Assembly (NCBI GenBank): GCA_025786725.1
Contig: JAHLTZ010000034.1
Span: forward strand, 220,973 to 284,972
From: Syncephalis fuscata S228
Lineage: Eukaryota; Fungi; Zoopagomycota
Direction of reading: 5' to 3'
Length of the DNA stretch: 64,000 nucleotides
Below are positions 1 to 64,000 of this stretch, piece after piece (within the stretch, counting starts at the first letter, position 1; every line of letters begins with the position of its first letter). Both the position numbers and the translations under genes were made by a program. The notes below the pieces were generated by a model. That model worked only from the letters and a program-made list of their open reading frames with translations. It was not told the DNA's origin and searched no databases.

Positions 1-1603
1 TTAGCAAAACTCATGAGTCGTTCAGTAAGTATTACCTATTTGATATTAAACTAGTATTTATATGTCCTATTATTACTAGGACACCGATCCAGAGGTCAGA
101 AGCAAACTGTATGTAGCACTCACATCTTGGGCTGAACAGTTACGAGGTGAGCCTGGAATGGAAGCAATCCCTGCTTTATATGACAATCTTAATAGTAAGC
201 AATTCAATATGCAATATAAATTAAATCTAACAACACTATCTACTAGCAATTACTACGCTTACTCCATCTGATGATAATAACAATGATAACATGGTAAGAT
301 AGCGTTGATAATAACAAGTGGTTTTGATGATTTACACATCTCAATTAATAGCGTTCAAGTCATTTGGAAGCTATGTCGCCTGAGAAAGTAAGTCATTAGC
401 CATAAAGAATTGTCGATTTAGTAACTAATACAATGTAATATTAGATGCAAAAAGAAGTGCCACGTTTAGTAGAAATATGCCATAATTCAGTTGAAATGCT
501 GAGTGAATCATTGGTTTATACTGATCCAGATACTGAGGATATTCGTAAAAACGAATTTATTCAAGCAAGTATAATTAAATAATACGTTTAGCAATTAGAT
601 TAACCAATTATAAACACTAGGAATTTTACGTAAAATGCAAAAATCTGCAGACAGAAGTTGGTCGATTTATAGCATCGGCTCAAGATGAACAATTAATCGG
701 TAAATTGATTTATTATTGCTTGTTTATTAGTAATATTAACGAAATGTTGATTAGATCAATTACTAAAGGCAAATCAAGAACTCCTTGATGTATTCCAGCA
801 ATACGACGAGATTGTTGAACGACATGATATTGTCAGTGCAACCAATCGTTCAGCAGCCGATATGGCGCAATTCTCATCGGTAAGTAGATCTAGTATTGGC
901 ATTATTTAGTCTAATTACAAGTAAATCTAGGCGACATCATCTTCACCATCGACAAATCCTCCAAATAGCAATGGTCATGAGTAAGTGGAGTGTTTTAATA
1001 TTGCAAACTAGTGATAATGGATTACTAAAAACTACGGTTAAATTTATAGATATGCTAAACAATCCTCATCTAATCCATTTAATGATCAACATCACCAGCT
1101 GGCATTTCATCCACTGCTATGGGGTAAGTAATCATTCAACATTATCAATTATTAAGCATTAATGATTTGTATTTGTATTAGAAAACAACCTCAAGGTAAT
1201 AACACAAACACAATGAATTCAATTGTATTATTTACTAACATTTGTACATAATACGATGGTCATTATTATTGGCATTTTAGAGCAGCCTAGTATTAGTTTC
1301 CCAAGTGTTGAGCCTTATCGTGTGGCGCCACCACCACAGTCATTGCAAACAATGGGTTCACAAAACCCATTTGACGACATTTTAGCTTACAGTGATGCCA
1401 ATGCGGCAGAAGCACAGCTTAGTGCACCCATGGCACCTATGCTATCTATGCCAGCTGCACCATTATTGCCCACACCAGCCGAGACATCACCAATGGGCTG
1501 GCACATCAATGGCATGTCATCTGCCTCCACATCAAACCGTACAGAAACAACTGCGCCTATTGTGACCAGAGACGAGCATGGCAACCAGCATGCTATCATC
1601 TAA
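1..1603 (+). CDS. VHS-GAT domain endocytic adaptor (Lsb5/TOM1-like), multi-exon, 5' end outside the window
   Basis: Spliced exons give a VHS C-terminus (TDPEVRSKLYVALTSWAEQLRGEPGMEAIPALYDNL, ~81-194) and a GAT domain (PRLVEICHNSVEMLSESLVYTDPDTEDIRKNEFIQ|EFYVKCKNLQTEVGRFI...DQLLKANQELLDVFQQYDEI). The Pro-rich tail has an NPF motif (QNPFDD). Stop at 1601-1603. Intron 565-620 is GC-AG. Confidence 0.75.
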
Positions 1604-1738
1604 TTGGCTTGCTTATTCGCGCTCGCTGTCGTGTAGGCAGAAGTTTTTATGTTTTATCTTCATTGTTAGCTGCTTCAAGTATTCAATTTTACAATGCACT
1701 ATTATTAACTAATAAATCTACATTAAAAACAATAATGT

Positions 1739-2524
1739 CTAATGCGCGCCAGCATATGAATTTACTCCTGTATTCGCACCTATTCTAGCACCATCTACAG
1801 GAACGATGTTTGCCGAATTGTCGCTAACATCGTGCAATAATCGTTCAACACGTTCACGCTTAAAAAAGAATTGGAACGTATACTGTTTGGCGTCTGGATC
1901 CCAATGGGTCCAGCATCGTTCTTCATTCCGGTCAATATCACGGCTTTGTATCTTGAATGCAACTGTCTCATACGGCTCTGCTGCAAACAACAAATACTGG
2001 TGCGCTTTGTTGGGTGCCTCTTGGTGCTGTTCATATGCACTCATAAACCGATAACGCGGCACAACCTCGTGTCCAATCTCTGGATACTGCACCTGGAATA
2101 GTAGGCCTAGCTGGCCCGCTACCGGATCGTGTATTTTGGTTACTTTGTAGCCTGGCCGGCCAATCTTTATCACATTCCGCTTTACAGCAACAGGAGCTGG
2201 CCGGCCTGCGCCCTCCATCATCGCACCAGCTGCATCTCCCGTTCCAAAAGTACGTGCCTCCTTAGCGGCACGACGTGCTAGATTCGTTTGATGCTTTTTG
2301 CCCTGAGTATGGGCCAAGTAGCTTCCTTCGTTGGTATGCAATGTAAGGCAAAGTTTACATTCGTATGTACCAAGATGATTCTTCATAAAATATGGATCCT
2401 TGGCCAGATCGATTGTTTCAAGCGCAAGTCTACGTAGACGTTCGCGTCGGTCGACATTAGACTCGGACCCGCCGGCCACACCGGCCGATCCGGGCTTAGA
2501 GCCGGCTCGATTTTGGAAATCCAT
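1739..2524 (-). CDS. SF3A2: Splicing factor 3A subunit 2 (SF3a66/Prp11/Sap62), intronless
   Basis: Starts MDFQNRAGSKPG. Contains RRERLRRLALETIDLAKDPYFMKNHLG, a U1-type zinc finger (CKLCLTLHTNEGSYLAHTQGKKHQTNL) and KIGRPGYKVTK...LLFAAEPYETVAFKI. Confidence 0.97.
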   Translation of the reverse strand: MDFQNRAGSKPGSAGVAGGSESNVDRRERLRRLALETIDLAKDPYFMKNHLGTYECKLCLTLHTNEGSYLAHTQGKKHQTNLARRAAKEARTFGTGDAAGAMMEGAGRPAPVAVKRNVIKIGRPGYKVTKIHDPVAGQLGLLFQVQYPEIGHEVVPRYRFMSAYEQHQEAPNKAHQYLLFAAEPYETVAFKIQSRDIDRNEERCWTHWDPDAKQYTFQFFFKRERVERLLHDVSDNSANIVPVDGARIGANTGVNSYAGAH

Positions 2525-2655
2525 TTTACAAGTGTAGTAGTTAGTAATAAAAAGTAAAACGGGAACTAATAAAAAAATCTCCAAACAACACTTTCAATCT
2601 TAAGCTGTATTTTACACGTTGTCAATTATTGCTGCTATTGCTATTGCTTATCAAT

Positions 2656-3547
2656 ATGCAGCATTCCACAATGGCAATGACCAGCTTGTGTAAGTTTTAT
2701 GCCTACAAGCATTGATCACGGCAAAATCTTACGTTTTTAATACTGAATAGTGGCGCGGTTTGGACGGCTTTCTCTTGCGCCCAGTGGACTGGCTGGTGCG
2801 CGTTTTTTACATTCAAGCACTTTATTAAGCCAAGAAGCAGCTTCAACTGAATTTGGACAGGCAGATCGTGATGTTTCTCCGTTGTTCCAACAGGCAATCA
2901 AGGAAACAGCCGAGAAATTACAGCAGACCAAGCCTACAGGAACTGGTCCCGCTGTGGATAGCTCGATAAAAGAGGTATTAAACGCTTTATCAGATTATAT
3001 AAGTACAATTTACTAATGATTACCAATTGTTTATCATTAGTTCTGTGGGTCAACATCGGATTTTAAGACTAGCACGCGCAAACTACGCTTTCTTGCAAAG
3101 CAGGTGGCTGGTCTAGATGTACAAGAGGCGATTCGTCAAATGGAGTTTTCTGCTAAAAAGTCATCAAAAAAGATTCTTGGCACGTTAGCATTAGCACGTA
3201 ATAATGCTCGTTTGCAAAAAGAAATGGATTCTGAAAAATTATACGTTGGTAAGTGTAAACTATAACCGGTTGGTTAATTATCTAATGAATTGTATGATAC
3301 AGCTCGTGCATGGGTGGGTAAAGGACGATACTTGAAGCGAGTTCGATATCATGGCCGTGGTCGATTTGGTACGATGCACCATCCATCGGCCCATTTAAAA
3401 TTTGCATTGCGTGAACGCGAGCCAGAGCCAATAGATTTGGGCCGTGGCCAACGTCGTGATATTCGCGGCTGGCATATGACTAAAAAGGTGTGGACAGCAC
3501 TTCAGGATAAGCCAATCTACAATCCTAAACCTTATTATAATTGGTAG
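2656..3547 (+). CDS. MRPL22: Mitochondrial ribosomal protein uL22m, 4 exons (~2656-2689, 2751-2974, 3041-3248, 3303-3547)
   Basis: FKTSTRKLRFLAKQVAGLDVQEAIRQMEFSAKK...ARNNA and AWVGKGRYLKRVRYHGRGRFGTMHHPSAHLKFAL are L22 signatures. The N-terminus resembles a mitochondrial presequence. Divergent from SF3A2, with 131 bp between start codons. Confidence 0.92.
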
Positions 3548-3901
3548 TTTGCATTACTACGAAATGCTAAAATAAACGAGCAATATTTAAGCTAGTTTGG
3601 GCATATGCTATTATATACATGTGTGTTATAACGTTAGATAGGTGAATTATGATTAAGATGTAATAATGATGTAAGATAATGTCTAACAATAATATAAATT
3701 ACAAAATTTACTATAATATTCAATGACTATAGATGAAAAATCATAGAAAGTATTTTAATAGTATTTTAATAGTCGGAATAAAGATCTAATGGTTCCAACA
3801 CCGTTATTAAACAACTAAATGATTATGAAAATTAATAATCAAATAATTAAATAATCGGAGTTATTATACATTAATCCCATTTTTATTTACTCGCTTCACT
3901 A

Positions 3902-4293
3902 CTTTTCTCTTAATACTTGGATACAATTAATATTAATCTTACATCACAGATATGCCCAGAATACAATAGTAAAATAATAAAAAATAGAAGAGACCATTTA
4001 GATGCAATAATCTATGTTGTACGTAAATGCAACAGCAACAAATGTGGAATGACATGGAATTGTGATTATATGGCTTTTATTAATATTCAATCAATCTTTC
4101 TACATATGACTAACAACAGCAATAATCAACTTCAAATGTTTCAATGAAATCAAATAGTATGTTACATTGTCTATTTAAATCAATTTATCAGCGACATTTT
4201 AATAGAAAGTAATAAAATTGTAATGTATTTAACAACAACATGACTTCAATTGGAACAAATTTACTTTGGAGACTCAAAATAGAGAGAGCAAAG
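3902..4293 (+). mobile_element. Non-autonomous Fanzor-derived element, copy A
   Basis: Translates LTSQICPEYN...KCNSNKCGMTWNCDYMAFINIQSIF (zinc finger plus RuvC-III relic). Ends ...gagagcaaag|TA; left end TA|cttttctct. The 3' non-coding tail is similar to copy C. Confidence 0.7.
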
Positions 4294-4875
4294 TACAAAT
4301 CAATTAGATAAAGAGCTGCCATATATTGCATTTAAAACAACTATACAAAATGTAATAAATGTATCGATGGGTCAAATATTGAAACATAATAAGTTATTGA
4401 TGTATAGGCTAGAACTAACACTACAGCTACTTAGTAAAGTATACAAGGCAATAATACGAATAGTAGCATGTGTTAATTAATTATTAGTCAATAGTCCAGT
4501 GAAATAATGCTTTGGTTGTTATTAATAGCAAGTCAAATACCATTTGATACTGGTTTCAAGGTCATACAAAAAGGGGAATTTAGATATTTAAATTCATGTG
4601 CGTTTCACTCTGGCCCAAACAGCCAAGCGACAATCTAGTAAGCAAACGAAGGCAGCTGAGACAAGTTTGCGGCAAGTTTAGAAAATGTGACTTTTTGGTA
4701 GAGCACGCGGTGTTTAAAGGCGACACGTTTTAGGACGCCTTGTGGATTTTTTTTCTCTGCAACGCTTTCCATTTAAGTTACTATCCGCTTACTTGCTTTT
4801 ACTTCATTCATTACGCTTCTATTACTTCATTTACTTTACTTTACCTTACTTTACTTTACTTTTTAAACTTTCAGC

Positions 4876-5196
4876 ATGGGCGAGAATACTGCTTTTTTCC
4901 AACAGCAACAAGCGCAGGGTGCCGTCCCTCACGCATATCCTGCTAATATGCAACAAAACTCGAACCTACCTCCACCACCACAAATGCAGTATCAAGCACA
5001 ACCACAAATGATCATGGTTCCAGCCGGCGTTGTGCCAGCTGGACAAGCTTGTATCGATGGAGCTGCTCACAACTGGGCAAAAGATTATACACTTTGCGGT
5101 ATCTGCTGGTTAATTTGGTGCTTCCCTTGCGGTCTTATTTGCTGCTATCTCAACGCAGACCAAAAGTGTACAAAATGCCAACAGGTTATTAGCTGA
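4876..5196 (+). CDS. Brain protein I3 (BRI3/DUF2367)-like Pro/Gln-rich cysteine-rich membrane protein
   Basis: Pro/Gln-rich N-terminus followed by C..G.H.W..DYT.CGI...I.CFPCGLICC......KC.KC. Confidence 0.85.
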   Translation: MGENTAFFQQQQAQGAVPHAYPANMQQNSNLPPPPQMQYQAQPQMIMVPAGVVPAGQACIDGAAHNWAKDYTLCGICWLIWCFPCGLICCYLNADQKCTKCQQVIS

Positions 5197-6031
5197 GCTG
5201 TTTATGTCGATGCCAGTGTCGATGCTATTTTTTTCAACAAGCATGGCCGATGTGCATGGCGACTGAGCACCTCTTGCTTAACACAGCACATGCACGTATA
5301 CATTGTCGGCCAATGAATTTACCATTAGTCACGATAGTATAGTTTTACTTAATATTACCTCCTAATAAGATCGAACACATTGTTGCTCACTATTACCTTT
5401 TAATAATATAAATACATTGTTATTCATACTTACAAACATTTACCTAACTTTATTGTCCATTTTACAAAACGCACAACTGTACTACCATCGCAAGCATGTC
5501 TAATATACAACGACTGAGTCACATTCAGCTAGCATGTGTAGAGATAGAGAGTTGTTACAAACCCAAACATACGCCCTTAGCCCAACAATACAACTCTCAC
5601 GCATTTCATCACGTGGAATCTCAAAGTCGTGTTGGAAAGCGGATCCGCAAAAGGCAAGTATGCCGAAAGAAGCTGTTTGTGCGTTGTCAAGCAACATAAT
5701 CAACCAATCATACGATGAAAACTCTGTACCTTTCTATTTAGACAAAAGCGCTCAGCAGATATGCAGCAATTTGCCGAGGCAATAGGATGTGTAATGTGTC
5801 AGTGCCCAGATAGGCCGCATTAGCGGCTCAGCAATCCTATATAAGACACGATGATACTAAAATGGTACGGCGCCTATTACAATGATATAGGATTCGTGTC
5901 TTTTCTACATTTTGTCTTGTGCCTTTTTTGTTGCTTTAAGCCTTTGCATTTTATTTTGCTTTATTGCACGCGACAGGCGTATTTTTCTTTTGTTACAACT
6001 TAACGGCGATTATATTAAATTAGTATTTAAT

Positions 6032-7345
6032 ATGGATTTCTCAAACTTTGAATGCGGCGATTTTGGAGGTGCCACTGATTTTAGCGGTGGCATGGATTTT
6101 AGCGGTGGCATGGACTACAGCGGCAATGATTTTAATGATATGAATTATGGTGATATAAATTATGGCAGCACTGATTTTGGCGACATGGACGGCGGGGCCG
6201 TTGACTTTGGCGCTACTGATTTTGGTACCACGGATTTTGGTGCCACGGATTTTGGTGCCACGGATTTCAATAATACCGATTTTGATAACATTAATGATAA
6301 CGACTATGGCATTGATTACGGCGCTACTGACTTTGACACTACTGATTTCAATAATACTGATTTCGGCGCTACTGATTTCAATAATACTGACTTTGGCACT
6401 ACTGATTTTGGCGCTACTGATTTCAATAGTACTGATTTCAACAATACTGACTTTGGATCAGAAAATCATAGTGGCGAAAATGGATTAAGTTATACTACTA
6501 ATACAATTAACTCTGGTGGAAACAACCATGGGGCATGTGAAACAAACAATGTGCACTCAGGCCATTCTAATGCCAATAACGGTAATGGTAACGACAATAA
6601 TAACCAAGCAAGCGGAAATGCATTTTCCTTTATGCAAGGTGCAATAAATGAATTTCAGTCGTCGAACAAGCCAAATAAACCAAATAAACCAAACAAGCCG
6701 GACAAACCAAATAAACCGAACAAGCTTCCAGCGCAGCCTACGCCTGTAACATATACTACAAACACGGGGCAACCAACACCAGCCTATAGCTATCCTACCA
6801 CGACTAATGTACCACCACCTATTCCCGTTTACAACCAAATGCCAACTACCATGCCTAATATGCCACCACCTGCCCCCGTTTACAACCAAATGCCAACTAC
6901 CATGCCTAGTATGCCACCACCTGCTCCTGTAGGCAATCAAGTACCTATTACTACACAATCTCACATGACTGCTGTTCCTATGGTTTCTCAACCACCAATA
7001 ATATATCCAACTATAGTGCCTCAAACCATGGCACAGCCTGTCGTACCGGTTAATTCTTCTGGCTATAATGCTGGCGTCCAATATGGACCAGTACCGCCAA
7101 ACAAACCTACAGCTATACCGCAGCAAGCATATGGTATACATAAGCCAATGGTTAATGGCGTTAATCTGGCTATGAACAACCACACAAATCAACTTAGTTG
7201 TATGGATGGTATGCCGCACAGCTGGGTACAAGAATACACAATGGCCGGTATTCTATGGGCTGTCTGTCTGTTTCCCTGCGGCGTTATTTGCTGCCAGAAT
7301 TCAGCTTACAAACAGTGCATTCGCTGCAAACAAATTATGAAATAG
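6032..7345 (+). CDS. Second BRI3-like protein with a long low-complexity N-terminus (TDFG(A/T)/TDFNN pentapeptide repeats, PNK repeats, Pro-rich repeats)
   Basis: The C-terminal CMDGMPHSWVQEYTMAGILWAVCLFPCGVICCQNSAYKQCIRC is paralogous to the 4876 gene. First in-frame ATG at 6032. Confidence 0.8.
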   Translation: MDFSNFECGDFGGATDFSGGMDFSGGMDYSGNDFNDMNYGDINYGSTDFGDMDGGAVDFGATDFGTTDFGATDFGATDFNNTDFDNINDNDYGIDYGATDFDTTDFNNTDFGATDFNNTDFGTTDFGATDFNSTDFNNTDFGSENHSGENGLSYTTNTINSGGNNHGACETNNVHSGHSNANNGNGNDNNNQASGNAFSFMQGAINEFQSSNKPNKPNKPNKPDKPNKPNKLPAQPTPVTYTTNTGQPTPAYSYPTTTNVPPPIPVYNQMPTTMPNMPPPAPVYNQMPTTMPSMPPPAPVGNQVPITTQSHMTAVPMVSQPPIIYPTIVPQTMAQPVVPVNSSGYNAGVQYGPVPPNKPTAIPQQAYGIHKPMVNGVNLAMNNHTNQLSCMDGMPHSWVQEYTMAGILWAVCLFPCGVICCQNSAYKQCIRCKQIMK

Positions 7346-7830
7346 TATTTATATAATACACATAATTTTGATGTTTCTGATATTATCTTTATATTGTTAT
7401 CATATCTTCTAGTCAGCATAAAATATTAATAATATAAAAAATAAATAATCAATATGTACAATAAATTTTTTTATGCTATGGCAATGATAAAAATGCCTGA
7501 ACTAATTTTACCAAATATTGCAAATTTTCATGATAAATATACCATTTATTAATAATTATTACTATATTTGTTTCGGTAACAGTTGGATAATGATGGCATA
7601 ACAATGTGTATAATTTAGCTTAATTATAACTAAATTATAACAGCTATAACTCATACCGACAACCAATAGTGGTACATTATTAGTAGTATAGCTGATTAAA
7701 TGATCACGATGTATACAAAGTGCTATTTATTTTCAATTTATAGTCTTTTCTCAGAAAATAATAGAATCCATTAGATTGTGAGTCTGTATATAAATTGCTA
7801 TCAGCTTTATCTAATTTGGGGCTAAACGAC

Positions 7831-9778
7831 CAAACTTGATCACTCGCGTAACTAAACTAATATTTCTTCTATTTAACACGGGAACGGGTGGTGCATTTTG
7901 TAAATAATAAATAATTCGATACATTGATTTGGTGATTAAATGACTAAACTTAATACTATTTGCATCAAAGTTCAAATACTTATCACGTAGATTTATTATC
8001 CAGTATGCATATATTCAATACACACATAGCACTCTATCCACCTATATCATTCCCATTCTATCCCACACTGGTGTATGCCACTGTATGACATATTGAATAC
8101 ATTCTATTGTTATATATTTTAATTACATGTAGTTTGCTAAATGAATGAGTTGAAATTAGTTGACGTCTATTAACAATAGCTCTATACCAAAAAAGACTAT
8201 AATAGCTAGCGCGTATTTATTAAACAATAAAACAATATACAATATAATGATTATACAATGTCGAGCACTGATTAGCAGTGTTGAAGTTAATAAACATATA
8301 TATATATGAACAAATGAGCGACATTAGTCGAAACTTATCAATAATAAAGCTAAAACAAAATAAAAACAGTTTCAAACAGAGTAAGGCTAAGTGAGTATAG
8401 AATGATATAGAATAGAATAGATATACAATAGAAAGTGTATGATAGTTAATATTACAGTTACATTGTATATAGCGTAATGAGTGGAATGAGGTTAAGGTCA
8501 AGCATTTGCGCTAAGCATTATGTGCCAGCATTTGTGCTAAGCATTATGTGCCAGCATTTGTGCTAAGCATTATGTGCCAGCATTTGCGCTAAGCATTATG
8601 TGCCATCATTTGTGCTAAGCATTATGTGCCAGCATTTGCGCTAAACCTCTTTCGTGCAACTAACTACATATCCGTTCTATTGAACATAAAACTGGTTGGT
8701 GAATGGTATTAGTAATCAGAATATTTATTATTGTATATTCATTATCTAGTACGCATATATCGTCATTGCAATACTATGTTGTTACTGTTTACACTGCTTT
8801 ATTTCTAGCTTTCTTCTCTATTTGCGTACTTATCAATCCATTGCGTCCTTATTTTGGTTGAACTTGTTATTACTGTGGATATTCATCAATTTGCTCTACT
8901 AGCATTAAAACCATAGCCAATTTGCATTAACTAGTTTATTTATCAGATAGTCACATTCCACATATATGCACGAGCAAGTAAACAAAATAATTTTAAAATT
9001 ATTAGTAATTAAACTAGCATCAAACAAAAACAGTTTCAAATAATGTATTGATATTATATAATAAAATGATATAGAATAGTATGAAAATTGGGGTTGAAGT
9101 TATAGTGTATATAACGCAATGAGTGGAGTGAGTAAAGTGTATTGGGACATATAAACAATAGAATGTGTTCGGTATAACATAGAACGATATACAGTAGTAT
9201 GGAACAGTATGAGAATGATATAGGTAAATAGTGGATATATGTATACTGGATAATGAATCTACAATGATGAGTATTTTGATTATTGATGTCACTCTCCATC
9301 CATCCTCATGTTCAGTAGATTGGATGTCATTGAATGGAGTCATTTGATCACAAAACAAACAGTATAATATGGTTATTTAATTATTTAATAAAACTCATCA
9401 TCGGCTTCATATTCAATAGAACAAGTGTGTACTTCAATTACGCAGATGTTATTAAATTTAGTTATTTGATCACCAAATCACATTAAATGACTAACAAATT
9501 GTTTAATATTACTGTAATAACAATGATATAAATAAAACAACTATATATAGTGCAACATAATTATCCTACACTAAGAAATGCACATGTATAACCTTGCATA
9601 TCATGCTGACTAGCACCAGTATTTGCTATTACAACACTATCATTACAATATAACATTGCTTAACTGCTATTTTGAAATGTTCAACAATAAAATAACGACA
9701 CTTCTATACAGGTTAAAGCATTAAATATTTGTTGAATAAATTATTTTATTTGTATAATTAAATATGTAGCATGTAAAT
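7831..9778. mobile_element. ~1.9-kb dispersed non-coding repeat, copy 1, containing a MITE-like element (TIRs at ~7925 and ~9482)
   Basis: Near-identical inverted copy at 43610-45476. Internal inverted termini tgatttggtgattaaatgactaaacttaat / attaaatttagttatttgatcaccaaatca and gtagatttattatccagtat / atactggataatgaatctac. Confidence 0.85.
8501..8644. repeat. 26-bp minisatellite (agcatttgYgctaagcattatgtgcc) x5.5, itself a diverged 13-mer dimer
   Basis: Units start at 8501, 8527, 8553, 8579, 8605 and a partial unit at 8631. The sister copy (~44743-44808) has only 2.5 units. Confidence 0.95.
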
Positions 9779-10959
9779 TGTTTGTGTTTAATAAGTTTTT
9801 TATTTATAGAAAAAATAGTCTTAAATAAAGAATGCAGTAAATTGCTTGATAATACTTTTTGGTGCAAACAACGAAAGTATGCTTTAAATGTTATTACGAT
9901 ACCAAATTACAGTATTATGATCACATAATCATCTACCATGCGATTGATTCATGACATCCACCATGTAATTGAACAACTGTTAGCAATAACATGTGAATAG
10001 CCACAACAACAATATACTAAATACTTGCACTAACAATCATAAACAAACAGCTATCCAAGAACATAGTTAGTAAATACTTGTTGTTTACTGACATATGAGC
10101 AACCATATGAACAAGGCTCAAATTTCATTAACAATAGTATTTACTATACACTACTAGCTTTATTGAAACTATAATAAACATATCTATATTTCTAGTTTAT
10201 ATTATTTTTTATACTTTAGTTACAAATAACATTTAGTTGTTAAAAGCTTAACCGTGGTAATCAATAATTAAACAGAAAAATCACTTATTGTTTTTTTTAT
10301 AATAGCATTAGGTTCATGTTATATTAATATAAGCAATTAATTAGTATTTGCTAGCGCTTAGGTAATAGAAGTAATTGTATGCAAAACGGTAGCCATTAAG
10401 TTGCTAGTCGTTGCAGTAGTCTTTCCTTAACATAGTATCTATACCAGTACAATATCATATCATTATATGATAGTGATAGATTTGTTGCTATTTATGATAT
10501 ATCTACAAATAAGCACAGTTAATTTTATTGCCAATATACCTCACTACAGTATCCATATTTAACATTGATATATCTATATCAGCTTATGCTTATAGCTAAT
10601 ACAATATAACTGTACATGTATTTTGTTAATTTAACTATTTGATTAATAGTTAATCATTGAATACAGATAAAATATAATTATCTATATCGTAATTTGATTG
10701 TATATAGCTAAGATGAAATCTTAAGTTTATTACATGTTTGCACACTTGAATAGAAACAACTAGATGCAAGCTTGTTAGTAGTGTAGTAATTTTATTGGCC
10801 GGAGAGCGCATAAACCGGAGCATTGGCCAAAACTTGATATATAAATAGACTGGACGGTGTAGTTGTCAAATAGTCTTGCTTTTCACCAAATATATACCCA
10901 AAGTGTATCGGACTAGTGCTTCGATTGCGCTACCAATGCTAATGTCTTAAAACCATCAA

Positions 10960-11184
10960 TTATTTGCATTCTGTCGCGCATCTGCCAGGTCTGCTGCATT
11001 TTTCTTTAAGGATTCGGATCTGTTCAGGGTTCCGTCCAGGGTAAACTTCACATTCATTAATGCATCTGCTGCATTTAACTTGATCCTTAGCACGACGGAC
11101 TAAGGCTGGATTAGCATCCACCATGGTTGTAGCGGCTATCAAAGCCACAACGACGGTGCAAACGACAGCAATAGAAAGCTTCAT
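10960..11184 (-). CDS. Small secreted cysteine-rich peptide, copy 1 (signal peptide, RR Kex2-like site, 6 Cys)
   Basis: MKLSIAVVCTVVVALIAATTMVDA-NPALVRR-AKDQVKCSRCINECEVYPGRNPEQIRILKEKCSRPGRCATECK. Confidence 0.9.
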   Translation of the reverse strand: MKLSIAVVCTVVVALIAATTMVDANPALVRRAKDQVKCSRCINECEVYPGRNPEQIRILKEKCSRPGRCATECK

Positions 11185-13792
11185 GATAATGTTGATTTGT
11201 TAAGACAAACAAATAAAAGAGATCGTAGAGTGTGGTTGATATAAAGTGTATAGTAGTGTGTGTATAGCAAGAAGTAGAATGTGATGATGATATCGTAGTT
11301 GATGGTTGTATATATTTTGTAGGCTATTTATACTTATGATTATGTTGAGCTGCCAGCATACTGTAGTATACGAGATATACCATTGGTATGTAGTATGCGC
11401 CAATAAAACAATCCAAACGATGGTTTGAAATGCGTATATACCAATAGATTTAGGTGTGATAGCATGCTTTTTAGTTTTGATTTCAACCTGCTCAGTCTTG
11501 ATTTAACCTGCCTGGTCTTGATTTTAACCTGCCCGGTCTTTACTTCAATCTGCTAGCCATTTGCCCGAATAATGCAAAAATGGTAATAATTTAATACATA
11601 TGCGATAGAGATAGGCATATTAGCTTGTATTTTTTGTTACACGGTCTAAATACTTGGTAAAAACAAGTGTATCGTTTGGCTTTGTAAAACGATAATGCTG
11701 TTTTTGCTGTCATTTCTACCGATTCAGTCCTCAATATCCGTTGCATACAGAATAGCACACAACACTGACGTAAAAACAAATATAATATATCAAACTGGTA
11801 TTTTATACATGTTTTTACTGCCATACATAAGTCAGCTGTAGTTCTTATTTTTATCAGTTTTTAGCTGTAAACTAAATTGCATCGGCTAAATTACACGCAA
11901 TACAATATGCGAACACCATACTAGACACAATAAAAAGTTCTAACACCAATTACTAGTAAATCCGAGTGCATAATGGCTGTGGATTGCATATCAACCGGTA
12001 ATCATCCAAGGCCTAAATGTTGTCCACATTCCTGAAACCACTTCTGACAGGTTAAGCAAGATAGAATGTAGAAAAAAAGCCAAGCTTGAAATTGATGGAA
12101 AACAATTGGCAGCTCAAGGGCTTACTGGTTTAGCTTATAGCAAATCATTATCGTCATACCATGTTAGACTGAGTTTATCAACGATCCAACTATTGATGAT
12201 GCAGCTAGAACAATAGCGCTAAACGAAAGTAACGCATGGAACAAAAACATTGTACATAGCATTTAATAAAACTGCAAAATATACACATGCTGTTATGCTT
12301 TGAATTGCATAAGGGGTAATTGAGGAGAGGACGAGCGAATGAGGAGAAATCAGACAATAGCGGATGATATTGTCAACAAATGTTTACTCATGAGGTTGTT
12401 GACCAGTTAAATGAGGATTAATATAGTTACATATCATAAGTAATGATTTTATGCTGTTGTAAGTTATTAAACAGGAGAAAAAAAATCCATCTATTAGATC
12501 AAAATGTGCACTTATAATTATTTATATCAGCCATTTGTTCCATAAAAGCATATACAACTAAAGTAAATAGTAAAATAGTATTAACACCATTTTCAACTAT
12601 AAAATATGTAGTTTATATTATTTGTAAGATTCAATATCAGATATTGTACTAATCATATATGAGTTTTATTATTATAATGTCGGTTCTCTGCTTAATTCAC
12701 TTGACAATAAAAATGACAGAATGTTATTACGATACCAAATTACAGTATTATGATCACATAATCATCTACCATGCGATTGATTCATGACATCCACCATGTA
12801 ATTGAACAACTGTTAGCAATAACATGTGAATAGCCACAACAACAATATACTAAATACTTGCACTAACAATCATAAACAAACAGCTATCCAAGAACATAGT
12901 TAGTAAATACTTGTTGTTTACTGACATATGAGCAACCATATGAACAAGGCTCAAATTTCATTAACAATAGTATTTACTATACACTACTAGCTTTATTGAA
13001 ACTATAATAAACATATCTATATTTCTAGTTTATATTATTTTTTATACTTTAGTTACAAATAACATTTAGTTGTTAAAAGCTTAACCGTGGTAATCAATAA
13101 TTAAACAGAAAAATCACTTATTGTTTTTTTTATAATAGCATTAGGTTCATGTTATATTAATATAAGCAATTAATTAGTATTTGCTAGCGCTTAGGTAATA
13201 GAAGTAATTGTATGCAAAACGGTAGCCATTAAGTTGCTAGTCGTTGCAGTAGTCTTTCCTTAACATAGTATCTATACCAGTACAATATCATATCATTATA
13301 TGATAGTGATAGATTTGTTGCTATTTATGATATATCTACAAATAAGCACAGTTAATTTTATTGCCAATATACCTCACTACAGTATCCATATTTAACATTG
13401 ATATATCTATATCAGCTTATGCTTATAGCTAATACAATATAACTGTACATGTATTTTGTTAATTTAACTATTTGATTAATAGTTAATCATTGAATACAGA
13501 TAAAATATAATTATCTATATCGTAATTTGATTGTATATAGCTAAGATGAAATCTTAAGTTTATTACATGTTTGCACACTTGAATAGAAACAACTAGATGC
13601 AAGCTTGTTAGTAGTGTAGTAATTTTATTGGCCGGAGAGTGCATAAACTGGAGCATTGACCAAAACTTGATATATAAATAGACTGGACGGTGTAGTTGTC
13701 AAATAGTCTTGCTTTTCACCAAATATATACCCAAAGTGTATCGGACTAGTGCTTCGATTGCGCTACCAATGCTAATGTCTTGAAACCATTGA

Positions 13793-13999
13793 TTATGCGC
13801 ATTCCGCCTTGCATCTGCCAGGTTTGTTGCATTTTTCTTTCGCATCAGGTTTAGGGACTCCTTCACATTCATTAATGCATCTGTTGCATTTAGCTTGATC
13901 CTTAGCACGACGGACTAAGGCTGGATTAGCATCCACCATGGTTGTAGCGGCTATCAAAGCCACAACGACGGTGCAAACGACAGCAATAGAAAGCTTCAT
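13793..13999 (-). CDS. Small secreted cysteine-rich peptide, copy 2
   Basis: Prepro region identical to copy 1. Mature peptide AKDQAKCNRCINECEGVPKPDAKEKCNKPGRCKAECA keeps the same Cys framework. Confidence 0.9.
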   Translation of the reverse strand: MKLSIAVVCTVVVALIAATTMVDANPALVRRAKDQAKCNRCINECEGVPKPDAKEKCNKPGRCKAECA

Positions 14000-15878
14000 G
14001 ATAATGTTGATTTGTTAAGACAAACAAATAAAAGAGATCGTAGAGTGTGGTTGATATAAAGTGTATAGTAGTGTGTGTATAGCAAGAAGTAGAATGTGAT
14101 GATGATGTCGTAGTTGATGGTTGTATATATTTTGTAGGCTATTTATACTTATGATTATGTTGAGCTGCCAGCATACTGTAGTATACGAGATATACCATTG
14201 GTATGTAGTATGCGCCAATAAAACAATCCAAACGATGGTTTGAAATGCGTATATACCAATAGATTTAGGTGTGATAGCATGCTTTTTAGTTTTGATTTCA
14301 ACCTGCTCAGTCTTGATTTAACCTGCCTGGTCTTGATTTTAACCTGCCCGGTCTTTACTTCAATCTGCTAGCCATTTGCCCGAATAATGCAAAAATGGTA
14401 ATAATTTAATACATATGCGATAGAGATAGGCATATTAGCTTGTATTTTTTGTTACACGGTCTAAATACTTGGTAAAAACAAGTGTATCGTTTGGCTTTGT
14501 AAAACGATAATGCTGTTTTTGCTGTCATTTCTACCGATTCAGTCCTCAATATCCGTTGCATACAGAATAGCACACAACACTGACGTAAAAACAAATATAA
14601 TATATCAAACTGGTATTTTATACATGTTTTTACTGCCATACATAAGTCAGCTGTAGTTCTTTATTTTTATCAGTTTTTAGCTGTAAACTAAATTGCATCG
14701 GCTAAATTACACGCAATACAATATGCGAACACCATACTAGACACAATAAAAAGTTCTAACACCAATTACTAGTAAATCCGAGTGCATAATGGCTGTGGAT
14801 TGCATATCAACCGGTAATCATCCAAGGCCTAAATGTTGTCCACATTCCTGAAACCACTTCTGACAGGTTAAGCAAGATAGAATGTAGAAAAAAAGCCAAG
14901 CTTGAAATTGATGGAAAACAATTGGCAGCTCAAGGGCTTACTGGTTTAGCTTATAGCAAATCATTATCGTCATACCATGTTAGACTGAGTTTATCAACGA
15001 TCCAACTATTGATGATGCAGCTAGAACAATAGCGCTAAACGAAAGTAACGCATGGAACAAAAACATTGTACATAGCATTTAATAAAACTGCAAAATATAC
15101 ACATGCTGTTATGCTTTGAATTGCATAAGGGGTAATTGAGGAGAGGACGAGCGAATGAGGAGAAATCAGACAATAGCGGATGATATTGTCAACAAATGTT
15201 TACTCATGAGGTTGTTGACCAGTTAAATGAGGATTAATATAGTTACATATCATAAGTAATGATTTCATGCTGTTGTAAGTTATTAAACAGAAGAAAAAAA
15301 ATCCATCTATTAGATCAAAATATGCACTTATAATTATTTATATCAGCCATTTGTTCCATAAAAGCATATACAACTAAAGTAAATAGTAAAATAGTATTAG
15401 CACCATTTTCAACTATAAAATATGTAGTTTATATTATTTGTAAATGCGTAGTGATTCAATATCAGATATTGTACTAATCATACATGAGTTTTATTGTTAT
15501 AATGTCAGCCATCTGTTTTATTTGACTGTATATAACTTGTTCAATCATAGGAATAAGACTTTAAAACAGTTATAATCATTAAGATGATCAAAATAAGTGC
15601 AATGGTGATAAAAATGAGTTAGATTGATATTAATTAAAACTACTCAATATGGTAATTATAATAATACATTAATTAAATTGTTTATTAATGGTAATAGCAA
15701 CAGCATGAATGGGCACAGCGTCTTACCATAATCATATTTTATTATATCCAATTGCATAAATACAATTTAGAAGTATTGTTTATTTATACTAGATACCTAA
15801 AATTTTATTTAAACAAACTTTTTTGTAAAATTTTCCAGTAAGCATATAGTCTGTATGCAGCGCAAAATTTTTGCAAAA

Positions 15879-15951
15879 GCTTCCTTGGCTCAGTTGGTAG
15901 AGCGTCAGTCTCATAATCTGAAGGTCGCCAGTTCGAGCCTGGCAGGGAGCA
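15879..15951 (+). tRNA. tRNA-Met (CAT), elongator type
   Basis: GCTTCCT TG GCTC AGTTGGTA GAGC G TCAGT CTCATAA TCTGA AGGTC GCCAG TTCGAGC CTGGC AGGGAGC A forms a full cloverleaf with A and B boxes. Confidence 0.97.
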
Positions 15952-16731
15952 ATGTAGCCGCGCATAGCCATGTAGCTACGCATCCATATATTTTTGCAAC
16001 ATGTACTGTTTATTTTGTTAAAAATATAGCCATCTATACTGTAAAGCGCCAATTTTTATTAATTTTTAGTCATTTTACCCAACAGACATTGATTAATATA
16101 GGTTTGCATCAATAAATTAGCAAACTATTGTTTATGAAATGTGTTTAGATAAACGACAACATAGTATTGTAAATTATTTACTTGGTAGAGCTATCATTTG
16201 TCTATATAGCTTGTAAACATGTAAATTAACAACAAATTAATAAAATGCTATAATGTATTAGATATATTAAGCAATATGATATCGTATTTTATTTATATTA
16301 TCATCATAGCAATCAGATTATATAATAATGCCGGTCTATCCAAGCTATCAAACAAATAAATGAACTACATTTGGCGTAGCTCATATCTAACGTTTATTCT
16401 TTAATTACAAATAGTTATTATTAAAATACGTACTAACTATAGTACTGCCAATTGAGAATACTAAATAATACACTACATGTTATAATAATTAGCCTATAGA
16501 ATACACTTATTAATTATGATATGTTTAATAAAATGGACTGTATTTTATTTATTATATATTCAAGTATTACTAACATATACATATATATAATAAATTCATT
16601 GATGTTTGATGTAATTTCTTACACAATACTACTACAACTTATTATAAATATACTACTTTAATAATAATAATAATTAAATGGTTTAAATCGAGTTAAATTA
16701 TAGCAATCTATATAATATAATAAAATAAACT

Positions 16732-19700
16732 TTATTCAGAATCACTGTCAAAAATATTAGTGTTTTTTGTAGATAAATCCAAGCTATTATCCAGATCCTA
16801 TTATTATTATTTACAACAAATATTAGCGAATTATTTCATTATACATTAATAACTTACCGTTATAAGATGCGAACGATCCCATGTATGACTATATGATTTA
16901 ATAATAGTATGTAGACTAACACGCACTCTATCCAGAGCATCAACAGAGTAGCCATCGCTAATGGCCACCATTCGGTCGGTCCATTGTTCTAACTGTGCTT
17001 CATCTATAGTCACTTGTCTTGATATTGTTTCCACGAGTGTTGTAGATTCAACTTCGGCGACAATAGAAGGTGCGGCTTCTTCAGATGGCAATAATAGCAG
17101 CGGCGGCTGTTGTTGTTGTTTTTGTTCTTCTTCTATTGTGTCAACTGTCATAGCCGCAATAGGATCATGACTCAAATCTACTTTTTATTAATAATGATAT
17201 ACACGTAGTACTATTATAATTACCTTGCAATAAAGTGTTATCATCATCATCATTATTATTACTATTATTATGCTCAACTAATAATGTACTAGTTGGTGGT
17301 GTGTTGATCGGATTATCAATTGCTAGAGTAGCCATTGACTCATGAACTGATTGCTGCGAGTCCATAACTTCTTCACTATAATTGGGTTCCATTTTTACTT
17401 GCTGTTCCTCTTGAGGCGCTGTAGTTGTAGATAGATCATCAATAGCTGGCGTATCAATAACCATATTCATTGTATCATCTGTCTCCATGTCTTTCGATGT
17501 CGATACAACAGGCAGTGACGGCTCAATCTCCATCGATCCAGTGTTACTTGTAATAGTTGTAGTCAATGGTGCTGTAGCTGGAACACTTGTATCAGGTAGA
17601 CTGCCTTGTAATCGACGACTTCTTCGGTGTGGTGTCATCATCGTTGCTGGATCAGGTTGACCACCTATAATATTATTAGTTACTACTTATATATATATAT
17701 TATCTAGCTACTTACTTTCTTGTTGCCATGCTTCTTCTCGAAGTTTCAATCGTTCATGTCGATCTGCAATTTCATCAATTCGCTCTTCTAGCTGATAGTT
17801 CCAAGAACGAACACTAGTGGCCACTTCATCCAACATCAATGCGCCTAATAGATATTTGTTAAATAAACGCCGATGATAGATGCAACACTTACAATAGAGT
17901 GATATGGACGATGTTCTTCAGTATTGGCCCAACTCATAATGCTAATATTCTCTGCCCAATATTCAAGATCGCTGAAGAATTCACTTGTCCGTTGATAACC
18001 TTGTTTACGACGGGCCGTCTTGTCCCAAATAGCTATTAAATCCAGCGGTGAATCTGTATCTACAGGCAATTGTGTTGCTATATCAATCGGTTGTAGCTAT
18101 TACCAATTAAGCGTTAGTAGGCCATTATTAATACTAAGTGCAATAAATAACTTACTCGCTCATTGAACAGCTCTTTAAAATCTTTACGTAATTTCTGCAC
18201 CGAGGACATAGTATTGTATAGCTGCAATCTAAATACACCCATCCAAAATCTATCATAATGATAATCATTGTAAGCTGTTGAACTACATGCTCAATAATAT
18301 ACCGACTCGTCATAATCTCGCTGCTCCTTGCTAACCAGTTGACTAGGTGGACGTGTTGGTGGTGGAGGCGCCAATGGCAGTGTTGGCAATGTTGAACCTT
18401 CTTTGCCATCACTTGATCCATCCATTGTAGTAGATACGGTTTCCGGTTCTGATGTCGGTGGACAATAAATATCTTTGTGCAATGACGTAAAAAATTGACG
18501 CCGTGCCATCTATTGATATCATTAGTTAGTCTATTCAATATACATACTAGTCGTTGTAATACTTACCGCATCCGGCAAGGTTGGCTGCACAACATGGCAC
18601 TGTCCTCCCTTAAACCACTCCTTAATACTGGCCGGTAGCTCTTTTGGCCGACATTCACAGGTAGCCAATAATAGGATGGGATCGTAGGGATTTAGACTGC
18701 GTAGTAAGCTGCTAAATGTTGATATTACTAGCTCTGACAATGGGCCACACCAATGATCCAACTGTGGAATATATAATACACTTGGCCGGTGCCGTTTGGC
18801 CTCAACAAACAGTTGAACACAGGCTGCTTCTGGTGTCTATAAATATCATTTATAGGTCAAATAAATATGATAGCAATATGTTAATTGTCACTTACTCGTG
18901 TTGTTTCCGACATCAATGAACCCAAATCAAATGAACATACTTGACAGCCTTCTAGTATTTGTAGAACAGCTTGTCCTAATGCTAATTGGCCCATACCGGG
19001 CTCACCAGCAATTAAAAGACGAGGCCGGAATACATTGGATGGTGCCGTGCCTATATAATAAACAATTAATAAAATAGTATGGTATATTGTATTAATTAAC
19101 ATTGCTTGCCATCACTATTAAACTGATCTAGGCTGGGGTGGCTTAAATCGGTTGGTGCCGATACAGATGTCTTTTTAACGCCATCAGGTAAAAGAGAATT
19201 TAACGATTTCTGTACTTGTTGCCATGCTGCTTCAAGTAACGGAGCAATACTTGAAGGTAGTGGTGCAGCGACAGCCGCTACAGACCGATAAGAAGATGGT
19301 ACCATATCTAATATATATATATATGTGTGTGTGTGAATAAGTGGTTATTCATTAAATAAATATGGCAATTTACCTTTCATAGCAGCTACAAAATCTATCT
19401 CGGTTACATTAACAGATCGTGGATCTAATAGTAGCTTATGTTGACTATTATAGATTTGTGGATACCGACGTCTAATTGCTCTTAGTGCCGCTTCCGTTGA
19501 TAATGCCTAGTAATTATGAGTATTAATTAATATCAATAGTACAAATGGCTATTACCTTAATATCAGCACCACCATATCCTTTAGTTGCCGCAGCTAATCG
19601 ATCTTTAAAAATATCGGTAATAGGTGGCTGCCAGTGCTGTGTATTAATATCTATAATACGGCGACGGGCAAGTTCATTAGGTAGACCAAAGTAGAATTCA

Positions 19701-20407
19701 CGATCAAAACGGCCGGGTCGACGTAGAGCTGGATCAATAGCATCTACACGATTAGTTGCACCAATCACTACTACTTGGCCTATTAACAACAAGAATAATA
19801 GTAATAAGATTAGTTAATATAATGTTATATTATATTATAATTACCTCTATGATCTAGTCCATCCATTAAGGCGAGTAAAGTTGAAACAATAGATGCGTGA
19901 ATTTGATCCTGTCGACTAGAACGTACTGGTGCCAATCCTGATTAAACCAATTAAAATTAAACAATTTATTATAAAAATAACATTACGTACCATCAATTTC
20001 ATCAAAAAATATAATACTTGGTTGCCATTCCTTGGCGGCATCAAATAACAAACGTAATTGCCGTTCTGCCTCACCCACCCATTTACTAAGACAATCAGCA
20101 CCTTTACGCATAAAGAAGGCTATTTTACGTAATTGTTAATATCTAGTCATTACATAGTTTATTAAACTACTTACCAACAGGTGGTTGGTCGTTGTACAGC
20201 TATTGGCCAAAGCACGAGCCATTAATGTTTTACCCGTACCCGGGGACCTGATAAAAGACATTAAGACATTAAACACTTAAATGCTTAAATGCTTACCATG
20301 AAAGATTACACCTCTGGGAGGAATAATTCGCTTTTCTGTAAATAATTCCGGATAAAGTAATGGCAATACAACCATTTCTTTTAATGCTCGAATATCTATT
20401 AATAAAA

Positions 20408-20451
<44 letters not shown>

Positions 20452-22947
20452 TAATAGTGGCTATATCATATAACTTACGCTCATCTAATCCACCAATAGC
20501 GTTAAAATCAACACCACGCGATACACCCAATGGATCAGTATCGGCCAACACCATATCTATACATCATGTATATATATATATTACTATATTAATATACTAA
20601 TATTACTATTAATCATATTATTAATTACCTTTCTTACGTAGTCCAGGTGGACCTCGATCATCAGGCAATTCAGCAATATTAAATGGCAGTACTGGTTGAG
20701 CACCTGATCCGCCATTCATTACATTGTTGCCGCCACCACCTGCTGCTGCCTTGCCACCATCACTATCACTATCTGAACCTGGTCTATATAACATCATTAT
20801 ATTAAGTATAATCAGTTAATCAATTGATACGTTATATTAATACACATTGCCTACCTAAACATAAAGGCATGTCCACCACGTGGTACGCGTCGTCGGTTTG
20901 GATTGGCAAAGTTTAAAGAGGCAGCATTATTCATATCACGTGCAGCATTGGGTCCACTAGCACCACCGCGTCGGCCATTGGCATTCTGTTCAGCCTTGCG
21001 CATATTCGACTCAAGCATAGAATTGAAATAACTAACTTCATCGTAGTTCTTTGGTGCGGCCCGTGTTCGTAAACGGTATTTACGCGGTGTGCCATTCAGT
21101 CCATCTTCATCTTCATCCTCTTCATGGCCCTCGGTATCTTCTAAATGACCGTGCAAATGGTGGTGGTGATGTGCTTGGGCACTGACTGAGGGTGGCACTG
21201 GCTGTCCATTATCTAATCGCTGATAATTAACACGATTACGTTGCCGTAGACCGGCCCGGCCCGTTGGCACATATTTCTCTACGTTCTTCATATCAACGCC
21301 GTCTTCATCTTCATCAAAGGAATTAGTCATTCCAGCTGTTTCTCTCAACCGGTCAAGGAATCCTCGTTTAGTTGATCGAGCTGGAAGATTACGGCCCCGT
21401 CCACCGGTTGCTACTGTCTTTGACGCGGTTGGTGGATTAGTATTTGATGCAGTAGTAGAATTGGAACGACGTGTTCGTAACTCCATGGTAGAATGTCTTA
21501 CTTGAGTAGTTTTGCCACCTGTGGACATAGTGGCACTTGTAGCAGCGTAATTGGCACGGGCTGAACTACGACGGCGTGGCCTGCCATAGTCACCATCGTC
21601 ATCGTCATCGTCATCGTGGTCGTCCCCGTCTTCATCGTCGTCTTCATCATGCTCTACATTCAGTTCCGTTCCATGATTATCCTCGCTGTTGTGATCTTCA
21701 TCCATTGGAACGTAGTTATCGTCATCATCGCTATGAATAGACTGTCGCTGTCGTTGTAATCGACTACTACGGCGTGTTTGAGCTGTATCATGATCATGAT
21801 CAGCGTTAATAGCTGCTTCTGTATTGCTGTTATTTATACTGGTCGATTGGTGATTACGTAGTGATAGTCTCGATTGCCGTAATGTTCCTCTATGTCTTAA
21901 ACTGCTTGATGTATTGTCATTCATATAATCGTCTTGGTTATTATCGTCTTCATCGTGGGCATCAAGTGCGTAGGATAGACCATTATTACGACGTCGATTA
22001 TGTAAATGGTCCTGTAACTTTGTATTTGATTCATCTTCATTGATGACATCATCACTAACTAGTGCTGCTTCTAAATCGGCTTCACTTGGTTCTGCATATG
22101 ATCGTCGATTACGAATACGTAAAGACCGACCCGTTGATACCTCTGGCTCTCCTTCTTCCCCTTCTTCTTCGTGTGTTGCTGCTTTCAATGCTGCTGGATA
22201 TCGAATACGAAGTTTAATACCATTTCCGCTAATTTCAGTTCCAGTAATTGATGGTAATCCACTTGTAACTGGCGTAACACTAGGTAAGTTAGTATTTGTA
22301 TTGTTTAAAAGCTGTCCTGTAATTGCTTCAGTAGTAGCAGTAAGTGTTGCTGTAGTTGAAGTTATACTATAACTGTTTGAGCCATCTCCTAGATTTTGGC
22401 TATTAATTGTTGTAGTAGATGCCATTCGTCGCCGTTTAACACCAATGACTCGACCGTCAGTATCATCTTCTTCGTCATTGCCGTTATCTTCATCTTGATT
22501 AGTATAGCCACTATGGACATGTTCATTGTTGTTGTTGTTGCTGTTATTGTTACCGATAATAGTATTATTGCTATTGGTGCCAACAATATTATCCAATGTT
22601 ACTACACCTTGAAGTGATAACTCTTCATCTACTGGTTCTTCATCAGATAGTGCAACAACATTACGCCCACGACGTAAACGACGTCCAAGAGGTGCTGCAG
22701 TGGATAGATCGTCGTTACTATTGTCGCTCATATTGCCACTAAATGTGTTGACACTCGTTTGTTGTTCAACGGCAATATCACCACTCATGTTAAATAAACT
22801 TTGATCTGGTAGTATCATAGGCCCCTCAAAACCTGGTGGCATAAAATTCATAGGCTGACCACCATTATTTGCTGCGGCGGCGGCTGCGGCGGCTGCAACT
22901 TGCATCAAAAACTGCTCCTCTTCTTTTGAAAATAAAGTAGGCTGCAT
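16732..22947 (-). CDS. YTA7: AAA+ ATPase/bromodomain histone chaperone (Yta7/Abo1/ATAD2), many exons
   Basis: Long acidic disordered N-terminal exon, Walker A (FHGPPGTGKTLMARALA), FMRKGADCLSKWVGEAERQLRLLF, QVVVIGATNRVDAIDPALRRPGRFDREFYF, second AAA domain (FRPRLLIAGEPGMGQ) and a degenerate bromodomain region. Stop in the last exon (...DSDSE*) at 16732. Confidence 0.95.
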
Positions 22948-23907
22948 GGCTTAATCGCCAAGGCAGAGTCTAGTATATCCCTTTATTTGTAAACACACTA
23001 TCGCCTAGACACCAGCAGTGCCTCAATGCACAGTTAGGATGTATACACACGTAGGTGCAACGGGATATACACTGATTCTATTATACTGGGTATAGGCCTA
23101 CAAGCTGATCTTAAGAATCACTTGTTGGCAATCTCACTGGAAACGCCTCAATCGTTACCAATACCCGTAGACAAACACAAGATGAATGGTATTCGACAGG
23201 TAAGAAGCTACTAGAAAACAGTTACAGCAAGTCAGAGTAAGAAACAATGCCTGGTAGTGGTGGCATTAATAGAAATATAAACACACCATAGTGCTCAAAT
23301 GGTGCATAATAAAAACTGTACTAGAAAGTATCCATGCACACTTGTTCACACAAAAATATGCACACATAGACACACACACACAGAGAGAGAGAAAGGAGAG
23401 GAATAAGCTTTAACTTACCAAATTTTAAGGTCAAGAATTTAAATAAAACGCGTGTTGTAGTGCTGGCACTAGACGCACCACACTTGGTAGATATTGCGTA
23501 CCGCAGTAGTAGTCGGTATAATAAGAAAAATTATATTCTTGTTCAATCTATTAGTCTTAGTAAATGTATATAGTAGGTACATACACGGCTAAAGCGTAAC
23601 CTGAGGCCAAGGTACCCTGATGACTATAGACGACACGAACAAAGCGTGAAGAGTATAAGGTGGTTGATTTTGATACAAAAAGGTGAAGTGGTTCATGTGT
23701 CAACACTGTGTAGCTGAATTTTACTGACTCCACAGTCTTTATTTGCCTATTTCATTTCCTTTTTCTTAATACTTTTGAATACAATTGACCATTCACTCAT
23801 CACTATAACATGTATAATATTCTATTCAACATTAATTGATTCATGTGTAATTATCAATACAATAATGTAATTAATTAGTTATCTTTATTACTGCTTTAAT
23901 ATATGTA

Positions 23908-24405
23908 TATTGTCATTTATGATATTAATTGTTTAAAATGTCATTTATTTAGTCAGATTGGTTATAAGGAAATTGCTGTTTAATAAACGACTTTTATACT
24001 AATTATATTAATCTTGATCTTACATCACAAATATGTCCAAAATGCAATAGTAGAATATTAGACAATAGAATAGACCATTCAGATGCAACAACAACAAATG
24101 CGAATGACATGAAATTGCAATCATATGGCTTCTATTAATATTTGATTAATCTTTTTACACATGGCCAACAACAACAATGATCAATTTCAAATGTTCCAAA
24201 GAACTCAAATGGTATTTTACATTATTTATTTAAATGTTTAAAATAGCAGCTACTGATACAACATTTTGTTACATTTAATCAGTTTTATTTTATGGAAATG
24301 ATCATTATATTACGTTCATGTTTATTATGAGTGATGATTTAAACACAAATCAATCTAATCAAACTATTACAATTGATTGCGTAAAATGATTTATTACGCT
24401 AAATG
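23908..24405 (+). mobile_element. Non-autonomous Fanzor-derived element, copy B (ends degraded)
   Basis: LTSQICPKCNSRILDNRIDHSDA...HMASINI relic. Collinear with copy D over ~500 bp, including non-coding flanks. Confidence 0.7.
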
Positions 24406-24825
24406 AAATTAAATAATGTCGATTGTTAGCATAATAATAATAGCTATTAGTCATTAAGCTTTTGTGCTTTGATTTAGATGTGCGGATACAATATGACATG
24501 TATTTGTTTTTGACAGTCATTATGTAGTGCTTATATACCGCACGCTATATTTTATTAACTTATAATAATTACACCTTTATTATAACTAGCTGAACAAAAC
24601 TAAATAGTATTAAACAGGTGTTCAACATACACATTAAACAAGTATTTGGCGACAGTTATAGTACAGCACAACATAGCAGCTTTAATTATAATCATTTGAT
24701 GCTCAAATGTGATGGCAACATGAACTATTCATTAATAAAGCGGTATTAAACCATTGCTGTAATAATGACAGCCGTAAAAGCATCTGGGGTGTAGCAAAGT
24801 TATGGAACATTGATGAATGAAATGA

Positions 24826-25104
24826 TTAGCGGAAGAGCTTGAATTGGCCAGTAGGTGTACGGCGAAGATGGGCATCGGTGGTCAACTTCCAGCCCATGTA
24901 AGAGAAGGCACCTATAGAGGTAGCATTGGTTAGTGGATTGAGCTAGTAGTACTATCTAGTAATATGGCCACTAGTATACTGCCACTTACCGACGACACCG
25001 GTACCGCATACGGCGAGCAATACGACCAATTCAGGGCGGGTACGACGGACAGCTACTCGGTTAAAGGCAGCGGCGGCCTGGCGGGCAGCTGGTGATGGTT
25101 GCAT
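24826..25104 (-). CDS. NDUFA4/B12D (MLRQ)-like small mitochondrial membrane protein, paralog 1 (exons 25104-24990, 24911-24826)
   Basis: Spliced product MQPSPAARQAAAAFNRVAVRRTRPELVVLLAVCGTGVVGAFSYMGWKLTTDAHLRRTPTGQFKLFR* follows the PE-hydrophobic helix-GA-KL..D..LR pattern. Confidence 0.75.
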
Positions 25105-25641
25105 GTTGATAACAGTATTTCAAAGGAACCACAAGTACACAGATGTTGCTAGGTGAGTAAAGAGAAAGATAGTAGAACAAGTTGGAAAGGGGCGTGTGGG
25201 TGTCGTAAGCACTGCAAATAAGTAGTGTTAGGGCGAGAACAGAGAGAGAGAGAGAACTGGAATGATGCTTGTTGGTTGGTTCGTTGAGCAGTTGTGTACA
25301 CAGGTGAGCAGTTAGTAATGATGGTAGGAGCTGCAGAATAGTATGCATCTTAGGCCAATGGCCCAATGTGACTTCGTGATGGTGGCACGAGCGTCGTTGT
25401 GGGGCAGTACTACCTCAATGGTGCCGGCTATTGGCCAGATTCCTACACTAGCACGTTATGCGTTGTTTATGGCAATTGTCAACGTTTGGTCGTTTTCTCG
25501 TAGCACATTTACACTGACGTAGATCTTTAAGCTTATAATTGTATAGGCATATAACATCACTGGGACTTTATTATGAGATATAACTAAACCAAAGATAAAA
25601 AGAAACAAAACTGGACTGAATAGCTGGATATAGCGCAGTGC

Positions 25642-25899
25642 TTATTTGGAAGGCCGAGGCGAGTCACCACGAAGCGTATACTGGCCCGTTGGATGTAGAC
25701 GAAGGTTGCGGTCGTTGCGTAGCTTACGTACAGACATGACAATGGCACCTATAGTACTAAGGTTAGCCAAAGAGCTACTATACAAGCCAACTGGCCGTTA
25801 GAATGTGTACTTGCCTGTGCAGGCACCGCCTAGAATCACCAAGAGCGGTGTCACTTCAACTGGTGCTCGTGGCAGCAAGTTACGGAATAGAGGACCCAT
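25642..25899 (-). CDS. NDUFA4/B12D-like small protein, paralog 2 (exons 25899-25815, 25748-25642; GC-AG intron)
   Basis: MGPLFRNLLPRAPVEVTPLLVILGGACTGAIVMSVRKLRNDRNLRLHPTGQYTLRGDSPRPSK*. The intron is at the same codon and phase as in paralog 1. Confidence 0.75.
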
Positions 25900-26451
25900 A
25901 GTGCAGCTGGTTTTGTAGTTGATTGAACCGATTATTGGCGAATGCAACAACAAAAAGATGTAATAATAGTGGTGGTAGTAGTACCGTAGTGATAATGATG
26001 AAACGAATAATGCTATGGCTGGTAACGAAGGATTAATTACTGATAGCTTAAATACTTGAAGATGAGACATGTTTCATGTCATACATCATAAGTTGTAATT
26101 CGGATTCATGCATTCTACGAAAACTATACTACAGATATTCCTGCGCTGCTCCGATGCATAACCGAAATACTAAATGGTGATGCTGCCGTTCTGGTGGCAT
26201 AAATCCGATAAAATGGACACAGCATGATTGCAGCAGTCCTAAAATGGTAACTGCGAAGTTGTTTGCATAATTATCCATGACAAAGATTATAGACACGCCA
26301 ATGAACACTACAGTGACTGTTTACTAGGCGGGAGAAGTGAGATGATTTGTAGTGATGGTTGTTCGCTGGGTGCTATATGATCTATGTAGTATATGGCATG
26401 GCAAGTTAAACTGTACTCAATTAAGATTAATAGTAATATATCCAATTTATT

Positions 26452-26700
26452 AACAATTTATTATCCAGTATGCATATATCTATGACATACATCATTCCCA
26501 TTTCATCCTACATCGCTATATATCATTACAACATACAATAATCATGCTCTACTCAAAACCGTTATTCTTTTGTCGTTAGCTCTACTTGCTGTAAATCGCA
26601 ACTCATTCCGTTCATTAGACTATATACACTGTAGACTTTGCACCCTTGTCTATACTTTGTCATTATATATTCATTATAACTGCTACTCACCTACTATTCA
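26452..26700. repeat. Degenerate fragment of the MITE family
   Basis: tttattatccagtatgcatata...atcattcccatt matches ~7992-8060, and ctcattccgttcattagactatatacactgta matches ~44819-44850. Boundaries are approximate. Confidence 0.5.
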
Positions 26701-27506
26701 CGGTATTACTGCAGGTAGCTACACGCTATCTAACAAGCTAGTGCCAGTGCAATAATAATGGCCATAGTCATACTCATCACTATACAGTACAGACTATATG
26801 CACTATGCTTGTTCCTTTTCCCTTATTTTACGCCCACTGCACTCTTTCTATTTCTTATTTACAACTACTTGCATCTATATTCTTTATTCATTACAATCCA
26901 CATACAAGTATAATGGTAAGTAGATCCACTACATGCACGTCACACTTGAGTCAGCCTTTCCTTTCTTTCATATCATATTGCTTGTTTGCTTTGTTTTATT
27001 ATTCCAGTGAATACCATTTTGTTGGCTATAACATACAGCATGTATGTATGCTAGTCATCTACAATATATGCTTCCTTGTTATTGTTTATGTTTATCGTAT
27101 AATGCGCTACATTGCGCTGCCACCTACTACAGCTACTAGATAACAATATGCATATGCTAGTGAATGGTAATTATATTATATTACTGCACATATATATATA
27201 TATTGACCACACTACTCATATATGCTTTTGCTGTTATTTGCCGACTTGTTAATATGTTTCTTTATTGTATTGTGCTGGTAATGATAATAGCTATATTGTT
27301 AGATTACATGCATGTACTATTCTTGTCATTGCATAACTATTCCTTTATACGTGCTATGCTTTATTTGTTGTTGCTTCTGTGTGTACATGTTTATTTTATG
27401 TATGATGCAATCTTGGGTGTGTATATGCGTAATCAAATGATAAAACAGCCACGGTTTTACGTAAAACAGAAATTATGAATGGCATGCAAAAAACTGCCTA
27501 TATTAC

Positions 27507-27625
27507 AACTACGTTCATTGCGCCTAGAAAGCACCGGATCCCGTCCGATCTCCGAAGTTAAGTTAGGCCGCGCTTCTGTAGTACTGCGGTGGGGGACCAC
27601 GCGGGAATGAGAAGTAATGTAGTTT
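27507..27625 (+). rRNA. 5S rRNA (dispersed copy)
   Basis: 119 nt. Helix I is AACTACGTT/AATGTAGTT. Contains GAAAGCACCGGATCCCGTCCGATCTCCGAAGTTAAG and GTAGTACTGCGGTGGGGGACCACGCGGGAA. Compensatory pairs GCTTCT/AGAAGT are retained. Confidence 0.95.
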
Positions 27626-27631
27626 CTATAA

Positions 27632-27706
27632 GCTCGCTTAGCTCAGTTGGTTTAGAGCGTGGTGCTAATAACGCCAAGGTCACAGGTTCGATCCCTGTAG
27701 TGAGCA
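27632..27706 (+). tRNA. tRNA-Ile (AAT)
   Basis: GCTCGCT TA GCTC AGTTGGTTTA GAGC G TGGTG CTAATAA CGCCA AGGTC ACAGG TTCGATC CCTGT AGTGAGC A, followed by TTTT. Confidence 0.97.
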
Positions 27707-28600
27707 TTTTGCTGCGTTTTCAAGTGTACTGACGCTTTTTTTGCTAAAACATTCATCTAGCTGTCTAGACGCACTGTATATTTATTTTTGCAAAGCTAGA
27801 ACGGCTAAAATAAAGCTAAACCCATATGGGAGGCTGTCAAAGTTGCGGTGTTTACGCAAACTGATGATTTTATTGAACAAATATATTAATATTGCACATT
27901 TGAACTGCAACTATTTTATTCAGTTCTATCGATTGTTTTACTGTTAGAGCGTATAGTCTATATATCAATTAGTTATTGAACGTAATAATCATAGCAATAA
28001 CAGTAATCATAATCGTAATAATAATAGTGGAAACAATGGTTTATTTTGTTATATTCTATATAATTATTTATGTAATAACAACACATGCATATTGATAATT
28101 CAATTATTGTACTAGGCGATTTAAATTGTTGGTTAATACTTATCAGTTTGATAGTTTGTATTTGTAACGATAACAATAACGTGTGTGTTGTTTTAAATAT
28201 AAAAATACTAACTTTACTACCCAAGTGTAATAATGAGATTATTTATTGGTACCCACATTGGTATTAGCCATTGTAGTATACAGTAATAAAATTGTGATTG
28301 TTATTAGTATGTTAGTTGGATATATATCATTAGTAGTAATGTATAATGAAATAATATTAATTCAATTCAACAAACATTGCACACATGTAATAGTCTAATA
28401 GCCACACTAGAAATAGGTGCATTTCTCTCTATTAAGCACGTATAAAATAAAAACGAGCAAAAGAAAAATGCAAGAATAACATGCGGCCCATCAAGGTATC
28501 AACATAGAAAAGCCAATCGAAAGAATAATGACCAGCAGCTGCCATCATCCGTGCAGCAGCGGCAACTACAGTAGTGATCTTGATTATTATTATTGTACGT

Positions 28601-29712
28601 CTAGTACACTTCTTCTCCGCCTTCTTCGCCTTCAGGTGCATCAAATCCTTCCTGTATACATAATAAATAAAAAGCGTTAAAACAGTTATGCTATTATATG
28701 TATTACAACATACCTCAGTGCTGTAAAGGATGTTTTGAATCTCTGTAAGCACTTGTGCATTGGGATTTTCAGCATCCTCAGTCATGACCTCTTGTACTAG
28801 AAGCTCAATATCACGTAGTTTTTGGAAGTAAAAGTCGCGCTCTTTTTCTAAACCATCTACACTTAAACGAACTTCGTTTAGCTGCCGTGTCAAGTCTTGT
28901 ACCAATGCAGCATTGTGATCTGCAGGGCTGGCCCGTCCCGATGCAGCTGAAAGACGGCCTGATCGACTTGCTACGCTAGGTGCACGTGCTCCGGCCGCTA
29001 GTTCGATTCATGTTAACCTTATACTAAATTACATAGTTTGTATATGCTTACCGGAAGGTCCACGTCGTGCAGGTCCGCGAGAACCACTGCTGCTACTGCT
29101 CAGTGGGCCATCACCCTTTCGTCGCTTAACAGCGTCGTAGTGGCCGCCAGGGAAGTGTCCATCCCAATAGCGCTTGATCCATTGTGTGAACTCAAGATTA
29201 TCCTGCATTTTGCACTTAACCAGTCTTTCAACTGGAATCATCTATTTACAGACAATTAGACTGTAATACATGTTTAGCTCGACTTGGCTTACCTTGTCTA
29301 TCTTGTTACGGTCAAATGCGGTCTGAAGTACCTTGTAGTTGGCGACATATTCGTAGTCGGCTTTAGCATTGAATTTGACCTTTGGCATTTGAACATTGCC
29401 GTAGATGGAGTCCAGGATCTGACAGTAGACAGCACCTAGATCAATGTTAGTAAGGCACAATTAATAAACGGAGCGTAAGCAGTAGCCGCTAGCTATGTTT
29501 GTAAAATGCCAGAGTAGATCTGCAGAGACGTCTCTAGCTGCATCGCTACTCAATCAGCGCGCTTAAGCCGACAGGCATTGAGCTGAGAAACAGCAATGAC
29601 GCGTCTATTTTTGGTATTTATACGTACCGGTGCCTAGCTGTTCAATCTTGGTATAATTGACTTGTAGTAACTCGTTGACCCAGGCCAACAACTCGTTTCG
29701 GCTTTCACCCAT
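28601..29712 (-). CDS. BIM1: Microtubule plus-end binding protein EB1/Bim1/Mal3, 5 exons
   Basis: CH domain ([40 protein letters not shown]...[26 protein letters not shown]), EBH domain ([16 protein letters not shown]) and acidic tail ending EEVY*. Confidence 0.97.
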
Positions 29713-31235
29713 GTTGAAGTATGCCGATGGCTTTTAATAATAGGCTTTTAACGAATAGAGCAATGTACACGAAAGTGCGCAAGTCAAAGACTAGTCGTGG
29801 GCAGTTAATAGTGAGGATGAGATGAGATGAAAGGAAATGAAAAGAATAGAAGGGCCGGACACGTGCACGCAGCTGCCAGATATCGGTCAAGGACGCAACA
29901 GGTGGTGGCTTAACGGCTATCGCTTCTCCATTTGTCGCGTGCAGCCTGTCTGCAGCCTTGCCATCATCGTTTTATCAATTAGCTAGACTATGAAGTCGAT
30001 GCTATCGTCTTTGGTACTATCAAGGCTGCGCTTATGATAGATTGCAGCGTTTACTACACGTCATTCTTGCGGTGAGCCAATTGCTGGCCAGTGTCTGAGA
30101 ACAATGATGCCTCAGCGTTCTGAGTTTTTAAATTACTTCTTTAATAAACAATACTCGTGCCAAAGCTATCTTAATCAATGCGTGGTGGATTTACGAACAA
30201 GTAAACTCTTGTACTGCGCTAAGTAAACAAAGTTAACACGCTGTGTATTGACAGATTCAAGCAAATATGGTTAATATTTAACGATTTACAGACTAATTTA
30301 TTAGCTGTTTAGTAATAGATGCGGTAGACAGCAAAGTATGTTATTATTGTAATAAAGCTGTTTAGTTCTTTATGTGTAAATACTAGTTAATAACAATTTG
30401 TTAATTGTTTATTAGACAGTCGACATAATGGCAAGTTAAAATAATTCATTTAGTAGCAATAACAACCTACTAAGTATTCAATTTATTATGACGATGGCAA
30501 AAGTATTCAAGTTGGTAGATTTTAATTAATTACAAAGCATTGTCAAAACAAAGTATATTGATTTGCTGATTCATAATAAACTAATATCTGAAATCTACGG
30601 TTTATAATTATGTTGTTAATATCGACTATTAGCTATTAAAATCTCTATGATTTGTTACTTCAAATGTAAATGCATTTTTATTTCGTGTATTTTATATAAT
30701 AAATCGGCTAGTTTATGCTTAAACAAATATAATTGGCAATGGATATACGTAAAATATTTACTATATTTTATTATGATACCTTATTGCTTGGTAGTGGTAG
30801 TAGTATTTATACGATAAGTATATATAATAGCCATCAAATTATATCTATTATTGCTAGTAATGTAGCTTTTTAAATTATTTTCACTTTAATAGCATTTTAT
30901 AGTTTCCAGGCATATGGAATGACAGTCTAGACTGCCTTTTATTTTCGCCTAACTAGCCTAGTTAAAGTCGTGTAAAAATAAAATAGTGGATGTGTTGCTG
31001 ATTTTGCATTACTTGCTGTACTAGCAATACATAGATAGGTTAAGAGGCATTAAAAGACTATTTGATGTTGCTGAGGCTATTAAAAATTGTGTAAATTAGC
31101 ACGCAAAATTATAATAGAGATAAAATAGATAAAATTTGCTACACAACTGTTGATTTTACTTAACAAATAGTAGATGTTATTTACAAGCGTAGACGCTGCA
31201 AAACTTAAAAAGATCGTGTATTCACGAAGCAAAAG

Positions 31236-31307
31236 AACGCTCGTCCAGATTTGAACTGGAAAACTGATTTCTTTCAGTGAAAAGGTTACGGTTTGCTTAC
31301 CGAGCGC
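31236..31307 (-). ncRNA. tRNA-like RNA / pseudo-tRNA with non-canonical D and anticodon arms
   Basis: Acceptor stem GCGCTCG/CGAGCGT, perfect T-arm TCCAG-TTCAAAT-CTGGA (B-box), middle arm ACTGA-AAGAAA-TCAGT with a 6-nt loop. TTTT lies downstream and a TATA-like tttatata ~25-30 nt upstream. Confidence 0.55.
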
Positions 31308-31978
31308 TGAAATATAGATTACTCATAGTGTATATAAAGGCATTTTTTGTGTAACCAAAAGGGTAAGTTGCATTCTATTCTGCCTTTGCAATTAGTATAC
31401 TTACCATTAGACAACTATATTATTTATTCTATCTATTCATCTATCACATTTGCCACCAAAAACTGGCATAGCTTTAATTAAGCGAATTTTTAATAACATA
31501 GCAATAACGATGCACTTAATATTACAGATATCGTTTATTTTCAAATACACAATGATAAATAAGACCATTTGCCAATTATTGATCCGTTTACTAATATATC
31601 GAGGTGCAAGCAGTACTTTTGATTTATGTTGTTTCCAAGTATGTTATTCAGTTTTATTAATAATATAAATACGCTTAATCTTATTCCGTTAACTATCCAA
31701 GTTTAATGCGGTATACATATTAGATCCAACAAAACATAGCTCTATGTTAATACACTGCAGTACTAGCTAAATTTAACCAATATATAGCTGATTACGACTG
31801 CTAACGATCGTTTGCTTTATTTCAATTACAAGCTATTAGTTATTGAGTAATTTGATCCAGCAACGCTTACTGCTTTTATTATAGTGATAAATCTTGGCAC
31901 TGGTGTAACCGAACAGCCACCCCATGACCACGTATTTTCTTGTCACTTATTTCATCCCTTATCTTTTTATTTCTCACC

Positions 31979-33472
31979 ATGGCTATTTCACTATTTGAGC
32001 ATTTTTTAACAATACTACCAAGTGCTGACAAAGACGGTTTTCTTAAACAACTAGGTGACGAGGATATACTTGAGCTATATTTCTCCAGCCACGCCACTAG
32101 GAACGCAGTAACACAATCAGATCAATACTGGCGTTGCCTTTACGGACACCATTTTCAATGGAGATATGCTGAAAATGAACTGCGATTTTTAATACAATAT
32201 CGTAATAAAGTATGGACTACTTACGGCCGACCTGATGGTTCAACTGTAGATGTACTTGAAGGCCGACTTGAGCATTGCGCATTTTTAGGCATGAATTGGC
32301 AATCCGCCTACCAATATCATATTGCGGTAGAAAAGAATTGGCGCAAAGGAGTGTATCAGCACTCGAACTACACGTCTTACTCAAACAAATACATCGAGTA
32401 CTCTTTAAACAATTCAATAGGAACTTCAAATGTATCGTCACGTTTTCGAAACTTACTAAATAATAGCTATTTAGTTTTTACTACAGATAAATCGTCCAGC
32501 CATAATATTAGTTCTAGAAACGATGATTTGCTACCATCTGCCGTTTCGTTGGATATAAATCAAATCCCACCCAAGCTAATATCCCCACAAATCAGTAATG
32601 ATTACTATGCTGTTGTGAAATACCAAGATGAGTTTTTTATTCAGCCTACATATACGACTAATCAATGGAGACTTCTTGCTCCACCAAGTTCCAATGAATC
32701 TTTAAACTTTTTATCACGATTGGATTTTGGCCGTTGGGCTATTCTTATGAAGAATGCATCACCAACTAATTTCTGGCTTGTCAATCTTGCTACTGGACAA
32801 CACTGTGAAATTACTACGGAAATACGCACGGCAAGATATGTAGAAACAGCTGATGAAAATGGCGTAGTATTTGGCAAATACTGTCAAGTCAACGGAAAGG
32901 ATCAATTGGCTTGGTCCTACTCCTACTACAAGATGACCGGAGGTGGATTAGAAGTCGAGACTGTGCGTTGTGGCACTTTCTTTCTTGAATCCAAAGCTGC
33001 ATTAATGAAAGTTGAGCGACTAGGACCTGGCTATGTTTACCTGAATTATGGACTTAACAATATCAACGTTGCTGCCATTTTCCCTAATAGCGAGTCCACT
33101 GATCAACAGGCCGTTCGCTATTTTGACGGCGGTAAATCAGCATATCGCATAAACCGTAAAGATGCCGTTGTTTTATTATATAGTAGTTATGCAGTTATAG
33201 AATTATCGAGCGGAAACATATTACAATACATAGAAAGCGATGTCAACTTTGACTTGCATCCTATCATAGGATCACTTTATTTGAGCAAGAAATATTCTAG
33301 CAGTCAGGATATAGTAGATATTTATGCCGGCAAGACCATAATGACATTGGACATTTCCAAGGACATTGCCGGAAATGTTTTTTGTTTATGTTCTACATTT
33401 TTTGCAAATATGGTCGACAAAACAGCCATTGTCGACATTTTCGATTTCTCAAATCCTGTGCGTATCAACTAA
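31979..33472 (+). CDS. Intronless protein with a degenerate N-terminal F-box-like region and a beta-rich C-terminal domain
   Basis: L.QL.DEDILEL...S...R.......YWRCLY..HF and NWQSAY.....EKNWRKG resemble the F-box plus linker of F-box/WD proteins. ORF of ~497 aa from the ATG at 31979. Confidence 0.6.
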   Translation: MAISLFEHFLTILPSADKDGFLKQLGDEDILELYFSSHATRNAVTQSDQYWRCLYGHHFQWRYAENELRFLIQYRNKVWTTYGRPDGSTVDVLEGRLEHCAFLGMNWQSAYQYHIAVEKNWRKGVYQHSNYTSYSNKYIEYSLNNSIGTSNVSSRFRNLLNNSYLVFTTDKSSSHNISSRNDDLLPSAVSLDINQIPPKLISPQISNDYYAVVKYQDEFFIQPTYTTNQWRLLAPPSSNESLNFLSRLDFGRWAILMKNASPTNFWLVNLATGQHCEITTEIRTARYVETADENGVVFGKYCQVNGKDQLAWSYSYYKMTGGGLEVETVRCGTFFLESKAALMKVERLGPGYVYLNYGLNNINVAAIFPNSESTDQQAVRYFDGGKSAYRINRKDAVVLLYSSYAVIELSSGNILQYIESDVNFDLHPIIGSLYLSKKYSSSQDIVDIYAGKTIMTLDISKDIAGNVFCLCSTFFANMVDKTAIVDIFDFSNPVRIN

Positions 33473-33609
33473 TTATAATAAAGCCAAGTGATATTTTATC
33501 ATATAACTGTAATAATAACAAATAACAACAATAATAAATATTAATAGCAATAAAGTAATAATAATAAAGTAATAAGTAAATATTTATTATGCCTCCAGTA
33601 GCTACTGTA

Positions 33610-34325
33610 CTTTGAGTTCCAAATTATTTACTTATTTCACGTTTTTTTCTTATTACTATCCTATTGTTTTATTCAGCAATATATTATATAATAATACCGA
33701 ATATAACATATAAATAGGATGTGTATTTGAACAGCAATAAAAAACACTATTCAATCACTAGTCTTTATTTCTTTTATTTACATTAACACCTGTTCAAGTA
33801 GTCTCAACGGCATGCCATATATTCTGGTTACAACTGTCGTCACAAGATCTTCCTGGCGAAGACACTCGAGCTATCATTATTGCATATGGTGGATGCCATT
33901 TGCTTTATCAATGGTCGGCAAATAAACTGCGCCTACCAATTTAATACCAAGTATACTCAAGAGAATGGCGAACATCAGAAACGCTAGTCTTTTTACCTTC
34001 TTGTCACCATAGACGAGCATATTACATTGCAAATATGCCCAAAATGCAACAGTAGAATATTAAAAGATAGAAAAGACCATTTAGATGCAATAATCCACAC
34101 TGTACGTAGTAACAGCAACAACAACTGCGGAACGATATGGGATTGCAATCAATGGCTTTTATTAATATTCTATCAATCTTTCTATACATGGCCAACAACA
34201 ACAATTGGCCTTGTGAATTGCAAAGTAATCAAATGAAAACATTATACTTGTGTTTGTTGTGCATAACAGTACGACTTGAATTGGAACGGATTTTGCCTTG
34301 AAGACTTCAAATGTGGGAGTCAAAG
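33610..34325 (+). mobile_element. TA-flanked TIR element carrying a decayed Fanzor (TnpB-like) C-terminal half, copy C
   Basis: TA|ctttgagttccaaatt ... aatgtgggagtcaaag|TA, an imperfect TIR (13/16). The frameshifted translation reads IIIAYG(D)A, SMVGK*TAPT, VTIDEHITLQICPKC, CGTIWDCN..MAFINI. Confidence 0.8.
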
Positions 34326-34391
34326 TAAAATAAAACTAGTTGAAACGAATTAAGTGTGTTTTATTATACTTTATCTTCATTTATTGGAATA

Positions 34392-34945
34392 ATGCAATCA
34401 CAAAAGACTACTGCTGCAATTGAGGAATCCGAGCCAATAGTCAAACTGAAGAGCAAGGTAAGCGGTGTTTCGCTGTATATACTCGACACTATAGTAATAC
34501 CGAGATAGCTTCAAGAGTTGGTTGTACTAGATGGCGAACTATGGACACTACCAAAAGACAGGGTAAACTCAACATAACAAGAGATAGTAAAACAGCCTAG
34601 TTATTTATTAAACATCGCTTTATTTTGTATTGTTGTTGCTATTATTCTTAATAGACAGTTTATGAACAACAATTTCCGGGAAAAGTATTATTTCGTGTAG
34701 CAAATCGTGATGCTATTGAAAAGCGTATTCGTGGTATGTATACCTACTACACTTGTGCGCTTTAGTTAACATGTCGATGCCAATTAGACGAACGACGTGA
34801 TATGCAGCATCAGTTAGAGAAAGAGCGCGCCTCGCTATTAGGCGATGCAACCATGGCCAATGCATTAGAAGACGAGCAAGAAGTACGGTCGGGTGGCATT
34901 CTCGGTGAGACAGTGACACGCCCTTTCGTTGGTAATTCTAAATAA
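34392..34945 (+). CDS. ASDURF-like beta-prefoldin subunit, 4 exons (34392-34457, 34509-34562, 34655-34733, 34788-34945)
   Basis: All splice phases are consistent. Product: MQSQKTTAAIEESEPIVKLKSKLQELVVLDGELWTLPKDRTVYEQQFPGKVLFRVANRDAIEKRIRDERRDMQHQLEKE... with the helix / VY.Q...LF beta-hairpin / helix pattern of beta-prefoldins. Confidence 0.72.
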
Positions 34946-35105
34946 ATGGCACGGATTCATTGTAATTCATTGTAAATTAATATTGCTACATTTGTAACGT
35001 CAAATATCTTTTAATCAAAGAGCAAAACAACAATTACGCTCAAGAATATAGCAAATGGCCAACTAGGCTATCCATCAATGATGTGCCAACCAATTCACAG
35101 AACAT

Positions 35106-35522
35106 CTAGCTAGTCTTCTGCTTCTTCTTGCCCGATCGAATCATCACCGAGGCTAGGAACGTGAATACGCCCGTTAAACCAACGAGTAGAAGCGCGACAG
35201 GGATTTTGATAGCATATTCATGGGCCGGGAAGAAGTCATGGAGTGGATGGCCGACGTCAACAAATGGCTAGCGTTGGCCAAATATCCATTCAGTTAGATT
35301 ACGTGTACTATGCCAATAGCCGTATATGTTGCTTGCTAATAGCACATAAACTTACCATCACGAGTGTCCATAGCGTGTAGTAGGAAAACACGGCGATGCT
35401 TATAAGCAAAAGTAGCCCGCCCACTGCTTTATCCTGTCCGGTAGCCTGATCAATTCTAACGCGTTAGTAAAAGAATATAAAATTATACTGCTTATGCCCA
35501 GCATCCCACGTCTACTTACCAT
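35106..35522 (-). CDS. DPM2: Dolichol-phosphate mannosyltransferase regulatory subunit 2, 3 exons (the first contributes only the ATG)
   Basis: M|ATGQDKAVGGLLLLISIAVFSYYTLWTLVM|PFVDVGHPLHDFFPAHEYAIKIPVALLLVGLTGVFTFLASVMIRSGKKKQKTS*. Confidence 0.93.
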
Positions 35523-35681
35523 ATGCCCAGTTCTGAAGTGTACAAAAGATTGCAGCAGTTGGTTGGTTTAAAAAGAACGAAATCAGAAAGTGTGGCAGTG
35601 ATGGCGGCCATCGTCATTTGTGGTGCCTTTTCTTCACGTTATCCACGTTGTAGTTCCAACAAGCTTTAAACTGTTGAAGCT

Positions 35682-37326
35682 ATGGATGCCGGTGAACGCC
35701 TTCAAGTAATTATTCAGTACTACATGTAGCAATAGACTAACACAGCAATAGTGGGAGATATTCTGGCGAACAGTAACGCCGTTTCCCGATAAAGATTTGT
35801 AAGCCAGTGTAGCTATAGCGCGTATACTGCTATTGACTAATGAGTATTTGAATTACAGCGCAGATTGTCTTAATAATCCCAACTCTATAGCATTGTCTGT
35901 AGATCAGATTAATAAGCAAATTAACCGAGCAAAGGTTTATCAACATGCAGCACAGATGGAATTGTTAGAGATACAGCGTAGACGTTTACAAAAACATCAT
36001 GACGAATTTGCAGCTGGTTGGGAAGATAGTTGGCCGTATGATGATATGGAGCCATTAGATATACGTGGGCATCGTAATGGTCATGAGATCGACGAACTGG
36101 TAGGCTCGCAAGAGCAAATAGCAGGCAATAATGCTTATAAGCCAGCCATGACAGAAAGTGAGTCTTTACCATCTAGTAATAGTGATCATCAGTCTAATGA
36201 AGCAAATAAATATCATATTTGAACAAAAGATGAACACCAAGTATTAAAGCAAAAGAAGCGCAAACGAGAATTATATGATACCATCAATGTAAGTGTATTT
36301 ATTTGTAAATGTTGTATTATATTAATTGGTTAATTAAATCAGGATGTGTATATACAATCACGGCGAGAATTAAGACAAACACAGCAAATGACATTTTTAA
36401 TGCTGCGAAGTATACAACAAGAGGAAATGTTTACTATGTGGAGACAACGAGCAGCAGCTGAATTGACTTGGTCGCATGTTGTTTGGCATGGTTTGCTTAC
36501 TAAAGGACGCGATTCTTTTCGTGTTCGTGCGTTAACTAGAGATAATGTACCATTACCAACATTGTAGGTATACTATTACTTAGCTAGTAATGGCTAATAA
36601 TACAATGATAATTAGGCCTGATAATCTACTATTGACACAGCGATGCCAGTTAGCAGAAGCAGCGTTATTGCTTACCCATCCTAAATTACGACTATTCTTA
36701 ATTCAAGCTGAAACACCACCATCATCGACACCAGTAACTGGCGATGATGCAACTTCAACTGATGCCCAAGCAGCATCAAGCAAATCAACGGAAATAACTG
36801 ATTCCAATAGCGTAGAATTTAGTGACCAGATTGTTCATTTTCTTCACCAGCATCACTATGTAAGTTAGTGTAGAGGACATAGTAGTAATGATTGTATTAA
36901 GTATTTGTTTAATAGGCGGCCATTGTTCCATTATCTAATAATAGCAAATTACATTTATTACCGGTCACTAAACTGCATGTACCCGGCAGTGTACCGCCTA
37001 ATCTTTTACAGCATTTAAAAGAAACAGGCACCATGACACTTTTAGCCATTCTTGCGCCTGCACCATCGACACCAGCTATAGATCTGGATAAAATGGATGA
37101 CAATACAGATCAAGCGCTAGCCCCGCTGCTTGGTAATATCGACCGTTTCACAGTGAACCCGCGAGGAGTTTGGCCTGTAGCGCAAGGAACAGCGTCAGCA
37201 TCTCAAAGCAGATCCAAGGCGGCAAGTGCCAATGAATTAACACGACGTTTATTTCAAAATGCCTTGGCCGATACGCGTTGGCTACATACCAACGCATCCT
37301 CTTCTACTAATCTTCCATGGGAATAG
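35682..37326 (+). CDS. Hypothetical multi-exon protein with an N-terminal coiled coil
   Basis: Chain of open exons with GT-AG sites (MDAGERLQ|WEIFWRTVTPFPDKD|...QMELLEIQRRRLQKH...|...NLPWE*). Divergent from DPM2. No family recognised. Confidence 0.7.
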
Positions 37327-37469
37327 AGTTATATAATATAAACGATGCGTGCTTACATAATATTATGTTTAAATCAATAGACTATTAACACAGTGTAGTA
37401 GTATTGGACAATTGAATAAATATATAGTAATAAAATGAACATAATTTATTATTAAGCTAAGTAATAATG

Positions 37470-40355
37470 TTAGATGTGAGCTATTTGTAATATTACAGAT
37501 ACTTACCAGCCTTGACCATGGCAATATCAACCTTTGCATCATTCATTTGAAGATGTTCCATGGCCTATAAATGAATTGGTTATTGATAACGTTATATTGA
37601 GTATTCATAAACTTACTTGATCCTTCGTTCCTGTCAAACATAAAGTAGTAGTGAAGTGGCGCTTGTCACTCGTATAAGTCGAATGGTGAATACCAATAAA
37701 TTGGTTTGTACTTGTTTCTTCAAGTGTCATTTCTTTCACTGTATTCTTCTCCTTCTCGTCTTCTTCCTCTTCTTCATCGATTGAATGATTGGTTTTAAGA
37801 ACAATCGTATCATCTTTTGACTTTGCATCAAATGATTGACCTTCATCAACGGATCTATACCTAACAGTGGTGGTTTGTTTAGGTCGTCGACCATCGACGG
37901 CCAGATCAATATGTACATCAATGTACATTGGCTGAGTACCCGCCTTCTTGAAACGTAACAATAGTGCATGTCTTTGATCTTCTGGGGGATAGCTAATGGT
38001 ATAGTGTGTAGTGGCACTTGGATTCATCATATTGCCTTCCATACCACTGGTTGTGACCGCTCCTGTTGATACAAAATCAACCCATTCGACATCCGTGTCC
38101 AATAGTTTGTTTGTAATTATAACAGTCAATTGATAAGGAGTGGCACTTTTTGGTTCTATTAAAATAGTATTTGGCTAATTAGTTTTACATTAATCCATTG
38201 AAATAAAGCTTACTTTCACACTTTTCATACTGGTCCTTGTAAAGTGCCTATTGAAGCAAGTGATTAATTAATTAAAGATGATATTACTTGAATTATACAT
38301 TAGATGGTTACCTCTGTATCAAACGGATCTTGTAATGAAATAGAGAATAGCTGCGGTGACTTGATCATCTCGTAAGTCATAAGATTTGCGGTACTTTTAC
38401 AAGGTAGGGTAATAGTGCGCTCCATAAGATGCGTCACTTCATAGGTATTCTCCATAATAGTGTTGGATATTACTCCACCTATGTTCTTTCTGAGATTAGC
38501 TTGTTTTAAAAAGTAGCTAGCAAGCTTGTTAATCTGTTCTCCTGAACGTTTGTCACGACGTGTATAGATCACTGCAGTGATGTAATTATTAGTACCCCAG
38601 GATACTACTAGCAGACAGCGGTGTGGTGAAGTCTTTACACCTTTCTTCGATGTAATCGCGTAAATTTGCTGGATATAATTGCGCTCTGTCGGTATTGGCC
38701 GTCGATGCAAACAATAGCCATGCTGTAATAACAGACCATCGTCGCACTCGCAAATAAACCTTTCGTCTCTTTCGCCGTGGGCGGGATATATCGGCTCAAT
38801 TAGCATACCGGAAGAACTATTGTTGTCAACAAGTACTAGGCCTGGCCCAGTAATTGATTTCTTTTTTAAATAATCATTGACATCGCCCATTACACTATGT
38901 GTAGGAAGTCTATTAGTTATGTAAATTACGTAATGATAAAAGTTAGTCATTTATCCTATTATTAAATGTTTTGTAAATAATAGTAAACTACCTATAATAA
39001 TCTGTTGATAAAAATGACGGAATACCATGCAAGTTTGACCGTAAAGACTTTCTAAGCATAATGTCGAGTACTGCATGTGGCTCCATACGGAATGCAACCT
39101 TCATTTGAAGACCCAATTCATCAAGTCGCCATTCGGCCGGGTGTCCAACCGACACCATGTAATGACTAAGCATATCGTTATGCGCATTGATAAGCGAGTC
39201 ATTTGATCGCGGAAATATTCCATCCTTTACAGTTAACATCTTAATGCTTGCTTTACGCTTGCTAGCATCGTGTGGCACCACAAGCGCATCAATGGCCAAA
39301 AACGTACGTCTTCCCCATAGTAAAGGCTGGTCGCTATTATAGCGTGTAAGCTCAAAAACAAGACATCCACTTGTTCGTGCAAACATAACACCGGCCGATT
39401 TAAACTTGATAATTGTATTATCATACGGACCCACAATGAGTGACGGCTTCATGGATTGTTTTCCTTCAAAAGGAGTAGGTTCAAAATTGCACAATAATAG
39501 TTCATCGCACTCATTGCGAATAATGATTTTGCAACTACTACTAATAAGACTAATCTTTGAATTGGTACTACTTGATGCTATGTTAATAACAATAGCAATA
39601 ACAATAATAAGTTATAGTAATAAACGTTTTGCACAAATAGTAATACTTACTACCATCGTCCCACGAAGAAGGCAATTCAATACTAATGGCCATAACATTA
39701 ATAAAACATTTTGTAGTGTATTATTAGTTCAACTTACTTATTTGTCTTTATAAGATAGGGCCGGATAGATTTCTTGCGATGGCCCGCTTTTCAAGAACAA
39801 CATTCATTGTACTAAGACGTGTATCGGTCATACTTACACTAACGGTGAAATCGTTGATTGTATCATGATCAATTGACCATGTACGTGTAAGTGTATTTGA
39901 TGCATCTTCAAACTGACCAAGAACGTAGTTTTTATAGTGATCTTTTAACTGCTTTTCATTCCAAGAAAAAGCATTTCGATCATTTTCAATCAGATCCATT
40001 ACAACATGGAGCGACCATTAACTTGGATCTTCCAACCCAGTAAGAGGTATAGATTCTTCATACTGGTTTCTTGACCATCACGCCGATTAATACCGTAGAT
40101 AAGACATCCATGTAGTTTAAGACTTGATGTATTTGCCTTAAATTTGGCCACCGTCTCTTTCATCGGCTTTATTTCAAAGGTTGGCACTCCATGACATTCG
40201 CCGGACGAGCAATAGCGCACAAAGTGTCGAAATACTAAATTCGAGTGCTGGTTCGAGACATTAATATCAAGAGTAGTCCGAGTATTTTCCCATATAAAGT
40301 AGCCGGCCTTGCCTAGCAGTTCAGCCGCTTTTACCACTTCTCCGACGCCAGCCAT
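37470..40355 (-). pseudogene. Multi-domain actinoporin-like protein 1 (about four beta-sandwich repeats); two apparent 1-nt deletions in exon 1 (pseudogene or assembly error)
   Basis: Domain 1: amphipathic helix then RTTLDINVSN...YCSSG...P.EI.P...GCLIY...LLLGW. Domain 2 ends HAVLDIML. Frame breaks at ~40000 and ~39751; downstream splice phases are consistent to the stop at 37470. Confidence 0.6.
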
Positions 40356-40732
40356 TGAACTAGATAACAATACAGTATGGTAGTAAAGCCGTTTAGCAGT
40401 ATTTTAAGCAATAATATAAACAAAGTTTAACTAGAGATGAGCGAGTTGAAAGAGCCGTGATTGCGTGCATAAGTGCACGGTGTCTGCCATTGTTGTACCT
40501 ATATGGATACCACAATGGGCGCCCTGAAATATACTTGTTTCTAAGCATTTGTGTTACACAGTAATAACATATTGTACAATTTATAGCATAGTAAACTTCA
40601 TTATTATAAAATATTATTTATGTATTAAATCCATTTATTATTATTATTATTATTATTATTTATTGACTAATTATTAATTTAAACTCAAATACTAACGCAT
40701 CATTTCTTAGTACTAATTTTTGTCGACATAAT

Positions 40733-43309
40733 CTATGTTCGCCAAACTTTGACAACATCATCATTACCGCCGGTAACTACTCGACGGCCTGCAAATCGTA
40801 CACACGACACTGGCTCACGATGAGCGCGGAATGCCGATCGTTGGAAATTGGCTCGATGATAAATCTATAATAAATAAATTGATAAATACTACTATATTAA
40901 AGCGCTTTAAAAATAGTTTACCTTAACTTCGCTATCGCCAGCTGTACAAAGTACTTTTGCATCGTCAAATTGCAGCGATGTTACTGGTCGTTCAAAATTA
41001 ACAGTATCAAACACTTCACCGGTTCGCAGGTCCCATATCTTAATTGTACCGTCTTGACCGCCGCTTACTACACTACGCTGATCAAACTGCAAGCAGTTAA
41101 CGGGGCCAGCATGACCGGATAGCGTACGATGTGTCTGGCCAGTTCGCAGATCCCACATGCGAATAATACCGTCAGCTGTACCGCTACATAACGCATACTG
41201 CCAGAACTGTAATGCACCAACAAAGCTATCACTTGAAGAGGCATATGCATTCGAAGGAGGTGGTCGTGCACCATGAGCTGCCCACCAGGCATCCATATGT
41301 AAAACACAGGTACCTGTGGCCAGATCCCATTGACGCAGTGTACGATCAGCCGAGCCAGAAACCTATTTTATTATTACGTATTAATGATATCTCTTTAAAT
41401 GGCTATTATATTGACCTACCAAGCAGTTAGCATCGAAATGCAGACAAGTAACGGCATCTGTATGGCCGGTAAGTGTATTGACAAGGCAAGAATCGTTAGC
41501 AGGCTCCTCGGCTAATAATGTATCCTGAATAATTTTATTTTTACGATGTCGTCGATGAGATTTACCATCAGCTACATTATCGTTTGCCATTTGTTCTTCC
41601 GTATCATTAGCATTTGCATTATCTGCTGCTACTGCCTCTGTATCTTCTTGTTCTTCTGTCTCTAGCTGTGTTGTATCTGTCTCTTTAGTGCCACGTCTAC
41701 TGCGTCGATGTGATGATCGCTCATTTTTGGCATTTAGTTTTGATAAATCCCATTGACGAATAGTACGATCTTGAGAACCAGTAATTAATTGTTCACCCTC
41801 CAGTTGTAAGCAATAAATTGATCCTAATTATTTAGTACAGATTAACAAATAATAGTTATATTTATATTAATGTTATTACATATTATTATCTCTTTACTTA
41901 CCTGAGTGATCTGATAATATGTGTTCACATTCACCGATATTACCATCCCATACACGTACAGTTCGATCTGATGAACCAGAAACAACACGCCCAGTTGTAA
42001 AATCAAGATCAATACAAGTGACAATACCATCGTGGCCTGTGAGTGTATGACGACAAGTAGGGACAGTTTCAGAGGAGGTGCGTTGGCGACGACGTGTTGT
42101 TTTAGCTGACGATCGTGCATCTTCAGACGACGATAGCGAATGGCCTTGCAATTGATCCATAGGAAGACCGCGAGGCAAGCCTGGTTCACTGGCTACAACA
42201 CTGGCAGTGGCTGGTGGTGTATCATCGTCATCCAAATTCTCTAATCTATCAAGTAATCGATCACGTCGACGTTCTAATGAGGCAATACGGCGCTCGACAT
42301 CACCAAGTGCTTCCTTTACACGTCTCTAATAAATCATGGCTAAATAATTAATCTGTTATTTTTATAAATACTTACCCGTTGTTCTTTAAAATCCACTGTA
42401 TCATCTACTCAGTCTATTAGCTATTTGTATCAAATAATATAATATAATTTAACAATTACCATCAAGAAACTCATCATTACTATCACTATCGCCATCTTTT
42501 CCATCTAATGCAACACGAGCGGCCCGTCGATGTGCATAGCGAAAGCCATCATATAATGAATTGGGTCCAATTTGATTATCATCTTCTGCTTGGGTCGAGG
42601 GAAGGCGGCGCTGAGCAAGTAGCCGCATACGCTGTGGTCCAATCATGCTGACTACCGACAATGGGTGCCAAAAGAATACAGATGCTGACGCAGCCAGCAT
42701 TGTAGTAAATGGCCGTACAATGTAGGACAGGACCGACGTTGACTGTGGTTCTGGAAGTTTTAGCATTTCTCGATCGGCGGTTGATTTTTTAGGCGATGCT
42801 GCTGCCGTTGCCGTCTTTGTAACTGCTCTTACTACGGTCTTTGACGACATTGGTGATAAGGGCCTTTTATCAACTGTTTCAGTACCTTTTGTTTCAAAAC
42901 TGTTAGATCCAGTTGTTGTATTTGTATTCTTTTCACCAATCAGATCAGATGACACAGGGTGACTATTTAATAATGGGGCGGTAAGCTGTACGTTGGCCAA
43001 ATCTCTATCGTGAGTAGACGATGAGGACGATAATTGCAGAGAAGATGGAAGCTCGTTGGCAGATGTGGAATCAGTACAGGCGAGAATTGCGCGGGCCTCC
43101 GCGATCTGTCGCTGGTCGCTTTCGTCACTACTTTCCGCGCTATCGGCTGGAGAAGCAGCAACAGCAGCAGCAGTAGAAAAAGCAAATGGACCTTTTTGTT
43201 CCGCTGAACGAAAAGTAGTATTGCTGCTATTGCGACGACGACGACGACGTGGACTAGACGGAGAAGAAGAACGACGGGTAACGTCAGCAGTGTTTGCCGA
43301 CTGTGACAT
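40733..43309 (-). CDS. MDV1: Mitochondrial fission WD40 adaptor Mdv1/Caf4
   Basis: Disordered N-terminus with SLYDGF, a coiled coil, then WD40 repeats including FVGALQFWQYALCSGTADGIIRMWDLRTGQTHRTLSGHAGPVNCLQFD. Confidence 0.9.
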
Positions 43310-43609
43310 GCGCAGAGAACGAATTCAAGCTTGTCAGATAATGAACAAAGAAAAGTATGTAACTAGTAGGTGAAAAGACAGTAGTATACACGCAAATCAA
43401 GCCTTCTAAATGAAGATAGCGGCGACCATAGAAGAAGCCGAATGGCGTGGAGAAGAAGAATGAGAAAACTCAAAGCGCAAATAGATTTGTGTTACAATCA
43501 AACATGAATGCTCTACACCAATCATTAATTACGATGACGTTGGTTACAGCTGAGTAGCAATAATAGCAATAATAGATAATTCATAACAATGGAACGTATA
43601 ATAAAAATG

Positions 43610-45476
43610 ATTTACATGCTACATATTTAATTATACAAATAAAATAATTTATTCAACAAATATTTAATGCTTTAACCTGTATAGAAATGTCGTTATTTTA
43701 TTGTTGAACATTTCAAAATAGCAGTTAAGCAATGTTATATTGTAATGATAGTGTTGTAATAGCAAATACTGGTGCTAGTCAGCATGATATGCAAGGTTAT
43801 ACATGTGCATTTCTTAGTGTAGGATAATTATGTTGCACTATATATAGTTGTTTTATTTATATCATTGTTATTACAGTAATATTAAACAATTTGTTAGTCA
43901 TTTAATGTGATTTGGTGATCAAATAACTAAATTTAATAACATCTGCGTAATTGAAGTACACACTTGTTCTATTGAATATGAAGCCGATGATAAGTTTTAT
44001 TAAATAATTAAATAACCATATTATACTGTTTGTTTTGTGATCAAATGACTCCATTCAATGACATCCAATCTACTGAACATGAGGATGGATGGAGAGTGAC
44101 ATCAATAATCAAAATACTCATCATTGTAGATTCATTATCCAGTACACATATATCCACTATTTACCTATATCATTCTCATACTGTTCCATACTACTGTATA
44201 TCGTTCTATGTTATACCGAACACATTCTATTGTTTATATGTCCCAATACACTTTACTCACTCCACTCATTGCGTTATATAGACTATAACCTCAACCCCAA
44301 TATTCATACTATTCTATATCATTTTATTATATAATATCAACACATTATTTGAAACTGTTTTTGTTTGATGCTAGTTTAATTACTAATAATTTTAAAATTA
44401 TTTTGTTTACTTGCTCGTGCATATATGTGGAATGTAACTATCTGATAAATAAACTAGTTAATGCAAATTGGCTATGGTTTTAATGCTAGTAGAGCAAATT
44501 GATGAATATCCACAGTAATAACAAGTTCAACCAAAATAAGGACGCAATGGATTGATAAGTACGCAAATAGAGAAGAAAGCTAGAAATAAAACAGTGTAAA
44601 CAGTAACAACATAGTATTGCAATGACGATATATGCGTACTAGATAATGAATATACAATAATAAATATTTAATTACTGATACCATTCACCAACCAGTTTTA
44701 TGTTCAATAGAACGGATATGTAGTTAGTTGCACGAAAGAGGTTTAGCGCAAATGCTGGCACATAATGCTTAGCACAAATGCTGGCACATAATGCTTAGCG
44801 CAAATGCTTGACCTTAACCTCATTCCACTCATTACGCTATATACAATGTAACTGTAATACCAACTATCATACACTTTCTATTGCATATCTATTCTATTCT
44901 ATATCATTCTATACTCACTTAGCCTTACTCTGTTTGAAACTGTTTTTATTTTGTTTTAGCTTTATTATTGATAAGTTTCGACTAATGTCGCTCATTTGTT
45001 CATATATATATGCTTATTAACTTCAACACTGCTAATCAGTGCTCGACATTGTATAATCATTATATTGTATATTGTTTTATTGTTTAATAAATACGCGCTA
45101 GCTATTACAGTCTTTTTTGGTATAGAGCTATTGTTAATAGACGTCAACTAATTTCAACTCATTCATTTAGCAAACTACATGTAATTAAAATATATAACAA
45201 TAGAATGTATTCAATATGTCATACAGTGGCATACACCAGTGTGGGATAGAATGGGAATGATATAGGTGGATAGAGTGCTATGTGTGTATTGAATATATGC
45301 ATACTGGATAATAAATCTACGTGATAAGTATTTGAACTTTGATGCAAATAGTATTAAGTTTAGTCATTTAATCACCAAATCAATGTATCGAATTATTTAT
45401 TATTTACAAAATGCGCCACCCGTTCCCGTGTTAAATAGAAGAAATATTAGTTTAGTTACGCGAGTGATCAAGTTTG
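43610..45476. mobile_element. ~1.9-kb dispersed repeat, copy 2 (inverted relative to 7831-9778)
   Basis: Reverse complement of 7831-9778 with scattered SNPs and three fewer 26-bp minisatellite units. Confidence 0.9.
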
Positions 45477-47086
45477 ATAATTTAATTTTCATTCATCTTA
45501 AATATAGCTATAACAAACTTAAAATAAATAAATGACTAACTAGATTATTAGCTAGTATTGCTAAGATAGATAGTGTGATGTAGCTGTATTGAACGTAGCT
45601 ACTTGTAATACATTAATGTTTGCGAGAAGAAAAAACCATATTTGTTTAATAGAAGAACTACCTGAATATTAATACGATAATATGAGCCAAATAAATAAAC
45701 AAAATTTTGCGGCTCTATGCTTGCTGAATTTGAGGTGTTCCTAAATATATATCTATTGAAGACAAAATAAGTAAATTGTATGCGTAAATCAGCTATAGCA
45801 ATGCTGCTTGTCACGTAGCCCATTGGTAAACACTCGAAGCGGCTGTTATACGTAATCAAAAACCGCAATGATGCTGTTGCGCAGATTGATTACAGAATGA
45901 TGGTAACTGCATTGTAAATCAGCATGGCCAGAGACAGAAATAACGGCTTTATAATTATTCAACTAACCGACTGTTCACTAATCTTAGCCTGCATATTCAT
46001 GGAGGCAGTTTGTATACGTTTTACCGTATAAATCCTATGCATTTCTATGCAGTGTCCCAATAGCAACCGTTGGATATACAACGCACAATTTTATCCTTCA
46101 TTTAAATCAACTAACATACAGATGATTTTTAAAAAATCCGTTGTCTATACACTCTAAATGCTTGTCAGTGTGACTACATAACAAACACATAGCGAACGCC
46201 ATGTTTATTAAACAGAAGTTCAACTGATTATGTGTATTCTAACATCGTTTGCAGCATGTTGGGGTGCATGTTGCAAAATCATACAGCGTCTAGTTGCCTG
46301 TATATCCAGCAATGCTCACATAATCAAAGGCACGACTGTATTGCGCTACACGTGCCAGTTTGCTTAATATGCTAAACGGTAAGCAGTGGTAATCTTGTAA
46401 TCTTCAAGTAATTTACGGGCGTAAGATAAGCTGAATAACAAATAACAACAAAAGTAGCGTAAGTATATTGGACAAAAAGGAATGGTAAGAGAAGATAAAA
46501 AACGTAGTGTTTGGTTTGGAAAAGCGATAAAGCCAACTTGTATTAGGGCAATGGCGAGATTCCGCAATGAAACATGACATCTAAGACCGCTTAAGGACGA
46601 CGAACTACGTATTATTGCCAGTCTTCAGTAAAAGCAACTATTGGTGCGGTATTCAATAACCGTTTGTCTTTTTGTACATTTATTGCTATTTCACATATTG
46701 ACTGAGCATTAATACGGGCAATATATTTAAAATATGATAAACTGATGGATTAAATCTACGTTACACGATTCAACCGATCAAGCGTAAAATGATCTATGCT
46801 AAATTTGTGTGAATGACATAGTAAAAAGTTTTATTTGTTTAGTCATGTTATTATGCCTTTATTTTAAGCAGTGCTGATCATTTAGCCAACACTCAGAGCA
46901 ACCAAATTAAACCAGACTTAGGCCAATAGGTATAATATATATTATTGGCTTATATGCTGAGTACTAATGTAACCTATTTAAAATATCTTTAAAGCAAATT
47001 GTTTTTGGCTGAGCTTATTCGACACAATTAAAAGCAATAATAAAGTGGGCAACACTATCTATAATCATATCGTAGATACGTCTATA

Positions 47087-47616
47087 CTTTGTCTTTATGT
47101 TCAAATGCCATTTATTTAGTCAGGTTGGCTATAGGAAAGTGGCTGTTTAATAAACAACTTTATAATAAGTATATTAATCTTGATCTTACATCACAAATAT
47201 ACCCAAAATATAATAGTAGAATATTAGAAAATAGAAGAGACCATTCAGATGCAATAATCCATGTTGTACATAGATGCAACAACAACAAATGCGAAATAAC
47301 ATAAATTGCAATTATATGGCTTCTATTAATATTCAGTCAATAGCTCTACACATGGACAGTAACAACAATAATCGGCCTTAAATGTTTCAAAGAACTCAAA
47401 TAGTATGTTACATTGTTTATTAAAATGTTTAAAATAGCAGCTACTAATACAGTCTTTTGTTATATTTAATCAATTCTATTTTATGGAAATGCTAATGGAT
47501 AATAATATTAAATTAATTTTTATTGTGAGTGATGATTTAAACACTAATCAATCTAATCAACTCATTATCGTCGATTGCGTAAAAAGATTTACTGCACTAA
47601 AGTAGGGGACGCAAAG
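47087..47616 (+). mobile_element. Non-autonomous Fanzor-derived element, copy D (530 bp, TA-flanked)
   Basis: TA|ctttgtc ... ggggacgcaaag|TA, with the internal relic LTSQIYPKYNSRILENRRDHSDAIIHVVHRCNNNKC...YMASINI. Confidence 0.75.
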
Positions 47617-48150
47617 TAAATGTCAGCATAAATGTTAAATCACTATGACGATATTATGGCTAGATACGTTTACAGAGTTCGATCAACTGACTCTGTTGGT
47701 CATCTATTAATAGATAGCGTATCGTATACTGAAATGGCCAGCTGATATTTGCCATTCAATAATATTTTATTGTATATATACACGATTAATTGCCACATGC
47801 TTTACTAAGCATTGATGAGTCAATTGCACACAAATAAAAACTGGATTCCGAATAGGGCTTGGCCATTATATTTTATCCGTTTGATCATCTGTCTTTCTTA
47901 TCCGTTAATCCGCCACTTAAAACATCGCTTTGAATCAATAGTAGTCCATAGCAATATGCTTTTATGTATAAAAAAGTAGTTTTCACTTTTTTCTTCTTCT
48001 TAAAGCAGGCAGTTTTACTTCCTTTGGTCACTATTTCACTCTACGTTTATTTCACTCCTATTTACGTTTCTCAGTGCATCTGACTTTGAATATCTTACAA
48101 GACGCTATTGATTGATATTGGCATTTATAGGTGTGCATTCTATTGTAAAT

Positions 48151-51100
48151 ATGTTGGCAACAGCCACTACAGCAACCAGTGCAACACTGCACGTTTGCAA
48201 TCAGTCCAAAGCGTATAGATTTGACCAAAGAATCTTTTACAGCAATGATGGTAGTCGTAATGAACAGGCCATGCCTATTGTTTATGGCGAAGAATATTTA
48301 GAAACGCTGAAAGGCGTTGAAGGCACGCTACTCTACAATGTCCATGCCGAGACAGGGGAAAGTGGGTTATTAAAGCTGTACATCCTAGTAGGATGGGACT
48401 GGGCGTCTAGCACTTTTTATCTAGGCTTGGTAGAATGTGAAAAAGGGGATACGGCTGTGTGGCGTACACCGCGTGAATTCCATACATGGTTTAACCGTGC
48501 ATCAAGTAAACTACTCGTCAACGACCAACACAATATCGTTTGCTGGTCTGTTTTCAACGCCGATCGATTTGCCTTAAGCGCTGCCTTCAATGGCGAGACA
48601 TCAACCATTGATGTCATTATACAAAACACTACACAACAAATCACATCCCGTCCATTAGAGCCGTAAGTTATTTTATAAATGTCATCACAATAGACTGATG
48701 TCACTAACTGTTGAATTAATTAATGGCGATCATTACATTTTATTTATAGAATCGCGGCTATGCAACGAAGCAAGACAGCTAGCGAAGGTAAGTGTCACCA
48801 TAGTGTTCCTTTGTCTTCTTTTCTGCTTTCTTTATTGCTATATATATGTTTAAATAGTACATAAATAAGGGGGAGTAGAAGCGTTGGCACTTTATTATCA
48901 CTGCTATCGCCATTGCGTGTATTAACCAATGGCATTTCTATCTTTTTTAGTCGTATATTCTGAGGCCTCATCGAAGATGAAAAAAATAGTACCGGCCATT
49001 CGAAAAACTATGCGTGGTATAGCCGTCAATATTGAAATTACACATCCAGATATTGCTCTATGTCATCCAGTGGCCTATCCAAATTTTGTTCCAGAAGCAC
49101 TGGTATCGAAGGACATTGTTCGTATGGGCCGTCCCTACTATGCTAACTTTCAAGGCTCTCCTTTATCGACGATGCGTGGCTTTTTAATGTATCGTTTGGT
49201 AAAGCGGATTCTGACCGATGATCAAGGCTACGACTTTGGTCAGGCTGCACTATTAGGCAGTACGCATATCTATTTAGTAATTGGTTGGAAAATACCCGCA
49301 CTAAAGGCAAAAAAAACTTGTGCGTTTATGGTACAATTTGAAGATAATACAGTGCCAACCAGCGATGAGGCGAAAGAGCAGTTTTTAAATGGATTTATCA
49401 ATGCCATGCTTGGGTCGGAACATGAAACAAATGCCTATGCGCTAGATCATGGTGTACGATTTCAGATGCTAGCTAAGGCAAGTAGCCAGTTGAAGTTTAC
49501 CATTTCTGTAGAACTTGCACCACTTGGCAAGTCGTTAGGCACAGCGAATATTACAGATGACAATTTTGAGTCATTTGCCGGTTTTGTATCTTATTATCCA
49601 AAAGATGGGTTTATGTAAGTGTAAATTACTGATATTAGTATATGTGGCTTATTATTTATTTAATATTTATCAGGTGTTCAATGAAGGATGCACGTAAAAA
49701 GATCGTTGACGAGTTGAAGAACATTAAAAAGACGTCACCACTTTGTTTGCTGCATTTAGTAGAAAACAGAAGTAGTCATCTACAACTAAAGTTTGTAAAC
49801 TCAGATGAAAATAAGCATGTATCTGGATCCAAGATAATATTAGGCCAAGGGGAGTTCGACTATAATCATACACTTGTGGCCGATGAAAAACACTTGATTC
49901 ATCGAGTATTTGAAGTGATATCGGATTTTAGTCAAAATACGAATAATATGGATAGTGATAACGAGCAGCAAACGTTTTTGGTTATTGGAAATGAGGCATT
50001 TACCTCAACAATGGCCATTGTATTCTGCTGGTCGGCACAAGAGAAAAATATTAGTGGCACACAGATACGGCACTTTGTAGAAGAGGTTGAAGCGATGCAT
50101 CTATTTATTGCAGGCAGTTTACAAGTGCAATCCTTTATCGATTACAATTTTGAAAAGTTTTCGATCATTGGTTATAAAACACTTTCTACACCACAAGTCA
50201 TGACGGTGGCTTTGGATGATAAGGTTTACAGTGGGGTAAGTGGCATTTTATGAAATAACACGAAGCTAACCAATATACGTATCATTTATCGTTTATCATC
50301 AAATTATAGAAACAAAGTAAGTGATAATACTCATTTCTAGTAACTTTTACTAATAATATCATTTATAAATTTAGTTTGTGAATCCAAATTGCCACGCTGT
50401 CTCGAACTAACCATTGAGAATCGACATCCATCGGTAACATTTGTTGAACCTCACATCATGAGTATTGGATGTAAATTCATTAAGGATATGTCGGTAACAC
50501 ATATTACGCCTAATGGCCGTGTTTCCTGTCTATTCAGCGCACTTCCACTTGAAGGTTGTTTGGGTCGTGGTATGCGTATTAGCTATGCACTTGAGTACCA
50601 CAATGACCATAAATCGCTGACAACGGGCGAGAAACACGAGAAACAGGTACAAATTACCTGGAAGGCCGATCTAGATGGCACCAATAGACATAACGAATCG
50701 TACGAATCATATATACATTTTTCTTCCCCTGAAAACACTTATAAACGAGAAGAGACAAGCGAGACGATTTATTCGAGGCGTGGTTTTAACGATACAGCAC
50801 CCGATTCGGCGGTGATTGAGACTTATGTGCATGGATCTACTCGATGCTATGTGGCATTGATTCTTTTACCAGGTAACCGATCGGCTGCTTCTCGACTTTA
50901 TATTCTGGCTACCGCCTCACTTAACGATGTAAGTAATGATGATGATAATGATTAGTTGATCAGTATATTTTGATAGAGTTATGTTACTAATCTTACATTC
51001 ATTATTAGATTAAAAAATATACTGCAGATCTTAATCAAACGCCTGGCCATGCATCAGATGGCGATGATGACGACGATGACGACGATGATAACGCAGGTAA

Positions 51101-51189
51101 GCAGATATAAAGTGGCAAAAATGCTGTAACTCATATTTGTATTATTTTCATTGATTTATCTAGAACTTAATCGTGTCTGGGGCGCCTAG
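48151..51189 (+). CDS. Multi-domain actinoporin-like protein 2 (about four repeats), 8 exons including a 7-nt microexon (50310-50316)
   Basis: Repeats include LHVCNQS...GTLLY...LYILVGW, RGIAVNIEITHP...GFLMY...IYLVIGWKIP and RCLELTIENRHP. Splice phases are continuous to ...NRVWGA* at 51189. Confidence 0.7.
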
Positions 51190-52308
51190 CCAATTAATGG
51201 TCACTTTGACCCATGTTTATACATAGATTAACTACACCATCCACTATACAACGACCGTTTTCTTTGTAGCATTTCTTTCTTTATAATTTAGTACATCTTT
51301 ATTACAATGATACAGTAACATGTAGTCACCTGACTTGTATCAGCATATTATCATATATGCTATTTTTTATTAATTAAATAGCAATGACCTTTTTTGCAAA
51401 TATGATCTATTAAGTCAGTCGTATAGAAATAACTACACACCCACCATTCAGTTTATTAATAATAGCTGTAATTGAATGTGCTACATTGTGGCTATTCAAC
51501 ATTTTGTTACTCATTTAATATGAATAGTGTTAATTGGCTCCACTTAATAATATTTCTTTTTATTACTTGATATTTTAGTGTATCGTTATGGTATAGCTGT
51601 TATTTGCGAGCTCATAATAGACTAATCAAATATTAGTTTTTGTTCGCTTTTTACTTTACTCTTTTTAATAATCTACAGTATTGTTTTGCGCATTTATTTC
51701 ACATGTATTTACTATCTAGAAAGCTGTTATTCCATACTTATTGTAAATGTCGCCACATTGTTACATTCTCACAGTATTGCAATATTGCTACTTATGTTGT
51801 CTATTTTTTTTAACTTTCTTTAATTTCATATAAATCTATTTGATATAAACTAGTTCAGCAATCATTAGTCATAAATAATTAATCAAGTGTATATTTTTAA
51901 TAAAACACTAGGTTTGTGCACACCTATATTACTTGTTTTATCCATATATATATATATATATATATATACGACTCAATAAACAAAGTTAGTCAAAGTGTAT
52001 TGATAATTGAACTAGAGACAAATGGGCAGCAGTTATTAATAATACGTGGCTACTACAAATAAATGAAATAGTATGAATAGCTATATTGAATTTATAATGC
52101 GTAAAACCTTACCATCGATGCATAATATCTATAAACATTGTAAAATAATAATAATTGTTATTTTGAATACATAGGACCATTGTAAAAATGCAATATGTTT
52201 GTTTCCAATAGCTATAATTATAATAAAATACTTTAAAATGCCAATAAAGTGCCATTCTACAAATTTAATCGTGAAAGTATTGCGTTAATGTTACAATAAT
52301 ATTTAGCA

Positions 52309-53950
52309 GTATTAAAAAGCTATTTTAGTGCAATTAGGTGCTAAAAGGTAATAAAAACAATAATGGTAGTTTAGTTAATAAAACGTTACTAAAATTATTT
52401 ATAATTTTATGTAAAATGAAGCAAATTGTATGATATTTTGCACAAGTATGCGTATAACATGTAAGTAGCTATTGGCAAAATATACTGCTATTGTATTGTG
52501 TGATGGTGTAGTACTTATGATAATACGCTAATAAATGTACAAAAATAGCAGTTTTTTTGCCAATTATGGCTCGTATAAACAAAATACAGCAAAATGATTG
52601 CCGGATTCGAGTTCTCCATGCCTAGTTATACAGATTGGCATAAGAAATAAAGCAACGATTTTTGCAACAAAAGTTAGTCAAAAATGTAATTTACGTATTT
52701 GTAATATATCTAATAAATTGTTGCTAAAATACGTATAACTTAACGTATGATAAAGCAAATTGTCTGATATTTTGCACAAGTATGCATATAATATGTAAGT
52801 AGCCATTGGCAAAGTATACCGCTATTGTATTGTGTGATGGTGTAGTACTTATGATAATACGCTAATAAATGTACAAAAATAACAGTTTTTTTGCCAATTA
52901 TGACTCGTATAAACAAAATACAGAAAAATGATTGCCGGGTTCGAGTTCTCCATACTTAGATAATTAGATTAGCATAAGAAATAAAACATTAATTTTTGCA
53001 GCAAAAGCTAGTCAAAAATGCAATTTATGCGTAAATAGTTAACAGTGTTTTATATTGTATGTAAATGTATGGCATAAATTGTTAATTTACATCAGTATTT
53101 CTGTATACTAAATTGCTATTACGATTGCCTTAGTACTTTAGAGAACTTAAGTCTTCCTTGAACTAAATATATTTTTACTATTTATTTTCCAAAATCATAA
53201 ATTTTTATCATTTTTTCAATAAATATTTACATGTAAATTGCATTTTTGGCTAACTTTTGCTGCAAAAATTAATGTTCTATTTCTTATGCTAATCTAATTA
53301 TTTAAGTATGGAGAACTCGAATCCGGCAATCATTTTGCTGTAGTTTACTTATACAAGCCATAATCCGTAAAAAACTGCTATTTTTACACATTTATTAGCG
53401 TATTATTATAAATACTACACCATCACACAATACAATAGCGGTATACTTTGCCAATGGCTACTTACATATTATATGCATACTTGTGCAAAATATCAGACAA
53501 TTTGCTTTATCATACGTTAAGTTATACGTATTTTAGCAACAATTTATTAGATATATTACAAATACGTAAATTACATTTTTGACTAACTTTTGTTGCAAAA
53601 ATCGTTGCTTTATTTCTTATGCCAATCTGTATAACTAGGCATGGAGAACTCGAATCCGGCAATCATTTTGCTGTATTTTGTTTATACGAGCCATAATTGG
53701 CAAAAAAACTGCTATTTTTGTACATTTATTAGCGTATTATCATAAGTACTACACCATCACACAATACAATAGCAGTATATTTTGCCAATAGCTACTTACA
53801 TGTTATACGCATACTTGTGCAAAATATCATACAATTTGCTTCATTTTACATAAAATTATAAATAATTTTAGTAACGTTTTATTAACTAAACTACCATTAT
53901 TGTTTTTATTACCTTTTAGCACCTAATTGCACTAAAATAGCTTTTAATAC
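52309..53950. repeat. Large inverted repeat (foldback-like): arms 52309-53037 and 53224-53950, ~186-bp spacer, each arm holding two ~345-bp tandem modules
   Basis: Direct reverse-complement match between arms. The module is repeated at ~52420 and ~52764. Confidence 0.95.
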
Positions 53951-54732
53951 GGCCACAGCTAGTGTAAATTGATATTCACTATTAATTGTATAACATAACG
54001 ACAACCAATAACACTTCCAATTTCGTCTTCAATGACTATAGAGCTTTATAGTATATAATAGCCATCTTGCATAATTATACAATTTATCAATGATGTTGTT
54101 TATGTTTAATATACACAATCATTAATATTAATAAAACACCCGATACACATAAATAGCACATTATTCTTAACATATGTAATCTTATTTTTATTCCCGTATA
54201 GTGAATATGCATTAGTACATGCTTTTATGTATTTAAAAAATCGTGGAAAATTGCTTAAAGTAGAAAGTCGATATTAACACCAAAAAATAGCATTTAAATC
54301 ACTTTTTAGCTGTTAACACTGTCGTTCAAATTCGTATCGCTATACCTTGCTTCAAATAATAAAGCTCTAGAGAAAGAGAGATGAGTTTTACTAATACATT
54401 TTTTATTATAATAACGATATTAGTATTACATTTGATTATCTTTAGATATTATTTACTATTTATAGCTTACACATGTTATCATACCATTATTGGAAAACTG
54501 GCTATGTTTTGACCCTTGTGCGGACCCATTTAACTAACACACGTGAATTTATCTCTAAATTGATCTGTACTGCCGTTTATATTTGTGTATTTCATGGACT
54601 GCTCAATAAAAAATATTAGCCGACTTGTTGTTCGTTAAATAGCATGGGATTTTTAGATACAGTCTTAAAATATCTTTCCCTTTTACTTTTTATCAGTTGA
54701 AAATCATTTATGTCAAATTTGACGAGCAAATA

Positions 54733-56814
54733 ATGATATTATTTATAATTGCGACATTGCTATTAACTTCGATTACTCGCTATGTAGCGGCATATGCTAC
54801 TCCGGTGTTATTAAAATCAAATTCAATTCAGTCATTTACAGCTAATAAGCGCATATTATCAGCTTACTCGCAAAAAAATTACAAAAACGATGCTTACCAA
54901 GTGCCATTTATATTATCTAAAAAATTACGTAAACGTGCAAGTAATGCTGCAGCAACAATACAGGCCCAAATACCCCTAGGACCGGATTTAAGTGTTGCAG
55001 CACAGCGCCTTAATGTCAAAATAGCCGATCCACATCTAACTACTCATGTCAAGACTCTTCATAAACAAGGACACTTTGGACAAGGCATTAAAATCGCTGT
55101 ACTTGATTCTGGTATTGACTATACACATCCAGCACTTGGTGGTTGCTTTGGAGATGGCTGCAAAGTAGCTTATGGCTATGACTTTGTTGGCAATGACTTT
55201 GATGGTATTCGCGAGCCCGTGCCAGACAACGATCCAAAGGACGAATGTTCCGGCCATGGTACTGCTGTAGCGGGTATCATTGCTGCCAAAACAACAACAC
55301 TTGTTGGAGTTGTTCCTGAGGCTATACTGGGCGCTTATCGTATTGTAGGATGTAATGGTGAAACATGGTCGTCTCTTATAAAAAGCGCACTAGAAATGGC
55401 TTTGAAAGATGATATGAGTATTATTAATGTGTCGCTGTCATCAGTAGCCTATAAGAACAGCGATATAGTCATAGACATGGTTGAAAAGATGACTGAACAA
55501 GGTATCATTGTAGTTGCTGCAGCAGGTAATGATCGCGCAGGCTTAATGTGGCAAGCACGTAGTCCTGCCGTATCTCCATCGGTAATATCTGTTGCTGCAG
55601 CCCATGTTCCTACCAAAATGATGCGATCGTTTAGACTATTGGGAAGACATAGTGTAGATATTCCCTATGTCACTCCGTGTAGTGCTTTAGCAATACCAAC
55701 AGAAAAACACTTTATTGCCATGGTTACTGTAAAAGCTAAATGGTTTTCCTGCCTTATTGAAGGTAGTTTTCGCAATAAGCTGATGTTTGTAACATCAGGC
55801 CAATGCAAAATTGAACACCTACTAGATGCAGCCAAAAAGGGAGGCGCGCTTGGCATTATCACATCAATCTCGGCCCCAGATTCGACACAGTGTAGCGTAC
55901 CGCTATATATAATATCGAAAGAGTACAGCAAGTTAGTAATGCGAAAACTAACACATGAGCCTTTAAGCCATTTGAAATTTGCTACCAAGTCTGGACAATT
56001 CGAACTATTGGACGATATTTGCATCGATAATTCTTCTAATTGGGGACCAACACCATGGCTTACATCTAATTCAGACATTAGCGCACCTGGAATAAAAATA
56101 ATGACAACATCGATCTCTACGACCAGCCGATACGAATACAAAGATGGCACATCAATGGCAACAGGCTACGTTGCCGGTGCAGTAGCGCTGTATTTGGAAG
56201 TGCACAAACAAACCAAAGCTGACGTGGCCGCACTAAAGATGGCATTTCAAAGCACAGCGACACCTGTTGTAGCTAGTGACAGTGCGCTTTTGGGATCAAT
56301 AGCCCACCAAGGGGCCGGCTTTATTAATGTAGAACGGGCCATCTACGATAAGTCACGTGTAATGCCACCGGTGATAGAACTCAAAGATACGGAATCACGA
56401 GGTAAACAACACCGTAATGTGGTAGAACGGCAAATACACATTATCAATGGTAGTAAGCAGGCCAAGACTTACACAATATCGCACCAACCTTCAGCATCAA
56501 TCCGTGGATACAATTGGGCTAATATGCCCAACTTTCCACCTGAACACAGTGACGGATTTGCTGATGTTTATATACCAATCAAAAAGATATCTATACCGCC
56601 TGAAAGTACGCGTACTATCACCGTGAGTATTGGTCAACCATATTCGCTACTTTACAAAGAAAATTGGGTTTATTCCGGCTATATTGTTGCTGATCCTGGA
56701 TCTTTTGATCCAAATAATATTTCCCGTGAAGCAGTACGTGTCCCTTATTTTGGTTTAAAAGGTGATATAAAACAGGTTATTCCATTAATCTGTAGGTATA
56801 CAAGCAGATTCTGA
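54733..56814 (+). CDS. Secreted subtilisin-like S8 serine protease with PA insert and C-terminal Fn3-like domain, intronless
   Basis: Signal peptide, catalytic D (VLDSGID), H (HGTAVAG), oxyanion N (AAGND), S (GTSMAT), HPALGGCFG.GCKVAYGYDFVG, QGAGFINV, YSGYIV...VRVPYFG. Confidence 0.95.
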   Translation: MILFIIATLLLTSITRYVAAYATPVLLKSNSIQSFTANKRILSAYSQKNYKNDAYQVPFILSKKLRKRASNAAATIQAQIPLGPDLSVAAQRLNVKIADPHLTTHVKTLHKQGHFGQGIKIAVLDSGIDYTHPALGGCFGDGCKVAYGYDFVGNDFDGIREPVPDNDPKDECSGHGTAVAGIIAAKTTTLVGVVPEAILGAYRIVGCNGETWSSLIKSALEMALKDDMSIINVSLSSVAYKNSDIVIDMVEKMTEQGIIVVAAAGNDRAGLMWQARSPAVSPSVISVAAAHVPTKMMRSFRLLGRHSVDIPYVTPCSALAIPTEKHFIAMVTVKAKWFSCLIEGSFRNKLMFVTSGQCKIEHLLDAAKKGGALGIITSISAPDSTQCSVPLYIISKEYSKLVMRKLTHEPLSHLKFATKSGQFELLDDICIDNSSNWGPTPWLTSNSDISAPGIKIMTTSISTTSRYEYKDGTSMATGYVAGAVALYLEVHKQTKADVAALKMAFQSTATPVVASDSALLGSIAHQGAGFINVERAIYDKSRVMPPVIELKDTESRGKQHRNVVERQIHIINGSKQAKTYTISHQPSASIRGYNWANMPNFPPEHSDGFADVYIPIKKISIPPESTRTITVSIGQPYSLLYKENWVYSGYIVADPGSFDPNNISREAVRVPYFGLKGDIKQVIPLICRYTSRF

Positions 56815-57970
56815 TTCTGATTTTTGTTAATTATTTAATTTAATACAAGTATTTATGCTTTTCTTTATTATTTTTGTGTAATGTGCCGTCTAATCGTTAC
56901 TTATGCTAAATTATCAGCAATCTCTATTACTGGAATGTACAATTTGTTGGTACGATGCTGTGTCGACTCCGTTTAAGTTAAGCAAATACTAAGCCATGCC
57001 ATACCATTTTTAATATCTATTATAGTAGGTGGCTGTCTATTCAAACATATTGTATTTATAACGAATATACTCACATTGCTTACAATAAGATATTATATTG
57101 TATATAACTATACCGAATTGCTAGAAATGAATTTATCAAACGCATATTTATTTATGCAAGCTAATGGATTGTCACTTTATCTATTATGGGACGCCGGCGT
57201 ACTTTATTGATTTATCAATAACGTATTTATGATGAAGAGATTTAGTGTAAAAGTAAAATTCAATTTAATTATGTATTTACCGATAAACCAATGATAGACA
57301 TATCATTACAATTGTCTTTGCTTTCAAATGATATCCATTATTTTATTACATTCATTACTTTAATAAATTCATTATGTTTTGTAAGCACAAGAAATATCGT
57401 AAATGGCCATGTGTGTTCTTATCGTTATTTGCCTAATAGTAGCACAGACAGCTAATTTTAGGCTAAACTGTCATACAATAACCATGTATTCTTTTTTATC
57501 TTAGTTTGCTATTGTTTAGCAAATACTTTTATGGCTGTTTTAGTGTAGAAAATTAAATACAAAATATTAATATTATTGTCTGTATCTATAGTAATATACT
57601 TTGCTATGTCTATTGTAAAATTATTATTAATTTGATAGTATTTGATTAATTCGGTTTTCCAAATTGTAATCAGTGGCAATTCGCTAATAAGTTACCATGA
57701 AATACTATATCAAAGCTTTGATAATACCAGTTCTCTTTAAATAAACGTAAAATTCACATTTTTAACATTAATTCGATCACATGTTTGTTTGCAAATATAA
57801 ATAATATCAAACGAGTTGAATGCCTTTATGCATAATAGACACATATTGGTATCCGAGCAAACATTGCAGCAGAAAACAAATGACATTGGACGCGATAGGC
57901 CATAAAGGTCGTGTAAATCTGCCAGAATGCCAATAGTATTGCCGCAGTGCATCGCCAGTGCAATTGTTGT

Positions 57971-59124
57971 TTAGCGGTAGCGACGGAGGGACAAGGTGTT
58001 GTTGCGGCGCCAAGCGGCACGACGACTGCCACCGATGAACTTGTTGAATCCGTGACCTTTGCCAACACCACGGTTCTTGCGACCGATGGAGGTAAGACCA
58101 CGAGCTTCGCGGTGCTTGTGGACAGAGTTGACGATCCAGTTGATGCGTGGGTCAGAGCGGATGACCTTGTGGCTTGGGTCGACAAGAATGACCTCAAAGT
58201 ACTTGTAGGTCGAGTCTTGGTTGACCCAGTAGCTGTTAAGAACGCGCAAGTTGGGGCAACGACGGCCGATACGGTTCTCGGCAGTGTAGCGGTGGGAGTG
58301 CTGGTACTTGAGCTCGTTGATACCCATGGAGTGGGGCTTACCAAAAGTGGCACCCTTAGCAACTGGGCGCTTGCGACCACCACGACGAACGCGAATGCGG
58401 TAGATCACGTAGCCTTGTTTGGCCTAAATTAATATAGCAATTAATAAATATATAATTATTTGGCAGTAGCATATATAATAATTTACCTTATAGCCAAGGC
58501 GACGTGCCTTGTCTGGGCGGGATGGGCGAGAGGCACGGTGAATAACATTCAACTGGCTAATGATTGTGCCGCAAATTAAATCCATATAGAAGCGCCATTT
58601 AAATATAGCAAGACCCGCCAAAATCGAACATAAACAAGCAGCAAAAAAAAAGAAAAAGTAAGCGACTATTCGTCAAATGATCATTGGCGTTTGTGCACGC
58701 TCGAGGGTTGCAGCCACAAACTGCTTCATAAGAAACAGTATGCGCATTATTGACTTGTTGTCGTTAAACAACATTATCAATAATGACGACCAGGCAGGTC
58801 GACGCCATGCAGCACGCTCGACGGACCGCCTAAGACGAACCGCCACAAGGAAATACACACGCTGTCCAAAATCAATATTATAGCCTATTCAAAAGAGCGC
58901 AATATTACTTTTGAACAGCGCGTGCTCGCATTTTTTCTGTCTATCTGCCTGCCTTGGTTAGCAAAAGATAGACAAGACAGCCAGGTAGGCAGAAAATATA
59001 CAAGTGTTTATATTATACGCTCAATTGCTTACCGGTACTCCCAGCAGCGGACACGCAGCAAAAAGCGAAGCACATCCGACTGCTTCTTCTTGTAAAGCTC
59101 CTCAATGTACTTGTAAGCACCCAT
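57971..59124 (-). CDS. RPL15: 60S ribosomal protein eL15, 3 coding exons
   Basis: [31 protein letters not shown]|[23 protein letters not shown]|[21 protein letters not shown]...[26 protein letters not shown]...LSLRRYR*. Confidence 0.99.
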
Positions 59125-59515
59125 GACGTAAATTCAATCGAACGGCTACAAACAAATATATGGTTAGTATACATAATAAATATCAGTATTTTCACGGCTA
59201 TAAACACTATAAATAATCCCCTTTGTATATCCATCCATCCATCTATGTATCTATCCGGTCGCTTATAAATTTATCGACTGATTCAATAAATGATTGATAG
59301 ACATTATTGCTATCGAGTATGTAGCAATCCATATATCCATCCATCCGCGCTATTACTGCTTAATAGTATATACTCCAGTATATCCATGTATTTACAAACA
59401 GTATTATATTTATCAATTCATTCATCCATATATCCATCCATCCATATATTTATATAAATATTTATAGATATATCATCATCGACATGTACGCAAGTCTATA
59501 ATCAATGCCGCTTAC

Positions 59516-59560
59516 CTACCGCCTGCAGATGGGAGCACGTTGAGACAGAGTGGAAAGAGG
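59516..59560 (-). promoter_or_regulatory. Putative non-coding first exon of RPL15 beginning with an oligopyrimidine tract
   Basis: Minus strand reads CCTCTTTCCACTCTGTCTC...GCAGGCG|GTAGGTAAGC. Acceptor ttgtag at ~59146, 21 nt before the ATG. Confidence 0.55.
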
Positions 59561-61908
59561 CAGACCCAATTGCGGGTGGTGGTGGTGGATTCGTCCTAGT
59601 TGTTTCTCGCATTTGGCAGTTTCCATTTTCACACATAATCACAATAATTACACTAGATCAGTAGTAACTAATTAATTAACAGCAGTCTTTATCATAGATT
59701 TATTATTCAGTATACATGTATATAGCATTACTATTATATTCCATACCATTATATATCACTATATAATATATTAGACACATTTTATTGTTATATGTTTTAA
59801 TAAACTTCATTCAGTCCATTCATTGTTTTATATACATATCTTAACAACTTGTTTGTGCCTTTCTAACGTATACTTGTCCCATTGTATATCATTAATCATC
59901 TAACAACAACGCTTTATTTAAATCCAGATTTCTTATTTAAAAATTGCAACTTACTTTTGCTCATTTGTTCATGCATATATACATACGCTATAATATTAAT
60001 ATTACTATTCATAAACATTGTTTTTTCTATTTTGTTCTACCTGCACTATTGCATATTTTAGTAACCACGTTTTATTTTCAAAATTTGCCTGTTTTCACTA
60101 ATTGTATTTGTTTGAAAACTTGACTTAGATCACTTTTATTGCTCATTACGCATATACACGGCAACTTCCTCGCTAATATTCTGATCTTTTCATTGCTTAC
60201 TAATACTAATATAGTGTAACACTATACACCAGACCAAAAATCAACTTATATCCATTATTAGTTAAAGAAAACCTTACTATCACAAGGTGGATATTGGTTA
60301 AAAATGTTATAAACATTGTTTATTATAAGAGAATTATGATGTGGTTTATAGTTACTTAAGTATAAAAACAAACTATAACATAATAGCAAGATAATAATCA
60401 ATAACAACGGCCATGATACGGCATATCTATTAAATTTATAACATTACGGTAAACAACTAAATACACATTTACATAATATCATACTATAAATAAAATATCA
60501 AACATATGCTGGTTAGGATACAATATTAACGTTGGGAATATTAAAGCAAGTTGACAATTTGATATAGTATCTATCAATCAATCCAAATATCAGCACAGTC
60601 AAGCAATTGAATCATTAATACGCCAATAAGTTACTGATAGCCAAACAACGCATAACCGATGCCACAACGCTTTAAACAAATAGAACAATACTAATACTAA
60701 TATTGAGTGCAAGTATTTGTATATACCTCATTATTCTGCCAAGTATTTCTTCAATCTCATATCTAGTATATTAAATAAACTACAACCATACCCACCGACT
60801 ACATTAATATATACAAACATACCATAGCTCTTATAACATAAAATAACGAATATTGATGTTGCCAAACGATGAAGCCATTACAGGCCGACTTAACAATAAA
60901 GTGACTACAATAAGCTACCTAACGTGTATCTACATCAATAACAATACCATACGCTAATTACAGTATACTTATTAAAAAGGTACTTTTGAAGCCAAGTTTC
61001 AGTATGAATTTTGTTGTATAAACCATTAAGATTACTTATGACTGTTAAATATACTGGAATGGCAATCAACCAAATGAATAAGCAAAACAATAGTACAAAT
61101 AGTTTATATAAATATCACTTATATTATTACAGCTGGATGTATTGTTTAAATGGTCTGTTGTTGTTTCAGTCGATACGCGTTATTAATGCGCGATAATCAT
61201 GGTGGTGGTGGTGGTGTTTTTATGAAAAGTAAACACAACATCACGTGTTGTGCGCTATTTGCTGTTGTGATCACGCCATCCAGTTCATCGGACTATTTAC
61301 CGGTTTAGCAAGGTGTACACGGACCATTTGATATTCATGTCCGATGCAGGCCTGTTTTGGCTAGTGAAATCGTATTGAGCTGCACAAGACGATAGCGATA
61401 CTACAAATTGTATATACAAGCGCTTTATTACAAATAAATAACAATGCAAACTACTACTAGTGTGTGTGTGTGTGTGGTGTGTAAATAATTGAGTGAATTC
61501 GTAAGTGGCTATTTACTGTGTAAAAGTCGCGCAAGAATAATTTGTAGAGCTTTATAACGCTTCTACTTTGTTTGTTTTTATTACTCTGCCTTCTCCATCC
61601 ACTACATCATTGTAGTTTTTTGTCTTAACAAATCGTTATAAAGGTAAGCAAGTGCTGCGTTTGCGTTTGTCTGTGGATAGTGTTATGACTGCTGCGCCAG
61701 GTTGTCTTGTCGCGTAACACTTTGCGTTGCGTCTGTGTTTGCTTTGTTTAACCGCGCAGTGCGTCCTTGGTGTTTGCTTAAAACTATCAATCCGTTTAAA
61801 CTGAATGGCTTGTTTGGTTATGCTGTGTTTGAATCTGCAGTATACATGCTATTTACACGATGTTAATTGTATGTTTTTGCGTGTTGCTATAGTGTAAAAT
61901 AGTCAACG

Positions 61909-62574
61909 ATGACTACAACAATCGTTTTTACCCGTAGTATTATTTATGCTACAATGCCGCCACCTGTTGTTCAGAAACGCCTGTTTTCTGAGACAGACAT
62001 GGAGGTGGGCGGCAATCCAGCCTTGAAGAAGGCCAAGTTGCTAGAGCTTGTGTCGGTTGCACACAAGCTCTATTGCCGCCACAAATCCGCTGCGTAGGTA
62101 CGCAAGCGAAGGCTGCTACGCGCAGCGTTGGTGTTCAAACTGAAAAGGTCTTGAGCAGCAACAAAACCACAGGCACTGCGACTGCCATGTTTGGGTTTAC
62201 ATTCAGTAGTAATTACTACTCTCCCTCCTCCTCCTCCAACCAAGCAACACCTATGGAGGGAGTGGAGTTTACCGGTGCCCTCGAATTGGCATCGGTACAA
62301 CAAGCTGAGGCTACTGTCGCCCACGACAGTATGTCTTCTAACGCGGGAAGTGTCGATAACACTTCTCGCACAATTCCGCGGGATGAGGAGCCTCGCCGAA
62401 TTGCGGTTCCAAGACCGCGCCGTCGCACGGCCGTGCACGACGCCAACAATCAGGAGCGCTCGCGCCATTAGACGCAAGTGATTCTATCTTGTATATCATG
62501 GCAAGTTAATGTAAAACCAACTGCAACAGTACTAACTTTATTTTAGGCACTTTTACACCAGGCGGGACCGCTAA
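61909..62574 (+). pseudogene. Frameshifted hypothetical disordered protein with LC8-type TQT-like motifs
   Basis: MTTTIVF...PALKKAK continues in another frame as CVGCTQA...RCVGTQA...RSVGVQTE. 5'UTR intron ~61644-61892; possible last exon 62547-62574. Confidence 0.4.
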
Positions 62575-62915
62575 AGCAGGTAACGCTATACACCGGGCTC
62601 TGCCGTCCCAATATGGAACTGGGCAGGGACTGGAAACAGCAGTTACTTGCTTTTAATGGGCTAGCCATACTTGCCGTATTATTAGTTTTTGTATTTGTCT
62701 ATGTTTTGTTACAATAAATTTATTTTATAATTATTAGCAATTAGCACAATTTAGTACAAATACTGATCTTTAAACAGCATGATATTTTATTAATAAAATA
62801 AATAATAGCTTTTCTTTCTTACTTTAATATTCCTATTATACTAATAAGCGTGCGCTGTGTATCATCTCACAATTATTATATATTTGATATTTTGTTAACC
62901 AATTATCACATTCAT

Positions 62916-63772
62916 TGTGATTTAGGTGTAAATGATTATATTTGATAACATTTGGATTCAAATTTATTAGCTTGAGACAACGGTCCGTAGGACCTAACCG
63001 CGCATTTGCAGCATTTGCCTGCCACCCCTGATTATATTTGATAACATTCAATCTGTTGAACATAATGATGGGTGGTAAGTAGTATTAAAGTTTAAAATAC
63101 TCATTATCGTAGATTTATTATCCAGTATGCATGTACCATTTCATGCTATATTGAATACATTATATTGTTATAAGTTTCAATCAAATATAGTTTAATAAAT
63201 GGCTGAGTTGAATAAGTTGACATCTATTAATAATAAAGTTAGAACTAAAAAAACAACTGCAATAGCTAGCGCGTATTTATTAAACAATATAACAGTATAC
63301 AATATAATGAATATACAATATTGAGTACTGATTAGTAGTGTTGGCGTTAATGAGTATATATACATGGGCAGTTGAGCGACATTAGTCAACATTTATTAAT
63401 AATAAAGCTAAAGCAAAAATACAACCAGTTTCGAATAAAGCAAGACTAAACAGGTATAGAATGATATAGAATAGTATGAATATTGGTGTTGAAGTTATAG
63501 TGTATATAACGCAATGAGTGGAGTGAGTAAAGTGTATTGGGACATATAAACAATAGAATGTGTTCAGTATAACATAGAACGATATACAGTAGTATGGAAC
63601 AGTATGAGAATGATATAGGTAAATAGTGGATATATGTATACTGGATAATGAATCTACAATGATGAGTATTTAATGATTGATGTCACTCACCACTCATCAT
63701 CATGGTCAATAGATTAAATGTTTAATTTAAATGTGTAAATAATCAGTATAGTTATTTGGTCACGAAATCACA
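62916..63772. mobile_element. MITE with long imperfect TIRs (compact member of the 7925-9482 family)
   Basis: Left cattcaatctgttgaacataatgatgggtggtaagt...aatactcattatcgtagatttattatccagtat versus reverse complement of the right, catttaatctattgaccatgatgatgagtggtgagt...aatactcatcattgtagattcattatccagtat. Outer ends tgtgattt / aaatcaca. Confidence 0.8.
62953..63028 (-). mobile_element. 76-bp insertion with a 20-bp target-site duplication, probably a 5'-truncated non-LTR retroelement 3' end
   Basis: tgattatatttgataacatt is duplicated at 62933-62952 and 63029-63048. On the minus strand the insert ends ...GGTCC-TAC-GGACC...AATAAATTTGAATCCA. Confidence 0.65.
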
Positions 63773-64000
63773 CTAAATCAATATTATTATTTATTGCAAT
63801 TGTAAGCTATCCACTATACAATTACATATGTAATTTGTCATATACTATTATAATATAGATTCAACAAAGCAACGTATAAACATTTGTATCATTTTATCGA
63901 TCTTTATATACTTAATTACTAGACTTTAATTCATAATGATATAAAATTTATACACTATTCGATTGGTAAAAGCATTATCCTTTATTTTTATATTCTATAA

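Follow-up and report, generated by a model that had tools for sequence, protein, structure and literature searches.

A 5S rRNA gene and a tRNA-Ile(AAT) gene of the mould-parasitic fungus Syncephalis fuscata probably constitute one RNA polymerase III (Pol III) transcription unit. They lie head to tail in a 64-kb stretch of genomic DNA, the whole of which is called the window here. The unit (positions 27507 - 27742) appears to be one of 22 obligate dicistrons in which the 5S gene comes first and whose transcript would be cut by RNase P; the probability of this reading is put at about 0.8. What points to the joint transcript, to the promoter it would use and to the steps of its processing is the anatomy of the genes, the recurrence, reciprocity and conservation of the arrangement, and the presence of a TFIIIA-like gene. 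Most likely, 5S rRNA and five major tRNAs are made in S. fuscata as a single Pol III transcript, which would then be cut apart.

In the textbook picture a Pol III gene is a unit by itself, with its promoter inside the gene, and dicistrons seldom occur in nature. The one natural 5S dicistron described so far, that of Yarrowia, has the tRNA first and involves under half of the 5S genes of that organism. In Syncephalis the order is the reverse, and the arrangement takes in every 5S gene of S. fuscata, essentially all genes of five tRNA species, and three species of the genus. The elements of the unit and its surroundings in the window are:

20851 - 22947, - strand: ORF of 698 amino acids
26716 - 27454, + strand: 5S-associated upstream repeat, non-coding (all-vs-all blastn of the 22 loci)
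27455 - 27506, + strand: proximal block of some 50 nt upstream of the 5S gene, a candidate promoter or TFIIIB region, common to 20 of the 22 units
27507 - 27625, + strand: 5S rRNA gene, 119 nt, with T3 at its 3' end (Rfam RF00001)
27626 - 27631, + strand: 6-nt spacer CTATAA, without a T run (read from the sequence)
27632 - 27706, + strand: tRNA-Ile(AAT) gene (ARAGORN; Rfam RF00005, 63.6 bits)
27707 - 27742, + strand: terminator cluster consisting of T4 (27707 - 27710), T4 (27717 - 27720) and T7 (27736 - 27742) (read from the sequence)

The 5S gene scores 106.2 bits with the Rfam model, against a gathering score of 38, and covers model positions 1 - 120, which is the full length. It is a member of RF00001 and of the eukaryotic nuclear type. 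The standard internal control region of box A, IE and box C, a type-1 promoter, is kept. The sequence is identical to 11 of the 21 other copies in the genome and is at most one nucleotide away from 20 of these 21. The gene ends in TTT (27623 - 27625). The spacer that follows is predicted to comprise the 3' trailer of the 5S rRNA and the 5' leader of the tRNA, with the RNase P cut predicted at its 3' edge. The tRNA-Ile(AAT) gene is a bona fide tRNA gene, whose A box (about 27639 - 27650) and B box (about 27685 - 27695) can be read from the sequence. The first T4 of the unit is situated immediately 3' of this tRNA, and GC directly follows both this T4 and the T7 of the terminator cluster.

The sequence-only reading that drew attention to the locus had described this very succession, namely a 119-nt 5S gene with a T3 end, CTATAA, a full tRNA-Ile and a first T4 after the tRNA, and the sequence, Rfam and ARAGORN all agree with it. 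Its further contention that the locus is outside an rDNA array also holds. Rfam finds no rRNA besides the 5S in the 64-kb window. Because the 5.8S genes of the assembly are found on two other contigs only (C187 and C202), the 5S locus of the window is outside the rDNA, and genome-wide covariance-model and blastn scans gave no 5S match on either of these rDNA contigs. Two long ORFs in the window have no match to a Pfam family. An organelle- or bacteria-derived rrn fragment was considered as the source of the pair and was rejected, because there is no other rRNA in the window, the anticodon is AAT, which is the eukaryotic cytosolic type, and the flanks are nuclear S. fuscata genes.

The S. fuscata assembly that was scanned comprises 29.4 Mb in 371 contigs. 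The covariance model and blastn agree on 22 5S genes on 20 contigs (22 blastn candidates, 22 scored). All the copies are full length and 98 - 100% identical, and there are no degenerate copies among the blastn candidates. ARAGORN locates one tRNA per 3-kb locus. This tRNA is on the same strand as the 5S gene and 5 - 7 nt 3' of it in 22 cases out of 22, and the occurrence of the layout at every 5S gene is far beyond chance expectation. The partners are tRNA-Gly(GCC) in seven units, tRNA-Asp(GTC) in five, tRNA-Ile(AAT) in four, and tRNA-Glu(CTC) and tRNA-Lys(CTT) in three each. The spacer sequences are specific to the tRNA family. Counts of these tRNA genes by own-genome blastn show that the linkage is reciprocal:

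Ile-AAT: 4 of 4 copies linked to 5S
Asp-GTC: 5 of 5 copies linked to 5S
Gly-GCC: 7 of 7 copies linked to 5S
Glu-CTC: 3 of 3 copies linked to 5S
Lys-CTT: 3 copies linked to 5S and one identical solo gene (L039)

In S. fuscata there is also a related Lys-TTT gene.

Within the assembly, 5S rRNA, the single Asp tRNA, the principal Ile and Gly tRNAs and Glu-CTC are encoded nowhere but in these units. Additional 5S genes of a different type may lie in DNA missing from the 371 contigs. Since no 5S, Asp-GTC, Gly-GCC, Ile-AAT or Glu-CTC gene was found outside the units, they are not silent copies. Furthermore, the reciprocity of the linkage means that both halves of the unit must be expressed.

The units have the general anatomy of a Pol III dicistron, with two genes on the same strand at a spacing of a few nucleotides, no T4 between the genes and a terminator after the second one. 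In none of the 22 S. fuscata units does a T4 occur at the 5S end or in the spacer; the T run at the 5S end is T3 in 15 units and T2 in seven. A run of T4 - T6 starts 0 - 6 nt past the end of the tRNA in all 22, and it is usually followed by GC and then by a second T run. The same T4 - 6 plus GC signature terminates the solo tRNA genes of S. fuscata, the first T run of which is at least T4 and is no longer than that in eight cases out of 17. In this species a T4 evidently suffices for termination, and weak termination at T3 is possible in its units. One exception to the junction without T4 was found in the genus, in a 5S-Gly unit of S. plumigaleata. Because T4 is frequent in the solo tRNA genes and is present at this one junction, read-through may be partial in some Syncephalis units.

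Other eukaryotes provide a control for these counts. An exact 21-mer from the 5S box C was used to fetch 80 metagenome loci, of which 75 5S genes, all from other eukaryotes, could be evaluated. As many as 72 of the 75 have their own T4 at or just past the 3' end. A same-strand tRNA within 45 nt accompanies one of the 75, and a T4 is still located between the two genes. No 5S-tRNA locus of the Syncephalis type occurs among the 80 loci. The layout seen in Syncephalis is atypical of 5S genes with this sequence type.

The arrangement is also found in two sister species. The loci in the sister genomes were reached by way of three proteins encoded next to S. fuscata units, whose orthologues mark the matching places. 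In S. plumigaleata, a 5S gene, a 6-nt spacer and a tRNA-Ile(AAT) gene (L183) have the same neighbors as in the window, an EB1-like gene on one side and an unnamed ORF on the other, and a tRNA-Met near the Ile unit has been kept there as well. Beside the aminopeptidase orthologue, a 5S gene is followed by tRNA-Gly(GCC) in both S. plumigaleata (L190) and S. pseudoplumigaleata (L191). A further S. plumigaleata unit (L195), consisting of 5S and then tRNA-Asp(GTC), is about 8 kb from the F-box/WD40 orthologue. In S. plumigaleata, the orientation of the Gly and Asp units with respect to the flanking gene is reversed. The 5 - 7 nt spacing and the 5S-first order are present in all four sister-species units. 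The 5S genes are identical within a species and differ between species at 13 - 15 of 119 positions. These differences, together with the orthologous places of the units, indicate that the arrangement with at least three partner tRNAs predates substantial divergence. In Thamnocephalis sphaerospora, at the matching aminopeptidase-orthologue locus (L192), which was the one locus inspected, there is neither a 5S gene nor a tRNA gene.

The region immediately upstream of the 5S gene provides few clues to the promoter. The proximal block of about 50 nt is shared by the two units L003 and L004 even though they do not have the more distal repeat. Its mean pairwise identity between units is 0.80, compared to 0.59 at positions -100 to -53 and 0.71 - 0.76 farther upstream. 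The block is missing from the solo tRNA genes, whose upstream sequences are AT-rich with TATA-like runs. It is not conserved in the sister species either; the Ile and Asp units of S. plumigaleata have a different upstream block that is common to both. The idea that the block is a strongly constrained promoter is weakened because its identity of 0.80 is to be set against 0.71 - 0.76 farther upstream and because it is not conserved between species. It may at most hint at a promoter role.

A scan for C2H2 fingers located a TFIIIA-like gene (G000:C317, about 562005 - 563868) with 9 - 10 fingers distributed over several open exons. The gene was compared exon by exon and not as a joined gene model. 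The exon encoding fingers 4 - 5 has its best match in residues 107 - 160 of Xenopus TFIIIA (1tf6), in register and with an E value of 3e-19. The exon encoding fingers 2 - 3 matches residues 41 - 95 of TFIIIA, and WT1 scores higher with this exon. The best match of a third exon is to yeast TFIIIA (8ffz). With a TFIIIA-like factor available, the simplest assumption is that the classical type-1 route is used. The sequence-only reading had named three things worth looking for, which were recurrent 5S-tRNA pairs in the genome, the same pairing in relatives, and an intact TFIIIA. All three turned out in its favor: the pairs occur at 22 of 22 5S genes, the pairing is present in two sister species next to orthologous genes, and there is a multi-finger TFIIIA-like gene whose exons, compared one by one, are open. 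The converse outcome that it had envisaged, a one-off silent copy, is contradicted by the recurrence in 22 of 22 and by the units being the sole source found of 5S and of four tRNA species.

The following sequence of events can be proposed for the unit. Pol III would start at position +1 of the 5S gene, directed there by the 5S internal control region, the TFIIIA-like factor, TFIIIC and TFIIIB, possibly with some assistance from the 50-nt upstream block. The 5S end, being T2 - T3, would not provide a usable terminator, and the polymerase would read through the 5 - 7 nt spacer and the tRNA and stop at the T4 - T7 cluster past the tRNA. The predicted precursor of 204 nt folds, according to a structure prediction, into a separate 5S Y-shape and a cloverleaf, with the linker unpaired. 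Cleavage by RNase P at the 5' end of the tRNA would at the same time free the 5S rRNA with a tail of 5 - 7 nt, which a 3' exonuclease of the Rex1 type would then trim. The 3' end of the tRNA would be formed as in any pre-tRNA. If the joint transcript is confirmed, this would be the first natural case of tRNA synthesis that depends on a type-1 (5S/TFIIIA) promoter. The 3' end of the 5S rRNA would result from RNase P cleavage and not from termination, and the supply of ribosomes and that of tRNAs would be hard-wired together.

A different explanation is that each locus harbors two overlapping but independent Pol III units. The 5S transcript would stop non-canonically at T2 - T3 or in the spacer, and the A and B boxes of the tRNA would direct its own transcription, TFIIIB occupying the 3' portion of the 5S gene; the constant spacing would then be a product of compaction or recombination. 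The linked tRNAs do have intact canonical A and B boxes, so that some independent initiation at them is possible, and the Lys-CTT gene that is identical to the linked ones works solo. Non-canonical Pol III termination has been documented in human cells (PMC3141230), and the T4 at the one S. plumigaleata junction is consistent with a separate 5S unit. However, only T2 is present at the 5S end of seven S. fuscata units, whereas each of the 17 solo tRNA genes examined has at least T4. A spacing of 5 - 7 nt that is kept in 22 of 22 units and in four of four sister units would be needless if the genes were independent. Furthermore, the TFIIIB site of a linked tRNA would be in GC-rich DNA: the -45 to -10 region is 57% GC in linked tRNAs, because it sits inside the 5S gene, compared to 25% in the 17 solo tRNAs. 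Acker et al. 2008 reported that assembly of TFIIIB on an upstream gene that is GC-rich carries a penalty in vivo, and that in vivo the promoter of the upstream gene is the one on which tandem Pol III genes depend (PMC2566860). Independent units are thus considered quite improbable.

The genes could also be co-transcribed from a hybrid promoter, as the sequence-only reading had suggested. TFIIIC bound to the B box of the tRNA, and perhaps to box A of the 5S gene, would set TFIIIB upstream of the 5S gene, and 5S synthesis would be independent of TFIIIA. A B box is indeed found about 180 nt downstream of every 5S start, and the tRNA promoters of Yarrowia drive 5S synthesis without TFIIIA (PMC2566860). 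Against this stand the TFIIIA-like gene, retained with open exons, the standard box A / IE / box C kept in the 5S genes, and the use of the upstream gene's own promoter by the known tandem Pol III genes (PMC2566860); a hybrid promoter is unlikely. It has also to be asked whether the modules are mobile, SINE-like copies, an assembly artefact or a pseudogene family, irrelevant to expression, since the units are dispersed and 18 of those in S. fuscata have a common upstream repeat. The 22 full-length, nearly identical 5S copies without degenerate members do not have the character of SINEs. Moreover, the positions of the units match with respect to neighboring genes in three independently assembled species, the units alone supply 5S and four tRNA species, and the repeat is missing at the orthologous loci of the sister species, which favors concerted evolution rather than transposition. 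This last explanation is hardly credible, and the single transcript starting at the 5S promoter and cut by RNase P is the preferred reading.

The preferred reading invites comparison with Yarrowia lipolytica, in which 48 of 108 dispersed 5S genes are 4 - 7 nt downstream of tRNA genes (PMC2566860). The Yarrowia dicistrons are transcribed from the tRNA promoter without TFIIIA, although the TFIIIA gene is retained, and their partners are Gly-GCC, Asp-GTC and Glu-CTC, with an additional Lys-CTT-Glu-CTC-5S tricistron (PMC2566860). Both systems have dispersed 5S genes joined to a tRNA by a few nucleotides, a single terminator at the end of the unit and a retained TFIIIA-type gene. The partners are non-random in both and are largely the same set (Gly-GCC, Asp-GTC, Glu-CTC and Lys-CTT), whereas Ile-AAT is a partner only in Syncephalis. 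The gene order is opposite. As the tRNA-first order is not encountered (22 of 22 and four of four units are 5S-first), the Syncephalis units are not of the Yarrowia type. Unlike in Yarrowia, where fewer than half of the 5S genes are fused, all 22 are fused in S. fuscata, as are nearly all of the partner-tRNA genes. Finally, the tRNA promoter drives the Yarrowia unit and TFIIIA is dispensable, whereas the linked tRNAs of Syncephalis are predicted to need the 5S/TFIIIA pathway.

A wider proposal, which is tentative and somewhat short of even odds, is that the 5S-first dicistron is the sole route in Syncephalis to 5S rRNA and to four or five heavily used tRNAs. These comprise every Asp tRNA, the principal Ile and Gly species, Glu-CTC and the majority of Lys-CTT. 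They would be made via the TFIIIA pathway in a fixed 1:1 transcriptional ratio with the rRNA, and the same coupling would have been reached independently in Yarrowia. If this is true, two distant fungal lineages have coupled 5S to the same high-demand tRNAs with opposite gene orders.

A 5S-first design has been built artificially. Engineered 5S rRNA-tRNA-sgRNA CRISPR cassettes have been described for Humicola insolens (PMC8542335), and similar 5S-tRNA-sgRNA cassettes for Rhodotorula toruloides and other organisms are covered in a review (PMC8542773). They resemble the Syncephalis units in having 5S and tRNA in this order and in being transcribed by Pol III, and their parts are freed by RNase P and RNase Z (PMC8542335, PMC8542773). 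Since these cassettes function, the 5S-first design is workable in fungal cells. Unlike the Syncephalis units, the cassettes are artificial, and the cell does not rely on them for its 5S or tRNA. The Syncephalis unit represents a natural template for such guide-RNA cassettes, which were built by trial and error.

Other known systems share some of the features. Two Pol III products also arise from one processed transcript, by way of the internal promoter of the upstream gene, in the tRNA-tRNA tandems of Schizosaccharomyces pombe and hemiascomycetes and in the plant tRNA-snoRNA genes cited in the Yarrowia report (PMC2566860). In these systems both genes of a pair have type 2 promoters and 5S is not involved. 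In bacterial and plastid rrn operons, exemplified by E. coli (PMC5179076), 5S is followed by a tRNA on one precursor and release of the tRNA is by RNase P. These operons are transcribed by a bacterial polymerase and have the order 16S-23S-5S, whereas the 5S of Syncephalis is a stand-alone nuclear gene without a large rRNA gene nearby, and its partner in the window has the eukaryotic AAT anticodon. Leishmania has low-copy, dispersed 5S genes that adjoin tRNA genes, as in Syncephalis, but the report on them concerns linkage only and mentions no terminator-less fusion (PMC6562600). A full-text search of the literature returned no description of natural 5S-first units or of 5S in Syncephalis.

The sequences farther upstream of the 5S genes have a history of their own. 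The all-vs-all blastn comparison of the 22 loci shows that homology between units extends about 0.7 - 1.4 kb upstream, with 66 - 76% identity; in the window, weaker similarity reaches to about 26290. When the region 26700 - 27450 of the window was used as a query against its own genome, blastn placed it in 18 positions, all directly upstream of 5S genes, and in none elsewhere. Eighteen of the 22 units therefore carry the repeat, the length of which is 0.8 - 1.3 kb. Read on the strand of the 5S gene, it is rich in T and poor in G, and it has no match in Rfam beyond chance level (E 0.31). It was not accepted as a gene, because tblastx finds similarity in every frame, with stops included, and no ORF is conserved. 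The repeat is specific to S. fuscata and does not occur at the orthologous loci in the sister species. As these loci predate the split of the species, its spread or homogenisation must have taken place within S. fuscata, and its distribution points to concerted evolution as the probable process rather than transposition.

The pattern of identity between individual units is mosaic. Three units with different partners (L005, L015 and L019, which are Ile, Asp and Lys units, respectively) are 94 - 97% identical from about 1.1 kb upstream through the 5S gene and diverge at the tRNA. Conversely, two Gly units (L007 and L010) are 100% identical from -3 to +1618 and are different upstream. This mosaic places the breakpoints of exchange at the edges of the 5S gene. 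Among dispersed loci, the S. fuscata repeat offers a clear illustration of concerted evolution. A similar homogenisation of 5S-flanking sequences, apparently by 5S-mediated recombination, is known from the FSARs and CenA of Schizosaccharomyces (PMC10085805). The FSARs are centromeric and some of them carry coding sequence (PMC10085805), whereas the S. fuscata repeat is non-coding and is found upstream of 18 of the 22 units and nowhere else in the genome.

A T-rich, non-coding repeat of 0.8-1.3 kb lies immediately upstream of the 5S-tRNA-Ile(AAT) unit of the window, in the following position:

26290-27454, window copy of the 5S-associated upstream repeat

The same upstream position carries the repeat in 17 other S. 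fuscata 5S units (e.g. L001, L005, L006, L009, L011-L013 and L015-L022), and in this species the repeat is found upstream of 5S genes only. Its copies are 66-76% identical to each other, and exchange breakpoints lie at the edges of the 5S gene. The orthologous loci of the sister species lack the repeat. The S. fuscata repeat is probably shaped by concerted evolution.

The outermost ~400 bp of the repeat are also present as a stand-alone segment at three S. fuscata units, and may represent a separate dispersed element:

L002, +800 to +1190 relative to its 5S, distal ~400-bp segment alone, downstream of one Asp unit
L003/L004, -715 to -1109, distal ~400-bp segment alone, upstream of two units without the remainder of the repeat

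Two loci of S. plumigaleata, which contain a 5S-tRNA-Ile unit (L183) and a 5S-tRNA-Gly unit (L190), have the following features of their own:

L183:5165-5239, plus strand, tRNA-Pro(CGG), head-to-head with the 5S-tRNA-Ile unit
L190:12409-12420, minus strand, four T's at the 5S-tRNA-Gly junction

Only 89 nt separate the tRNA-Pro(CGG) from the start of the 5S gene, so that the two Pol III units have a very short divergent upstream region in common. No tRNA is located at the corresponding place in S. fuscata. The four T's of the Gly junction, which are shared by none of the 22 S. fuscata 5S-tRNA junctions, could be a leaky terminator.

Same-strand tRNA genes are also found closely 3' of 5S genes in five marine metagenome contigs of a marine eukaryote group (L077, L096, L101, L109 and L136). 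The gap is 14 nt in L109, where the neighbor is a tRNA-Arg, and 80-130 nt in the other four. Each of these 5S genes ends in T4, and the arrangement resembles clustered Pol III genes rather than fusions lacking a terminator.

Two further tRNA genes of S. fuscata stand out:

window 15879-15996, tRNA-Met(CAT) with its trailer to the first T5
L039 (G000:C279:227121-227194), tRNA-Lys(CTT), single solo copy

The 3' trailer of the tRNA-Met(CAT) is unusually long, as is that of an identical copy (L046). Past the 3' end of the window gene, 40 nt go by without a T run, and a T5 is first reached at about 15992. In S. plumigaleata the syntenic tRNA-Met is followed by a T5 within 4 nt. Among the genes found for the five partner tRNA species, this tRNA-Lys(CTT) alone is not part of a 5S unit. 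It is identical in sequence to the 5S-linked copies, is preceded by an AT-rich upstream region and has its own terminator, T4 followed by GC.

A candidate for TFIIIA was located elsewhere in the S. fuscata assembly (G000):

G000:C317, about 562005-563868 (L070:506-2369), plus strand, multi-exon C2H2 gene with 9-10 fingers

This gene likely encodes the S. fuscata TFIIIA, because the best match of its finger 4-5 exon is Xenopus TFIIIA, in register.
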